Source: a virus (taxonomy: Duplodnaviria > Caudoviricetes). From it: DNA of 45,249 nucleotides. Shown here piece by piece: positions 1 to 45,249 of this stretch. The notes below the pieces were generated by a model. It saw only the letters and a list, made by a program, of their open reading frames with translations. It did not search any database and was not told the origin of the DNA. A program made the position numbers and the translations under genes. The stretch lies in IMG/VR virus record IMGVR_UViG_3300022936_000003, positions 1 to 45,249 of that record; one strand, written 5' to 3'. Within the stretch, counting starts at the first letter, position 1. Each line of letters begins with the position of its first letter.

Positions 1-127
1 AGCTGGACGGTCAGGGGCGGGAAGGTGACCTGTCCTTTGCGTTGGCGCGACAGCCAGAACATTTCTCCCGCCGTATCGGTGTCAGGCCAGTCGCCGCCGA
101 CAGACAACCTCTCCTCACAGTCCTCGA
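1..127. repeat. 127-bp terminal overlap identical to 45123-45249 (circular assembly overlap)
   Basis: agctggacgg...cagtcctcga is present at both ends; 127 is a common assembler k-mer length; an ORF reads through the join. Confidence 0.95.
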
Positions 128-356
128 TGATCCGCGCGAGGGTTTCCGGGGCGAGGTCGGAGAAGCCTAACTCCTTGCCGAAGTCGTGGATGGCGGTGTC
201 GCCCAGCGTCCGGTCGGCGCCCGTAAACAGCGCCTCGACATACCCTTGCGTGAAGGGTGAGAGGTCGGACCAGCGGTAGAACACCAGAAGGTCTTTATCC
301 TCGGCCAACGGCATAGGCATATATATCGTGCCGCTCGTATCGAGTTGGAAGGTCAT
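1..356 (-). CDS. hypothetical protein spanning the circular junction (continues 45122->45089)
   Basis: ATG at 356 (MTFQLDTSGTIYMPMPLAEDKDLLVFYRWSDLSPFTQGYVEALF...) runs through position 1 into ...QLGDDGKVRFAA* with TGA at 45089-45091, overlapping the next ATG. Confidence 0.8.
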   Translation of the reverse strand, partial: MTFQLDTSGTIYMPMPLAEDKDLLVFYRWSDLSPFTQGYVEALFTGADRTLGDTAIHDFGKELGFSDLAPETLARIIEDCEERLSVGGDWPDTDTAGEMFWLSRQRKGQVTFPPLTVQ

Positions 357-395
357 GGGTTCAGCCCCTAGAACCGGAAAAGCCCGGCTGGACGA

Positions 396-452
396 ATGTA
401 AACATCAGAAACGGGGGAATGTAAACATTGGAGCCCCGGATGATGTAAACAC
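396..452. promoter_or_regulatory. three ATGTAAACAY operator-like boxes (396-405, 419-428, 443-452)
   Basis: near-palindromic 10-mer spaced 23/24 bp, upstream of the ATG at 356; the same box recurs genome-wide. Confidence 0.8.
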
Positions 453-587
453 CCCCGCTTTTTTACAGGCGGCGTTGAAAATGTACCCTCCCGCGCCGGT
501 CCCTTGGCCTAAGGCGCCCGAGGATTGCCCCGCCTACCCCCTCGGGGCCTTGGCCGTGGCGGGGCGTGGGGCGTCGCTGGGCGGGGT

Positions 588-896
588 TCAGGCGGAAGGG
601 CGACCGGACGACAGGGGGAAACGAACAGCCTTCAGGGCGGCGTCTAAGCCCTGTCTGATGGCATCTAGTCGGAGGGCTTCCTGGGTGTGGGTGTCTATAG
701 CCTCTTGCACCTCTGCGCGTTCGGCTTTGTTCGCCTTGATGAGGGCGAGGAGCATGGCATCTGCAGACATAGGTGCAGGGGCTGGGGTGATGTCGGACAA
801 CGCGCCACGATTGGCCGAGGGCTGTATGCTCGACCCGCCAGTCGGCGGTGGTGTCTGTTCTCCGGTGGACTTAGGTCCATGCCATCCACTGCTCAT
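588..896 (-). CDS. hypothetical protein
   Basis: ORF coupled (ATGA) to the upstream gene; C-terminal helical segment. Confidence 0.55.
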   Translation of the reverse strand: MSSGWHGPKSTGEQTPPPTGGSSIQPSANRGALSDITPAPAPMSADAMLLALIKANKAERAEVQEAIDTHTQEALRLDAIRQGLDAALKAVRFPLSSGRPSA

Positions 897-1114
897 CGGC
901 TTGTCTCGTGGGGTTTGAAGGTGATCGTGGTGATGCCTTTGTCCATGCTGAACTCACACGTCCACTGACAGTGCGGGCCGTCGTATATGGCCGACACGTC
1001 GAGGATGAACCTGCAGACCTGATGACGGGACACTGTGCCGATCACCCTGACGTTGGGGTTCAGTGCCGATGTAAACAGCGGCAGGGCTTCGGGGGTCACG
1101 TCTATGAAGTTCAT
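893..1114 (-). CDS. hypothetical protein
   Basis: 73-aa ORF with AAGGA SD, directly after the HNH gene. Confidence 0.6.
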   Translation of the reverse strand: MNFIDVTPEALPLFTSALNPNVRVIGTVSRHQVCRFILDVSAIYDGPHCQWTCEFSMDKGITTITFKPHETSR

Positions 1115-1116
1115 GT

Positions 1117-1491
1117 TTACTTCCTTGGCTTAGGCCGAACGCCGGCCGTGTTGAATGCGTGGGCTTCGTCGCTGGGCCATCCATCGGCGCCGACCTCGAC
1201 GCTGAACCCTCTGGCTTCGTCGGCCTGGGCTTGGCCGTCGTGGTGCGGTTTGCAGAGCGAGCGCACAGGCCCATGAAAGAACTGATGCCAGTCCCCGTTA
1301 TGGCGCGGGTGGTGGTCAACGATAGCCATAAGGCGGGTCACGCCCTCGGCTTCGCAGAGGCAGCAGAGAGGGAAGTTAGCGCGCTGGTCACGTTTGCGGA
1401 TGGCCCAGGCTTTGGACTTGTACCATTTGCGGGCTTCTGACCCCTGCCGCTTCTGGTCGTACTTCCGCCTTTGGCCGGCGCGGTCTGTCAT
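1117..1491 (-). CDS. HNH endonuclease, HK97 gp74-like packaging-associated type
   Basis: WYKSKAW...PLCCLCEAEG...IVDHHPRH...SLCKPHHD pattern typical of terminase-accessory HNH proteins. Confidence 0.8.
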   Translation of the reverse strand: MTDRAGQRRKYDQKRQGSEARKWYKSKAWAIRKRDQRANFPLCCLCEAEGVTRLMAIVDHHPRHNGDWHQFFHGPVRSLCKPHHDGQAQADEARGFSVEVGADGWPSDEAHAFNTAGVRPKPRK

Positions 1492-1516
1492 TGGCCTTCT
1501 TGTCTAGAGGCGTCGG

Positions 1517-1960
1517 TCATCGGGGTGATCCTGTGGCGCGGAGAATGGCGATGCAGAGGGCGAGCGCAGGGACTTTGCCGGGATGCGCCACGTTGATTTT
1601 TGTGTCGGTCGTCTCCAGACCGGCATACGAAAACCCGCCGTCACCGTGGTTCGGATTGACGATCACCATCCATTCGCCGGACGGCAGCACCCGCTCAGCC
1701 AGCGCCAGAGCGGCGTCTAGGGAGGTGGTGAAACGGTGGACTAACTGATAGCCGCCATGCCCCGGCTCAACACGAGCGCCGTCGCTGTCGATATAGCCAT
1801 AAGCAATCGACTGCCCCTCATAACGGGGTTTGCAAACGAATAGCCCGTCAAGGAGTATGCCGATCTCGGCATCCATCTCCCGCGACCCGACCTCAGCCGC
1901 TTCCAGCCGCGCGATCAACTCCCCCGTCTGTGCGGAGGGCTGATCATCGGGAGCGCTCAT
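1517..1960 (-). CDS. conserved phage hypothetical protein
   Basis: LIARLEAAEVGSREMDAEI and FTTSLDAALALAERVLP...PALALCIAILRA motifs common in alphaproteobacterial phage accessory proteins. Confidence 0.75.
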   Translation of the reverse strand: MSAPDDQPSAQTGELIARLEAAEVGSREMDAEIGILLDGLFVCKPRYEGQSIAYGYIDSDGARVEPGHGGYQLVHRFTTSLDAALALAERVLPSGEWMVIVNPNHGDGGFSYAGLETTDTKINVAHPGKVPALALCIAILRATGSPR

Positions 1961-2136
1961 GCGTCACCTGCAGGATGGAGGATGCGTTTCAGGTCAGCCC
2001 CGAACTTTCGCGCGACGTCGAGGACGATGTATTTCGAGCAGTCGCAGCGGCCGAACAGACGACTTTCACAGGCCGGATCATGCTCCTCCGACTTCCAGGG
2101 CTGATCATCGGGAGCCGGGGGTGTGGGGGTGGTCAT
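1957..2136 (-). CDS. small Cys/His hypothetical protein
   Basis: ATG at 2136 coupled to the upstream stop; HDPAC...CDCS. Confidence 0.55.
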   Translation of the reverse strand: MTTPTPPAPDDQPWKSEEHDPACESRLFGRCDCSKYIVLDVARKFGADLKRILHPAGDA

Positions 2137-2339
2137 GGTCGGGCGTCCTGAGGCTTGAGGGCATCGCCTCGGTTCCACTGCCATTCAGCAGTCGGGCGGT
2201 CGGAGTAAGCGTCTTCGATCCGGTCTGTGGCCGCGTTGCAGCGAGGGCATTCGACCCAGCTTTCAACGGCATCCTCCGCGACCTGGACCGCGTAAAACTT
2301 CGGCGATCCTCCGCATGGGCAGCGCTTAAGCCCGCTCAT
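2133..2339 (-). CDS. Lar-family restriction alleviation-like zinc-finger protein
   Basis: LKRCPCGG...VECPRCNA...AEWQWNR pattern. Confidence 0.7.
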   Translation of the reverse strand: MSGLKRCPCGGSPKFYAVQVAEDAVESWVECPRCNAATDRIEDAYSDRPTAEWQWNRGDALKPQDARP

Positions 2340-3166
2340 GGCTTCCCCACCTCCTGCGTAGAGAGGGCGGCGAGGATGGCGCGGGCGCTTTCGCTGCGCT
2401 CGTGATCGTCTGCCTCGCCAGACATGACAGACTGATCTCTCTCCTTTAGGAAGGCGGAAATCCGGTCAACGTCCCGTGTCCTGCTCTCCAGCGCCTTGAT
2501 TTCGGCCACCGTGTCAGCGGTCGTCCAAGGCTTATCGGGAAATGCAAGGTCCAGAAGATCACCGATCAGCTCGCCGTAGTGTTCGGCAGGAGACCACGAT
2601 GCAAGCCATGGATACTCGGGTATTGCCGCCTCGATAGAGCGCAGGAAATCACGTCCAATGGCCGCTTCGTCACGGTCCGCCCCGCCCTGCTGGGTGGGCT
2701 GGGGCTGGGCAGGGTACGCGGCAGCGGGCGGCGCTGTCCGAGGCGCGTTCTCTGGGTCAGCCGCATAGGCTTTCATCCGTTCGGCGGTGTCGAGACCTTG
2801 CTGGCAGTGTCCATGGTCGCCGCCTGCTTTCAGGCGACGCTCGGCCCACATGCGGACGATGTTGTGGGCGTCAGGATCGCGACCCAACAGGATGAACATC
2901 GGCTCGCCTTCACGGCGCTTCGCAAGGCAGTCGTGGTTTGCCGCCTCGCTATTCGCGGCGGACGCAGGGGTGGGGGAGACGACGCGGTAAGCGATGATGT
3001 CGAAGGCCGCACCCTGCTTTTCCCAACATTGCAGGTCGGCGTCCCATGTCGCGACGTCGTCTGATTGTGTCCCTAGCCAGCGAAGATTGACCTTCCCGCC
3101 CGGCACCGGGTTTTCGCCCCCGGTCCATTCGATCCAATCGGCAGCAGGGGTGGGGGAAGTGGTCAT
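2336..3166 (-). CDS. multi-module hypothetical protein
   Basis: N-terminal WIEWTGGENPV...DIIAYRVV module, then an EPMFILLGRDPDA...WA module; coupled starts and stops. Confidence 0.75.
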   Translation of the reverse strand: MTTSPTPAADWIEWTGGENPVPGGKVNLRWLGTQSDDVATWDADLQCWEKQGAAFDIIAYRVVSPTPASAANSEAANHDCLAKRREGEPMFILLGRDPDAHNIVRMWAERRLKAGGDHGHCQQGLDTAERMKAYAADPENAPRTAPPAAAYPAQPQPTQQGGADRDEAAIGRDFLRSIEAAIPEYPWLASWSPAEHYGELIGDLLDLAFPDKPWTTADTVAEIKALESRTRDVDRISAFLKERDQSVMSGEADDHERSESARAILAALSTQEVGKP

Positions 3167-3381
3167 GCGGAAACTCCGAGATAAGTCAGGTCTGTCGGAT
3201 GGCAGGGCACCGGGTGCTTTGTGCCGTCAAACGTGACGTGGACGTAGTTGTCGTAGGACTGGCGGCGGGCGATCACACCCTCGCGGCCATCGTTGAAGCG
3301 GGCGCGATGACCAGGGACCGGATCGACCCCATAGGTGCGGCGCACGTAGTCATAGGGCGGTTGTTTCGGGAACGCGCTCAT
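3163..3381 (-). CDS. hypothetical protein (SH3-like beta fold possible)
   Basis: YDYVRRTYGV...YVHVTFDG...PCHPTDLTY, a recurrent phage small-protein pattern. Confidence 0.7.
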   Translation of the reverse strand: MSAFPKQPPYDYVRRTYGVDPVPGHRARFNDGREGVIARRQSYDNYVHVTFDGTKHPVPCHPTDLTYLGVSA

Positions 3382-3581
3382 ACCTTCTCTCCGGCCTGAA
3401 GGGCTTGGTTGGCTAGATCGAGCATCTGGCCTCCGCTCCGTGCGATAGCCTCAACGCGCTGCCATGCGTCGAACTGGCTGTTGCCCGCGTAGTGTCCGAC
3501 CATTTCGCGCACTGTCTCCAAGTCGCGCTCCAGCACATCCAGATCAATCGACATGGCGGTCTCCAAGGGTGCGGGGGTCAT
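3378..3581 (-). CDS. hypothetical protein
   Basis: ATG at 3581 overlaps the upstream stop; helical. Confidence 0.6.
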   Translation of the reverse strand: MTPAPLETAMSIDLDVLERDLETVREMVGHYAGNSQFDAWQRVEAIARSGGQMLDLANQALQAGEKV

Positions 3582-3856
3582 GTCTGCACACGGATGGCGA
3601 AGACCTCGACCGGATCGGGGCCGAAGTGCGGATGGGTGATGGTCGTCTCGCGAAGGCCGCGCCACGGGAGAACCAGGCGCCGCTCGTGGTCGTCGCTCTT
3701 CGGATAGCCGCGCGTCAGGACGATGCGTTCATAGGTTCGACCGGTGAGGCGCTTGGTCCAGAACGGGGTGCGGAGGCGAAATTCCTCGGCCTTCGTCCCA
3801 GCCTTGATCTGGTCGAAGTAGACGCCGTTCAGCGGCAGGGTGAGATCAGCCATCAC
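3578..3856 (-). CDS. ASCH/PUA-like domain protein
   Basis: LTLPLNGVYFDQIKAGTKAEEFRLRTPFWTKRL...LTRGY, the ASCH GxKxxExR motif. Confidence 0.8.
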   Translation of the reverse strand: MMADLTLPLNGVYFDQIKAGTKAEEFRLRTPFWTKRLTGRTYERIVLTRGYPKSDDHERRLVLPWRGLRETTITHPHFGPDPVEVFAIRVQT

Positions 3857-4188
3857 AGGTCTCCAAGGCTGCGGTATTGGGCGGCGATATGCTGGACGGC
3901 ATCGAGACAGCCCTCGCGGTCGTCGCTGCGATAGCTTTTCGGGTCGTCGGGATCGGTCATCCGCGCGATCTCGGCCAGCGCCTTAGCCATCCCCTCTGCC
4001 GCTTGGGATTGAGAGGATAGGGCGGAGAGGACGGTTCGGATCGCGCGCGCTTGAATGCCGAACTCGGGCATGGGGTCGGGGCCGTATTCTTTCGCCGCGA
4101 TCCGTTCGTTCGCCTCGGCCATCTCCGTGACAACCGACACAGCCGCATCCAGATCCGACGCGGGGGCTTTGGGTTCGGGGGCGGTCAT
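3853..4188 (-). CDS. hypothetical protein
   Basis: ATG at 4188 coupled to the upstream stop. Confidence 0.6.
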   Translation of the reverse strand: MTAPEPKAPASDLDAAVSVVTEMAEANERIAAKEYGPDPMPEFGIQARAIRTVLSALSSQSQAAEGMAKALAEIARMTDPDDPKSYRSDDREGCLDAVQHIAAQYRSLGDL

Positions 4189-4580
4189 TGGCCGGTAGCC
4201 TTGGCGATGGCGGCGCGTTGGTTCTCGGCCATCATGCGAAGGGCTGTCGCAACCGCCCCCAGGCCAGCGCGCTGACACTGGTCCGCCGACACGTCGAGCG
4301 CGTCAGGATCGATCGCCTCCAGAAGGTCAGGGGCGGCGGCGATCAGGCGGGCGTTGGCCTCCGTCTCTCCGTCGCGGACCTCGCGATGAGCGCCCGGCGT
4401 AGTGCCCCAATGGCCGCCCATCCTGCCTTCAAAATAGTCTCGGTGGATCGCACACGAAGTCGGCGTTTCGGCAATCTCGAATCCGTCAGGCCCGAAGACG
4501 TGATCATGATACGGCTCCGCTCCAAGACTCCACGGCCCCTTCGTATGCCCTGCCTTCACGCCTTCGGTTTGGGTGGTCAT
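4185..4580 (-). CDS. conserved phage hypothetical protein
   Basis: HTKGPW...ANARLIAAAPDLLEA motif; GGAGG SD. Confidence 0.8.
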   Translation of the reverse strand: MTTQTEGVKAGHTKGPWSLGAEPYHDHVFGPDGFEIAETPTSCAIHRDYFEGRMGGHWGTTPGAHREVRDGETEANARLIAAAPDLLEAIDPDALDVSADQCQRAGLGAVATALRMMAENQRAAIAKATGQ

Positions 4581-4726
4581 TTCCCCACCTCCCAAGACCA
4601 CTTTTTCAGCGCGAGGCGGTCGGCGTTCCGATCCGGCGCCGGCACGGTGATGTTCTGGCCCTTTGCGTTAACGCGGGCTCCCATTTTCAGGGGTCGTTCG
4701 GTCATGGTTTCAGCCTTCTTGGTCAT
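4577..4726 (-). CDS. small hypothetical protein (alternative start 4705)
   Basis: MTKKAETMTERPLKMGARVNAKGQNITVPAPDRNADRLALKKWSWEVGK; fills the gap and its stop overlaps the next ATG; below the ORF-track cutoff. Confidence 0.55.
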   Translation of the reverse strand: MTKKAETMTERPLKMGARVNAKGQNITVPAPDRNADRLALKKWSWEVGK

Positions 4727-4729
4727 GGG

Positions 4730-4930
4730 TTAGTCGAAACTGGCGATGTCGGGCGGGGGCGCGACCTGGGCGGCGTCCTCGTGGGACTTAGCCCAGCCGT
4801 GCACGATCTCCGACATGGCGCCCCGGCCCTTGCCCTTGTGGGCGTCAACGATGCGCTCAAGTGCGGATCCCTTCTTGGGACGCACGGTCAGCGGCGGGAT
4901 GGCGTTCGGGTCAACGGGGCGTTTGGTCAT
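4730..4930 (-). CDS. putative ribbon-helix-helix-like DNA-binding protein
   Basis: beta-strand LTVRP followed by two helices (SALERIVDAH / AMSEIVHGWAK); start lies 6 nt from an operator pair. Confidence 0.5.
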   Translation of the reverse strand: MTKRPVDPNAIPPLTVRPKKGSALERIVDAHKGKGRGAMSEIVHGWAKSHEDAAQVAPPPDIASFD

Positions 4931-4936
4931 GGGGCT

Positions 4937-4969
4937 ATGTAAACATCATGCGGCGGGGAATGTAAACAT
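4937..4969. promoter_or_regulatory. operator pair ATGTAAACAT (4937-4946, 4960-4969)
   Basis: two exact boxes 23 bp apart directly before the ATG at 4930. Confidence 0.85.
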
Positions 4970-5334
4970 CACCGGAATGGCCGTGACGGGATTTTCCGCT
5001 TCGGCCCACCCTTCTGAAAACCTCGGGACTTCATCGTGGGGCCGTTTTTAGCGCGTCTGGCGGCCTGTCCGGTCTCCCCGGCCATCCGCTTCACCTTGGC
5101 GATGGAAGGGGCGTCACGGCCCGCCGTTTTGGCCGCGTGGCAAGCCTTGTGCGCTGGGTAGAGGTTCGGGTCGCTGTCATCGTGCGCGATAGCCCACGGG
5201 ATGCGATGCTCGATGTCGTAATCCTCGCCGGCCGCGATCTTCACTCCGCACAGTTCGCAGACGCCACCGTGGGCCTCGAATATGCGGGCGCGGCGGGCTT
5301 GAGACATGCTCGGCCTGGGCGGGGCCTTGGTCAT
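4969..5334 (-). CDS. HNH endonuclease
   Basis: CELCG...DIEHRIPW...NLYPAHKACHAAKT. Confidence 0.85.
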   Translation of the reverse strand: MTKAPPRPSMSQARRARIFEAHGGVCELCGVKIAAGEDYDIEHRIPWAIAHDDSDPNLYPAHKACHAAKTAGRDAPSIAKVKRMAGETGQAARRAKNGPTMKSRGFQKGGPKRKIPSRPFR

Positions 5335-6128
5335 TCTGCAGCCTGTTGCGGGAGGTGATGGGCAGGGACGCGGCAACCGGGTTCGGACGGGTCAGGACCC
5401 CAATCGACGTGGTTCCATCCGTCATCGTTCGCCCAAGCCCGCATCCGCATGGGCCACGGGTCGTGTTCGGTCTGGGTCTCGCGCTGGACGAGGCCCAGCG
5501 TAGGCGCCCGCTCGCAGGCGTTGTCGATCCAGTTCCGCCACGCAGCCGCCCAGTTGGCGCAGCGACGGTCGTTCTGTTCGGCGTGGTTCCTGAAACGATC
5601 AACCTCGCGGGCCACCGAAACCGACGCGCCCTTGGCCGCAACCTTCTCTTTTGCCCAAGTCAGGCACGGCTCATCAGGAAATGATTCAGGCAGAGCAACC
5701 GAAGGCTTCTTTCTGGATGGCTTTTCCTTCGGCGCCATGCCGGAAGAAATGAGGGTTAGTTGATGGTTAAGAGAAGGATTCCCCGAACCTCCTTCGGGGG
5801 CGCCCGAACCACGTTCGGGGGGGGGCGAACGTCGTTCGGGGGTAGGGGCCGAACCTCCTTCGGGGGTCACGGTGTAGATCACGCCCCGACCGGCGCGCTC
5901 GTCACGGCTCAGAAACCCAGCATCGCAGAGCCGCTTGATAGCCGACTGGATGGCCCGGTCGCTCAGGCTGCATTTCTTCATCAGGTCTAGTTTGTCGTCG
6001 CGCTTCGATCTTAAGGCTATCCACGTCACCCCGTCGTCGTTCGCGGCATCTGCCAAGGCCAGCAGGACCATTTTGTCGGTGGACGCCATGTCCATGCGCC
6101 AGACCGCGCTCATCAGAAGAATGCTCAT
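5331..6128 (-). CDS. replication initiator protein (N-terminal HTH, lambda O-like role)
   Basis: KMVLLALADAANDDG...CSLSDRAIQSAIKRL HTH; C-terminal FRNH...NWAAAWRNWI; adjacent to dnaB; internal iterons. Confidence 0.85.
   Translation of the reverse strand: MSILLMSAVWRMDMASTDKMVLLALADAANDDGVTWIALRSKRDDKLDLMKKCSLSDRAIQSAIKRLCDAGFLSRDERAGRGVIYTVTPEGGSAPTPERRSPPPERGSGAPEGGSGNPSLNHQLTLISSGMAPKEKPSRKKPSVALPESFPDEPCLTWAKEKVAAKGASVSVAREVDRFRNHAEQNDRRCANWAAAWRNWIDNACERAPTLGLVQRETQTEHDPWPMRMRAWANDDGWNHVDWGPDPSEPGCRVPAHHLPQQAAE
5781..5866. repeat. four palindromic iterons CGAAC-N4-TTCGGGG (putative replication origin)
   Basis: CGAAC at 5784, 5805, 5826 and 5850, each followed by TTCGGGG, inside the initiator gene next to an AT-richer tract. 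Confidence 0.75.
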
Positions 6129-7579
6129 AGGAATGCGTCCATGCTGGCGTCAGACCAAGCGCCCTGGGGCTCGCGGGCTTCGCTGTCGAGGTCGGTTATG
6201 AAGTCATAGGCGGGTTGATAGCGCTGGAAATCCGACCCGATGGGGCCGCCGCGCGCCTTGGGCGTGATGACCTCCATCTTGTTCTTGGCGGTCTCGATCT
6301 TCGCTTCCCAGACCCGTGCGTCGGTCCCTTTCGGCGGGTCCATTCGCTCCAGATAGTAAGACTCGCGGAAGGGGAACATCACGACATTGGCGTCCTGTTC
6401 GATGGAACCGGAATCGCGCAGGTCGGAAAGCATCGGGCGCTTGCTGTCGCGTTCCTCGACCTTTCGGGAAAGCTGCGACAGGGCGATGACCCCGCAGCCC
6501 AGGCGCTTCGCCAGACGTTTAAGGCGCTGGGTGATTTCGCCCATGGCCTCGCTTCGGTTGCCGTTCAGGCCGCGCGGCATTTCCATGATTTGCAGATAGT
6601 CGATGAAGATCGCCGCGATGGGGCCGCGCTTGGCGAGGCTGTTGCAGCGCCGTTCGACATGCTCAATCGACAGGCTGTCGCTGTCGTCCAGAATGAAGTT
6701 CGACGGGATGCGGGCGCGGCATTCGTCAAGCTGGGTCAGTTGGTCGTCGGTGAGGCTGTCGCCTTCCATGCGGAAATAGGGGATGCCCCGGCCGGTCTCT
6801 CGACTGATTTGCGAGAGGGTGCGGCAGGACATTTCCTCACGGTCCATTTCCAAACAGAAATAGACGACGGTCTCGCCGGGGTTCAGTCGGGCGCATCCGA
6901 ACGCGGCGGCGCGGGCCAGGGCCGTCTTACCCATCGAGGGGCGGCCGGCCACGATATGCAGGCGGGAAGGCTGGATGCCCCGCAGGCGCTTGTCGAAGCA
7001 CGCCAGCCCGGTCATCCGGCCCCGCACCTTGCCGTTGACCTTGTCGCTACGGATGCGGGCTAGGGTCGCGGCTGCAGCCTCCTCGGCGCCAACAAGGGTC
7101 AGGCTATCCGGCGCCGCCGACTGGACCATTCCCACAAGGGCGCGCTCTGCATCCGACAGGACGTTGAACGCATCGGCCTCGGGGTTCGTGGCGTCGTCGC
7201 GCAGCCGCCCCGCGATTTCGATCATCTGGCGTCGGCGGCTAGCGTCCACGACACTGACGGCCATGGCCTCGGCCACGCGCTCGGACGGCGCCCTGTCGAT
7301 CAGGTCCAGAAAGAACCGGCCCAGGTTGCGAGGTGGCTCCATAGGGCCATCAGGCCGGGCCGCCGGGTCTGTCGAGAACCGGGCCGCTAGCCCGCTGGGC
7401 TCCGCAATACCGTCCGACCTGATGCGCTCCACCACCTCGGCATAGATGCGGGCGTGGAAGGGTTCGGCGAAATGGTCCGCCGTCAGGTCCGTCAGACGGT
7501 CCAGCAGGGCGGGCTCAAACAGCACCGCGCCGATGACGCCAAGTTCAGCCTCAAGATTTCGCAGGGCGGTCGCGCTCAT
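6125..7579 (-). CDS. dnaB: replicative DNA helicase, DnaB family
   Basis: AGRPSMGKT Walker A, FCLEM, IFIDYLQ, LSQLSRKVE, RPMLSDLRDSGSIEQDA. Confidence 0.95.
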   Translation of the reverse strand: MSATALRNLEAELGVIGAVLFEPALLDRLTDLTADHFAEPFHARIYAEVVERIRSDGIAEPSGLAARFSTDPAARPDGPMEPPRNLGRFFLDLIDRAPSERVAEAMAVSVVDASRRRQMIEIAGRLRDDATNPEADAFNVLSDAERALVGMVQSAAPDSLTLVGAEEAAAATLARIRSDKVNGKVRGRMTGLACFDKRLRGIQPSRLHIVAGRPSMGKTALARAAAFGCARLNPGETVVYFCLEMDREEMSCRTLSQISRETGRGIPYFRMEGDSLTDDQLTQLDECRARIPSNFILDDSDSLSIEHVERRCNSLAKRGPIAAIFIDYLQIMEMPRGLNGNRSEAMGEITQRLKRLAKRLGCGVIALSQLSRKVEERDSKRPMLSDLRDSGSIEQDANVVMFPFRESYYLERMDPPKGTDARVWEAKIETAKNKMEVITPKARGGPIGSDFQRYQPAYDFITDLDSEAREPQGAWSDASMDAFL

Positions 7580-7706
7580 GCTTGAAACCGCGCAAGCGCA
7601 TGGGTATTGTATACAGGCACGTCGGGACCTCCTATGTCCGGTGCAACGGGGGGGCGAGCCGGTCAGGGCCGCTCCCCCTCCTTTATCCGCTCAGTCGTTC
7701 AGGTCG

Positions 7707-9056
7707 TCAACCGAACAGCGGCAAATCCGCCCCGGCCGCCGCCGCGTGCTTTTCGGGCGTGTCCAGCTTCGCCAGCTCCAGGGTCGTCAGCCGCCCCTCG
7801 CCGCGGGCCCAAGCCAGCTTCCGCATGATGTCCGCCACGTAGTCGTCCTCGCGCTCGATCAGGACCGCGCCGAACCCGCCGCGCATGGCGCCGACGCCCG
7901 TCGTTCCCGATCCGGCGAAGGGGTCCAGCGTCAGGCCACCGGGCGGCGTTACGAGGCGGACCAGATAGGCCATCAGATCGACCGGCTTAACGGTCGGATG
8001 CTTTGAGCCCAGACGGTCTTCGGCGGCGGCCTTGGCGCTATAGAAGAAACGGGCGGCTGACCCGCCTCCGTCTTCCGGCCACGCCCCCTCCTTTTCTGGC
8101 GAACCAATCGAGCCGCGATCATGCCATGACGACCCGCCTCGCATCCCTGTTCGTGCTGGCTTAGGCGCCCCAGTCTCAGGAAACGCCCCCGTCACTTCCT
8201 CGCTTCCGTCGTGGATGACGTTGGCGGGCCAGCGGCCGGCAGGCATCGAAGATGCGCTGTCGGGCAGTTCGTAACTGGTCCCGTTGCCCGCGATGCCGCC
8301 ACCATGACGCGACCTTCCCTCGGCTGCGTCAGCCCCCGCTATCCGGCTCGCGTCGATGTTAAGCGCCCCGGTTCCATGCTGAAGGACATTGGCGGCAACG
8401 GTTCCGGCTAGGGGCTTCCGCGCCAGCACGACCGGCTCCAGCGCGGGTTTCAGAGCGGTGCCCCAGCCTTGCCATTGACGGGCGGCGTCGGTGATCGGTT
8501 GCGGCGCGACGTAATCGGGATGATCCGAGCGAAGCTCGCGGTTCTGGTTCAGGCCGACGTTCTGGCCCGCGACGTTAAACCCTGCGCCCCGATGGCCCAT
8601 CGCCCCCGCCGCCTTGTCGATTCCCTTGCTGACGTCGTGCGACTTCGGGAATCCGCTCCCGTAGAGCCAAGCCACCATGTCGCGGATTTCGAAGCCCGCG
8701 TCCTCAATGGCGACGGCAAGGCGGTGATAAGTCCGAGTCCCGCTGAACGCGATAACGTGGCCGCCCGGCTTCAAGACGCGCATCACTTCAGCCCAGAAGG
8801 TGACGGCAAAGGCGGTTTCGCCAGTGTCCCACTTCTGGCCCATGAAACCGGCCGAAGCCCGCGCATAGGCCCCCGACGCGCCGACCTGGGCTGGGGCCGC
8901 GTTCTCGGCGCCAAACCGTTTCGTGATGCTGACCAGCGCATAGGGCGGGTCACAGACCACGGAGTCGAAATGGCCATCTGGGAAGCCCTTCAACACGTCC
9001 CGGCTGTCACCGTGGAAAACCCGGATGCGGTCGGTCTCTTGCGTCAGTTCAGTCAA
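7707..9056 (-). CDS. DNA N6-adenine/N4-cytosine methyltransferase (beta class)
   Basis: CDPPY catalytic motif, HPTVKP, LDPFAGSGTT SAM motif. Confidence 0.92.
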   Translation of the reverse strand: MTELTQETDRIRVFHGDSRDVLKGFPDGHFDSVVCDPPYALVSITKRFGAENAAPAQVGASGAYARASAGFMGQKWDTGETAFAVTFWAEVMRVLKPGGHVIAFSGTRTYHRLAVAIEDAGFEIRDMVAWLYGSGFPKSHDVSKGIDKAAGAMGHRGAGFNVAGQNVGLNQNRELRSDHPDYVAPQPITDAARQWQGWGTALKPALEPVVLARKPLAGTVAANVLQHGTGALNIDASRIAGADAAEGRSRHGGGIAGNGTSYELPDSASSMPAGRWPANVIHDGSEEVTGAFPETGAPKPARTGMRGGSSWHDRGSIGSPEKEGAWPEDGGGSAARFFYSAKAAAEDRLGSKHPTVKPVDLMAYLVRLVTPPGGLTLDPFAGSGTTGVGAMRGGFGAVLIEREDDYVADIMRKLAWARGEGRLTTLELAKLDTPEKHAAAAGADLPLFG

Positions 9057-9564
9057 GGTCAGCCCCTATCAGCCGCCGGTCCCACTCGGGCCAGAGGTCA
9101 GGTGAATGGTGACGGATGCCGCACAGGAAAGCCCCACAGGCGTCCGACTCGTCTTTGTTCTTAGGCTTCATGCCGGCGCGGCGAACCGCAGCCATTACGG
9201 CGCCCTTCTCGGCCTTGCCCGACCCGGCCACGCGCAGCTTGATCGTGACAGGGTAGACCTTCGTGATCGGGATGCGCTTCTCGACGCACTCCATTTCGAG
9301 GACGCCGGGCAAAGCGTGCAGCTTGGTCGTGACCTCGGGTGTCTGATTCGGCATCGACACCGGGGCCTCATAGACGACCCAAGCGGGCCGGAAACGGGCC
9401 AGCAGCAGCCGATAATAGTCCCGCGCCTCTAGCAGATACCGGCCCACGTCCTGCCCAGTAGCCGACAGCCTGAAGCTATCGACCACCGGGAGGCGTGTTC
9501 CGTCGCCAGCGCACCACCCGACTTGTGTCGCGAGGTCGAACCCGATGCCGACAGGACGGGTCAC
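9049..9564 (-). CDS. RuvC-like Holliday junction resolvase
   Basis: GIGFDLAT...VVYEAP...IKLRVAGSGKAEK...DESDACG; GTG start at 9564. Confidence 0.85.
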   Translation of the reverse strand: MTRPVGIGFDLATQVGWCAGDGTRLPVVDSFRLSATGQDVGRYLLEARDYYRLLLARFRPAWVVYEAPVSMPNQTPEVTTKLHALPGVLEMECVEKRIPITKVYPVTIKLRVAGSGKAEKGAVMAAVRRAGMKPKNKDESDACGAFLCGIRHHSPDLWPEWDRRLIGADLD

Positions 9565-9698
9565 AGGGCCAGTCGCGCGCCGATGGTCAGGCACAGCAAC
9601 GCGCCGCCCCTGAACCACCACCGCTTGCGGGGATACTCGCCCGCATATTCCGCGAAGGCCATCGACACGGCCATCAGCATCAGGCCCACGAACGTCAC
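9561..9698 (-). CDS. small membrane protein
   Basis: MTFVGLMLMAVSMAFAEYAGEYPRKRWWFRGGALLCLTIGARLAL; GTGA overlaps at both ends. Confidence 0.55.
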   Translation of the reverse strand: MTFVGLMLMAVSMAFAEYAGEYPRKRWWFRGGALLCLTIGARLAL

Positions 9699-9928
9699 GC
9701 GAAGGCGTCCGCATCAGACGGCGGGGCCTTGGGCTTAGGCTTGGCCCCCGCGAGGTGGCGGTCCAGTTCGCCCAGCAGCCCCGTGAACAGCGCCGCCTTG
9801 GTCCCTGTCGGGGGCGATGCCTGCCACCCGACGAGGGACTGACGAACGCGACCGTTGAGGGTTTCGCGGTCCTCCCGGTCCAGCCGGTTTTTGAACCACG
9901 TCCGAAAACCCAGGTCGGGGGAGGCCAT
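9695..9928 (-). CDS. hypothetical protein
   Basis: ORF coupled (TGATG) to the upstream gene. Confidence 0.65.
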   Translation of the reverse strand: MASPDLGFRTWFKNRLDREDRETLNGRVRQSLVGWQASPPTGTKAALFTGLLGELDRHLAGAKPKPKAPPSDADAFA

Positions 9929-10788
9929 CAGCCGAACGCCGCCGCGTCGTCGGCGCCGACTTCCTCGATGTCCGACAGACCGGCTTCGTCCGACCCGTCA
10001 TCGAGATAGTCGCCGTCTTTGAGGAACCGCTGGCGATTGCCGAACCTGACGAGGACGCGAGCGAAGTTGCCGATGCTTTCGCGCAGGGCCACGTCATCGA
10101 CCAGCGTCGCCATGCTGGCGTCTTCCAAGGCAGTGTCAGGCTCGAAATGCTCCTCAGTCAGGATGTAAGGCAGCGGGGCAGCGTCCGAGACGGGCGCAGG
10201 GGCCTTTTTCCCGGCCTTGGGGGCGGTCGCCAAGGCGCGGGCTTCCATCACCCGATCATAGCCCTTGAAGTAGGCCTGATGACGCTCGGGCGGGCATTCC
10301 TTCGGCGGGTCGCGGTCGGCCGCCATGACGCCGGCCGTATAGCCTCGGGCTTCCCAGTCCACTTCTTCCACGGCACCGGTCGGCATCCCGTCGAAGGCGT
10401 TCAGATAGTCGGCGCGGGCGAGGCCGAAGACATCGCGGATGAAGTCGCGGGCCTTTTCCTTCTCGGCCATGTCGGTGCGGCTGTTGTCGGCGTCGGCCAT
10501 CGCTTCCTTGATGAGCGAGGCGGGCAGACCGGCGGCGCCCAGCTTGCCCGTGATGGCCTTCCGGTCGGCGCGGAGGATTTTCACCTTGGACATTGCGGTG
10601 TCGATGCGCTCGTCCAGTTCCCGCAGTTCAGCGACGCCGCGCAGGAGGGTGGACCGCAGGACTTCTTCCGGCGGCGCGTTCGGGATGGGCTCGCCGGTCG
10701 CAACCGTCGTACTGTTCGGCTTCATCGCCACCACGTTGCTCTTGGGCTTCTTCGGGGCTTTCTTTTCAGCCCCCAGGGTCTCGGCCAT
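9928..10788 (-). CDS. GapR-like (DUF2312-like) DNA-binding domain plus RMF-like motif protein
   Basis: coiled-coil ELRELDERID...DRKAITGKLGAAGLPASLIKEAM, then WEARGYTAG...CPPERHQAYFKGYD; ATG 10788 with GGAG SD. Confidence 0.6.
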   Translation of the reverse strand: MAETLGAEKKAPKKPKSNVVAMKPNSTTVATGEPIPNAPPEEVLRSTLLRGVAELRELDERIDTAMSKVKILRADRKAITGKLGAAGLPASLIKEAMADADNSRTDMAEKEKARDFIRDVFGLARADYLNAFDGMPTGAVEEVDWEARGYTAGVMAADRDPPKECPPERHQAYFKGYDRVMEARALATAPKAGKKAPAPVSDAAPLPYILTEEHFEPDTALEDASMATLVDDVALRESIGNFARVLVRFGNRQRFLKDGDYLDDGSDEAGLSDIEEVGADDAAAFG

Positions 10789-10870
10789 ATGCTGGCTCCA
10801 TAGGTTCGGCTGATCTGGATTTGGCGCGGTCAGCCCGTCCGCAGAACCGTTGTGGCATACCCGAAAATAA

Positions 10871-10903
10871 ATGTATACATCGGTGGCGATATGATGTTTA
10901 CAT
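10871..10903. promoter_or_regulatory. operator pair (ATGTATACAT 10871-10880, ATGTTTACAT 10894-10903) in the divergent early control region
   Basis: 23-bp spacing; lies between the leftward replication and rightward recombination units. Confidence 0.85.
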
Positions 10904-10949
10904 TCACTCACCGGGAGCGGAAACCCCGGCAACGGAAAGGCTGAAGACC

Positions 10950-11132
10950 ATGAAAATCCCCGCCGACATTCTGGAAGTCGCCGCCGCTAAGGGCCTCGAC
11001 ATCGAATATCGCGCCCTGACCTATGTCAAAGGTTGGCCCACGAAATCCAGCAAGCCGTTCCTTTTGCGCCGCAATGGCCGCACGACGGCTTTTGCGTCGG
11101 CGGGTTCGCTTCGGAAGGCGGTCGAGGCCTGA
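10950..11132 (+). CDS. small basic hypothetical protein
   Basis: MKIPADILEVAAAKGLDIEYR...; first gene after the operators. Confidence 0.7.
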   Translation: MKIPADILEVAAAKGLDIEYRALTYVKGWPTKSSKPFLLRRNGRTTAFASAGSLRKAVEA

Positions 11133-11281
11133 TGAATACCGAAGACGACTGGAAGCGCGAACGCGACCTAGAGAGCCCTTGCCGTCGCTGTGACGGGCGC
11201 GGCTGGGTCATTGATCGGAACGCCCCATCGGGCGGCTCCCCATGCGGCTGTGACGAACCGACCGAAGATGAGGAAGCCTGA
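11132..11281 (+). CDS. small zinc-finger protein
   Basis: CRRCDGRG...CGC; TGATG coupling. Confidence 0.6.
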   Translation: MNTEDDWKRERDLESPCRRCDGRGWVIDRNAPSGGSPCGCDEPTEDEEA

Positions 11282-11442
11282 TGGAAGCCCCGCCCCTGAT
11301 CCCCGACGACCGCGCCGACAAGGTGCTGGACCAATGCCCGACGTTTGAAAGCCGCAGGACCGCCGGGAAGTGGCGGACGGCGGACATGCTCGGGGCCGTG
11401 GCGATGGCGCTGCTGGCGGTCGCGGCGGCGGTGCTGCTGTGA
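11281..11442 (+). CDS. small protein with C-terminal transmembrane helix
   Basis: MEAPPLIPDD...MLGAVAMALLAVAAAVLL; coupled at both ends. Confidence 0.55.
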   Translation: MEAPPLIPDDRADKVLDQCPTFESRRTAGKWRTADMLGAVAMALLAVAAAVLL

Positions 11443-12182
11443 AGCCGCTTCTGGTCGATCTGTTTTGCGGCGAAGGCGGCGCGGCCGAGGGCTATCGCCG
11501 GGCCGGCTTCCGCGTGATCGGCGTTGACTTGGGCAACCATCGGCGCCGGTTTCAGTCGGGGGCCTTCATCCAAGCCGACGTTTTCGAAGAAGCATCAGTC
11601 GAGGCCCTGGTCCGGTTGGCCGACGCCGTTCACGCCTCGCCGCCCTGTCAGTTCGGAAGCGAGTTGACGCCCGCCGGCGCCCGCGACCGACACCTGAACC
11701 TCATCCCGCCGACGCGCTCGATGTGCGAGCGCAGCGGGAAGCCTTACATCATCGAGAACGTGCGCGCTGTCCGCGACCATCTGGTCAATCCGGTGTCGCT
11801 GTTCGGGACCATGTTCGGCAACGGCATGGTGACGGAAGGCCAGCAGGCTTTCGTTCTTTCCCGAGAACGTCTGTTCGAAACGAACTGGGGCCTCACGGCG
11901 CCGCACGATCCAGGGACACGCGGCTGGCCCATCGCCAACGTCTATGGCGGCCACCTACGCGCCCGTAGCGGCGAGTTTCGCACCGGCAAGGGAACGGGCC
12001 GCACGGTTGATTTCCCAGGCGAGGACAGGGCCGCGCTTGCCCGCCAGCTTATGGGGATGCCTTGGGCCACCATGAACGGGATGAGCGAGGCCGTTCCCCC
12101 GTCTTATGCCGAATACATCGGCCGCCAGTTGATGGCGCACCTCACGACCGCTCCTGACGCCCCCGCTGTTTACAAAGGCTGA
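11439..12182 (+). CDS. DNA cytosine-C5 methyltransferase (short phage type)
   Basis: DLFCGEGG motif I, HASPPCQ motif IV, IIENV motif VI. Confidence 0.9.
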   Translation: MKPLLVDLFCGEGGAAEGYRRAGFRVIGVDLGNHRRRFQSGAFIQADVFEEASVEALVRLADAVHASPPCQFGSELTPAGARDRHLNLIPPTRSMCERSGKPYIIENVRAVRDHLVNPVSLFGTMFGNGMVTEGQQAFVLSRERLFETNWGLTAPHDPGTRGWPIANVYGGHLRARSGEFRTGKGTGRTVDFPGEDRAALARQLMGMPWATMNGMSEAVPPSYAEYIGRQLMAHLTTAPDAPAVYKG

Positions 12183-12183
12183 C

Positions 12184-12528
12184 ATGACCGACCACCCAGA
12201 CGCCGCAATCCTAGAAGCCCTGCGCCCTCAGTTCGCGGACACAAACCTCTATCGGGAGAGAGAGGCCCGCGCACTGGACACGGCCATCGCCGCCATCCGC
12301 GCGCTGCAAGCCCTGCGGCCGCACCACCCCCGCGCCGTCGTGGGCAACCGCTACGCCCTGATAGCTGTCGGCCATGACGAACTGGTCGCGGCCCAGGAAG
12401 TCGTCGGCCGGGAGCATGACCTGGGCCGGTTCGACCTAGAGGCGGCGGTGGCGGACGTGCAGCGGGCGCGGGAGGATTACTACGCGGACGACCCGGAAAT
12501 GGCCCGCGAGAAATGGGGCGGACGCTGA
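12184..12528 (+). CDS. hypothetical protein
   Basis: 114-aa ORF in the operon. Confidence 0.7.
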   Translation: MTDHPDAAILEALRPQFADTNLYREREARALDTAIAAIRALQALRPHHPRAVVGNRYALIAVGHDELVAAQEVVGREHDLGRFDLEAAVADVQRAREDYYADDPEMAREKWGGR

Positions 12529-13475
12529 TGTTGGTCAGAGCCTTCAACGGGAAAAAGATCAGCCAGCCGGGCGTCTATCGCGGCATACCAATGTCGTTTT
12601 ACCATGGCGACCTCACGGTCAAGCCCAGCCTATCGTCATCCGGCATCCGCACGATTTTCAGCAAGAGCCCGGCACACTACTACGCCGCCAGCTATCTGAA
12701 CCCCGACGCCGAACCGATGAAACAGACGGAGCCGCTGCTGTTCGGCCGGGCCGCGCACCACCTCCTGTTAGGGGAAGAGGACTTCCGCGCCCACTTCGCC
12801 GTCCGCCCTGACGAATACCGGGACGAGGAGGGCAAGAAGAAGCCTTGGAACGGCAATGCCGGGACTTGCCGGGCGTGGCTTAAGGAAGCCGCCGCCGCTG
12901 GTCTGGACGTGATCAAGACGGAACAGCTTGTCCGCATCCGGGGCATGGCCGAGGCGCTGAAGCGCGAACCCCTGATCCGCGCGGGCATCCTGAACGGGCG
13001 CATCGAACATTCCATGGTCTGGCGCGACGAGGAGACGGGCGTCTGGCTGAAGGTTCGCCCCGACGCCATCCCAGCCGCCGACATGGCCTTCGCGGACCTG
13101 AAGACAATCGAGGACATCACCGACGACGGCATCGAGCGGGCCATTGCGGACCACGATTTGCACGTCCAAGGCGCCCTTGTCGGGATGGCTTGCCGCGCCG
13201 TGCTGGGCCGCGAGATGGCGTCGTTCTCCCTCGTGTTCAGCGAAAAGTCCGCCCCCTACTGCGTCCGCGTCGTGGAAATCAGCGGCGCCGACCTTGAACT
13301 GGGCGAACAACAAATCCGCGCCGTCCTGCCCATCTTCGCCAAGGCGTGCGAAACCGGCGTTTGGCATGGCCCAGGCGGCGGCCAGCAGGACGCCACCTAT
13401 TTCCCCGTTCGGCCTTACAGGGTGAAGCAAATCGAACGTCGACTCGAACTGCTGGCGCTGGAGGCAAGCCTGTGA
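12528..13475 (+). CDS. RecE/exonuclease VIII-like PD-(D/E)xK nuclease
   Basis: LSSSG...SPAHY, FGRAAHHLLLGE, EHSMVWRDEETGVWLKVRPD, ADLKT. Confidence 0.88.
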   Translation: MLVRAFNGKKISQPGVYRGIPMSFYHGDLTVKPSLSSSGIRTIFSKSPAHYYAASYLNPDAEPMKQTEPLLFGRAAHHLLLGEEDFRAHFAVRPDEYRDEEGKKKPWNGNAGTCRAWLKEAAAAGLDVIKTEQLVRIRGMAEALKREPLIRAGILNGRIEHSMVWRDEETGVWLKVRPDAIPAADMAFADLKTIEDITDDGIERAIADHDLHVQGALVGMACRAVLGREMASFSLVFSEKSAPYCVRVVEISGADLELGEQQIRAVLPIFAKACETGVWHGPGGGQQDATYFPVRPYRVKQIERRLELLALEASL

Positions 13476-13759
13476 CGGACAAGCCCCTGCGCCTAACGCG
13501 CTATAACCCGAACAAGCCGCACCGGAAGATGAGCAAGGCCCAGGAGGCGGCCCAGCGGCGGACGTGGCGCATCATTCAACTGCGCTCGCAATGGGTGCTG
13601 TCATGGCAAGTCCGCACGACGTGGCGCCGCGCGCTTGTCCGCTGGCTGATAGACGACGAACTTCGGAGCATGGGCGCCGAGCCTCACGGCAAACGCATCA
13701 AGCGCCAAGAGGCCGAACGCGAGGCCGAGGACCGTCGCGATTACGAACTGCCCTTCTGA
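13472..13759 (+). CDS. basic hypothetical protein
   Basis: GTG 13472 overlaps the upstream stop. Confidence 0.6.
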   Translation: MTDKPLRLTRYNPNKPHRKMSKAQEAAQRRTWRIIQLRSQWVLSWQVRTTWRRALVRWLIDDELRSMGAEPHGKRIKRQEAEREAEDRRDYELPF

Positions 13760-13792
13760 AAACACGCATCATTTCCCGAGGAAAAAAGAGAC

Positions 13793-15412
13793 ATGACCGA
13801 TCAATTGCCCGCCACCCAAGCCGAACGCCCCCGCCCCGCCATGACCGTAGGCGGCAACGTCGGCGCCCTAATCCCGCAGGACATCGAACAGGCCTTCCGC
13901 ATCGCCCAGGCCCTCGCCCACAGCGGCATGACGCCGAACGGCTTCAAGACGCCCGAGACGTGCTTCGTCGCCATTATGGCCGGCGCGGAACTGGGCCTGC
14001 CGCCGTTCCAGTCTCTTCAGTCGTTCGCCATCATCAACGGGCGCCCGACCCTTTACGGCGCGGCGCTGATGGCTGTGATCCGCACGAACGGTTTCAAGCT
14101 TCGGGAATGGTATGAGGGCGAGGGCGACGACCTGACGGCCTTCTGCGAAGTCACGCGCCCCGACAACGGCGATGTGAACGAAGCTTCCTACAGCGTGGCC
14201 GACGCGAAGACCGCCAAACTCTGGGGTAAGGCCGGGCCGTGGGTCACGAACTGGAAGCGGATGCTGCAATGGCGCGCTCGCGGGTTCGCTTTCACCGATG
14301 GCGCCGCTGACGTGCTGAAGGGCCTGCAAATCCGCGAGGCCGTGGAAGGCGACGAACCCCTGCCGTCCGAGGAACCCAAGCGCGCCGGGTCTGGCCTCCT
14401 CGCCAAACTGCAAGCGAACGAAACGCTGGCGACCGAAGGATTCGGCATCCGTGACGTTGCTGAGGAAGCCGGGGAAGCCGCGCCCGCGCCAGAACCCAAG
14501 CCAAAGCGGGGCCGCCCTGCCAAGGCGAAACCCATCGCGGACGAAATGCTGGACGCCATTGCGGAGGCTGAACCGGAAATCGTGCAGCAGGTTGTCGCGG
14601 ACCATGGCCAAACGCCCGGCGATCGCATGACAGAGCAGATGCAGAACCCGCCCGAGGGCTTCGTCTATGTCTCGGGCGATCAGGCCGCGCCCAAGGCCCC
14701 GGAGACGCCCGCTGACGCCCAAGTCGGTGCGGAGGCCACAACGGACGCCTCGGCCGCTATCGACGGCCCAGCGCCCGCCGACACGGTCTATTTCATGGCC
14801 GATGACGAGATCTATCCGTCAGGCCGCCGCGCCGTCTATTTCAACGGCCTTCCGAACGGGGTTGTCGAGGCGACGGATGACCACCCGATCCACACACAGC
14901 ACGCGCCCGCGAAGGCCAAGGAGGTCGTTCAGACCGACACCCCCACGGATTCGCAATTGCCGGAAACGACGGCAATTGAACCCGAAAGCGCCGCCACGAC
15001 TGACGATCAGGTAGGATTCGATGACGTCGGCACTACCGACGCCACGGACGGCCCCTTCGCCATCTTTGACGAACAGGCCCGCAACGCCAAAGACTGGCCC
15101 GAACTGTCCGCCGCCCTGACGGCCCTGTCCCGCTCGCCGGAATGGAAGACGGACGCCGAGGCCAAGCGGTCGGCACGGGTCAAGGCCTGGGCCATCGTGA
15201 ACCGCTGGAATGAGGACGGCGCCAAGCTGGACCCCGCCAGCAGCCCGAACCTCCTGCAGATCGCCGTCACGGCTTGGGATGACCCCGAGATGATCCAGGG
15301 CCTTTACGCAACGGCGCAGACGATGCCGTGGCTGGCTGAAGCGGAAGAGGCGATGCAGACCAGCGTGTCGCGCTTCGTCATCGACCGGCTCGCTGAAATC
15401 AGGGGGGCGTGA
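13793..15412 (+). CDS. RecT-like single-strand annealing protein with long acidic C-terminal extension
   Basis: AIMAGAELGLPPFQSLQSFAIINGRPTLYG...DAKTAKLWGKAGPW...RMLQWRARGFA; follows the RecE-like gene. Confidence 0.8.
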   Translation: MTDQLPATQAERPRPAMTVGGNVGALIPQDIEQAFRIAQALAHSGMTPNGFKTPETCFVAIMAGAELGLPPFQSLQSFAIINGRPTLYGAALMAVIRTNGFKLREWYEGEGDDLTAFCEVTRPDNGDVNEASYSVADAKTAKLWGKAGPWVTNWKRMLQWRARGFAFTDGAADVLKGLQIREAVEGDEPLPSEEPKRAGSGLLAKLQANETLATEGFGIRDVAEEAGEAAPAPEPKPKRGRPAKAKPIADEMLDAIAEAEPEIVQQVVADHGQTPGDRMTEQMQNPPEGFVYVSGDQAAPKAPETPADAQVGAEATTDASAAIDGPAPADTVYFMADDEIYPSGRRAVYFNGLPNGVVEATDDHPIHTQHAPAKAKEVVQTDTPTDSQLPETTAIEPESAATTDDQVGFDDVGTTDATDGPFAIFDEQARNAKDWPELSAALTALSRSPEWKTDAEAKRSARVKAWAIVNRWNEDGAKLDPASSPNLLQIAVTAWDDPEMIQGLYATAQTMPWLAEAEEAMQTSVSRFVIDRLAEIRGA

Positions 15413-15579
15413 TGGACATCGTCTATATCGATTTTGGCTTTTCGCTATTGGCGGCTCTGTTGTGCGGCTTTTTCGCCCAACGAAAGGCATGGATAGGAGC
15501 TGCCGTGACGGGATGGTGGAGCGTGGTCTTTCTCCTCTTCGCCTTCCTACACCTGATCGGAATGAGGATGGGCCAATGA
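15412..15579 (+). CDS. small two-TM membrane protein
   Basis: MDIVYIDFGFSLLAALLCGFFAQRKAWIGAAVTGWWSVVFLLFAFLHLIGMRMGQ; coupled at both ends; lower GC. Confidence 0.65.
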   Translation: MDIVYIDFGFSLLAALLCGFFAQRKAWIGAAVTGWWSVVFLLFAFLHLIGMRMGQ

Positions 15580-15818
15580 CCTTCGAAACCCGCGCCCAGC
15601 TTGCCGACGCCGCCGTCTGGTCCGTGCTGACCGACCACGCCCGAAACCTCACGGACCCGAACGACATTCAGGCCGTGGTGGCGGGGGCCGTTACGGCGGT
15701 CACGCGGCTTGTCTTCCATACGATGGCCGAGCCCGGCGTCACTGAAACCGTCGAGGCCATCAGGGAAATGTCGTGCGTCGCGGCGGTCGCGATCAGCAAA
15801 GCCGCTAAGGCCGAGTAA
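15576..15818 (+). CDS. hypothetical helical protein
   Basis: ATG 15576 with GAGG SD; last rightward gene. Confidence 0.65.
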   Translation: MTFETRAQLADAAVWSVLTDHARNLTDPNDIQAVVAGAVTAVTRLVFHTMAEPGVTETVEAIREMSCVAAVAISKAAKAE

Positions 15819-16110
15819 TGCACCACTGGCGGGTCTGGCGAACGCGCTGGGCCTGCCGGTCTCCCCACAGGTCGCGGGCCACCTGGGCGCCTTCACGGGC
15901 GACGAACAAGGCCTCCCCTAGAGCGCCATAGACCGCGACATCGACCGCAAGCTGTTGAGCATCGGTCAGCGCCACGGCGGCGGGCTTTTCCTCGGGCTCT
16001 GCGGCGGCGCTAGGCGGGCAGGGATCGGGCGCCGCTTCCACAATAGGGACGGGCCGGTCACAGGCCGCCAGAACGCCGCACAGGGCCAGAAGGATCAGCG
16101 GGCGGCGCAT
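15805..16110 (-). CDS. o-spanin lipoprotein
   Basis: MRRPLILLALCGVLAAC lipobox; GGAGG SD; overlaps the end of the i-spanin gene. Confidence 0.8.
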   Translation of the reverse strand: MRRPLILLALCGVLAACDRPVPIVEAAPDPCPPSAAAEPEEKPAAVALTDAQQLAVDVAVYGALGEALFVAREGAQVARDLWGDRQAQRVRQTRQWCITRP

Positions 16111-16385
16111 ATCGCCCTCCCGACCGCAAGGCCGCGTGCGTAGCCCTCGCCGCCCTGCTGGGCGCATTGCACGACCTGGGCCTCGGCCTGACCGGCGGCA
16201 GTGTTGGCGAAAGAGGCGATGCGGTCGTCACGCTCCCGGATGGCTGTCTGGGCTAGGACCAGTTGCGCGTTGACCTGCCGGACCTCCGCATCCTTCCGGC
16301 CATTGGCCTTGAGCGACATGCCCAAAGCTATCACGAGACCGACGACCACGAAGGCCCCGATGAGTTTCAGATACAGCGTGTTCAT
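16095..16385 (-). CDS. i-spanin
   Basis: N-terminal TM followed by coiled coil; follows the endolysin. Confidence 0.75.
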   Translation of the reverse strand: MNTLYLKLIGAFVVVGLVIALGMSLKANGRKDAEVRQVNAQLVLAQTAIRERDDRIASFANTAAGQAEAQVVQCAQQGGEGYARGLAVGRAICAAR

Positions 16386-16990
16386 CGCGCCCAGTCTCCC
16401 GTCTTCTTGTGAAGCCATGAAAGGAACTCGCCCACCGTCTTGCCGCGCAGGATGGAGGGGTTTGCTTCGGTCGCGGCCGGGCCGGCGATTACGTCCGCCC
16501 GCGCGTTCACGTCAGCGCCAATGACTTTTGCAGCCGTCCCGGCGCCGAAGAAGTGGGCGGCGTAGAGCGAGGCCTTGTTGATCGGGATGCCCTTGGCTTT
16601 CAGCACGGCGGCGTTGCGGGCTGTGAAGGTTTTGGCGCGGGCCAGTTGCTCCTCTGGCGGCGGGCGCAGGCCCCCGAAAGCCGGGCGCTTCGTTGGACCC
16701 CACTTGCCGCCCTCGCCTTCCCAGGTCGATTGGATGAACTGGTAGAGGCCTGACGCGCTGGACGCGGTCGCCTGAACATAGGGCCGGTCGCCGCTTTCGA
16801 TCTTCGACAGCATGGGCCAATAGTCGGCGGGGAGGTCATCGGTAGCGATGGCGGGAACGATGTAACCCGCCCCCTTCGCGACCTCGCGCAGCTTGGCCTC
16901 CGTGTCTCGTCCAGCCCAACCATCTTCACGAAGGCCGAACGTGCGCTGGAACAAGCGGACGAAGTCGTCGTCGGTCATCGTGTCGGTCAT
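16382..16990 (-). CDS. endolysin (PG-binding N-terminus plus lysozyme/transglycosylase-like domain)
   Basis: FQRTFGLREDGWAGRDT PG-binding motif; IESG...SSASGLYQFIQSTW; LYAAHFFGAG. Confidence 0.88.
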   Translation of the reverse strand: MTDTMTDDDFVRLFQRTFGLREDGWAGRDTEAKLREVAKGAGYIVPAIATDDLPADYWPMLSKIESGDRPYVQATASSASGLYQFIQSTWEGEGGKWGPTKRPAFGGLRPPPEEQLARAKTFTARNAAVLKAKGIPINKASLYAAHFFGAGTAAKVIGADVNARADVIAGPAATEANPSILRGKTVGEFLSWLHKKTGDWAR

Positions 16991-17280
16991 TTCGGCTCCG
17001 TGGTGGCGTTGGATTGCGCAATAGCGACCTCGGCTTCGCTCTTGGCCTTGCCGCGCTCCTCGATGGCCTTTGCGCCGTACAAGAGGGCCACGCCGCCCCA
17101 GGATGCGCCGACGAAGATCGCCCCGGCGTTGAGGTCCATTTCCTTCAGCACGACGGCGACGGTCGCGATAGCGGACGACGTGGCGGCGGCATACAGGACG
17201 TAGGGACGGGCCAGATTGCCGAGAGCGGCCACCGTGCGCTCAAACCGGGCTGCGGGCGGCTGGACGGGTTGATCGGTCAT
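16987..17280 (-). CDS. holin
   Basis: two TM segments, charged C-terminus, immediately upstream of the endolysin. Confidence 0.7.
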   Translation of the reverse strand: MTDQPVQPPAARFERTVAALGNLARPYVLYAAATSSAIATVAVVLKEMDLNAGAIFVGASWGGVALLYGAKAIEERGKAKSEAEVAIAQSNATTEPK

Positions 17281-17318
17281 CGGCGGCTCCTATCGAGGCC
17301 GCACCGATAACACGGTGT

Positions 17319-17789
17319 TTACTTTTCGTCATCCTTGGGCAGGACAACCTCATGGGCCTCAACCTCACGGCCAGCCATGAAGTCCCAGAGCCGTTCTAGG
17401 AACCGCGCCGCATCGGGTAGGTTGTTCGCCAGCACCGCAATGGCGGCGGCACCGGCCGTGAAGGTCGCGAACATGCCGCCCTTGGATTTCAGCGTGTCGC
17501 GAATCGCCGTCTTCGCGCTGGCGATCTGTGACGGCGCCGGGTTCAGCGCACGCTTCTGCACCTCGTCCCGCGTCATGTTGACCTGCAGTTCAAGGTCACT
17601 CAACCGCCCCTCGAAGGCCGTCTGTTTGCCGTCGATCTTCTGAACGTCCTGACGCATGGCCCGGATTTCGTTGATGACGTTGTCGAACAGGGCTTCGGTT
17701 CGCTCGTTCGCCGCCGCCTGGGCTTCTTCGGTGCGGCGGGCCAGACGTTGATAGGCCGCTTCGCCCCCTGTCGCGCGTCGCTCCGTCAC
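17319..17789 (-). CDS. coiled-coil membrane protein of the lysis region
   Basis: GTG 17789 with GAGGGG SD; long coiled coil plus one TM; the frame stays open to 18068. Confidence 0.65.
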   Translation of the reverse strand: MTERRATGGEAAYQRLARRTEEAQAAANERTEALFDNVINEIRAMRQDVQKIDGKQTAFEGRLSDLELQVNMTRDEVQKRALNPAPSQIASAKTAIRDTLKSKGGMFATFTAGAAAIAVLANNLPDAARFLERLWDFMAGREVEAHEVVLPKDDEK

Positions 17790-17934
17790 TGGCCTTCCCC
17801 TCACAGATGCGGCGCTAGGGCCAACGCGGTGCGAACTTGTGTCCCGATAGGTAGCACGGCGTGCGGTCTGCATGTCGGTCGGGTCCTCTAAGGCTTCCAC
17901 CGGCTCAACGCGCGGCGGGGTGAAATCGGCTAGG

Positions 17935-18429
17935 TCAATCTTCGGTGGATCGGGCCATAGCATCTTTCCGACGAACCAAACGCAACCGATGAAGCCAAGC
18001 GACGACAGCGTCAGAGAGAACAGCGGACCCACGTCGGTTCTCCCAAAAGGCGGCCAGAAGCATGACACTATAGACTAGGTTCAACCCTCGAATGTAAAGC
18101 GGCCATGCCAGTGCGTCGCCCTGGTAGAGCATGTGAAGGCCGGACTGGAAGGCGAAGGCCACGGCCAGAAAGCCCGTCAGGCGCCCTCCCACGGCCGGGT
18201 AAAGCAAGGCCGCCAAAGCCCCACAAGCCGCAAGGTCCACCACGGACCACGCCAGCACCGCCTCCCTGTGCGGCAGGACCATATCGAGCGAGGTCGTGCA
18301 GAGGAAAGAGGCCCCGAGAATGGCCGAAGCCGCCGCCGCTGGAATGCCATCTCGGCGAGACGCGCCCGCGATAGACAGAACAGAGACGGCGGCGGTTGCC
18401 ACGCCGAAAAGAAGCGTGAGCCAGAACAT
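17935..18429 (-). CDS. polytopic membrane protein (about 5 TM)
   Basis: hydrophobic segments throughout; TAATG coupling to the upstream gene. Confidence 0.7.
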   Translation of the reverse strand: MFWLTLLFGVATAAVSVLSIAGASRRDGIPAAAASAILGASFLCTTSLDMVLPHREAVLAWSVVDLAACGALAALLYPAVGGRLTGFLAVAFAFQSGLHMLYQGDALAWPLYIRGLNLVYSVMLLAAFWENRRGSAVLSDAVVAWLHRLRLVRRKDAMARSTED

Positions 18430-18671
18430 TACGGGTTCGGGTCGGACGGCGGGTTCGGGTCGTTCTTGTTGCCGGTCCCGCCCGAGCGGGTAGCGATGCC
18501 GCCCTCGCCATACTTGGCAGCGAATGCGACCTGGGCCTCGTTCAGGGCTGCGTGATGGGCCTCCACGGCGGCGGTCAGGCCGGCGTCGCCCACGCGGGCG
18601 GCCTCGGCCTCCAGAGCGAACAGCGTGTCGGCGCAGGAGTCGATAAACTCCTGATCGGTCTTCTCAGTCAT
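18429..18671 (-). CDS. small helical protein with RSGG-TGNKNDPNPPSDPNP tail
   Basis: ATG 18671 with GGAG SD. Confidence 0.7.
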   Translation of the reverse strand: MTEKTDQEFIDSCADTLFALEAEAARVGDAGLTAAVEAHHAALNEAQVAFAAKYGEGGIATRSGGTGNKNDPNPPSDPNP

Positions 18672-18742
18672 GTGGGATGTCTCCAGACGGCAAAACGCCG
18701 CCGCCAAGGTTTCCCTTAGACGGCGGCGAGTGGCAAGGCGGT

Positions 18743-21583
18743 TTAGACCGGCGAGACGAGTCGCCAGATGTCGTTCAGTACGATGCCCGGCGCTTGGGTG
18801 TTGGCGTTCCCGCTAACCAGGTAGAGGCGGCCGTTGAACGTGTAGGCGACCGGGGCGTGGCGTTGCAGGTAGTTCGGAGCAGTCGCCAGCAGTCGCCAGT
18901 TAATGCCGTCGTCGCTAACCCAAGTGTCGGCGTAGTTGTTGTTTGCCGGGCCGATGTTGTCGTACCCGGCCATCAGATAGAGCCGATCCTCAAACGCGAT
19001 GAACGCCGGCCAGATGCGCGGAGCCAGCGGAAGGCTGGCGCTGACCAGCGTCCATGTCACCCCGCCGTCCGCCGACTTCCACAGATCGTTCAGAGTGGTC
19101 AACGTCGGATAGGTGACCTCGGCCGGAACGTTGGCGACCGTGCGGGTCCCCCCGAACAGATAAAGGTCGCCCTTGAACTCCGCAGCGACAGGAATGTCAC
19201 GCGCGCCCCAAGGTGCAGCCGCGATGCGGGACCATGCGTTGCCGGTCGGATCGTACTGCCACACCCCGTCCGTCGCGCCGGGCGTGGCCCCGGTGCCGTG
19301 AATGAACAGCATCTTGGCCTTATGGACGAGGGCGGGATTGTCGTAGCTGGACACGCCCCAAGGCAGAGTGTTGAGGATTTTGGTCCACGTAACCCCGGCG
19401 TCGAGACTCTTCCACATGCCCGTTCGGAAGGCATACATCACCCCGTTGAAGGCGATGACCTGACTGAAATCGTCGTAAGGCGGGGCCGCGTTGACGAGCG
19501 TGTAGTTGATACCATCCGGCGACTTCCAAACGTCTTTCCGCACGGTCGTTCCGGTCGGATAGTAGCCGTTGGCGATATATTGATTGCCGCCCAGCTTGAA
19601 CGTCTTGGCGCTGTCCCGCGTCGAGAACGCGGCCGCCTTCTTGACCCGCTCCCAACCGGCCTCGGGAACGACTGGCAGAGCCTCGCCGCCCGTGCGGTTG
19701 ATCAGTTCGCTGTCCGAAAGGGCGATGGGAACGACCACCAGAGACTTGATGATTCCGCCAACCCGAGCCGTGGGCGTTCGCGGCGTTGCGCCCACGGCCA
19801 CGGTCGTCACAGTCGGAACTGCAGCATCGAAAACCCAGCTTGCCGGCTTCCCGTTGCGGACCATTTGAACATCGTCTTTTTTGATGCGGACCCCGACCTG
19901 TTCGGTCGCATTGACCAGCGCAATGTCGGCCGAGCGCGAGACACCCGTCACAGCGGCGTTGACCTCCACCACAGCGCCAAGGCCCCCACCCGTCTCATTA
20001 ACCAGCGTAACCATGTTGCGGTTATCGGTGCCGACATAGGCCGCGAAGAAGACGCGCAGGCCCAGACCGAGATTGGAACCCCCGCCGGTCAGGACTACGT
20101 CCGTGAGTATCGAACACCCTTCGTCAAGGCTCAGTCCGTTGATGTAGAAATCGTCAGCCGCGCGGGTCAGGGCGACGTTGTCGGACGGCATGTAGCTGGT
20201 GACGAAGTCGCCCCGCATGATGTTTGCGCCCCACATGTGGAACGTGATGGCGTTCGACGTGCCGACCGTGCCGCGCAGTTCGATCTCAAGCGGCCCTGTG
20301 GTCGCCCCAGCAGCTTCCACCCGGTTCCAGCGTTCCCAAGACCCAGAGAACGTATGCACCGCGTAGGAGCCGCCAGACACGCCGCGAAACCCGAGCTTTT
20401 GTCCCGCGACGCCTTTGACGAAGACTGAGTGGGCATAGTTGGCAGCCGTCACCGTCGTCACCGTCTGAAAGATGACTGACCGATCCCCCGCCGCCGTCCC
20501 GCCGTTCAGGGTCATCACGATCTTGTCGGCGGTCATCGTGCCGTCCGGGGCCATCGCATCGTCCGACGTGATGACCGGGATAGAGCCAACGCCGGTCCCG
20601 GCCCTATCCCATACGTTTGCAAAATCTGATGTAAACCGGAGAAGCTGGGCGCCGGTCGGCTCAACCAGAAGGCCCAGGCCTTTGACGTATCGAGGCGCAC
20701 CGGATGCGAAGTTTGTCACAACGCCGGGGGCGGTCTCCCAAGTCGCAACGGACGCACGGGCAAAAGTGACGCCGGCAGCGGCCAGCGGGTCGTCTGACAC
20801 CGAAAAGCCCTTGCGGAAATACCCGACATCGAAAAGCATTTCGGCGCTGCGGGCTGCGAAATCAGCAGCAGCCACCGGATCAGTGACGCCGTATGCCGCC
20901 GCCCGCCCCTCGGCGGCCGCGATGTTCTGGGCGCTGTCGATGCGGTCGTCAAAGTTGTCGAGCCGCGCGCCCAAGGTCGGATAAAGCGCCCGCGCCTGCT
21001 CAACCTCGGCTGCGTAGCCCGGCTCAATGCCGATTTGCGCGAAACTGATGTTGGTCGTGCCCACGACAATGTCGGCCTCGTCGGCTGGGAACGTCCAGCG
21101 GATGCCCCGGCCTGTCGTCCCGCCCTGAACGACGAAGGCGATGTGGGCCAAGTCTGCCGCCGTTGCCGCGAAAGCTGCGCGCGACGCCGCGCCTGATGCC
21201 GGGACGGTATAGAGCCCGTTCTGCGTTGGATCCGTCTGATAAGGGACCAGAACGCTGTTTCCGGCGACGAGCGTAACGCCGTCAAGGATGTCCCCGGCCT
21301 CCAAGCCATTTGCGAGGTTGACGTTCGCAGTCGCGCTAGCGTGGATGATGGCCGTCGTCCATCGAACGCCATCAACAGACCCGTTCAGGGCGAGGTTGAT
21401 TTCGTAATCCGCGACCTCCCAAGCGTCGATGATCTCGCCCTTGTCAGGCTCATTCTCACCGCTAGCCGGAACGCCATCGGTCACATAGCGGCGGAAGGCG
21501 CGGCGACCAGCTTGAGCGGTCAGTCCCATTGGGAAGTCTCCGGTGTTCGGGGCGAAAGGCACGACGCGGCGGGACAATGCCAC
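18743..21583 (-). CDS. receptor-binding/tail fiber protein with carbohydrate-binding-like domains and C-terminal Asp-box/Kelch beta-propeller
   Basis: VLVPYQTDPTQNGLY tail-fiber motif; repeats WKSPDGINY, WKSLDAGVTW, WKSADGGVTW, WVSDDGINW; LYLFGG/LYLMAG Kelch-like motifs. Confidence 0.82.
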   Translation of the reverse strand: MALSRRVVPFAPNTGDFPMGLTAQAGRRAFRRYVTDGVPASGENEPDKGEIIDAWEVADYEINLALNGSVDGVRWTTAIIHASATANVNLANGLEAGDILDGVTLVAGNSVLVPYQTDPTQNGLYTVPASGAASRAAFAATAADLAHIAFVVQGGTTGRGIRWTFPADEADIVVGTTNISFAQIGIEPGYAAEVEQARALYPTLGARLDNFDDRIDSAQNIAAAEGRAAAYGVTDPVAAADFAARSAEMLFDVGYFRKGFSVSDDPLAAAGVTFARASVATWETAPGVVTNFASGAPRYVKGLGLLVEPTGAQLLRFTSDFANVWDRAGTGVGSIPVITSDDAMAPDGTMTADKIVMTLNGGTAAGDRSVIFQTVTTVTAANYAHSVFVKGVAGQKLGFRGVSGGSYAVHTFSGSWERWNRVEAAGATTGPLEIELRGTVGTSNAITFHMWGANIMRGDFVTSYMPSDNVALTRAADDFYINGLSLDEGCSILTDVVLTGGGSNLGLGLRVFFAAYVGTDNRNMVTLVNETGGGLGAVVEVNAAVTGVSRSADIALVNATEQVGVRIKKDDVQMVRNGKPASWVFDAAVPTVTTVAVGATPRTPTARVGGIIKSLVVVPIALSDSELINRTGGEALPVVPEAGWERVKKAAAFSTRDSAKTFKLGGNQYIANGYYPTGTTVRKDVWKSPDGINYTLVNAAPPYDDFSQVIAFNGVMYAFRTGMWKSLDAGVTWTKILNTLPWGVSSYDNPALVHKAKMLFIHGTGATPGATDGVWQYDPTGNAWSRIAAAPWGARDIPVAAEFKGDLYLFGGTRTVANVPAEVTYPTLTTLNDLWKSADGGVTWTLVSASLPLAPRIWPAFIAFEDRLYLMAGYDNIGPANNNYADTWVSDDGINWRLLATAPNYLQRHAPVAYTFNGRLYLVSGNANTQAPGIVLNDIWRLVSPV

Positions 21584-21606
21584 CGCACAGCCGGATTGTC
21601 ACCGCG

Positions 21607-23631
21607 TCAGGTGACGGTCGCGATCTGGGCGCCGAGGGCGACGGACTCAACGCCTTCCGACGAGACCGCCACGGCCCAATAATACCACGTCCCCGGCGCG
21701 ACCGTGTCCTGATAGACGACCGCCTCGCTCAAGCCGGCCGCATAGGAATAGACCCCGACCGAGTCGGTATAGTTCACGGTCGCAGACCGGCGGAACTTCA
21801 CTGCCGAGAAACCGGGCGTTGCGGGCGCATCCATCGACAGGTCAGCAACCCCGACGCCGCCCGTCGCGAGGAAGTTGGTCGGCGGGGGCGTGACGGCGGT
21901 CGGGGCCGTGGCGTCAACAGCGGCAGGTGGTGACGGAGCCCAGTCGCTTACCCCGGCGGCGGTCGTGGTCTGGACCTGAACCTGTAGGGTCGTGGCCGCG
22001 ACAGGGGCGGTCTCGACCGTCACGGCGCCGCTGATGAAGGCCGGGCGCGGCGCATCCGCGACCCAGTCGTCATCGCCCGTCGCGCGCCACTGGACCGAAT
22101 AGAGGGCGTCGGGGTCTCCGATGTCCGACAGTGTCAAGCGGAGGCGCGGCAGGGCGTCGTCGGAATAGAACACGTCAATGTCTGTGATGGTCGCCTGGGC
22201 CGCGTCGGACGGCGGGATGCGGCCCTCGATGACCGGGCCGTCACCCTCCTGCGAGACATCGAAATCGTATCGGGTCGGATCAACCGAACGGACTTGAACC
22301 CGCATCACCCGCTCCGACAGGTCGGTCTCGATGCGAAGGAACTCGACATAGACATCCGCCAGCGACGACGGGCCGTCAGCGATTTGCGCCCGGTGGAAGC
22401 GGTTGCGGAAGATGGACGAGGGCAGTCGGTCAAGGTCGAAGACCCACTCGCCCGTGTAGAGGGCTTCACCCTCCGACAGTTTGATGGTCGCCAACCGCAT
22501 GGCCTGATTATTGTTCGTCACCTCCTCAAGCTGAAGGGTCACGGGCTTGCGGCCTATGGCGTCGATGCTGTCCTGATTGACGACCGAATCCGTGTCCGCG
22601 ACTTCGAAGAGCAGTTCGGCCACCCGGAACCTGGGCTGAACCTCGTTCACGCGCCGCGACTTCGGGACGCCGGCCGTCCAGCTATAGTCAATCAGCATCG
22701 AGGCCGTCAGGATGTCGGTGGGCTCGACCCAGCGGCCACAGCGGAACAGATATGACCCGTCGCCCAGTTCGACCATCCAGCCGTCCATAGAGCGGATGAA
22801 GCGGTCGCGAACCGTCTTCCGGTCGTCGTCGGCCTCATACCAGACGAAGGCCTCGTAACGCGGCGCTGTCCCGCCACCGGCTTGCGGATAGAGAACGTCG
22901 CAGGCGTCCGCCTCGGCCGTCAGGTCCGCGAGGTTCGGGGCGAAGCGGCGATCCCAGTCGAGGCCGTTCACATACCATTCGTCATGGACCCAGCAGACGA
23001 TAGGATTTGCGCTGTATTGCCACGTCGAGGGGTCTAGGCGGTCCTGCGCCTCATCCCGCCAGTCATAGACGCAGAGCCAGTCCTGGGCGATGGAAAGGTC
23101 AATCTCGCCGTTGGGGTAGATGGTCCGCATCTTCTCGTCGGAGACCATCTGACAGACCAGCCCCGCCGTCATGGTTCCGTCAGCCCGGTGCGCGGATGTC
23201 CACTTGCCGTCCGCCCTCGCGACGACAATCGCATGGGCCGTTTCGGTCGGGAGGCCGTCTTTGAACGACACGTAGACCGGCCCGCCGTAGCGCCCCGCCT
23301 CGCCCTGATCGGTCTCGCCCGTCCCGGCGTCATACGTGACGATGTCGTCCTGAAAATACAGGACCCGGTTCGTCCCGGCTGTGCGTCCATCACAGAAGGC
23401 CAGCACGTCCAGCGTATATTTCGGGACCGACTCATAGAACAGCGCCGCGCCGGGCTTGCGGCCATGCCCGTAGGCGTAGTGGCGCGGCGGGATCGGCTGT
23501 TTGATCGGGGACCAGCCCACCGGCCGCGCACGGTCCTTTTTCGTCAGTTCCCCCACGGCGTAGTTGATTGCCACCGCCACGACGATATCAACCGCCGCCT
23601 TTGCCGCTGCGACTAAGAACTGTTCGGCCAC
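21607..23631 (-). CDS. central tail tip protein (gpJ-like) with C-terminal FN3-like domains
   Basis: position; WQYSANPIVC, EADACD; GTWYYWAVAVSSEGVES FN3 motif; GTG 23631. Confidence 0.8.
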   Translation of the reverse strand: MAEQFLVAAAKAAVDIVVAVAINYAVGELTKKDRARPVGWSPIKQPIPPRHYAYGHGRKPGAALFYESVPKYTLDVLAFCDGRTAGTNRVLYFQDDIVTYDAGTGETDQGEAGRYGGPVYVSFKDGLPTETAHAIVVARADGKWTSAHRADGTMTAGLVCQMVSDEKMRTIYPNGEIDLSIAQDWLCVYDWRDEAQDRLDPSTWQYSANPIVCWVHDEWYVNGLDWDRRFAPNLADLTAEADACDVLYPQAGGGTAPRYEAFVWYEADDDRKTVRDRFIRSMDGWMVELGDGSYLFRCGRWVEPTDILTASMLIDYSWTAGVPKSRRVNEVQPRFRVAELLFEVADTDSVVNQDSIDAIGRKPVTLQLEEVTNNNQAMRLATIKLSEGEALYTGEWVFDLDRLPSSIFRNRFHRAQIADGPSSLADVYVEFLRIETDLSERVMRVQVRSVDPTRYDFDVSQEGDGPVIEGRIPPSDAAQATITDIDVFYSDDALPRLRLTLSDIGDPDALYSVQWRATGDDDWVADAPRPAFISGAVTVETAPVAATTLQVQVQTTTAAGVSDWAPSPPAAVDATAPTAVTPPPTNFLATGGVGVADLSMDAPATPGFSAVKFRRSATVNYTDSVGVYSYAAGLSEAVVYQDTVAPGTWYYWAVAVSSEGVESVALGAQIATVT

Positions 23632-24023
23632 TAGGGAACCCTCCAGGCCGCCAGCATCGGGGCCTTGATCACTCGCAGGCCGCGCTCCGACATCACGGCC
23701 CACCTTTCGTTTCCGACGTAGATTCCAGCGACGCCCGGCTGTCCGTCAACGGTCCTGACGCTTACCACGCCCACGTCGCCCCGCAACGGCTCCAGCGTGG
23801 GCAGGAGGCCGATGGACGCGGACCCCTTCGCCATGACCGCCAGAATGCCGCCGTGGGCCTGTAGCACCTCCCAGCAGCCGAATGCGGTGGCGTATGTCCC
23901 GCGCCACTCGTCCCCACCGTCGCCAAGGCCAAGAGACCGCACCCAGTTGGCCGTGAACAGCGCGCAGTCGTTCTGCCCCCAAACGGTCGTCTGGGTCGTC
24001 GCGTCGTCCAGAAAGGCGGTCAG
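23631..24023 (-). CDS. NlpC/P60-like tail tip protein (no canonical start)
   Basis: WGQNDCALFTANWV...EWRGTY...GDVGVV motifs; the conserved part lies upstream of the first GTG, with only CTG/ATA available. Confidence 0.75.
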   Translation of the reverse strand: MTAFLDDATTQTTVWGQNDCALFTANWVRSLGLGDGGDEWRGTYATAFGCWEVLQAHGGILAVMAKGSASIGLLPTLEPLRGDVGVVSVRTVDGQPGVAGIYVGNERWAVMSERGLRVIKAPMLAAWRVP

Positions 24024-24565
24024 GCGGGGTATTGGCGTCTCGTCCCGAGGCTGTAGTTGTTCACGTAATCGAAGGCCCGATCAGTCGGGTTCGCGTTCTT
24101 GGCGCTCCAGTGGATCAGGAGCGAGCGGCGCCGGTCAGTGGTGGACGTGGCGACCGTCAGTGTCACCGACAGCGACCGGCCGTCTTCCTCGCCCTGTGTG
24201 CTGCTGAACCCGACCTGTTCGGCGTCATAGGTCGCTTGCCACTGAACATCCCCGGTCGGTTGCCAATCGGAGTCGAACTGATATTCGCCAATCGAGACGC
24301 GGGCGCCGTCGAAGTCGGCCGGCGTGTCCACGAGAGACTTCAGGTCATCCGACAGGCCGTCGAGCGTGAAGGTGTATTGCGCCGCGTCGCCCATCAGAAG
24401 CCGGTCCATCGCTGGGATGCGGTCCAGCGCGAGGCCCAGGTAGATCCCGCCTTCGGTGTCCACGTCATCGGCGGGTAGGCGCCGGGGATGCGAGCCGGTC
24501 CAGACGCGAATCGGCGGGGTGCAGCCGATGAACATGAAAACGGCGGGGCGGGATGTCAGGATCAT
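24020..24565 (-). CDS. tail hub/baseplate protein
   Basis: position between the distal tail and NlpC genes; IRVWTG...YLG...DRAFDYV pattern. Confidence 0.7.
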   Translation of the reverse strand: MILTSRPAVFMFIGCTPPIRVWTGSHPRRLPADDVDTEGGIYLGLALDRIPAMDRLLMGDAAQYTFTLDGLSDDLKSLVDTPADFDGARVSIGEYQFDSDWQPTGDVQWQATYDAEQVGFSSTQGEEDGRSLSVTLTVATSTTDRRRSLLIHWSAKNANPTDRAFDYVNNYSLGTRRQYPA

Positions 24566-25275
24566 TCGGGAACCGCTTCAACGAACTGGGCCGTGAACTT
24601 GCCGTAGCGGCGATTTCGCAGCAGGACGCCCAACTCGGCCGCGTTTTCCATGCGGACCAAACAGCGCGGGTCTTTCATGGCGACGGCAGACCCGGCCGCA
24701 ATGTCGGCGCGCAGCGGAACCCGGATCACGACGGTGTAAACAACGTCAGGCCCGACCGTCGCCATGTCCAGAATGCGGATGATCTTGTGGCCCTCGGGAC
24801 CGTCGTCATTCTCAACGCTGAACATTTCGCCGCCGATCAGGGCTTGGGCGGCGCCGGGGCGGACAATCTGGATTGTCGTCGCGTTCATCAAGGCCGACGC
24901 ATAGGTCAGGGCTTCCTCCCCGGATGACGCATAGAGCGAACCATCCGAGAAGGGCGTCCCGTCGCTGTGCGGAACCCCCCCATAGCCGCCGGTCCCGCCG
25001 TCAACGTCAGGGGCTCGCAGCCACGGGAGCATCGGGACGATAATCGGCGTCGCGCCCCCGTCTAGGATGCCTTCAAGCGCCTGGGCCGCGAGGATTTGCG
25101 TTCGGGTCAGGACGTTGATGTCGGCATAGGTGATGCGGACCAAACCCCCGGCGGACCACTGGGCCACCCGCAAGGCCCCGCTGGCGGTGCGCCCCCCGAC
25201 CTTGGCGGCGCCACCGCTGAACCAAGACGCGATGTGCAGGGGCTTCAGTGTGCAGACCGGCCAGACATCGAACAT
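24562..25275 (-). CDS. distal tail protein
   Basis: follows the tape measure gene; PHSDGTPFSDGSLY, VPLRADI...F.EA pattern. Confidence 0.7.
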   Translation of the reverse strand: MFDVWPVCTLKPLHIASWFSGGAAKVGGRTASGALRVAQWSAGGLVRITYADINVLTRTQILAAQALEGILDGGATPIIVPMLPWLRAPDVDGGTGGYGGVPHSDGTPFSDGSLYASSGEEALTYASALMNATTIQIVRPGAAQALIGGEMFSVENDDGPEGHKIIRILDMATVGPDVVYTVVIRVPLRADIAAGSAVAMKDPRCLVRMENAAELGVLLRNRRYGKFTAQFVEAVPE

Positions 25276-25279
25276 GGCA

Positions 25280-27739
25280 TCACTTCCAAGCGGGAGGGCC
25301 AACGGTGTCGTTTGCCAAGCCCCGGTTTACCACCGCTTTAGTCCGACGTTCAAACGTCCGCCGATCCTCGGCCATCGCCTGCTGTAGACGAATGACCGCC
25401 GCCTGATCCGCGCCCCGTGCGTCGATGACCGGCGCATAGGTGAAGGCCTGCCCCCTGCCGGCCGATGGCGACGGCGGCTTGAGGTTGCCCACATAGCCGT
25501 TTTGCGAGGGCGTGAAAAACTCGCTGCGAGGCGTGTTCTCGTTGACGCGATACGTCATCCCGGCCTTTACGGGTCCGCCCAGCGCACGATTGCCGCCGAA
25601 GGCCGAACCCAGGAAACCGGCGATTGAGCCGCCGATGCCGCCGCCCTTTTGTCCGGCTTGCAGCAAGGTGCTGAAGATGGACGCAAGCCGATCCTGTAGG
25701 TTTTCCAGCAGCGCGTTTCGCATCGCCATCCCGATGGCTTCGCCAGGGTTTTCGGCCGTGACGATGTTCAGGAAGCCGTAAGCGAGCGCGTTGCCTTGGT
25801 CTTGGAAAATCTGCTGTTGCGCGGCGAGGCCAGCGGCGAGACCCTCCGAAATCTCCCGGCCGTAGTCTTCCCAAGGGATCAGTTCGATGGCTTCGGGCAG
25901 TTGCAAGTCCTGCGCCGCCGCCCCGCCTTCTAGGATCGCGCCTTCGGTCGGGGTGATGTATTCGCGGCGCACGGCCTCGCGGATGGTGGCGGTGCGTTCC
26001 GCCAGTTCCTTCGCGGCCCGCTCAACATCCGTCAGGAGGTCATTCTGGATGGCCTCTAGGTCGTCGCGAAGCCGGTCAACCTCGGCCGCCGCCTGACGCC
26101 CGCCGTTTGTTCCGCCGCCGCCGCTTGTCGTCGGCGTAGGCGTCACAGAGCCGCCACCACCACCGCCCAGGTTCACACCGGCCGCGATGCGCTGGATTTC
26201 CTGATCTAGCCGGATTTGCTCCCGCACCGCCGCCGCTGCCGCCGCCTGGGCGTCAGTCTGTTGCTGCATCGCCGTCGAGGCCATGCGCTGCGCCGACTGC
26301 ATAGCGACGGCGGACGAGTTGGAGAACGGCCCCTGTCCGAACGCTGCCGTCCGTTCCGCTGCTGTCGTGGCTGCCTCCGTCGCCCGTGCAGCCTTGGCCC
26401 CGGCCGCCGCAACCCGTTCGGTCGCCAAGGCCCGCGCCGCCGTCAGGGCCGCCGCCGCCTCCTCGCGCAGGGCCGCCGCGTTGTCCCGCGCCGCTTTGGC
26501 GTGCTCAGCCGTCGCGTTCTTGGCGTCAATCTGGGCCTGTTCGTATCGGCCCAGGATTTCATCATTCGCCGCAATGCGCCCGCCCATTTCGGCCTGAGCC
26601 TCGGCCGCCGTGATCGTGTTGCGCTGAAGGGTGAAGATAACCGCCGCCAGCGCCGCCACACCCACGATCAGCAGCCCGACCGGGTTGGCGGTCATCGCGG
26701 CGTTGAGAGCGATCTGGGCCGCCGTGGCGCCGGTCTGCCGGGCCTGTAGGCGGATGAGCGCGACCTGATAGGCGATGGTCGAAACGGTCGCCAAGCCGGT
26801 GCGGACCGCCGCCGCCGTCATGGCCGCCACATAACCGCCCCCGACCGTCACGGCCACGAGGCCGGCAGCGTTCGAGATGTCGTCCAGATGGTCCGCCACG
26901 AAGCCGATCACGGTGCCCAGCTTTTCAGACGCACCCGTGGAGGCGTCCAGTTGCCCCACGAACTGCGTCGCCTTCGTCTGTAGGTTCGTGAAGGCGTCGG
27001 AAATGGTGGCGTTCGTCTTGGCGAAGCCCGCGTCGATGCCCACGGTCGCGTTCTCAATCGCGCGGAACACGCCGGCCGAGGTCAACTTCCCTTCGGCGCC
27101 CAACTCCTTCAGCTTGCCGATGGTCGTGTCAAACTCGTCCGCGATGGCCTGCGCCAGCACCTGCGAGTTTTCACGGATGGCCTTCAGCTCGTCGCCCGCG
27201 AGGTTGCCCGACCCGAGGCCCTGAGCAAGCTGCGTCACGGCCGAGGCCCGCTCGCCGGCCGTGAGGTTGGATGTCGCCAGCGCCTTGTTGACGGTCTCGA
27301 CCACCCGCGCGACTTGCTGCTGCGACACGCCCAGTTCGCCCGAGGCCGCTATCAGGCGGTTGTAGAGGGTCACGGTCCCCTCAAGGCTGGACCGCGACCG
27401 GAGCGAAATCTGGACAAGGTTTTCCAGTTCGGCGTTGACCGTCGCCTGATCCTTGCCCGCCGCTCGGAGCGGGTTGCCCATGCGGGTCCAGGCGTCGGCG
27501 TATTGCTGGACCTCGCGGGCCGCCGCCGCCAGCGCCAGACCCCCGATGGCGTTCCTGATGTTGGACGACATGGCGTTAACGGAGCCCGTCGTCCGCTTGT
27601 TCATCTGTTCAAACGACTTCTCAATCGCCGCCGTTCGCCGTTCGGCAATGCGCTGGCCCTGACGCATCCCCCGATCCAGTTTCGCCACGTCCGCCGACAG
27701 TTCCAGCACAAGGCGGGCAACGTCTTTTTCCTGGGCCAT
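25280..27739 (-). CDS. tape measure protein
   Basis: 819 aa, Ala-rich; QYADAWT...QLAQGLGSGNLAGDEL tape-measure domain; RALGGPV...VNE C-terminal motif. Confidence 0.93.
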   Translation of the reverse strand: MAQEKDVARLVLELSADVAKLDRGMRQGQRIAERRTAAIEKSFEQMNKRTTGSVNAMSSNIRNAIGGLALAAAAREVQQYADAWTRMGNPLRAAGKDQATVNAELENLVQISLRSRSSLEGTVTLYNRLIAASGELGVSQQQVARVVETVNKALATSNLTAGERASAVTQLAQGLGSGNLAGDELKAIRENSQVLAQAIADEFDTTIGKLKELGAEGKLTSAGVFRAIENATVGIDAGFAKTNATISDAFTNLQTKATQFVGQLDASTGASEKLGTVIGFVADHLDDISNAAGLVAVTVGGGYVAAMTAAAVRTGLATVSTIAYQVALIRLQARQTGATAAQIALNAAMTANPVGLLIVGVAALAAVIFTLQRNTITAAEAQAEMGGRIAANDEILGRYEQAQIDAKNATAEHAKAARDNAAALREEAAAALTAARALATERVAAAGAKAARATEAATTAAERTAAFGQGPFSNSSAVAMQSAQRMASTAMQQQTDAQAAAAAAVREQIRLDQEIQRIAAGVNLGGGGGGSVTPTPTTSGGGGTNGGRQAAAEVDRLRDDLEAIQNDLLTDVERAAKELAERTATIREAVRREYITPTEGAILEGGAAAQDLQLPEAIELIPWEDYGREISEGLAAGLAAQQQIFQDQGNALAYGFLNIVTAENPGEAIGMAMRNALLENLQDRLASIFSTLLQAGQKGGGIGGSIAGFLGSAFGGNRALGGPVKAGMTYRVNENTPRSEFFTPSQNGYVGNLKPPSPSAGRGQAFTYAPVIDARGADQAAVIRLQQAMAEDRRTFERRTKAVVNRGLANDTVGPPAWK

Positions 27740-27742
27740 GCG

Positions 27743-28006
27743 CTACCGTCCTCTGCGGGCTTGCCGCTCCTCGTCACGCGCCAACGCGGCCTCAAACTCG
27801 TCCACGCTGGGCGCCTGTGTCTTAGGCGGACTATGGAACGCGGACCAGCCTTCGGAAAGGGCGTTGAACTCCCACCATGAGAAGCGCCGCACCTGATCGG
27901 GCGTGTAGCCCCCGACTAGGGCGCCTCGTCCGAAGACGGCGGCGAATCGGATCTTGCCTCTGGGGAGGTCGGGTTGGTCTGGCTCGCCTCCCCCTCCGGT
28001 TTTCCC
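27743..28006 (-). CDS. tail assembly chaperone GT extension via -1 frameshift
   Basis: G-GGA-AAA slippery heptamer at 28006-28000; -1 frame reads ...GGYTPDQVRRFSWWEFNALSEGW...RGR* with TAG at 27743-27745, just before the TMP start. Confidence 0.85.
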   Translation of the reverse strand, partial: GKTGGGGEPDQPDLPRGKIRFAAVFGRGALVGGYTPDQVRRFSWWEFNALSEGWSAFHSPPKTQAPSVDEFEAALARDEERQARRGR

Positions 28007-28464
28007 GGCGGTTCGTCAGGGACGCCCATCACGCCGATTTGGAGCAGGAGTTGGGCCAGCGGGACGGACTCGCCCCACGGACGGTCGTGGACCCACCGCT
28101 TGACGATTTGACGGGCTTCGGAAGGGCCCATGCCGCCCCCGACCAGCCCGGCGAAAACGATGGTCCCGAGCATCTTCACGGTCCAGCGCCCGGCCTCGAG
28201 CAGTTGCAGCGCATAGGCCGGCCCCATGTCGTGGGCCTCCTGAAGCTGTTCCGCCTCACCGATCCCGAACTTGACCTTGTAGACGCCGGGGCCAATCGGG
28301 AAGCCGTCCATCTCCTGTTTCCGGCTGACACCCTCGCGGGCCATCGCCAGTTGCAGGGCCAAGAGCGCCGACGAAACGCTCAACTCCGACAGGTCAAACG
28401 GCAAAGCCGCCGAGGTTTCCCCCAGCGGCTCGTCGCCTGCCATCCCAGACAGAAAGTCGGTCAT
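27916..28464 (-). CDS. tail assembly chaperone (gpG-like)
   Basis: between tail tube and TMP; IGEAEQLQEAHDMGP...GLVGGGMGPSEA. Confidence 0.85.
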   Translation of the reverse strand: MTDFLSGMAGDEPLGETSAALPFDLSELSVSSALLALQLAMAREGVSRKQEMDGFPIGPGVYKVKFGIGEAEQLQEAHDMGPAYALQLLEAGRWTVKMLGTIVFAGLVGGGMGPSEARQIVKRWVHDRPWGESVPLAQLLLQIGVMGVPDEPPGKPEGEASQTNPTSPEARSDSPPSSDEAP

Positions 28465-28465
28465 G

Positions 28466-28906
28466 TTACGGGTTTTCGTTCATCGTCACGGGGCCGGTGA
28501 ACTTCATCGTCATGTCGGCGGTCGCGCTGCCGGTCTCGCCGCCGTTGACGCCCCAGGACAGCAGCAGCAGTTGGCCCTCGAACTCGACCCCGTCTTCCGC
28601 GTCGATGGCGACCTGGGCATTCTTCGGCTCGCCCGATTCCCACCAGTCGAAGAAGAACGGAACTTCGTCCGCCTTGACCCGGCCGGCGCCGGTCACGTCC
28701 ACCGACAGGCTGTCAACCTGCGTCACGGTGTAGGCGACAGCGGTCGGGTCGTCGCAGTCGATGTCCGTCTCGTCGGTGGAGGCCGTCGAAAACTGGATGG
28801 CCCGGTCGCCGTTGAACGTGCATTTCACCGAAAAGACTTCGGGGGACGCACCGTTACCGATGCGGATCAGGAGCCGACGCCCTGAAAAGTTTGGCTTGGT
28901 CGCCAT
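28466..28906 (-). CDS. major tail tube protein
   Basis: GRRLLIRIGNGASPEVF, DCDDP, ...FTGPV; position. Confidence 0.88.
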   Translation of the reverse strand: MATKPNFSGRRLLIRIGNGASPEVFSVKCTFNGDRAIQFSTASTDETDIDCDDPTAVAYTVTQVDSLSVDVTGAGRVKADEVPFFFDWWESGEPKNAQVAIDAEDGVEFEGQLLLLSWGVNGGETGSATADMTMKFTGPVTMNENP

Positions 28907-28926
28907 AGTCGCAGTCTCCTATCCGG

Positions 28927-29391
28927 TCACACCGGGTCCAAAAGGTATCGGAGCGTTACCACAGAACGGGCGACGCCGTCAGCTATCGGAAGATGCCTTG
29001 AAGAGTCGACGCCCGCAACCGTCATAGACCAGCCGGGGACGGTTAGGATACGCGCCGCCGCGACCACGATAGCCGCCGCCAGTTTCTTCGCCCCCGTCTT
29101 GCCGCGCGCGTTGGCGTCGTCCCATGCCTCAACGGTGATGAAGGTCTCCACCTCGGCGTCGCAGTCGTTCGTCGGGCTCGCCGGAACGTCCTGCCCGTCC
29201 CCGAACGCCAGGAACGGATAGGACTTCGTCGGCATTCCGGTGGAGGGATTGCGCGGCACGTTGTCATAGACCGGCAGCAGCCCCCCGACCTTCTGAACTC
29301 CCATCGTCGCAAACACCGCCGCCAGCCCCGTAGAGCCTTGCAGGGCCGCATAGACGGCGGTCTGGACTGGGTCAGATGCGAGCCGGGTCAT
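28927..29391 (-). CDS. tail terminator / tail completion protein (DUF3168-like)
   Basis: QTAVYAAL...VYDNVP...YPFLAFG...AW. Confidence 0.82.
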   Translation of the reverse strand: MTRLASDPVQTAVYAALQGSTGLAAVFATMGVQKVGGLLPVYDNVPRNPSTGMPTKSYPFLAFGDGQDVPASPTNDCDAEVETFITVEAWDDANARGKTGAKKLAAAIVVAAARILTVPGWSMTVAGVDSSRHLPIADGVARSVVTLRYLLDPV

Positions 29392-29807
29392 TCTGCGTCC
29401 TTAAGCCCCTGCCGCCACGCCCGCAACTGGCGCTGCTTAATCAGGCGGCGCATGGCTCTGTAGGCTGGAAAGAAGAAGGCTTGAGCGGGCGTCTTCGGCG
29501 TCCCGAACTCGACCCAACGAGCCATAAACGCCTTGTCGTCACCGGCCACGACCCGCCACGTCACCCCGCCGCCATCCGTGCCGCGATAGCCCGCCACCTC
29601 GTAATAGTTGATGGACCGCTGCAAATCACCCTGATCGACAGGGACCAGCCGCACCATCATGGCGACGAGGTCTTCGGCCGATTTCTCATTCGCGGCATTG
29701 ATGCGCCTTTTGACCTTGTCGGGGATACGCCCCATGCGGGCGACGAAGTCCTTAGCGCGAGGCTGGGCGCGTCCGTTCTCGTCTTTCAGCTTCCACGTCA
29801 CGGCCAT
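29388..29807 (-). CDS. HK97 gp10-like tail completion protein
   Basis: VPVDQGDLQRSI, ARWVEFGT, AQAFFFPA; likely ATG 29807. Confidence 0.88.
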   Translation of the reverse strand: MAVTWKLKDENGRAQPRAKDFVARMGRIPDKVKRRINAANEKSAEDLVAMMVRLVPVDQGDLQRSINYYEVAGYRGTDGGGVTWRVVAGDDKAFMARWVEFGTPKTPAQAFFFPAYRAMRRLIKQRQLRAWRQGLKDAE

Positions 29808-29920
29808 GCGCGACGGTTGACCGAAAGCCCATCCAGTTGCAAGGTGCTGCGCGAGGGCAGGTCTTCGGCGGAAGTCCCTGCCCCCATCACCGATGCGTCC
29901 ACATCGGCTGCGCGTGAAGA

Positions 29921-29930
29921 ATGTATACAT
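29921..29930. promoter_or_regulatory. single operator box ATGTATACAT
   Basis: perfect palindrome in the gap between head-closure and gp10-like genes. Confidence 0.65.
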
Positions 29931-30245
29931 CACGCCAGACAGGACGCAACCGGGGATTTGATGTTTCGCCCCCGGTGCGTCTGGCTCCCGTCCCCAAAGC
30001 CAGAAGATGACTACCGGGCGAACTTTGCCCGCAATCAAATGCGGGACTTCCGAGCCCCCGACTGGCCCTGTGGCCTGAGGGAAAACCTGACCAACGACCC
30101 CCTTTGCTCCATGGGCATATCATGGAGGGGACGGCTGGCCCCCGATATAGGGCAGTCAGGCTATACGGTAGTGGCAGAACAGGCTCCCATCCGCGTCCTG
30201 CCTAAGGGTAGGGGAGATCGCGGAAAGCGGACTATTGCTTGTCGA

Positions 30246-30659
30246 CTAGGGGCCGGTCGGGAACGTCGGCGGGCTTTCAGTTTCCCCGCCCGGCTCATAG
30301 CCCGCATCGGGCGACTGGACCGGCGTCTGTTCGCAGATGAGCAGCACCATTTCCTGACCTGGTTGCCACCCGTTGGCGATGACCTGAAACAGCCGGGCCG
30401 CCTTGCCGTTCTCGCGGACGCGGTCGCGGCTGTCGATGAGGGTCGAGACCGGCGTCGCCCTGAACTCGATGTAGAACTGCTGGCGGCTGGCCTCCTGACC
30501 GTCCGCCATGCTCTCCCGGCCGGTGCGGGGCCAGATGGCGCACGACACCGGCCCCAGGTAGTCATCCCAGCCGTCTTGGAAGTTGCCCGCGCCGTCGCCG
30601 GCCGGGTTGGGGCTGGCCCGCTGGACCGTGGCCCGGTTACGCAATCGCAGACGCGCCAT
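30246..30659 (-). CDS. head closure / head-tail adaptor protein
   Basis: LRNRATVQR...DGAGN...W...AIWPRTGRE; ATG 30659. Confidence 0.82.
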   Translation of the reverse strand: MARLRLRNRATVQRASPNPAGDGAGNFQDGWDDYLGPVSCAIWPRTGRESMADGQEASRQQFYIEFRATPVSTLIDSRDRVRENGKAARLFQVIANGWQPGQEMVLLICEQTPVQSPDAGYEPGGETESPPTFPTGP

Positions 30660-30841
30660 CAGTCTTTCGCCACAACCGGGCTTACGGTCGCCTCGGCCTT
30701 GCCTTCGCTGACCAGCCGCTGGCCGTATTCCTTCGGGACGTTCTCGACCATCCCGGCCTTGTATTTGATGCGCGAGGTCACGATGCCCTGCGGCTTGGGC
30801 TGGACCGAACGCACGTCGTCTTTGAGGAAGCGCACCCACAT
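30659..30841 (-). CDS. small virion-type protein
   Basis: MWVRFLKDD...YKAGMVENVPKEYGQRLVSEGKAE; AGGAG SD. Confidence 0.7.
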   Translation of the reverse strand: MWVRFLKDDVRSVQPKPQGIVTSRIKYKAGMVENVPKEYGQRLVSEGKAEATVSPVVAKD

Positions 30842-30939
30842 TTTGCCGGTCTCCTGTTCTGGCCTGATAGCCATAACGCGAAACGCCACCGGCGTGAACC
30901 GATGGCGTCTCTCAAGCCCCAGATGGGAACGCGGTCTGT

Positions 30940-32499
30940 TTACCCGGCGACCCGTTGCACGGCAAGCCAAGTCCCGAGGACGTGGGCGATGGGCTCTTGC
31001 CGACAAAGCTGATGGATGCCGTCAAGCGTGTCCCTGACATCGACGCTAGGTTCGTCGTGGTCGTCGTGGTGAACGATAAGGCCGCCGCCGTTACGACGAA
31101 TCAGCACCGTCGCCAGTTCATGGTCCGAGGCGACCGCTACGGCGCCGTGGTCGCCGTCGATGAAAACCACGCCAGCTTCCGGCAAGTCGTCCATCGTCAA
31201 GTCAAAGGAGCCGCGTCGAATGATGACCAGCATGAACCTGGGATCATCCAGCGCCAGATAGCCCGGCCGGTCGGGAACCTCGCGCCGCTGGACCGACTTG
31301 GCGAACTCATAGGACGGCGGGACGTCGATTCCGATGTAGCGCTCAAGGCTCGGGACGTTCCGCAGAATGGCCTTTGCCGTCCGCCCGGTGTTGCAGCCGA
31401 TTTCGATCATGCAACGGGGCTTAACGGACCTGACCAGCGTAATCAGGGTCTCCAGTTCGCCGGGGTTCATGAAGTTGGTCGGCAGGCCCGTCAGGTCGAT
31501 GTCGGGGTCCGGTTCCACGGTGATGTTCGGCCGCACCTTGGACCGGCCGCCCAGGACGTATGGTTCGGGGACGGACTTCGGCGCCGACGCGGCAAACAGG
31601 GCCAGCCGGTCCATTTCGGCGGGCATGTCGATTCGCTTGTCGCAGTCGTGGTCATGTCGGAAACAGTTGCAGGCATTCACCGGGGCGATGGGGAGCGTCG
31701 GGGTATAGACCGCGCCGGCCGAGAACGATGTCCCGTCCTCATAGCCGCCAGAGACCACCACCGTAGGCGTCCCTACAGCCTGACCCAGGACCGCCGCGAA
31801 CCCAGGCGAACAGAAGACCAGAGACGCCATTTCGGTCAGGGCCGCGAGGGTTTCGAAGTCCAGTTCGCCGTTGTGCAACTCGACATGCCCGGCGCGGTGA
31901 GGGATGCCCGCTTGGCTGGGCGCCAGCCATTCCTTGCCGGGGACCAAATCGGCCACCGACACGATGAAGAAGTCGTCGCGGATGGACTCGATCAGGTTTT
32001 CATAGTGGCCGTCGTCAGGGTTCCGCGCCTTGCACCCGCCCCACTCTGTCCGCTCGACCAATGGGCGATAAATCATCAGAGGCTTGTCGGGCTTCCACTT
32101 GCGAATCCATGCATCCGCCTTCTCGCGCCACGCCTTCGGGATCGGGAGCCGGAAATCACCGACAGGGACGCCCGCGACCTTGGACATGGCGCCGAGGACC
32201 GAACCCTCGTCACGCACGACCTGGGGCGGGTAGTGCTGGCGCAGCACGTCGCACGAATGCGGAGGGCCGCCACGGACGAACAGGCCCCGGTTCGCAGCCG
32301 CGTTCTTAGCCTGGGTCCGAAGGCTCGACCCCTTGTTGACCAGCTTCAGCTTCGGCCCGACGAGGTCGTGATAAATCTGCGGCCACGGGGTTTCCAGCCA
32401 GACCTCACGGCCCTTCGCCAGATAGGCGCGGACAATGCTGCGCTGATGGATGCAATCCCCGAGTCCTTGCATGCCCACGATGTAGAGAGGACGCGCCAT
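30940..32499 (-). CDS. GT9-like (GT-B) glycosyltransferase fused to class I SAM methyltransferase
   Basis: GMQGLGDC N-terminal motif and LAAL...LGQAVGTPTVVV; C-terminal IEIGCNTGRTA and VFIDGDH. Confidence 0.8.
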   Translation of the reverse strand: MARPLYIVGMQGLGDCIHQRSIVRAYLAKGREVWLETPWPQIYHDLVGPKLKLVNKGSSLRTQAKNAAANRGLFVRGGPPHSCDVLRQHYPPQVVRDEGSVLGAMSKVAGVPVGDFRLPIPKAWREKADAWIRKWKPDKPLMIYRPLVERTEWGGCKARNPDDGHYENLIESIRDDFFIVSVADLVPGKEWLAPSQAGIPHRAGHVELHNGELDFETLAALTEMASLVFCSPGFAAVLGQAVGTPTVVVSGGYEDGTSFSAGAVYTPTLPIAPVNACNCFRHDHDCDKRIDMPAEMDRLALFAASAPKSVPEPYVLGGRSKVRPNITVEPDPDIDLTGLPTNFMNPGELETLITLVRSVKPRCMIEIGCNTGRTAKAILRNVPSLERYIGIDVPPSYEFAKSVQRREVPDRPGYLALDDPRFMLVIIRRGSFDLTMDDLPEAGVVFIDGDHGAVAVASDHELATVLIRRNGGGLIVHHDDHDEPSVDVRDTLDGIHQLCRQEPIAHVLGTWLAVQRVAG

Positions 32500-32756
32500 C
32501 AGGCTTCGAACCTCTCGGCGCGGCTATATGCAGCCGACTCGCTCAAGCCGAAGGGGAACCGCTCGCGGCTATTGTTGCCGATGTCGTATTCCAGACGGAC
32601 GCCAAAAGGGCCGAAACCGAAGACCATGTGACCGCCGGTGAAGTCGTCTTCGCGCTGCATCCCCAGATGCCAATCCAGCGGGGAAAACCAAAGCGACAGG
32701 CTTCCGCCTCTCAGGTTGCGCCAATGCCAGCGCGGAAGGTCGGGGGTATTCATCAT
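32499..32756 (-). CDS. small hypothetical protein
   Basis: GAGG SD, preceded by an operator pair; TGATG-coupled to the GT gene. Confidence 0.65.
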   Translation of the reverse strand: MMNTPDLPRWHWRNLRGGSLSLWFSPLDWHLGMQREDDFTGGHMVFGFGPFGVRLEYDIGNNSRERFPFGLSESAAYSRAERFEA

Positions 32757-32782
32757 CAGCCCTCATTTATCAGTGAAGGCCG

Positions 32783-32815
32783 ATGTAAACATTATCCCGG
32801 CCGGAATGTAAACAT
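32783..32815. promoter_or_regulatory. operator pair ATGTAAACAT (32783-32792, 32806-32815)
   Basis: two exact boxes 23 bp apart inside the late region. Confidence 0.85.
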
Positions 32816-33492
32816 CACTTATAGAGGCGGAAGGCCGTCATTAGCGACTCGGCGCCCAACTCCAGCGCATAGACCCGCTCCGTCCCGACCGCGTCCCGAT
32901 TGGCGAACCAATAGCCGGTCAGGAGGATCAGGGCATTGGCGAGCGCGGCGGGCAGGACGGTTTCGGGGTCGTCGCCCGCGCCGGTCTCGTCGGGGATGTC
33001 AAAGCCCGCCCTGAACGTGATCTGCACGGCGTCGTAGGCCCGCCCCAGCGACGGGAGCGACACGCCGTCGTTCAGGTGGATCAGGCCGCCTGTGGGCAAC
33101 CGCTGGACGCGATAGTCGGAGCCCGGCAGGTCATCAAGCGTGATTTCGCCTTGGCCCAGGTAGTCGATGCTATCGACCTCACGGAACGGGACGCGCTCCA
33201 GAATGGCCGGCGAGCAGCAGGACCACCGATAACGCTCACCGGCGCAGCCACAGGCCTGGGCGATGCACCAATCCGCCATATCGACCCGGAATGTCGTCGG
33301 GCGAAGCGTCAGGTGCGTTTGCTTCTCCACGAACTCGATGGCCGCGATGAACGCAGCCTCGACCGCGTCGTCCTGCGCGTCGATGCCGTCCTGATCCATC
33401 CCGCCGTCCTCAATCTGAAGGCGCGACTTCACCTTTTCCAGCGGGATCGGGAGGCCCTGCGAAACAGCGATGCGGGTATAGTTCACAGGCAA
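32815..33492 (-). CDS. head-tail connector (gp6-like)
   Basis: PIPLEKVKSRLQI, AVQITFRAGF, LPAALANALILLTGYWFANRDAV. Confidence 0.9.
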   Translation of the reverse strand: MPVNYTRIAVSQGLPIPLEKVKSRLQIEDGGMDQDGIDAQDDAVEAAFIAAIEFVEKQTHLTLRPTTFRVDMADWCIAQACGCAGERYRWSCCSPAILERVPFREVDSIDYLGQGEITLDDLPGSDYRVQRLPTGGLIHLNDGVSLPSLGRAYDAVQITFRAGFDIPDETGAGDDPETVLPAALANALILLTGYWFANRDAVGTERVYALELGAESLMTAFRLYK

Positions 33493-34103
33493 TCCTCCAG
33501 CGGACGCTTTTCGAACGCGGTCAGCGATGAATGCGGCGAAGCGTTCAGAACTTCAACCCCTAGAGCCGACAGCATAGGGGCCGCAGCGTCTAGATCGGCT
33601 CGCCAGCGCGCCATATTCAGCGCCGAGGGGTTGTTCAGCCCGCCGCCGTGCTTCCCATGCCAATGCACACCACGGGCCAGCGACAGGTCGAACCCGACGA
33701 GGACGATGCGCGACGCCCCAGCCTGGGCCGCGAGGTTCACCGCCTGAAACCCGCTGTTGCCGCCCGCGCCAATCTCTCCGAAGCGGTCGAAGAGCATGAC
33801 GCGCATCCGAGCCTCGACCTTGATGCAACACAGGCCCATCGCGGCGGCCCCACGGGCGTCCTGTGTCACCTTCAGGCCGGGGAATGCCCGCGCGCCCGCG
33901 TCAGCCTTCCAGTAAGCCCCATCGGCCGCGTAAAGCATGTCCGCCCATGGCGCGAGGCGGTGCGATGCGTTGATGACGATACAGGCCGCGCCCGACGCCC
34001 TTACGATGTCGAGCGAGGCTTCCGAGGCGGACGGGCCGGACGCGACGATGACGACACTGCGCCCGACCCAGCGGGGGAACCACTCGGGGGCGCCGAGGTA
34101 GGG
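33483..34103 (-). CDS. glycosyltransferase-like domain (GT29/DUF115-MAF-like), probably reached by -1 frameshift from the upstream ORF
   Basis: VVIVASGPS, CIVINASHRLAPWADMLYAAD, GGNSGFQAVNLA, IVLVGFD, HWHG, VLNAS; no ATG/GTG/TTG between TAA 34137-34139 and Met 33938. Confidence 0.75.
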   Translation of the reverse strand, partial: PYLGAPEWFPRWVGRSVVIVASGPSASEASLDIVRASGAACIVINASHRLAPWADMLYAADGAYWKADAGARAFPGLKVTQDARGAAAMGLCCIKVEARMRVMLFDRFGEIGAGGNSGFQAVNLAAQAGASRIVLVGFDLSLARGVHWHGKHGGGLNNPSALNMARWRADLDAAAPMLSALGVEVLNASPHSSLTAFEKRPLEDCL

Positions 34104-34285
34104 TCCGGCGTGGACGCCTTCGCGCGTGCTGGGGCCTTACCGGCGAGAATGGTGATTCGGCCATTCTTGACCCACTCCTCCGCCAACGCGACGGGAATAT
34201 CCGTCTCATAACCCGCCTGCCGGCGTTCGCCATCAACCGGGTTCATCGTCCTGTTCAGGCGGACCCGAACTGTCTTCGTCGCCAT
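34001..34285 (-). CDS. small virion-type protein (post-capsid position)
   Basis: AGGAGG SD; RQAGYETDIPVALAEEWVKNG followed by a low-complexity tail. Confidence 0.75.
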   Translation of the reverse strand: MATKTVRVRLNRTMNPVDGERRQAGYETDIPVALAEEWVKNGRITILAGKAPARAKASTPDPTSAPPSGSPAGSGAVSSSSRPARPPRKPRSTS

Positions 34286-34294
34286 AGTGACCTC

Positions 34295-35173
34295 CTAGAG
34301 CAGGTGCGTCCTGCGGTCATTCTTCACGATATTGTCCAACGCCCACAAGGGTCGAAGGTTTGAAAGCGCCCAAGCGGCCCGGCATTCGGGGTCGTCGCGG
34401 CTTTCGAACGAGAACGACGACAGCGGTTGGATATGATCGATATGCCATTCGCCCCGGTTTTCCCACGTCATGCCCGGCAAAAACTGGCGCTCCAGATGGC
34501 GCATCAGGTCCGCCAAGGTGTAGCCGACGATTTTCTCCCACCGATAGCCTGCCTTGCCCAGAACAAGAGACTGCCGAACGCCCGCCGACATGCGCTCATT
34601 GATTTGAAACTCGGGATTTACCTTGCGGCGCTCACGGGACTCGGCCTGATAAGCCCTGATGCGATCCGGGTGACGGGCGGCATACCGGGCCGCGCCTTTG
34701 CGCTGCGCCTCCCGAAGGTGCGGAAGGGCGTTTTTCTTCTGAAGGATTCGGCAGGCGGGACAGTAGCAGGAGCGTGCCCCCGTCTTTGCGAACGGTTCGG
34801 CGCAGTGCTTGCACGGGATGATGGTCCCGACGAAAACCGCCCCGCTCGCCAGCCGTTTCGCCAGCGACGCGGCGTTCGCCTTTTCAAGGGCGATAACGCT
34901 ACGGCAGGGGACGCAGTATTTCGTCTTGAGACTGCCCCGGATGAATACCGCGCCGCATCGGCCACAGGCGATTTCAGTCCCTTTGACCTGGGCCACGCCC
35001 CGCGCCCTGCGTCGCTTCTCTGCCACAACCCGGTCACGCGCGCGCCGCTCTATCAGGAAACAGCCGGGGCATTTCTTGAACTTGCCGTCGCTGAAGCGAG
35101 CCGTTCTGTGAAAGCCGCATTGCGGGCAGGCCGCTTCGTCGGTATCGGTCGTGCAGGTCATCGGGCGGTCCAT
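34295..35173 (-). CDS. zinc-finger-rich HNH endonuclease (probable homing endonuclease)
   Basis: multiple CxxC pairs; C-terminal HLERQFLPGMTWENRGEWHIDHIQP...NLRPLWALDN. Confidence 0.82.
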   Translation of the reverse strand: MDRPMTCTTDTDEAACPQCGFHRTARFSDGKFKKCPGCFLIERRARDRVVAEKRRRARGVAQVKGTEIACGRCGAVFIRGSLKTKYCVPCRSVIALEKANAASLAKRLASGAVFVGTIIPCKHCAEPFAKTGARSCYCPACRILQKKNALPHLREAQRKGAARYAARHPDRIRAYQAESRERRKVNPEFQINERMSAGVRQSLVLGKAGYRWEKIVGYTLADLMRHLERQFLPGMTWENRGEWHIDHIQPLSSFSFESRDDPECRAAWALSNLRPLWALDNIVKNDRRTHLL

Positions 35174-35183
35174 TCGCTCGTTG

Positions 35184-35225
35184 AAATAGAAAGGCCCGCC
35201 GGACGCCAAATCCAGCGGGCCTTTC
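35184..35225 (-). terminator. intrinsic terminator after the major capsid gene
   Basis: GAAAGGCCCGC...GCGGGCCTTTC stem followed by TATTT on the minus strand. Confidence 0.75.
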
Positions 35226-35243
35226 GTCGTTTCTAGCCCAGAT

Positions 35244-36446
35244 TTACGTCTGGGGGAACTCGCCGTCGATGATCGCCTCGGGACGGTGAACGGCCATTGC
35301 GAGGCGTTCTTCACCCCGGATGACCAGCCTGTTGTGCAAAAAGTCGTCTTCCGACTCAGTGGCGATCTCGACCGCGATGCCTTCACGGTCGAAAATCTGG
35401 GCGGCGAGGTTGAAGGCGCCGAGCGTGAACTCGCCTTCGGTCTGGGCGGCGGTCTCGATGACCGGGCGCCCCCAGAGGGTCGGGCCGCGAAGGTTGCCGG
35501 GGTTCGCCCAGATGTAGCGATCCTCGTTATCCTTCTGCAGTTCGATCTTCTCCCAGTCGGTCGGGTGAAGAATGATGCCGCTCGTCGGGTAGTAGGCGAG
35601 CGAGACCTGGGTCATGGCGCGGCGGATGGTGTCGATGCGGGTGTCGCCGGCCTCGTTACGGGTGGTGTCGTAAGGGGTCGCGGCAGGCTTCAGGCCTTCG
35701 ATGGACTGGCCAGCGCCCGAACCGTTCAGCAGCGCGTCGTTCTCCACGAACTTGACGCCCCAGCGGAGGCGGAAGTCAATGTAGGAACGCAGCAGGGGAA
35801 CGTCCGCCAGAATCTGGTTCGTCGCCTTCACGAAGTGCGCGATGGTGCGAACCGGGGCCTCGGCGTATTCGAACTCGATGTCCGACTGCGGCTTTCGGGT
35901 GTTTTCGGTCACGAACCGGGCGGCGTTGGTGAAGCCCGTTTCGCGATAGTAGCCGACGACCTGTTTGTCCGTGCTTCCCGGCATCAGGAGGTCACGGATC
36001 AGCAGCGGCATGTCCGGTTGCTGGATCAGGCCTGGGCGATAGTCAGGCGACAGGAGGCGGCCACCATTACCTTCGCCGGTCGTGCCCGAGCCGATGACGG
36101 CGCCGAACGTGCCTGCGTCATGCCAAGAGCCCTTGGACTCAAAGCGGCCCTTCTGCGCCGAACCGTCGATGACGGCGGCGAACGACGGAGAGGCGATGGC
36201 GGCGGCGGCGAAGGCGATGCCGGCGATGCCCTTGGCCATGCCGCCCATCGAGCCGAGTTGGTCGGCGACCTTCTGCGACATTTCGACAAGCGAGGCATGG
36301 AGCTTCAGGCCAAGCGCCGACTGCTCTTGCAGGCCAGCCTTGATGTTGACCAGTTCCTCGGCGGTGGCGGCGGTAGAAGCGTCGAGCAGGGCTTGAATAG
36401 CCGCGTCGCGCTTTTCCAGTTCGGCGTTGATTTCGTTGATGTCCAC
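35244..36446 (-). CDS. major capsid protein, HK97 fold
   Basis: AARFVTENTRKPQSD, VRTIAHF, LLNGSG, LHPTDW, TLWGRPV, IRGEERLA. Confidence 0.95.
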   Translation of the reverse strand: MDINEINAELEKRDAAIQALLDASTAATAEELVNIKAGLQEQSALGLKLHASLVEMSQKVADQLGSMGGMAKGIAGIAFAAAAIASPSFAAVIDGSAQKGRFESKGSWHDAGTFGAVIGSGTTGEGNGGRLLSPDYRPGLIQQPDMPLLIRDLLMPGSTDKQVVGYYRETGFTNAARFVTENTRKPQSDIEFEYAEAPVRTIAHFVKATNQILADVPLLRSYIDFRLRWGVKFVENDALLNGSGAGQSIEGLKPAATPYDTTRNEAGDTRIDTIRRAMTQVSLAYYPTSGIILHPTDWEKIELQKDNEDRYIWANPGNLRGPTLWGRPVIETAAQTEGEFTLGAFNLAAQIFDREGIAVEIATESEDDFLHNRLVIRGEERLAMAVHRPEAIIDGEFPQT

Positions 36447-36479
36447 GGTAGGGGCCTTTCACTGGCCCGCCGCGATGGG

Positions 36480-37541
36480 TCAGGCCGTTTGAATGAACCG
36501 GCTGCGGAGGGCGACCGGCTGGGTTGGGGTTTTCGCCTCTGGCTCCCGGCTCCCGGTAGCGATCCCGTCTAGGCCTCGCGCGGCGAACGCATCGGCCTGG
36601 GCTTTCGTCATCCCCAGGCTCCCCAGGGCATCGACCAGCACACCGATAGGCGGAATCTCGCCGTTTGCCAAGGTGGCGCGCGTCTGGGCGGCGGCGGCCT
36701 TCTTCTTGGACGGGACACCGAGACGGGAGAGGGTGTCCTGCAACGTGCCGACGCGGTCAGCCATGCCGCGCGAGACCAGTTCAGCGGCGCCGAAGACTTT
36801 GCCGTCCCCGAACTGCTCCACGACGGTTTTACGGGCCACGCCACGGTTCTCGGCCACGCCGCCCCGGAAGGCAGCGGCCGATTCCTTGACCAGCGACTCG
36901 ATCTGCGCGCGACCTTCGTCGGTCAGTGGGCCAAACGGGTTGGCGGCGATCTTGTGTTCGCCTTCCTTGATGATCGTGGGCTTCACGCCCTGCTGTTCCA
37001 GCATGGCCGAAATGTCCTCGTGGATCGAATATACCCCGATGGATCCGGCCCGGCCGCCCGGCGTGACCACGATCTCGTCAGCGGCGGACCCGACCCAGTA
37101 GGCGGCCGAGGCCATGAACGAGTTGACCTGCGACACGATAGGCTTAACGCCGCGCGCCTCACGCACCTGGGCCGCGAACTCCTCGACGCCATAGGTGGAG
37201 CCGCCGGGGCTATCCCAGTCCAGCACGATAGCCGACACGTCGTCATCGTTGACCAGAGCTTGGAACGCCGCCGAAACCTTCTCGACCGACACCCCGCCCG
37301 CGCAGGCTTCTTCCATCGCGGACATGCGCTGCGCCATCACGCCGTAGATCGGCAGGACGGCCACGGCGCCGCCCGAACGCCGGGCTTCCTCCGTCCGCTT
37401 CTGGGTCAGCTTGGCGTCGGTCGGGACGATGAACTCGTCAGACGAACGGGCCATGACCATAGCCATAGCGGCCCGCATGAACTGGGGCTCCAGAGCCCAC
37501 GGGGTCGTCGCCATGTGGGCGAGGATGTGGCTATAGCGCAT
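36480..37541 (-). CDS. S49 (SppA/ClpP-like) prohead protease
   Basis: LDWDSPGG, MASAAYWVGS, GSIGVY. Confidence 0.92.
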   Translation of the reverse strand: MRYSHILAHMATTPWALEPQFMRAAMAMVMARSSDEFIVPTDAKLTQKRTEEARRSGGAVAVLPIYGVMAQRMSAMEEACAGGVSVEKVSAAFQALVNDDDVSAIVLDWDSPGGSTYGVEEFAAQVREARGVKPIVSQVNSFMASAAYWVGSAADEIVVTPGGRAGSIGVYSIHEDISAMLEQQGVKPTIIKEGEHKIAANPFGPLTDEGRAQIESLVKESAAAFRGGVAENRGVARKTVVEQFGDGKVFGAAELVSRGMADRVGTLQDTLSRLGVPSKKKAAAAQTRATLANGEIPPIGVLVDALGSLGMTKAQADAFAARGLDGIATGSREPEAKTPTQPVALRSRFIQTA

Positions 37542-37544
37542 CGG

Positions 37545-38828
37545 TCAGACTCCGGGGGTCGGGACGACAGGTTCCGGCGGGGTGCCGTTGTTCTGCATTG
37601 TGCGGGCCTCGGCCTCTTGCTGCAACATCGACAGCGGCGTGAGGTTCTGTTGGACGGTGTAGATGTTGCCGCCCTCGCCTTCCATCACGTCGTAATCTTC
37701 GATTTCGCGGACGGTGTCGCGGTTCAGATAGCCATTTTGCAGGGCGGACGAGTAGTGTTCGGTGCGGGCCGCCAGATCGCCGCGCAGAAGGCCTTCGCTG
37801 GAGAGCTTGACGTAGTAGCCCGCCAGCCGGTCCTCACGGGTCAGGAGGCGCAGATTGCACGTCTCCTCAAACCTCGTGATGTAGGTCAGCAGGCAGAAAT
37901 CGCGGAAATCGGCGCGCATACCCTGCTGACCACCGGGCCAGCTTGTCATCTTGTCGAACAGTCCAACCATCGGCGGCGGGACTTGGAACCACCGGCACAC
38001 CTCTTCGCCGTTCATGCCGCGCGTCGCCAACATTTCGAAGTCAGCGGGGTTGATGCCCATGGACTGCCACTTGAATCCGGCCTCCAGCAGCAGTTGCGAC
38101 CCTGCGTTGGTGGATCCGGTGTGGGCGTCGATGATCGCTTGGAACTGGGCGCGCTTCTCGGGGTCCAGCCGCACCGCCGGGTTGTCAGTGTAGAAAAAGC
38201 CCGGCTGTTTCAGGCCTCGGGCATACTGGCGCCCGACCGTCTCTTCAACGGCCATCGCGTTGCCGAAGGTCTGCCGGCCGTAGGCGATGGTGGATAGGCC
38301 GATGTCAGGGTCTCGATTGTCCGTGAACCCTTTCAGGACGAACACGTCATCCGGCGCGACCTCATCCTGCGTCCCGTCCCGATTGGTCATCAGGTAGTAG
38401 AGCGCGCCGTTCACCCGGCGCATGGGTTGACAGCGGTCGTAATCCCAAGGCTGAAGGGCCACGACATCGCCCTGCACCCGGATTTTCTTCGCATAGGCCA
38501 TGCCGCGCAGAACCAGCGAAGCGAACATGCCTTCCTTGAACTCTACCGGCGTCTGATTTGCGTTCGGGCGCCCGCGCAGCAGTTCAGAAACGGGATGCTC
38601 TTTCGCCAGCCGCCGCTTATTGTTCGCGCCGCGCTGCATGACGTGGAGAGGCAGGGTCGCCAACGTCCCGCTGATCAGGCGCGAACACGCCCAGGCCGTC
38701 GAGAGGTTCAGAACCGTATCGACCGTGACCGTCTTCTCGGCATAGTTCGCGCCGCTGAAGAAGGCCCCGAAAGGAATCGGACCCGAGAGGCGGAAGACTT
38801 GGCCGACGCGACCCCAGAAACTGCTCAT
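37545..38828 (-). CDS. portal protein, HK97 family
   Basis: RPNANQTPVEFKE, GLSTI, LLLEAGFKWQ, EVCRWFQVPPPMVG, LLRGD. Confidence 0.95.
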   Translation of the reverse strand: MSSFWGRVGQVFRLSGPIPFGAFFSGANYAEKTVTVDTVLNLSTAWACSRLISGTLATLPLHVMQRGANNKRRLAKEHPVSELLRGRPNANQTPVEFKEGMFASLVLRGMAYAKKIRVQGDVVALQPWDYDRCQPMRRVNGALYYLMTNRDGTQDEVAPDDVFVLKGFTDNRDPDIGLSTIAYGRQTFGNAMAVEETVGRQYARGLKQPGFFYTDNPAVRLDPEKRAQFQAIIDAHTGSTNAGSQLLLEAGFKWQSMGINPADFEMLATRGMNGEEVCRWFQVPPPMVGLFDKMTSWPGGQQGMRADFRDFCLLTYITRFEETCNLRLLTREDRLAGYYVKLSSEGLLRGDLAARTEHYSSALQNGYLNRDTVREIEDYDVMEGEGGNIYTVQQNLTPLSMLQQEAEARTMQNNGTPPEPVVPTPGV

Positions 38829-40723
38829 CTCGACATCACCGGGTTATTGAGGAAGTCATCGAGGCCCGTGCCTCCGTCGCCGAACCTTGCCACAGCCGCG
38901 CCGACGCTCATAGCACAAGCCACGGCGCCGTCGATCCGGCCGGTCGCCTTGCGCTTGTTGAAGATGATGTCGCCGGTCCCGCTGGGGTTCGGCTGCGGGA
39001 AGACGCCGGCCACGTTCCAGCGCAGGACGGGGTTGGGCGGGGTCCAGAACCGGCCCTCGATGATCGCGTGTTCCCAAGCCTCAATCGACCCCGGCATCCA
39101 GAGCGGGTTTTCGAGGATTTGGCCGCGCTCGTCATACCAGCCGTGTTGCGCCGCCAGCCGCTCGTCCAACTTGCTGAACCTGCGGAAGCCCTGCGGGTGT
39201 TCCAGCATCGGCGGCGCGTAACCTTCCTCGGCCAGTTTGTCCTCAAGGTCTTTGTGGCGGTAGCGGTCATATGCGACGAACTGAAGGTCGAAGGCCTGCT
39301 GATCCTCGTGCAGTTGCCGGCCGATGGCGGCCATGGGGACCACCTTGCCCGGCGTGGCAATCAAGAGGCCGTCTTTGACCCAGACATCGTAAGGGACCTG
39401 ATCTCGCTTCGCCCGGCTCGCAAGCGTGTCCTCGGGGGTCCAGAACTTGAGGAAAGCGTAGAGGTGTTCAACGCCCGCCACTGTTTCCTTGAAGGTGATG
39501 GCCCGCGCCGTGAGGTCCTGAGACCATGAAAGGTCCAGCCCGCCCCAGGCTTTGCACCCGACGAAATCTTCCTCGCGCAGCACGGTAACCGCCCGGCGCC
39601 GCCCCAGGCCGTCGCTGACGGTCGGGTTTGCTTCCGTGACCTCGCAAGCCTCCCACGCCTTGCGGGTGATCCAAGCCCGGTCAGCGTCGGTCCATACGCA
39701 GAAGTTCAGGCGCAGGGCGTTATTCTGGCTGCTGGGCAGCAGCTTGGCGTCCCCGACTTCCTTTCGGATGTAATCGAGGTCGATGATGTTCCCCAGTTCG
39801 GGGTTGGCCTTGATCCAGCAGGACTCGTCTTCGAACGGGTCGTCGCCGTCATCCAGAGCGCAGATGTAGAAAAACGCCGCGTCGTCCTGCTTATCGCCGC
39901 TGACGACCTCGATCCCGAGTTGGTGATATTCCCATGCGACGGACGTGCGGTCGCTCCCGCTGTTCGTAATCATGAAAAGCAGCGGCTGTTTGCGCGCCTT
40001 GAAGCCCGCCTTAAGCATTCGGATCGTGTAGGCGTCTTTGACCTCGTGGACCTCATCGACCAGGGCGAAGTGCGGACGCGGCCCCGACTGTCCCCCCTTG
40101 GACCCGCCGCCGTCTGCAATGGGCTTGAAGAAGCTGGCGGTTTTCAGGAATGTCAGTTGCCAGACCGGATTGCCCCCCGATGGGGTCAGGGCGCCGCGCA
40201 GGGCGTCGTTCCCGTCCCGCATCCGCACCGCATCCTGAAACAGAATCATCGCCTGATCCTTCCGGGTCGCGGCGGCGTAGATTTGGGCCTGTTCCTCTTG
40301 GTCGGCTATCAGGCCGTACAGCCCCACGGCGGCGGCGAGGGGCGACTTGCCGTTGCCCTTGCCCATTTCGATGAAGGCCTGACGGAACCGGCGCCAGCCG
40401 TCCGACCGCTTCCACCCGAAGATTGACCCGGTGATGAACCGCTGGGCCGGCGACAGGTTGAGCGGGGCGGCCGAACCCTCAACCAGCACCGTGCAGAGGG
40501 TCGAACAGAACGCGAAGAAGTCGGCGGCGGCGTCCACGTCGAACCAAAGGCCGCGCGCCTCGCCTTCCTCAAGGTCGTCTAGGTGACGCTGGGCCGCCGC
40601 CCTCACCCAAGGCCCCGCCACGATGTCGCCCGCCACCACGTCCAGCGCATAGGCCGTCACGTCGTCGCCAGCTATGCGGGCCTTGTGACCGGCTGTCTGT
40701 TTCTGTTTCAGCGCGCGGCCCAT
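38825..40723 (-). CDS. terL: terminase large subunit
   Basis: EMGKGNGKS Walker A, LVDEVHE Walker B, GGLDLS, RIDGAVA. Confidence 0.96.
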   Translation of the reverse strand: MGRALKQKQTAGHKARIAGDDVTAYALDVVAGDIVAGPWVRAAAQRHLDDLEEGEARGLWFDVDAAADFFAFCSTLCTVLVEGSAAPLNLSPAQRFITGSIFGWKRSDGWRRFRQAFIEMGKGNGKSPLAAAVGLYGLIADQEEQAQIYAAATRKDQAMILFQDAVRMRDGNDALRGALTPSGGNPVWQLTFLKTASFFKPIADGGGSKGGQSGPRPHFALVDEVHEVKDAYTIRMLKAGFKARKQPLLFMITNSGSDRTSVAWEYHQLGIEVVSGDKQDDAAFFYICALDDGDDPFEDESCWIKANPELGNIIDLDYIRKEVGDAKLLPSSQNNALRLNFCVWTDADRAWITRKAWEACEVTEANPTVSDGLGRRRAVTVLREEDFVGCKAWGGLDLSWSQDLTARAITFKETVAGVEHLYAFLKFWTPEDTLASRAKRDQVPYDVWVKDGLLIATPGKVVPMAAIGRQLHEDQQAFDLQFVAYDRYRHKDLEDKLAEEGYAPPMLEHPQGFRRFSKLDERLAAQHGWYDERGQILENPLWMPGSIEAWEHAIIEGRFWTPPNPVLRWNVAGVFPQPNPSGTGDIIFNKRKATGRIDGAVACAMSVGAAVARFGDGGTGLDDFLNNPVMSR

Positions 40724-40743
40724 TTAGCGTCCATTACCGCCTA

Positions 40744-41358
40744 TTAGGGCTTGCTGGCGACCAGACGCGGGCCACGGTTCAGGAAGTCCACCGGGCGCGG
40801 TCCTGTCGGCTCCGCATCCTTGGGCGCCGCGAAGTTGGCCCCGCCGCGCGGAACGTCGATGCGCGACCGGCTGGACGGGGTAAGGCCGAACTCCACCGCG
40901 ATCTTCATCATCTCGCGCGTGCTTACGTTCGACATCCCGATGATGGGGTTCTGGACCCAGTTTCCGTTCGTGGTGCGGATCATGCTGGCCTGGGCCGCCG
41001 TCTCGGGCTCGGGCCGCTCGCCCTTGCCTCCGAAGCTGTCGAACGTCGCCTGAAGCCGCAGGACCCGCGCCTCGTCAATCCGTTGCTGGTCCAGAATGCC
41101 CCGATAGCGCATCGCGTTGGCGAAGTGGTCGCAGTAGGCGGCGAAGGCCTGAACGTCCTCCCGGCCCAGCAGCCCGTTCAGCCACAGTTGCCGCGCCAGA
41201 CGACGCCACTCGCCCGCCGCGACATCGCACAGCCACGCGGGCGGCCCCGGCTCCTCCGTCCCTAGATCGGGCTGGGGCTCATTGGCCGGGAGCGGCTTCT
41301 TAGAACGGTTGCCCTCCAGCTTTTTGATCGCCGTGGGTTTTACGGGGTTACGGGCCAT
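40744..41358 (-). CDS. terS: terminase small subunit (P27 family)
   Basis: MARNPVKPTAIKKLEGN, PPAWL...EWRRL, QNP...EFGLTPSSRSRI; true start ATG 41358. Confidence 0.92.
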   Translation of the reverse strand: MARNPVKPTAIKKLEGNRSKKPLPANEPQPDLGTEEPGPPAWLCDVAAGEWRRLARQLWLNGLLGREDVQAFAAYCDHFANAMRYRGILDQQRIDEARVLRLQATFDSFGGKGERPEPETAAQASMIRTTNGNWVQNPIIGMSNVSTREMMKIAVEFGLTPSSRSRIDVPRGGANFAAPKDAEPTGPRPVDFLNRGPRLVASKP

Positions 41359-41393
41359 GGTGTTTACATAGCGAAGGCCGGGCGGAACGGCAA

Positions 41394-41491
41394 ACGGGGA
41401 GGAAGCGCACCTTCCTCCCCGCCGTGTCTGGCGCATACCCCAGACCGGCGCCGTACTAGCGACAGGAGGTTTGCTCACTGCGTTCCGGCGT
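41394..41491 (-). other. three tandem hairpins between the tRNA-like element and terS
   Basis: CGCCG...CGGCG, GTCTGG...CCAGAC and CGGGGAGGAAG...CTTCCTCCCCG stems. Confidence 0.65.
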
Positions 41492-41495
41492 TTTG

Positions 41496-41601
41496 TCATG
41501 ACTGAAGGATTCGAACCTTCGGCTGCGCCCTTTTTCCACCGTGCGAGGTGATTGAACGTAGCTGTCGCACCAGAGGGTTTAAGCCGCTCACCCAAGCCTT
41601 G
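41496..41601 (-). ncRNA. tRNA-like RNA with class II D and T arms but aberrant enlarged anticodon region
   Basis: CAAGGCT/AGTCATG acceptor, U8-G9, D arm GGT-GAGCGGCTTAA-ACC, T arm GAAGG-TTCGAAT-CCTTC; 55 nt between D and T arms. Confidence 0.7.
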
Positions 41602-41608
41602 ACGCCTG

Positions 41609-41648
41609 CTGTTTACATCATCCTGAACCGGGCGCAATATGTTTACAT
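41609..41648. promoter_or_regulatory. operator boxes (CTGTTTACAT 41609-41618, ATGTTTACAT 41639-41648) at a divergent junction
   Basis: between the tRNA-like RNA (minus) and small plus-strand ORFs; a further box lies at 41360-41369 on the terS start. Confidence 0.75.
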
Positions 41649-41665
41649 CAAAGGAGGCTGACACA

Positions 41666-41821
41666 ATGAACGATCCATACGCACACTGGGCGGGCCAATC
41701 GCGCCACCCGTCACGCATAGGCCAAGGCATGGGCTGGGGCGGCAGAGGGAGGCTGTTCAGCGCCGGGGCAGTCCTGGGTTGGCTGCACGGGCTACTGACG
41801 GGCGGGAGGCGGATGCTGTGA
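41666..41821 (+). CDS. small hypothetical protein
   Basis: AAGGAGG SD, ATG 41666. Confidence 0.65.
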   Translation: MNDPYAHWAGQSRHPSRIGQGMGWGGRGRLFSAGAVLGWLHGLLTGGRRML

Positions 41822-42012
41822 CGCCCGACCACCGACTGGCCTCCAGGCGCGTGATCGTGGCCCGCAAGTATCTGGCGAAGGGGATCGCCCTGACCCACGT
41901 CGCGCGGGCTTGCGGCATCCCGGCGGCGGACCTTGATGTCTATCTCTGGCGCACCCTGGGCCTGACGAACGAACAAGTCGCGAAGGGCGGATGGCTCAAC
42001 ATCCCCGCTTGA
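41818..42012 (+). CDS. small helix-turn-helix protein
   Basis: LAKGIALTHVARACGIPAADL HTH pattern; GTGA coupling. Confidence 0.65.
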   Translation: MTPDHRLASRRVIVARKYLAKGIALTHVARACGIPAADLDVYLWRTLGLTNEQVAKGGWLNIPA

Positions 42013-42036
42013 CGATGTAAACATTGCGGGTATGTT
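42009..42036 (+). promoter_or_regulatory. sigma70-like promoter TTGACG-N16-TATGTT with operator ATGTAAACAT in the spacer
   Basis: -35 at 42009-42014, box at 42015-42024, -10 at 42031-42036. Confidence 0.7.
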
Positions 42037-42041
42037 GATCG

Positions 42042-42110
42042 GGCCTCGGCGAGAGGTCGGTTTCAGCCCCGTGAAAGCCCGCCCGAGTTTCCGCTTAGGG
42101 CGGGCTTTCT
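42042..42110 (+). ncRNA. putative trans-acting small RNA (hairpin, seed GGUUUCAGCCCC, terminator)
   Basis: 5' stem GGCCTC/GAGGTC, unpaired 42059-42072, terminator stem 42073-42109; seed complementary to many phage leaders. Confidence 0.65.
42073..42110. terminator. bidirectional intrinsic terminator
   Basis: GAAAGCCCGCCC...GGGCGGGCTTTC between convergent units. Confidence 0.8.
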
Positions 42111-42114
42111 ACGT

Positions 42115-43101
42115 CTAGGCGTTCACCTTAACGACATCGCACTCGATGATGTAGCTGGACCCGATAGCCAGCAGCGGCGCGTTCAGGCTCACGATGATCT
42201 GGCCCGCCGTGTTACAGGCGCAGTCCAGAACCGTGTAGCCAGCCGGGCGCCCAACGGTCCACGATGCCGCCCCGTTCAGTTTGTAGCGCCGCGCGAAGGC
42301 CTGATACCGCTCGCCCGCAACGGCGCCGGTCAGGGCGACCGTAACCTCGCGAATCCCGAGGGCGATGGCGACGATGGCCGTCTGTGTGACCTGAACCGTC
42401 CCGATGAGAGTGTTCGCGGGGGATCCGGCTGGCCCTTGCGCGCCCGCTGGCCCAGTTGCCCCGGCCGCGCCCGCACTTCCCGCCGGACCTGTCGGTCCTG
42501 CTGGCCCTGCTGCGCCCGTGTTGCCGATAGGGCCTTGAGGCCCGGTCGCGCCGGTTGGTCCGGTGTCTCCCGTGTTGCCCTTGGCTCCGGTAGCGCCCGC
42601 CGCCCCCGTGTCCCCCTTTGGTCCAGCAGGTCCGACCGGACCTTGTTCGCCCTGGGGACCAGCGGCGCCAGTTGCCCCGACCGGCCCCTGCCCCCCGGCT
42701 ACGCCTTGCGGGCCTTGGGAGCCCGTTTCGCCTTTTGCTCCAGTCGCTCCCGTGGCGCCCTGCGATCCGGTCGCGCCGCGCTCGCCAGCAGGACCGGCGG
42801 GACCAGCAGGCCCAACACCGCCTGTCGCCCCCGCCTCACCCTCTGATCCATCCGCTCCCGCTGGCCCTGTTGATCCGACAGGGCCAGCTTCGCCGGTCTC
42901 GCCTTGCGCTCCCGTAGCTCCGGTGTCGCCCTTCGCACCCTTAGCGCCAGCGGCCGGCGGGTTTTGCTCCAGCCACATATCGACGGCGGCCTGCACCTGC
43001 CCCGCTGGGACACCCGTCTCCTCCAGCAGCGCCAGACGTTCGTCAACGCGCTGAAGCCGCTTCTTAAGCGCCTCGCCGGACGGATTGATTCGCGGCGCCA
43101 T
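42115..43101 (-). CDS. collagen-like protein (virion fiber candidate)
   Basis: 59 uninterrupted Gly-X-Y triplets by my count, N-terminal coiled coil, C-terminal beta domain. Confidence 0.88.
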
Positions 43102-43520
43102 CAGGAGCCCTCGGTCTCATAGGGGAAGCCGTAGAACGCGACGTGCATGATGACCGTTTCGTCCACCGGGTAGAACCACAGGGATTGAGTCGTCAGGTCA
43201 TAGGTCAGCGGATCGCCGTCATAGAGGGGCATTCCCAGTTCGCTCGTCGGCTCCACGCCGTCGTCGCGCCAGCGGCAGGTCCCGCCCTCAACGCGGACCA
43301 GGGCCGACGACGCACCATCGGGAGGAACCGGGCGCCACGGCCCATCCCATTCGTTATGGCGAACGTAGCCAAGCGGGACCTGCTGAACCGGGGCCAGCGC
43401 CACCACCTCGGCATAGGCCACGCCATCGACCAGACCGTCATTGTCCGAACTGATCGCCACCGGCATAAGCGCGCGGGCGCCCTGCCTTCGCGTCACAAAG
43501 GGGCTTCGTGGTGACAGCAT
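43101..43520 (-). CDS. hypothetical beta-rich protein (possible fiber adaptor)
   Basis: [34 protein letters not shown]; TGATG-coupled to the collagen gene. Confidence 0.7.
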
Positions 43521-43588
43521 CGGCCCGTGTCCTGAAAGACCGCCCCCCCTGACGCCGAAACCCCTAACCGAAACGCCCCGTTCCCGAC

Positions 43589-43633
43589 AAACAGAAAAAG
43601 ACCCCGCCCGACGATCTCTCGCCAGACGGGGCC
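43589..43633 (-). terminator. intrinsic terminator
   Basis: GGCCCCGTCTGGCGA...TCGTCGGGCGGGGTC followed by TTTTTCTGTTT on the minus strand. Confidence 0.75.
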
Positions 43634-43667
43634 ACCGGACATTCAGGGGGGCTTCATAGCCCGGCCG

Positions 43668-44693
43668 CTATGCGTCGCCCGACAAGGGCGGCATGTCAAC
43701 GATTTGGAAACGGTCGATGCCGTCGCCGGTCGAGTCGATGCTCCAGAAGGGGTCAAGGATGTCACCCGCCGCCTTCAGGCGTTGCCCATCACGGAAGATG
43801 ACCGTGACGACAGCGGATCCGACAGGGTTCGCTCCACCGGACCACGGAAGCCACCCGTCAGCGTCAGGGCGGCCGATGAAGTCGTAACAGTCGAAATGGT
43901 ATGAACGCTCGTCGTCGCCGTCTTCCCAGACGTGTCTCGGGCCATCAAGGGCGCGCACCCGCTTGATTTCGCCAGAGCCTTCGCGGCCCACCTTCACCCG
44001 GAGCACGTCCCCTCGCATCAGCCCCTCCGCACTCGTCAAAGGGCCGGGAGCGGGAGGGGTCGGGGCGGCGGGCGCGATTCGCTCGACTTCCTCGGGCTTG
44101 AACGCCCCGAGGCCGTGGCCTGGGTGCGACAGGAAGATCATGTCGTCTTCGATCTTCGTGATCGGCGCGACGTGACCCTCCCAGTATTTCAGAACCCGAA
44201 CCGTATCGCCGGCCTGAAGCGGCTGGACCTTCGCTCGCAAATCCGCCGCAACGTCCGCCATGCCCTTGATGACCGGAGCCACGTCCTCGCCCCGGCATCC
44301 GTGACCGTCCTGCGCCGGGACAGCGGCCCCGTGGTCGTCGGAGTGAAACGGGGAAGCATGGCGCGCGAGGCGTTCGGCCTGTTCGCGCGAGACCGTCCAC
44401 AGTGTGTCCACCTCGCGCTTCACGACGCCGAAGCCCATGCAAGCGGTGCAGCCCATGAACGTGTTCGGCTCGCCAGCGATAGCCCCGACGTGGCCCGCGC
44501 CGTCACAGTTGCTGCAAGGTTCCGCGCCCAGCAGGTCATCGTCCCGCTCCCCCAGGTCCAGCACGATTGACGCCGGAACCACCGCAAGGTCGTCGCCGGT
44601 CGGGGTCGTGCCGAAATGCACCGTGTAACGGCCACGGTCGAAAGCCGTCAGCACAGCGGCGCGGAGAACAGAGGTCTTGATTATCGAGGTCAT
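43668..44693 (-). CDS. multi-module hypothetical protein (CxxCxGxG zinc finger, SH3/KOW-like modules, W-GG-NPV module)
   Basis: CSNCDGAG...CTACMGFG; GDTVRV and GDVLRV; DGWLPWSGGANPV. Confidence 0.72.
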   Translation of the reverse strand: MTSIIKTSVLRAAVLTAFDRGRYTVHFGTTPTGDDLAVVPASIVLDLGERDDDLLGAEPCSNCDGAGHVGAIAGEPNTFMGCTACMGFGVVKREVDTLWTVSREQAERLARHASPFHSDDHGAAVPAQDGHGCRGEDVAPVIKGMADVAADLRAKVQPLQAGDTVRVLKYWEGHVAPITKIEDDMIFLSHPGHGLGAFKPEEVERIAPAAPTPPAPGPLTSAEGLMRGDVLRVKVGREGSGEIKRVRALDGPRHVWEDGDDERSYHFDCYDFIGRPDADGWLPWSGGANPVGSAVVTVIFRDGQRLKAAGDILDPFWSIDSTGDGIDRFQIVDMPPLSGDA

Positions 44694-44697
44694 GGGT

Positions 44698-44862
44698 TCA
44701 GCCTTTCAGGGTGATGTTTACAGGATGGGGCCACGAGACCCAGCGGACAGAGCCGTCAGCGTCTTCGACCCGACGTTCAATCCGGACGCCTAACAGGGTG
44801 GGGCGCAGGCGATAGTCGCCTGACCACCGCCTGCCGTAAATGTCGCCCGTGCGGCGGGGCAT
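44698..44862 (-). CDS. small hypothetical protein
   Basis: MPRRTGDIYGRRWSGDYRLRPTLLG...; TGATG coupling. Confidence 0.55.
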   Translation of the reverse strand: MPRRTGDIYGRRWSGDYRLRPTLLGVRIERRVEDADGSVRWVSWPHPVNITLKG

Positions 44863-45092
44863 CAGGGCGCCGTGACCTTCTGCAACAGCAGAGCCATCGC
44901 ATGGGCAGAGGAACGCGCGCCTTTGCGTTCGCCGGCCGCGTAAGCGCCTTCCAGATACGCCGCCAGCGTCGCGCCCGTGATGGTCATCGGCTCGCCCGAC
45001 AGCAGCGCCGCGATATGCGCGGGCTGATCCGGCATCCGCTTCTGCATGAACGGAACCCATTTTTCAGGGATGGCGTCTTTGGACCGGGTCAT
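44862..45092 (-). CDS. hypothetical protein
   Basis: ATGA-coupled to the junction-spanning ORF; LAAYLEGAYAAG. Confidence 0.65.
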   Translation of the reverse strand: MTRSKDAIPEKWVPFMQKRMPDQPAHIAALLSGEPMTITGATLAAYLEGAYAAGERKGARSSAHAMALLLQKVTAP

Positions 45093-45122
45093 GCCGCAAA
45101 CCTCACCTTGCCGTCGTCGCCT

Positions 45123-45249
45123 AGCTGGACGGTCAGGGGCGGGAAGGTGACCTGTCCTTTGCGTTGGCGCGACAGCCAGAACATTTCTCCCGCCGTATCG
45201 GTGTCAGGCCAGTCGCCGCCGACAGACAACCTCTCCTCACAGTCCTCGA
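45123..45249. repeat. copy of 1-127 (assembly overlap)
   Basis: identical to the window start. Confidence 0.95.

Follow-up and report, generated by a model that had tools for sequence, protein, structure and literature searches.

A small gene in the head module of a tailed phage overlaps a transferase-like reading frame that lacks a start codon ahead of its conserved part, and a −1 ribosomal frameshift at a C_CCU tetramer very probably fuses the two. The frameshift and its products of 94 and 267 aa had been proposed in an earlier note from the sequence of this one genome, and the proposal is now supported by conservation across 77 clusters of related loci, by natural in-frame fusions of the same domains, by the point at which conservation of the −1 frame sets in and by slippery heptamers in other lineages. 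The sequences themselves show that the frames overlap, that the transferase frame lacks a usable start, that the motif is in phase, that the small gene follows the capsid gene and that natural fusions exist. The observation is real, and it very probably reflects programmed −1 frameshifting in a new form. Our preferred account, held with moderate confidence, is that slippage makes a fusion whose shared domain would carry a predicted glycosyltransferase to the phage head; head-directed glycosylation, taken by itself, has about even chances of being right.

Overlapping reading frames in the window

The stretch of DNA analysed (the window, 45,249 nucleotides, 65% GC) looks like a complete phage genome, because its first 100 bases recur at position 45122. 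Its minus strand, which carries all features given below, encodes in order terminase, portal, S49 protease, an HK97-type major capsid protein (35244..36446; the presumed binding partner or substrate of the system), an HNH or endonuclease VII-like protein (34295..35386), the 94-aa ORF and the transferase-like frame. These are followed by a head-tail adaptor gene that overlaps the 3′ end of the transferase frame (32815..33492), by a gene for a second likely glycan enzyme, which includes a methyltransferase domain, and by the tail genes. The positions claimed earlier for the ORFs, the stop codon, the motif and the hairpin are all present.

The small ORF (34001..34285) starts 5 nt after a Shine-Dalgarno-like AGGAGG (34291..34296), which overlaps the stop codon that ends the nuclease gene upstream, and matches phrog_8441 (E = 0.006) and the family profile (E = 1.1e-4). 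Its product has a folded domain of ~47 aa, which the short and long products would have in common (34145..34285), and then a tail rich in Ser, Pro and Arg. The Ser/Pro-rich stretch of the 0 frame starts where the earlier note had placed it, but looks to be largely a shadow of the overlapping transferase codons, because V-I-V read one base on gives S-S-S, a pattern seen family-wide.

Relative to the small ORF, the transferase-like frame is the −1 frame, and it is open from 34136 to 33483 (217 codons). Upstream it is closed by a TAA (34137..34139), which cuts off an out-of-frame GTG (34175-34173) at a position used as the start by gene callers in close relatives. The first ATG, GTG or TTG of the frame is at 33938, as had been observed, and this Met is residue 67 of the frame, whereas the match to phrog_4603 (E = 3.4e-43) already starts at residue 31. 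There is also a near-cognate ACG (34127-34125), absent from the earlier list of possible starts, 7 nt after a TAAGG. Because the transferase frame is start-less and overlaps the small ORF, a one-base backward slip very likely joins the two. From the slip site, the −1-frame domain, with a predicted fold of Maf/GT42/GT29 type, measures 205 aa (33483..34100), and the proposed fusion length of ~267 aa follows by arithmetic (62 + 205 = 267). Contigs of one sequencing run (depth 20) contained no assembly indel here, in line with the earlier reading, a check that is not independent because the run is probably the source sample.

Conservation of the frame relationship

Five locus scans gave 345 related loci after a copy of the window had been dropped (346 with the window); 328 of the 346 were anchored on the SGPS motif, with 235 clusters at 90%. 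A profile of the small domain, seeded only on 11 natural in-frame fusion proteins, was searched in six frames upstream of the transferase. The first round placed the small domain upstream in 66 loci, and in 66 of 66 it lay in the frame that needs a −1 shift. After four iterations, 117 of the 118 hits among the 328 anchored loci were −1 overlaps, one ended before the domain, and the remaining loci had no hit (200) or were too short (10). An overlap with the opposite offset never occurred among the 118 profile hits. Clustering of the −1 overlap loci at 90% left 77 clusters, one of which is the window; at 70% there were 52 and at 60% 26. None of these 77 clusters had an ATG, GTG or TTG within 30 codons of SGPS, and 66 of them had no such codon at all; where the small domain was absent, 120 of 149 clusters had one within that distance. 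The frameshift count is conservative, since 30 clusters had neither a profile hit nor a near start, and inspection by eye showed the same overlap in about half of them, 14 times with an in-phase C_CCT. In one locus (L049) the offset between a small-domain-like ORF and the transferase that it overlaps is the opposite one; an ATG stands 35 codons before SGPS, and the case may be one of a coupled start or of a +1 variant.

Natural in-frame fusions, which had been suggested as a further sign of the system, do exist. Among the best 120 of 1275 proteins matching the transferase domain, 12 were fusions by eye; 11 of them formed the profile seed, and the final profile recovered all 12, a result that is circular for the 11. 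None of the 328 anchored loci held an in-frame fusion. Fusions were seen only from the transferase side, because searches from the small domain gave short proteins: a long-protein search returned almost only these (19 hits of 92–129 aa), and 0 of 168 small-domain profile hits contained a transferase. Frameshift, stand-alone and fused forms were interleaved in a FastTree phylogeny of 156 tips (17 label changes, shuffled mean 53), from which we draw no order of events, since many nodes are weak and the tree carries no clade test. Of the frameshift loci, 60 of 66 had the end of a capsid gene no more than 1.2 kb upstream, compared to 7 of 103 stand-alone loci, and many of the genomes holding related loci are labelled Alphaproteobacteria.

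Predicted slip site

The predicted slip site is C_CCU at 34100..34103, read as GAC-CCT-ACC in the 0 frame. In the transferase phase, C_CCT was found in 55 of 77 clusters; the other two phases gave 0 and 3, and among stand-alone genes 3 of 120 had it (p = 6.5e-27). At 70% clustering it was present in 37 of 52 frameshift compared to 1 of 92 stand-alone clusters. Over a slightly wider range, 57 carry C_CCT, 38 of these at −22 or −20 codons, and the T of the tetramer is kept whichever −1 codon results (Phe 37, Tyr 16, Ser 3, Cys 1). Conservation in the −1 frame begins at the slip site, with invariant columns from its Pro onward. At 8 of the 57 site-bearing loci an upstream stop stands 1–3 codons before the slip site.

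C_CCT was missing from the −30 to −13 codon range in 20 of the 77 clusters. By reading, 15 of these 20 have a heptamer or an A_AAR or U_UUY motif within the open overlap, including A_AAA_AAG and G_GGA_AAR, a weak contrast across the 20 clusters given that alternative motifs occurred 16 times in phase and 11 and 9 times in the other phases. Other lineages have A_AAA_AAG, G_GGA_AAR or U_UUU at the same place. In E. coli, the accessible text of PMC4066793 reports six active tetramers (0.26–5.6% with the IS3 pseudoknot), including C_CCU as one of the weaker ones, and lists C_CCA_AAG among the three best heptamers (54%). In one clade (L110, L302, L345, L333, L346, L133, L173 and L337), the overlap retains Y-x-R-R-D-M, a motif characteristic of stand-alone post-capsid proteins, and A_AAA_AAG or C_CCU_UUR stands ~30 codons before SGPS.

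Hairpin and other possible stimulators

A predicted 3′ hairpin (34059..34093) follows the slip site after a 6-nt spacer. It folds in the window as claimed in the earlier note: alone, it reaches −22.3 kcal/mol (z = −2.9; 0 of 200 shuffles as stable), while contexts of 70–141 nt bring competing folds and z values of −1.06 to −0.15. The outer stem is kept in 10 of 10 distinct close-clade segments, as near-invariant sequence. Across the 57 loci, a hairpin at −20 kcal/mol starting 3–10 nt past the site was present in 51%, compared to 15% elsewhere in the same genes. A strong hairpin at the site was more frequent than in the same region of stand-alone genes (29/57 vs. 81/240, p = 0.004), but GC matching gave p = 0.07. 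RNAalifold on 15 sequences of one clade found 5 pairs and no two-sided change, that is, no covariation; a hand-chosen 17-pair structure was no better than shuffles, and predicted stems of different clades differ in register. The proposed joint conservation of tetramer and hairpin in homologues is thus borne out for the in-phase tetramer but weak for the hairpin family-wide, and a stimulatory role of the hairpin is plausible, not established. An upstream SD-like element 6–17 nt before the motif occurred at 21 of 57 loci, compared to 4–16 at six control offsets, a frequency below the 50% rule given in the accessible part of PMC4066793.

Transferase-like domain

The model of the −1 domain (pLDDT 95) favors the glycosyltransferase-type fold suggested earlier. 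In a fold search of 48,161 chains, the top match was Maf 5mu5 (Z = 14.6, rmsd 3.3, 181 aligned, 5mu5 residues 262–510), with further matches to the HPPK MptE (8sd5; Z = 12.2), SteA (Z = 11.7), a Campylobacter alpha-2,3-sialyltransferase of GT42 (Z = 11.1) and GT29 (Z = 9.3). Foldseek ranked dehydrogenases first with poor TM-scores and gave MptE, SteA and Maf a probability of 1.0 with TM-scores of 0.47–0.61. In Maf 5mu5 the catalytic acidic residues are 324 and 415, and the reaction is CMP-sugar transfer to Ser/Thr. We predict, from the model, a Maf/sialyltransferase-type glycosyltransferase. Maf proteins are described as placing nonulosonic acids, Neu5Ac or Kdo on Ser/Thr of flagellin, and the Maf domain as a modified GT-A related to GT42 (accessible text of bioRxiv 2020.06.03.131540).

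Six residues (D72, N127, G129, D150, H158 and N169) are kept in 100% of the 52 frameshift clusters, and conservation of the polar motif residues in frameshift loci equals or exceeds that in stand-alone loci. Judged by dN/dS values of 0.19–0.30 against 7 close relatives, the −1 domain is under purifying selection. Filing it as Maf was rejected: the Pfam PF01973 match is below the cut-off (23 bits vs. 34.6) and the full-length multi-domain chain is missing, so the comparison is limited to "works like". Sequence searches of the PDB with the small domain and with the transferase domain gave nothing useful, NCBIfam has no family for the short or the long product, and an Atlas search returned unnamed viral clusters as neighbors of the transferase and, for the small domain, matches under 0.9 that serve as a lead only.

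Small post-capsid domain

The small domain was modeled with a pLDDT of 80 as beta-beta-alpha-beta, a fold of the ribosomal L9-N or GINS-B type. In the fold search it came closest to GINS and L9 (Z up to 6.9; all matches below Z = 8), and the C-terminal domain of lambda gpFI (2lsm) ranks 26th, below both of these (Z = 4.9, rmsd 2.3, 47 aligned). The gene of gpFI follows the capsid gene in lambda, and its C-terminal domain is the capsid-binding half, the other half binding terminase. Position and fold of the small domain are consistent with, and lead us to infer, a tether to the procapsid. Filing it as gpFI was set aside, because 0 of 75 members matched Pfam FI at E = 0.01; 47 of these 75 match phrog_2616, and 8 and 7 match DUF7210 and DUF7302, respectively, weakly. 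The proposed frameshift system offers a function lead for DUF7210/DUF7302-like post-capsid proteins. The accessible text of PMC13595911 describes gpFI as a bridge between capsid and terminase.

The small-domain family has 1928 representatives, and the domain is also found as a separate gene. It is fused in frame to other enzyme-like domains in L119 (3605-4807), L300 (3605-4645) and P0222, and to a gp6 connector in P0243. L119 and L300 carry it twice, because one copy is joined via the frameshift and one is fused. The partner domains in L119, L300 and P0222 may be glycosyltransferases, as judged by eye or by likeness to the 32499-30940 protein of the window, with no Pfam hit.

Isolated phages

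The transferase domain matched 75 phage records, of which 11 were inspected. In D3, PMG1 and phi1 a small gene follows the capsid gene and the in-phase motif is C_CCA_AAG; in S20 a stop is followed two codons later by C_CCT_TTG; and Psp6 has the overlap and no start. PACT201 was set aside as an example, its record having several frame breaks in the region. Among the 11, a small domain upstream of the transferase is absent in P1, P7 (pmgN-pmgO), PAJU2, phiNP and CcrColossus. No frameshift is marked among the annotations shown for the inspected phages, and a −1 frameshift would account for truncated or wrongly started ones (D3 orf6.5/orf7, PMG1_0007/0008, S20 TVGG_00050/49 and Psp6_00047/48). 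The string "glyco" does not occur in the accessible text of the D3 capsid structure paper (PMC12749128).

Proposed mechanism and competing explanations

In the account that we prefer, most ribosomes would make the 94-aa product and a likely minority would slip back one base at 34103-34100 to make the 267-aa fusion. With the ribosome paused by the hairpin, the proline tRNA would move its pairing from CCU to CCC, and the long form would be made in a low ratio to the short one. The small domain may bind the procapsid in the manner of lambda gpFI, and the enzyme would move a nucleotide-activated acidic sugar of the host, of the nonulosonate or Kdo type, to Ser/Thr or to a glycan of head proteins, with neighboring transferase and methyltransferase genes completing the glycan. 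A more general version, which we put forward only tentatively, is that frameshift-dosed, capsid-homing glycosylation is a second widespread recoding site of tailed phages, in which a short gpFI-like tag coats the procapsid, the rare long form brings a Maf-type transferase that adds sialic-acid-like or Kdo sugars, and the tag is reused for other glycosyltransferases. If so, virion glycosylation would be common in proteobacterial phages and directly testable in D3.

The frameshift could also be real without the long form being a head glycosyltransferase, which we rate as rather unlikely. The long form would then be a structural or sugar-binding part of the virion, act on another target (the tail, a host surface glycan or DNA bases) or perform MptE-like pyrophosphate transfer. 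MptE and SteA, neither of them a glycosyltransferase, do have the same fold, yet the top match, Maf, is a protein Ser/Thr O-glycosyltransferase, and the polar residues are near-invariant. ORF010, the stand-alone homologue in PAJU2, is annotated "structural protein", and homologues lie next to tail genes in CcrColossus and away from head genes in P1; against this, the neighbors include further transferase-like genes, a GT-D in S20 and an annotated nucleotide-diphospho-sugar transferase in CcrColossus. Stand-alone homologues need no tether, and pmgO of P1 is non-essential according to the accessible part of PMC10695390.

Other explanations concern the frameshift itself. That the transferase has its own start, either an ATG or GTG formed by reading the conserved E/Q-W codons of the small gene out of frame or, in the window, the ACG after TAAGG, is very improbable. 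Among the matches listed, the 17 closest full-length homologues (P0003-P0020, P0008 aside) are annotated from just such an E/Q-W ATG or GTG, the window ACG has a plausible SD, and D3 has an in-frame GTG 22 codons before SGPS. However, the N-termini annotated in these 17 look unrelated and the extensions are not conserved as protein, and in the window and in L002 a stop separates the out-of-frame codon from the transferase domain. Moreover, 27 of the 57 site-bearing loci have neither a canonical start nor a near-cognate CTG, ACG or ATH codon, no start position recurs in more than 6, and an own start leaves the in-phase C_CCT unexplained. Transcriptional slippage adding one base at a C run would produce the same frame change, and two C5 runs do lie in the hairpin of the window, with C5 runs in the close clade too. 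This is less probable still, as the C runs are not kept family-wide, C_CCC is in phase in 1 of 77 clusters and other lineages have heptamers suited to tRNA re-pairing; known transcriptional slippage sites are usually longer A/T runs. Least probable of all is an assembly error or a decayed fusion gene. In-frame fusions exist, and the window is covered only by a non-independent contig, but the same offset appears in 117 loci, the dN/dS values are low, and the arrangement is found in the finished isolate genomes of D3, PMG1, phi1, S20 and Psp6.

Relation to known systems

Among phages, conserved frameshifts have been described chiefly in tail chaperones and as the source of capsid or tail extensions. 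The one proposed here belongs to the head module, recurs in 77 or more sequence clusters, relies mostly on the weak C_CCU tetramer and would create a fusion to an enzyme fold. It resembles the conserved −1 shift of the lambda-like tail chaperone G/GT (Xu, Hendrix and Duda 2004, via the accessible text of PMC3711429) in that a morphogenesis gene gives a short and a long product with a common N-terminus, and differs in its post-capsid gene, its tetramer and its enzyme-like extension. The G/GT site also lies between the tail tube and tape measure genes, and the window has a separate site of this type: towards the 3′ end of its tail chaperone gene (28464-27916) stands G_GGA_AAA (28008-27997), and the −1 frame is open up to the tape measure gene, as in an ordinary G/GT frameshift. 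Capsid or tail extensions by frameshift are reported for T7/T3, Lactobacillus A2 and Listeria A118, A500 and PSA (accessible text of PMC5009743). As proposed here, a minority of a head-module protein gains a C-terminal domain, and proline codons feature in PSA. In those systems, however, it is the major capsid or tail protein that is extended, often by Ig-like domains, whereas here a small accessory protein would gain a domain with a glycosyltransferase fold.

Compared with Maf, GT42 Cst and GT29 sialyltransferases, the likeness lies in the predicted fold and the weak PF01973 match, and the −1 domain is a single domain of 205 aa as opposed to the 632-residue chain of 5mu5, with 15% identity. 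The small domain may share with the gpFI C-terminal domain the type of fold, and it too comes after the capsid gene (60/66 loci, with the nuclease gene intervening in the window), but here it occupies the N-terminus, and nothing evident corresponds to the terminase-binding half of gpFI. Virion glycosylation is reported for mycobacteriophages such as Che8 (Freeman 2023, via the accessible text of PMC11256854). Phage glycosyltransferase genes are common to both cases, as would be glycosylated capsids; in the cited phage the genes lie near the 3′ end of the genome, the hosts differ, and the accessible text mentions no frameshift or tether. Should the enzyme act on the head, virion glycosylation would extend to proteobacterial phages, for which the long-studied phage D3 offers a direct test. 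We found no description of a post-capsid/transferase frameshift in the open-access literature, subscription papers and supplements aside, and no open-access papers on DUF7302, DUF7210 or phrog_4603; the accessible parts of the recoding surveys PMC5009743 and PMC3711429 and of PMC12749128 do not mention the system.

Neighboring genes

The likely partner glycan enzyme (30940..32499) combines an N-terminal phrog_6804 part, which we take to be glycosyltransferase-like from its GLGD motif only, with a Methyltransf_24 domain. A homologue of one or the other part lies downstream in 41 of 66 frameshift loci, and a PDB sequence search with the 32499-31600 part gave nothing useful. Directly 3′ of this gene, a second small ORF (~30841-30659) resembles the post-capsid domain (phrog_2616, E = 0.007), with no overlap seen. 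The HNH or endonuclease VII-like insert between the capsid gene and the small gene, probably a homing endonuclease, occurs in three distant loci: the window (35386-34295), L099 and L119 (1787-2791). Elsewhere in the window, the ORF of the terminase small subunit (42024-40744) is unusually long at 426 aa and has two Terminase_4 matches, a gene upstream of those for terminase encodes a collagen-repeat protein (43101-42115), and in the tail region a 946-aa protein (21583-18743) has a Kelch-type propeller with a weak NanM-like match.

Follow-up and report, generated by a model that had tools for sequence, protein, structure and literature searches.

A likely small RNA gene in a tailed phage and a complementary tag before many of the phage's own genes

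What does a tailed phage gain from a promoter and a terminator-like hairpin that enclose a 7-nt conserved motif, and why does the complement of this motif recur before the start codons of its own genes? The question arises from the window, by which we mean the whole stretch of DNA analysed, a complete phage record of 45,249 bases with terminal repeats and 65% G+C. A preliminary description had proposed that the unit encodes a small RNA (sRNA) with a seed antisense to the hexamer GGCTGA in the leaders of many phage genes, and that this RNA acts as a multi-target translational switch.

The phage encodes an HK97-type head, a long tail, an O-like initiator together with DnaB, RecE/RecT and two methyltransferases. 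PHROGs scans of 69 and 25 ORFs recovered no integrase, partition or CI-like family; nothing else indicates the carrier state that had been suggested, which is dropped here, and the phage is probably lytic. Its tail, helicase and methylase proteins find their best matches mainly in Alphaproteobacteria, the class to which, judging from these proteins, the host probably belongs. The only host match to a genome contig comprised 20 residues and was judged spurious. Nine family sequences were compared: the window (G000), G001 and G002, which are complete or nearly so, and the fragments G003-G007 and L006. Relatives share 67-76% identity with the window across the aligned parts, and G006 and G007 may be two pieces of a single genome. 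Scans for further relatives with the small terminase (metagenomes, 20 loci including the window's own record; viruses, the best 80 of 426), with a ribbon-helix-helix (RHH)-like protein and with the protein encoded at 10788 added G006 as the sole member. Many more relatives are known at the protein level, in sets of 45 and 19 related proteins, some encoded on contigs of 37-45 kb.

The unit and its promoter comprise the following elements.

42009-42036, plus strand: sigma70-type promoter (-35 TTGACG at 42009-42014, 16-nt spacer, -10 TATGTT at 42031-42036)
42015-42024, no strand assigned: operator box ATGTAAACAT within the spacer of this promoter
42041-42110, plus strand: predicted small RNA of ~70 nt, its start placed from the -10 element
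42042-42058, plus strand: 5' hairpin, differing in length and sequence among relatives
42059-42072, plus strand: linker between 5' hairpin and terminator
42063-42069, plus strand: seed TCAGCCC, the reverse complement of GGGCTGA
42073-42109, plus strand: intrinsic-terminator-like hairpin with a U tail that is short here and long in G001

Promoter, box, hairpins, linker and terminator were all found where the preliminary description had placed them. Its account of the linker as unpaired stands with a qualification, as a 3-bp minihairpin (GGU-UUCA-GCC) is predicted within it. The cost of opening the seed is about 1.5 kcal/mol in the window and 0.1-3.4 kcal/mol over all units and assumed starts. 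The folding z-score is -3.8 for the 71-nt unit, with a range of -3.35 to -3.77. As judged by sequence and conservation, the unit is intergenic and devoid of a conserved ORF; a 426-aa ORF on the minus strand reaches 42024 by 5' extension, but its terminase match begins only at residue 223. The -35 element overlaps the stop codon of a 64-aa helix-turn-helix (HTH)-like gene (41818-42012, plus strand) that lies directly before the sRNA promoter and has counterparts in G001, G007 and G002. Its product, with a faint match to HTH_18 (E 0.03), is a second candidate regulator besides the one discussed below.

The terminator hairpin indicates the strand of the RNA. Plus-strand folds of the five known units contain 2, 2, 3, 3 and 6 G-U pairs and minus-strand folds contain none, which argues for a plus-strand RNA; the plus-strand fold is also the more stable one in all five. 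Between the window and G001 the hairpin shows compensatory double changes (G-C to A-U and A-U to U-A). Transcription of the convergent collagen-like gene (42115-43101) may end there as well. The hairpin does not merely belong to that gene, however, since in G007 the convergent gene has its own hairpin further on. A long U tail is found in G001 only, and the other four units have three to four U. No Rfam family reached its gathering score in the window, and none was found at E up to 5 with the unit in four loci. Taken together, 42041-42110 is likely a small RNA gene of the phage, a conclusion drawn from sequence comparison.

The unit is syntenic in every one of the five family records spanning the region (G000, G001, G002, G003, G007). 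It lies ~1.2-1.6 kb upstream of the large terminase gene and on the opposite strand in the first four, and at a matching distance from the small terminase in G007. Each of the five carries the seed; relatives with the leader motif but lacking the seed, an outcome that the preliminary description had named as telling against it, were not seen. As the units had first been found through the seed, which makes this count circular, a seed-blind scan was run that searched nine records for TTGAC[AG] followed by a terminator-like hairpin. It returned 12 units, with TCAGCCC in all five syntenic ones and in none of the other seven, and TCAGCCC is the only 7-mer that occupies one aligned position in five of five units. 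These share ancestry and are not independent observations. Between the window and G001, identity amounts to 89% in the linker, 72% in the terminator, 43% in the 5' part and 50% in the 60 nt downstream. The -35 TTGAC[AG] is present in all five units and an xAxxxT -10 element at 16-17 nt in four; the -10 of G002 is weak.

A seed-based scan (promoter, seed, hairpin) of 326 loci totalling 2.93 Mb, including repeats of the same records, recovered the five known units plus one antisense reading of a target leader, and a covariance model run over 50 sources found no new member. Among annotated phages the unit had no DNA match, the four weak matches obtained being to the neighbouring collagen-like gene. 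One pattern scan of viral contigs (54 matches) contained no such unit, and a second (81 matches) recovered G001 and G007, the rest being mostly chance.

Other elements border the unit in particular relatives. A non-coding block of ~400 nt, conserved and with many compensatory pairs, was noticed at L111:1268-1650 (plus strand; G001), L116:2415-2790 (minus strand; G002) and L325:4860-5270 (plus strand; G009); it is absent from the window, and Rfam offered no fitting family for L116 or L325. The copies in G001 and G002 run convergently towards the sRNA terminator, have a promoter of the form TTGACC-17-CATYTT and begin with GGGCTGAACC, which may be a target of the sRNA or a partner of the 3' end of the block itself. 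The G009 copy lies ahead of an ORF with an HNH-like motif recognised by eye, and there the sRNA model found no unit within 8 kb. Two tRNA genes (Thr, Ser) adjoin the sRNA unit of G003. In the window, 41496-41601 (minus strand), upstream of the terminase operon, resembles a tRNA weakly (Rfam tRNA, E = 0.1; folding z -0.65) and was not called by ARAGORN.

The sRNA promoter carries an ATGTWWACAT box, as had been described, and this box recurs in the genome far above chance. The window holds 17 matches at up to one mismatch, 11 of them exact, where 0.54 are expected. The box occupies the same position in the promoter spacer of G001 (one mismatch) and G007. Genome G002, in which 12 exact copies of TGTATGACA replace ATGTWWACAT, has its own box type directly behind the -35 (TGTAGGACA, one mismatch to the consensus TGTATGACA); the box at the promoter thus switches with the operator type of the genome. 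The promoter of G003 has neither type, which leaves four units with a box immediately after the -35. Across the family the two operator types occupy equivalent places (TGTATGACA in G002, G004 and G005; ATGTWWACAT in G000, G001, G006 and G007), and the RHH-like protein likewise comes in two sequence types; possibly there are two immunity or specificity groups. A box at 41360-41369, right before the start of the terminase small subunit, recurs in G001 and G007 and, in altered form, in G002; a simple early-only regulon leaves it unexplained. Another (1113-1122) lies directly at the start codon of the 893-1114 gene.

All GGCTGA sites of the preliminary description are present in the window. We list the leaders together with one further candidate, that of 10788.

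361-366, minus strand: GGCTGA tag, 4 nt before ATG 356, behind boxes 396, 419 and 443
4710-4715, minus strand: GGCTGA tag, 4 nt before ATG 4705; best predicted target
9059-9064, minus strand: GGCTGA tag before TTG 9056 (DNA methyltransferase)
10808-10838, minus strand: GACGGGCTGAC ... TCAGCCG pair, ~47 to 20 nt before ATG 10788; leader site at 10830-10838
10939-10944, plus strand: GGCTGA tag before ATG 10950, behind boxes 10871 and 10894
12177-12182, plus strand: GGCTGA tag before ATG 12184; its TGA also ends the upstream methylase gene
32756-32784, minus strand: GGCTGA tag before ATG 32756, with cis pairing to an upstream TCGGCC/TCAGCC arm, provided that the transcript includes this arm
41656-41661, plus strand: GGAGGCTGA tag before ATG 41666; boxes 41609 and 41639
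44698-44703, minus strand: GGCTGA tag, 4 nt before ATG 44693, behind box 44714

Is the tag more than a common hexamer of a G+C-rich genome? Across the whole window GGCTGA occurs 43 times against 30 expected (sd 5.7); this count being only slightly raised, the signal is one of position. Before ATG-opened ORFs of the window alone, the hexamer ranks 4th of 3938 (7 versus 1.7 expected, p = 0.002 uncorrected), which is not significant after correction. By contrast, when eight family sequences are pooled it ranks first of 4088 (39 versus 9.3), against ranks 487 and 327 in sets of 29 and 26 G+C-matched control loci. Individually, the tag ranks 7 in G001, 1 in G002 and 4 in G004, and 746, 481 and 244 in the fragments G003, G005 and L006. 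With starts chosen by codon score alone, GGCTGA was the top or joint-top hexamer in three complete genomes, at 5 of 61, 7 of 57 and 8 of 68 starts where 0.4-0.5 are expected.

The classes of tagged genes were compared on 63 window starts set by hand by an annotator who knew the motif. Nine are tagged, namely five of the nine box-proximal starts and four of the other 54 (p = 0.002); with respect to function, none of 26 structural starts and nine of 37 non-structural ones (p = 0.008, on the same hand-set starts). The structural genes of the window use ordinary GGAG sites. The tag itself is a purine-rich, Shine-Dalgarno-like element (AAGG, GAGG, AGGG) followed by CTGA, and in 43 family sites picked by hand from 88 rows the commonest gap to the start codon is 4 nt (21 of 43). 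Tags are always in the sense orientation and tied to start codons, and their distance to boxes varies. The family shows no enrichment of classical GGAGG words. The caveat of the preliminary description that stop-start overlaps inflate the count is real, but its effect is small: six of the 43 family sites close an upstream gene, 12184 and 9928 are such overlaps among the nine tagged starts, and in three annotated control phages the hexamer occurs at 4 of 158 starts, all four being stop-start junctions.

The tag outlives the genes that it precedes. It was retained while the gene behind it was replaced in the 41666 cassette (five of five) and in the 10950 cassette (five of five), and each complete genome has it at 6-10 starts besides the 41666 cassette. 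The tag of the 4705 type is kept in G001, G007 and G002 ahead of different genes and, as had been noted, forms 10 contiguous pairs with the seed region. That of 44693 is kept in the same three relatives. The 9056 tag recurs at the matching start of G002, and a gene of G004 at 26866, a candidate counterpart, is tagged too. The stop-start arrangement of 12184, a site that is present but whose TGA belongs to the upstream methylase gene, is also found in G001, G002 and G004. The genes at 356, 10950, 32756, 41666 and 44693 are indeed first genes after a box, with one mismatch in that of 44693. Gene 41666 heads a small operon that ends at the sRNA promoter, and its cassette is the only tagged one with a conserved promoter pair (TTTACA-17-CAATAT in G000, G001 and G007). 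Tagged and boxed cassettes were also noticed among the structural genes, at 29921 and 32783-32806 of the window; at 29921, G001 and G002 have a tagged 145-aa gene, and the window has one box and no such gene.

Two leaders contain a copy of the seed in addition to the tag. For 32756 the cis hairpin has a predicted stability of -16 to -19 kcal/mol in G000, G001 and G002, and the same arms occur in G006; if the upstream arm is transcribed, the tag is predicted to be self-paired, in which case this leader scores no pairing gain and may be self-sequestered. The 10788 leader has the pair GACGGGCTGAC and TCAGCCG ~20 nt further on in five of five orthologues, and cis pairing is the predicted fold in some of the folded segments only. 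When the upstream arm was blocked in silico, the start became ~2-3 kcal/mol easier to open in one of five orthologues (G006), changed by <1 kcal/mol in G000, G001 and G002, and became harder to open in two of three folded segments of G004. The coding site at 10764-10773 within this gene, which had been proposed as a target, is rejected as unconserved, being present in this genome only (one of five orthologues). The gene at 9928-10788 (minus strand) encodes a conserved protein with a likeness to ribosome modulation factor in its later part; PF04957 was matched by 8 of 26 homologues at E up to 0.1 (best 1e-4), and some are named after that factor. The N-terminal coiled coil of the protein may resemble GapR/DUF2312.

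How strongly do seed and tag point to each other? Scored with a purpose-written duplex-plus-opening measure, the five best predicted targets among the 63 starts are all tagged, as is expected because the tag itself defines the pairing. Covariation of seed and leader motif, a check proposed in the preliminary description, is absent from the core. Both are invariant there, so that no compensatory change supports the predicted pairing. The flanks co-vary weakly at best: leaders of the G002 type form on average 8.2 contiguous pairs with the window's seed versus 7.3 with their own, and the worst fit of G003 leaders is to their own seed. AG precedes the core in 8 of 17 leaders of the G002 type versus 3 of 21 of the G000 type (p = 0.04, the sites being related). 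The U-rich flanks pair loosely with any purine-rich spacer, and many tags have an A where the seed needs a G, which reduces the duplex to 6-7 pairs.

A candidate for the protein that binds the boxes is encoded near the 4705 cassette.

4730-4930, minus strand: 66-aa RHH-like protein, directly behind boxes 4937 and 4960

Two boxes precede this gene in the window and in G001, and a variant box in G002; its start lacks a GGCTGA tag in all three. A structural model built from 21 sequences (pLDDT 77) shows an extended segment followed by two helices. Its top eight structural matches are antitoxins with Z-scores of 3.0-3.4, below the level that the tool considers reliable, and rmsd values of 3.2-6.9 over 45-58 residues. 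One of them is titled RHH, and we take the other seven to be RHH proteins as well. Neither Pfam nor PHROGs gave a match, and Foldseek, a sequence search of solved structures and the Atlas returned nothing clear. On account of its position, the product is the probable binder of the box; its likeness to RHH proteins is weak.

Of the switch proposed at the outset, we retain, on comparative evidence, a conserved plus-strand RNA gene, a seed complementary to a tag in non-structural leaders and a shared operator; the coding target and the carrier state are not supported. We put at about 0.6 the probability that an sRNA of ~70 nt is made, pairs in trans with the leaders of tagged early and accessory genes and lowers their translation, and that an RHH-like repressor acting on the shared box limits early expression to a bounded pulse. 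The UCAGCCC seed would pair with the GGCUGA tag at the ribosome-binding site (RBS) of early and accessory genes of the phage itself, and the duplex of 6-10 bases, probably aided by a chaperone such as Hfq, would cover that site. A single protein, probably the RHH-like product of 4730-4930, would bind the boxes and repress both the tagged cassettes and the sRNA promoter. Upon phage entry, with the repressor absent, cassettes and sRNA would fire together; as the sRNA accumulates, translation of the tagged genes would be damped. The untagged repressor gene would escape the sRNA, and its product would then shut transcription, leaving a short, bounded pulse of early proteins. That the sRNA times the early-to-late transition is a guess. 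To our knowledge, early-gene shut-off in phages has been explained almost wholly by proteins.

It is tempting to speculate further, albeit tentatively and with more doubt than confidence, that the early regulon is barcoded: one hexamer in the Shine-Dalgarno region of each early cassette would be kept when genes are swapped and be read by a 7-nt seed under the same operator, so that repressor and RNA form a two-layer timer. The 32756 and 10788 leaders, with their own seed copy, would be pre-silenced or switched by the same helix, and the whole would exemplify an RNA layer in the control of early genes that is widespread among tailed phages and as yet undescribed.

Could GGCTGA be nothing but a lineage-specific RBS, with AAGG or GAGG plus CTGA pairing loosely with an extended 16S tail, and with an RNA that is real but acts on host mRNAs or matches the tag incidentally? 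The spacing of the tag is indeed as fixed as that of a Shine-Dalgarno sequence (the 4-nt gap in 21 of 43 sites), GGAGG words are not enriched, the flanks of seed and tag do not co-vary, and PreS and similar known sRNAs of phages target genes of the host (PMC12197685). We nevertheless consider this unlikely in view of the ordinary GGAG sites of the structural genes of the same genome (tag at 0 of 26), of the unremarkable pairing of tagged leaders with the anti-Shine-Dalgarno motif (-4.5 to -8.5 kcal/mol for eight of nine) and of a chance that we estimate at about 1 in 1000-2000 for an invariant 7-mer to complement the top hexamer of 4088. A free RNA would be dispensable altogether if the unit were the 3' end of the 41666 operon with a two-way terminator, its seed folding in cis onto the operon's first RBS. 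The operon runs straight into the unit in five of five records with its first gene tagged in each, the hairpin faces a convergent gene in the window and, in G001 and G002, an RNA-like block that converges on it, and the same two motifs pair in cis in the 32756 and 10788 leaders. What makes this explanation distinctly improbable is that the TTGAC -35 is kept in five of five units with a box right behind it in four, and that cis action leaves unexplained why each complete genome has the tag at 6-10 further starts.

Alternatively, GGCTGA/TCAGCC might be recognised by a protein, either as the RNA site of a translational regulator or as a DNA site, with the unit serving as a decoy or as an extra copy on the other strand, the minus strand of which reads GGGGCTGAAACC. 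Such a role would fit the motif's presence in cis hairpins and at a point 47 nt ahead of the 10788 start. Tags, however, are always sense and bound to start codons at variable distance from boxes, the hexamer is near its expected count away from starts, and promoter, U tail and wobble pairs favour a plus strand that is the complement and not a copy; this explanation appears very unlikely to us. We give still less credence to an activating RNA that opens tag-containing hairpins or acts as an adaptor for weak Shine-Dalgarno leaders. Self-pairing of the tag is conserved in two leaders, and the prophage sRNA IsrK is described as activating through leader refolding (PMC4825925). At most sites, however, the duplex would sit on the RBS itself, and blocking the arm of 10788-type leaders eased opening of the start in the G006 orthologue only.

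If repression in trans, the reading that we prefer, is true, the unit represents a compact RNA regulon in which one 70-nt RNA governs at least seven of the phage's own cassettes in a phage that lacks CI and integrase. New accessory genes would join this regulon at once because they inherit the tagged leader. It would also be a small switch, with one seed and many natural leaders, that is accessible to simple reporters.

Multi-target Hfq-dependent sRNAs of bacteria combine a variable 5' part, a short conserved seed and a terminator, and form 6-10 bp with the RBS. The unit described here differs from them in that it is phage-encoded and would be directed against the phage's own genes, and four of the five units have a short U tail. 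Nothing that we found in the openly licensed literature describes this RNA or a leader tag of fixed sequence that serves as target for an sRNA of the same phage. The following comparisons hold for the cited sources as far as their accessible text goes. Pairing of short seeds at the RBS by bacterial sRNAs mostly blocks translation (10.1101/2022.04.08.487710). VpdS of phage VP882 and PreS of lambda are likewise phage-encoded, trans-acting sRNAs with terminator ends, and VpdS is reported to affect both host and phage mRNAs (PMC12197685, 10.1101/2024.10.31.621285). They differ from our unit in being Hfq-bound, in stemming from temperate gammaproteobacterial phages and in having host targets, and the accessible text mentions no built-in tag in the leaders of their own phages (PMC12197685, 10.1101/2024.10.31.621285).

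The 77-nt c4 RNA of P1 and P7 is another short phage RNA that acts in trans on an mRNA of its own phage near the RBS, but it controls an antirepressor mRNA (PMC12197685). The CI RNA of P4, which is processed from a precursor, terminates transcription via seqA and seqC next to the gene of the RNA itself (PMC4825925). By contrast, our unit has at least seven scattered cassettes as predicted targets and matches no Rfam family; the operon adjoining it carries the tag, no antirepressor family was recognised in that operon, and most tags lie elsewhere. SviR of the Vibrio cholerae PLE satellites resembles the unit as an sRNA of a mobile element with its own promoter and terminator, one seed of which has predicted pairing sites close to the 5' UTRs of several operons of that element, variable accessory loci included (10.1101/2022.04.08.487710). 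However, SviR is ~210 nt long, has two seeds, is borne by a satellite, targets the helper phage as well and alters the processing of PLE transcripts (10.1101/2022.04.08.487710). The unit thus belongs neither to SviR nor to the c4 and P4 CI RNAs: compared by description, it is a 70-90-nt RNA with one shared 7-nt seed in a complete 45-kb phage with head and tail genes, matched by a fixed tag in the Shine-Dalgarno position and tied to its predicted targets by a shared operator.
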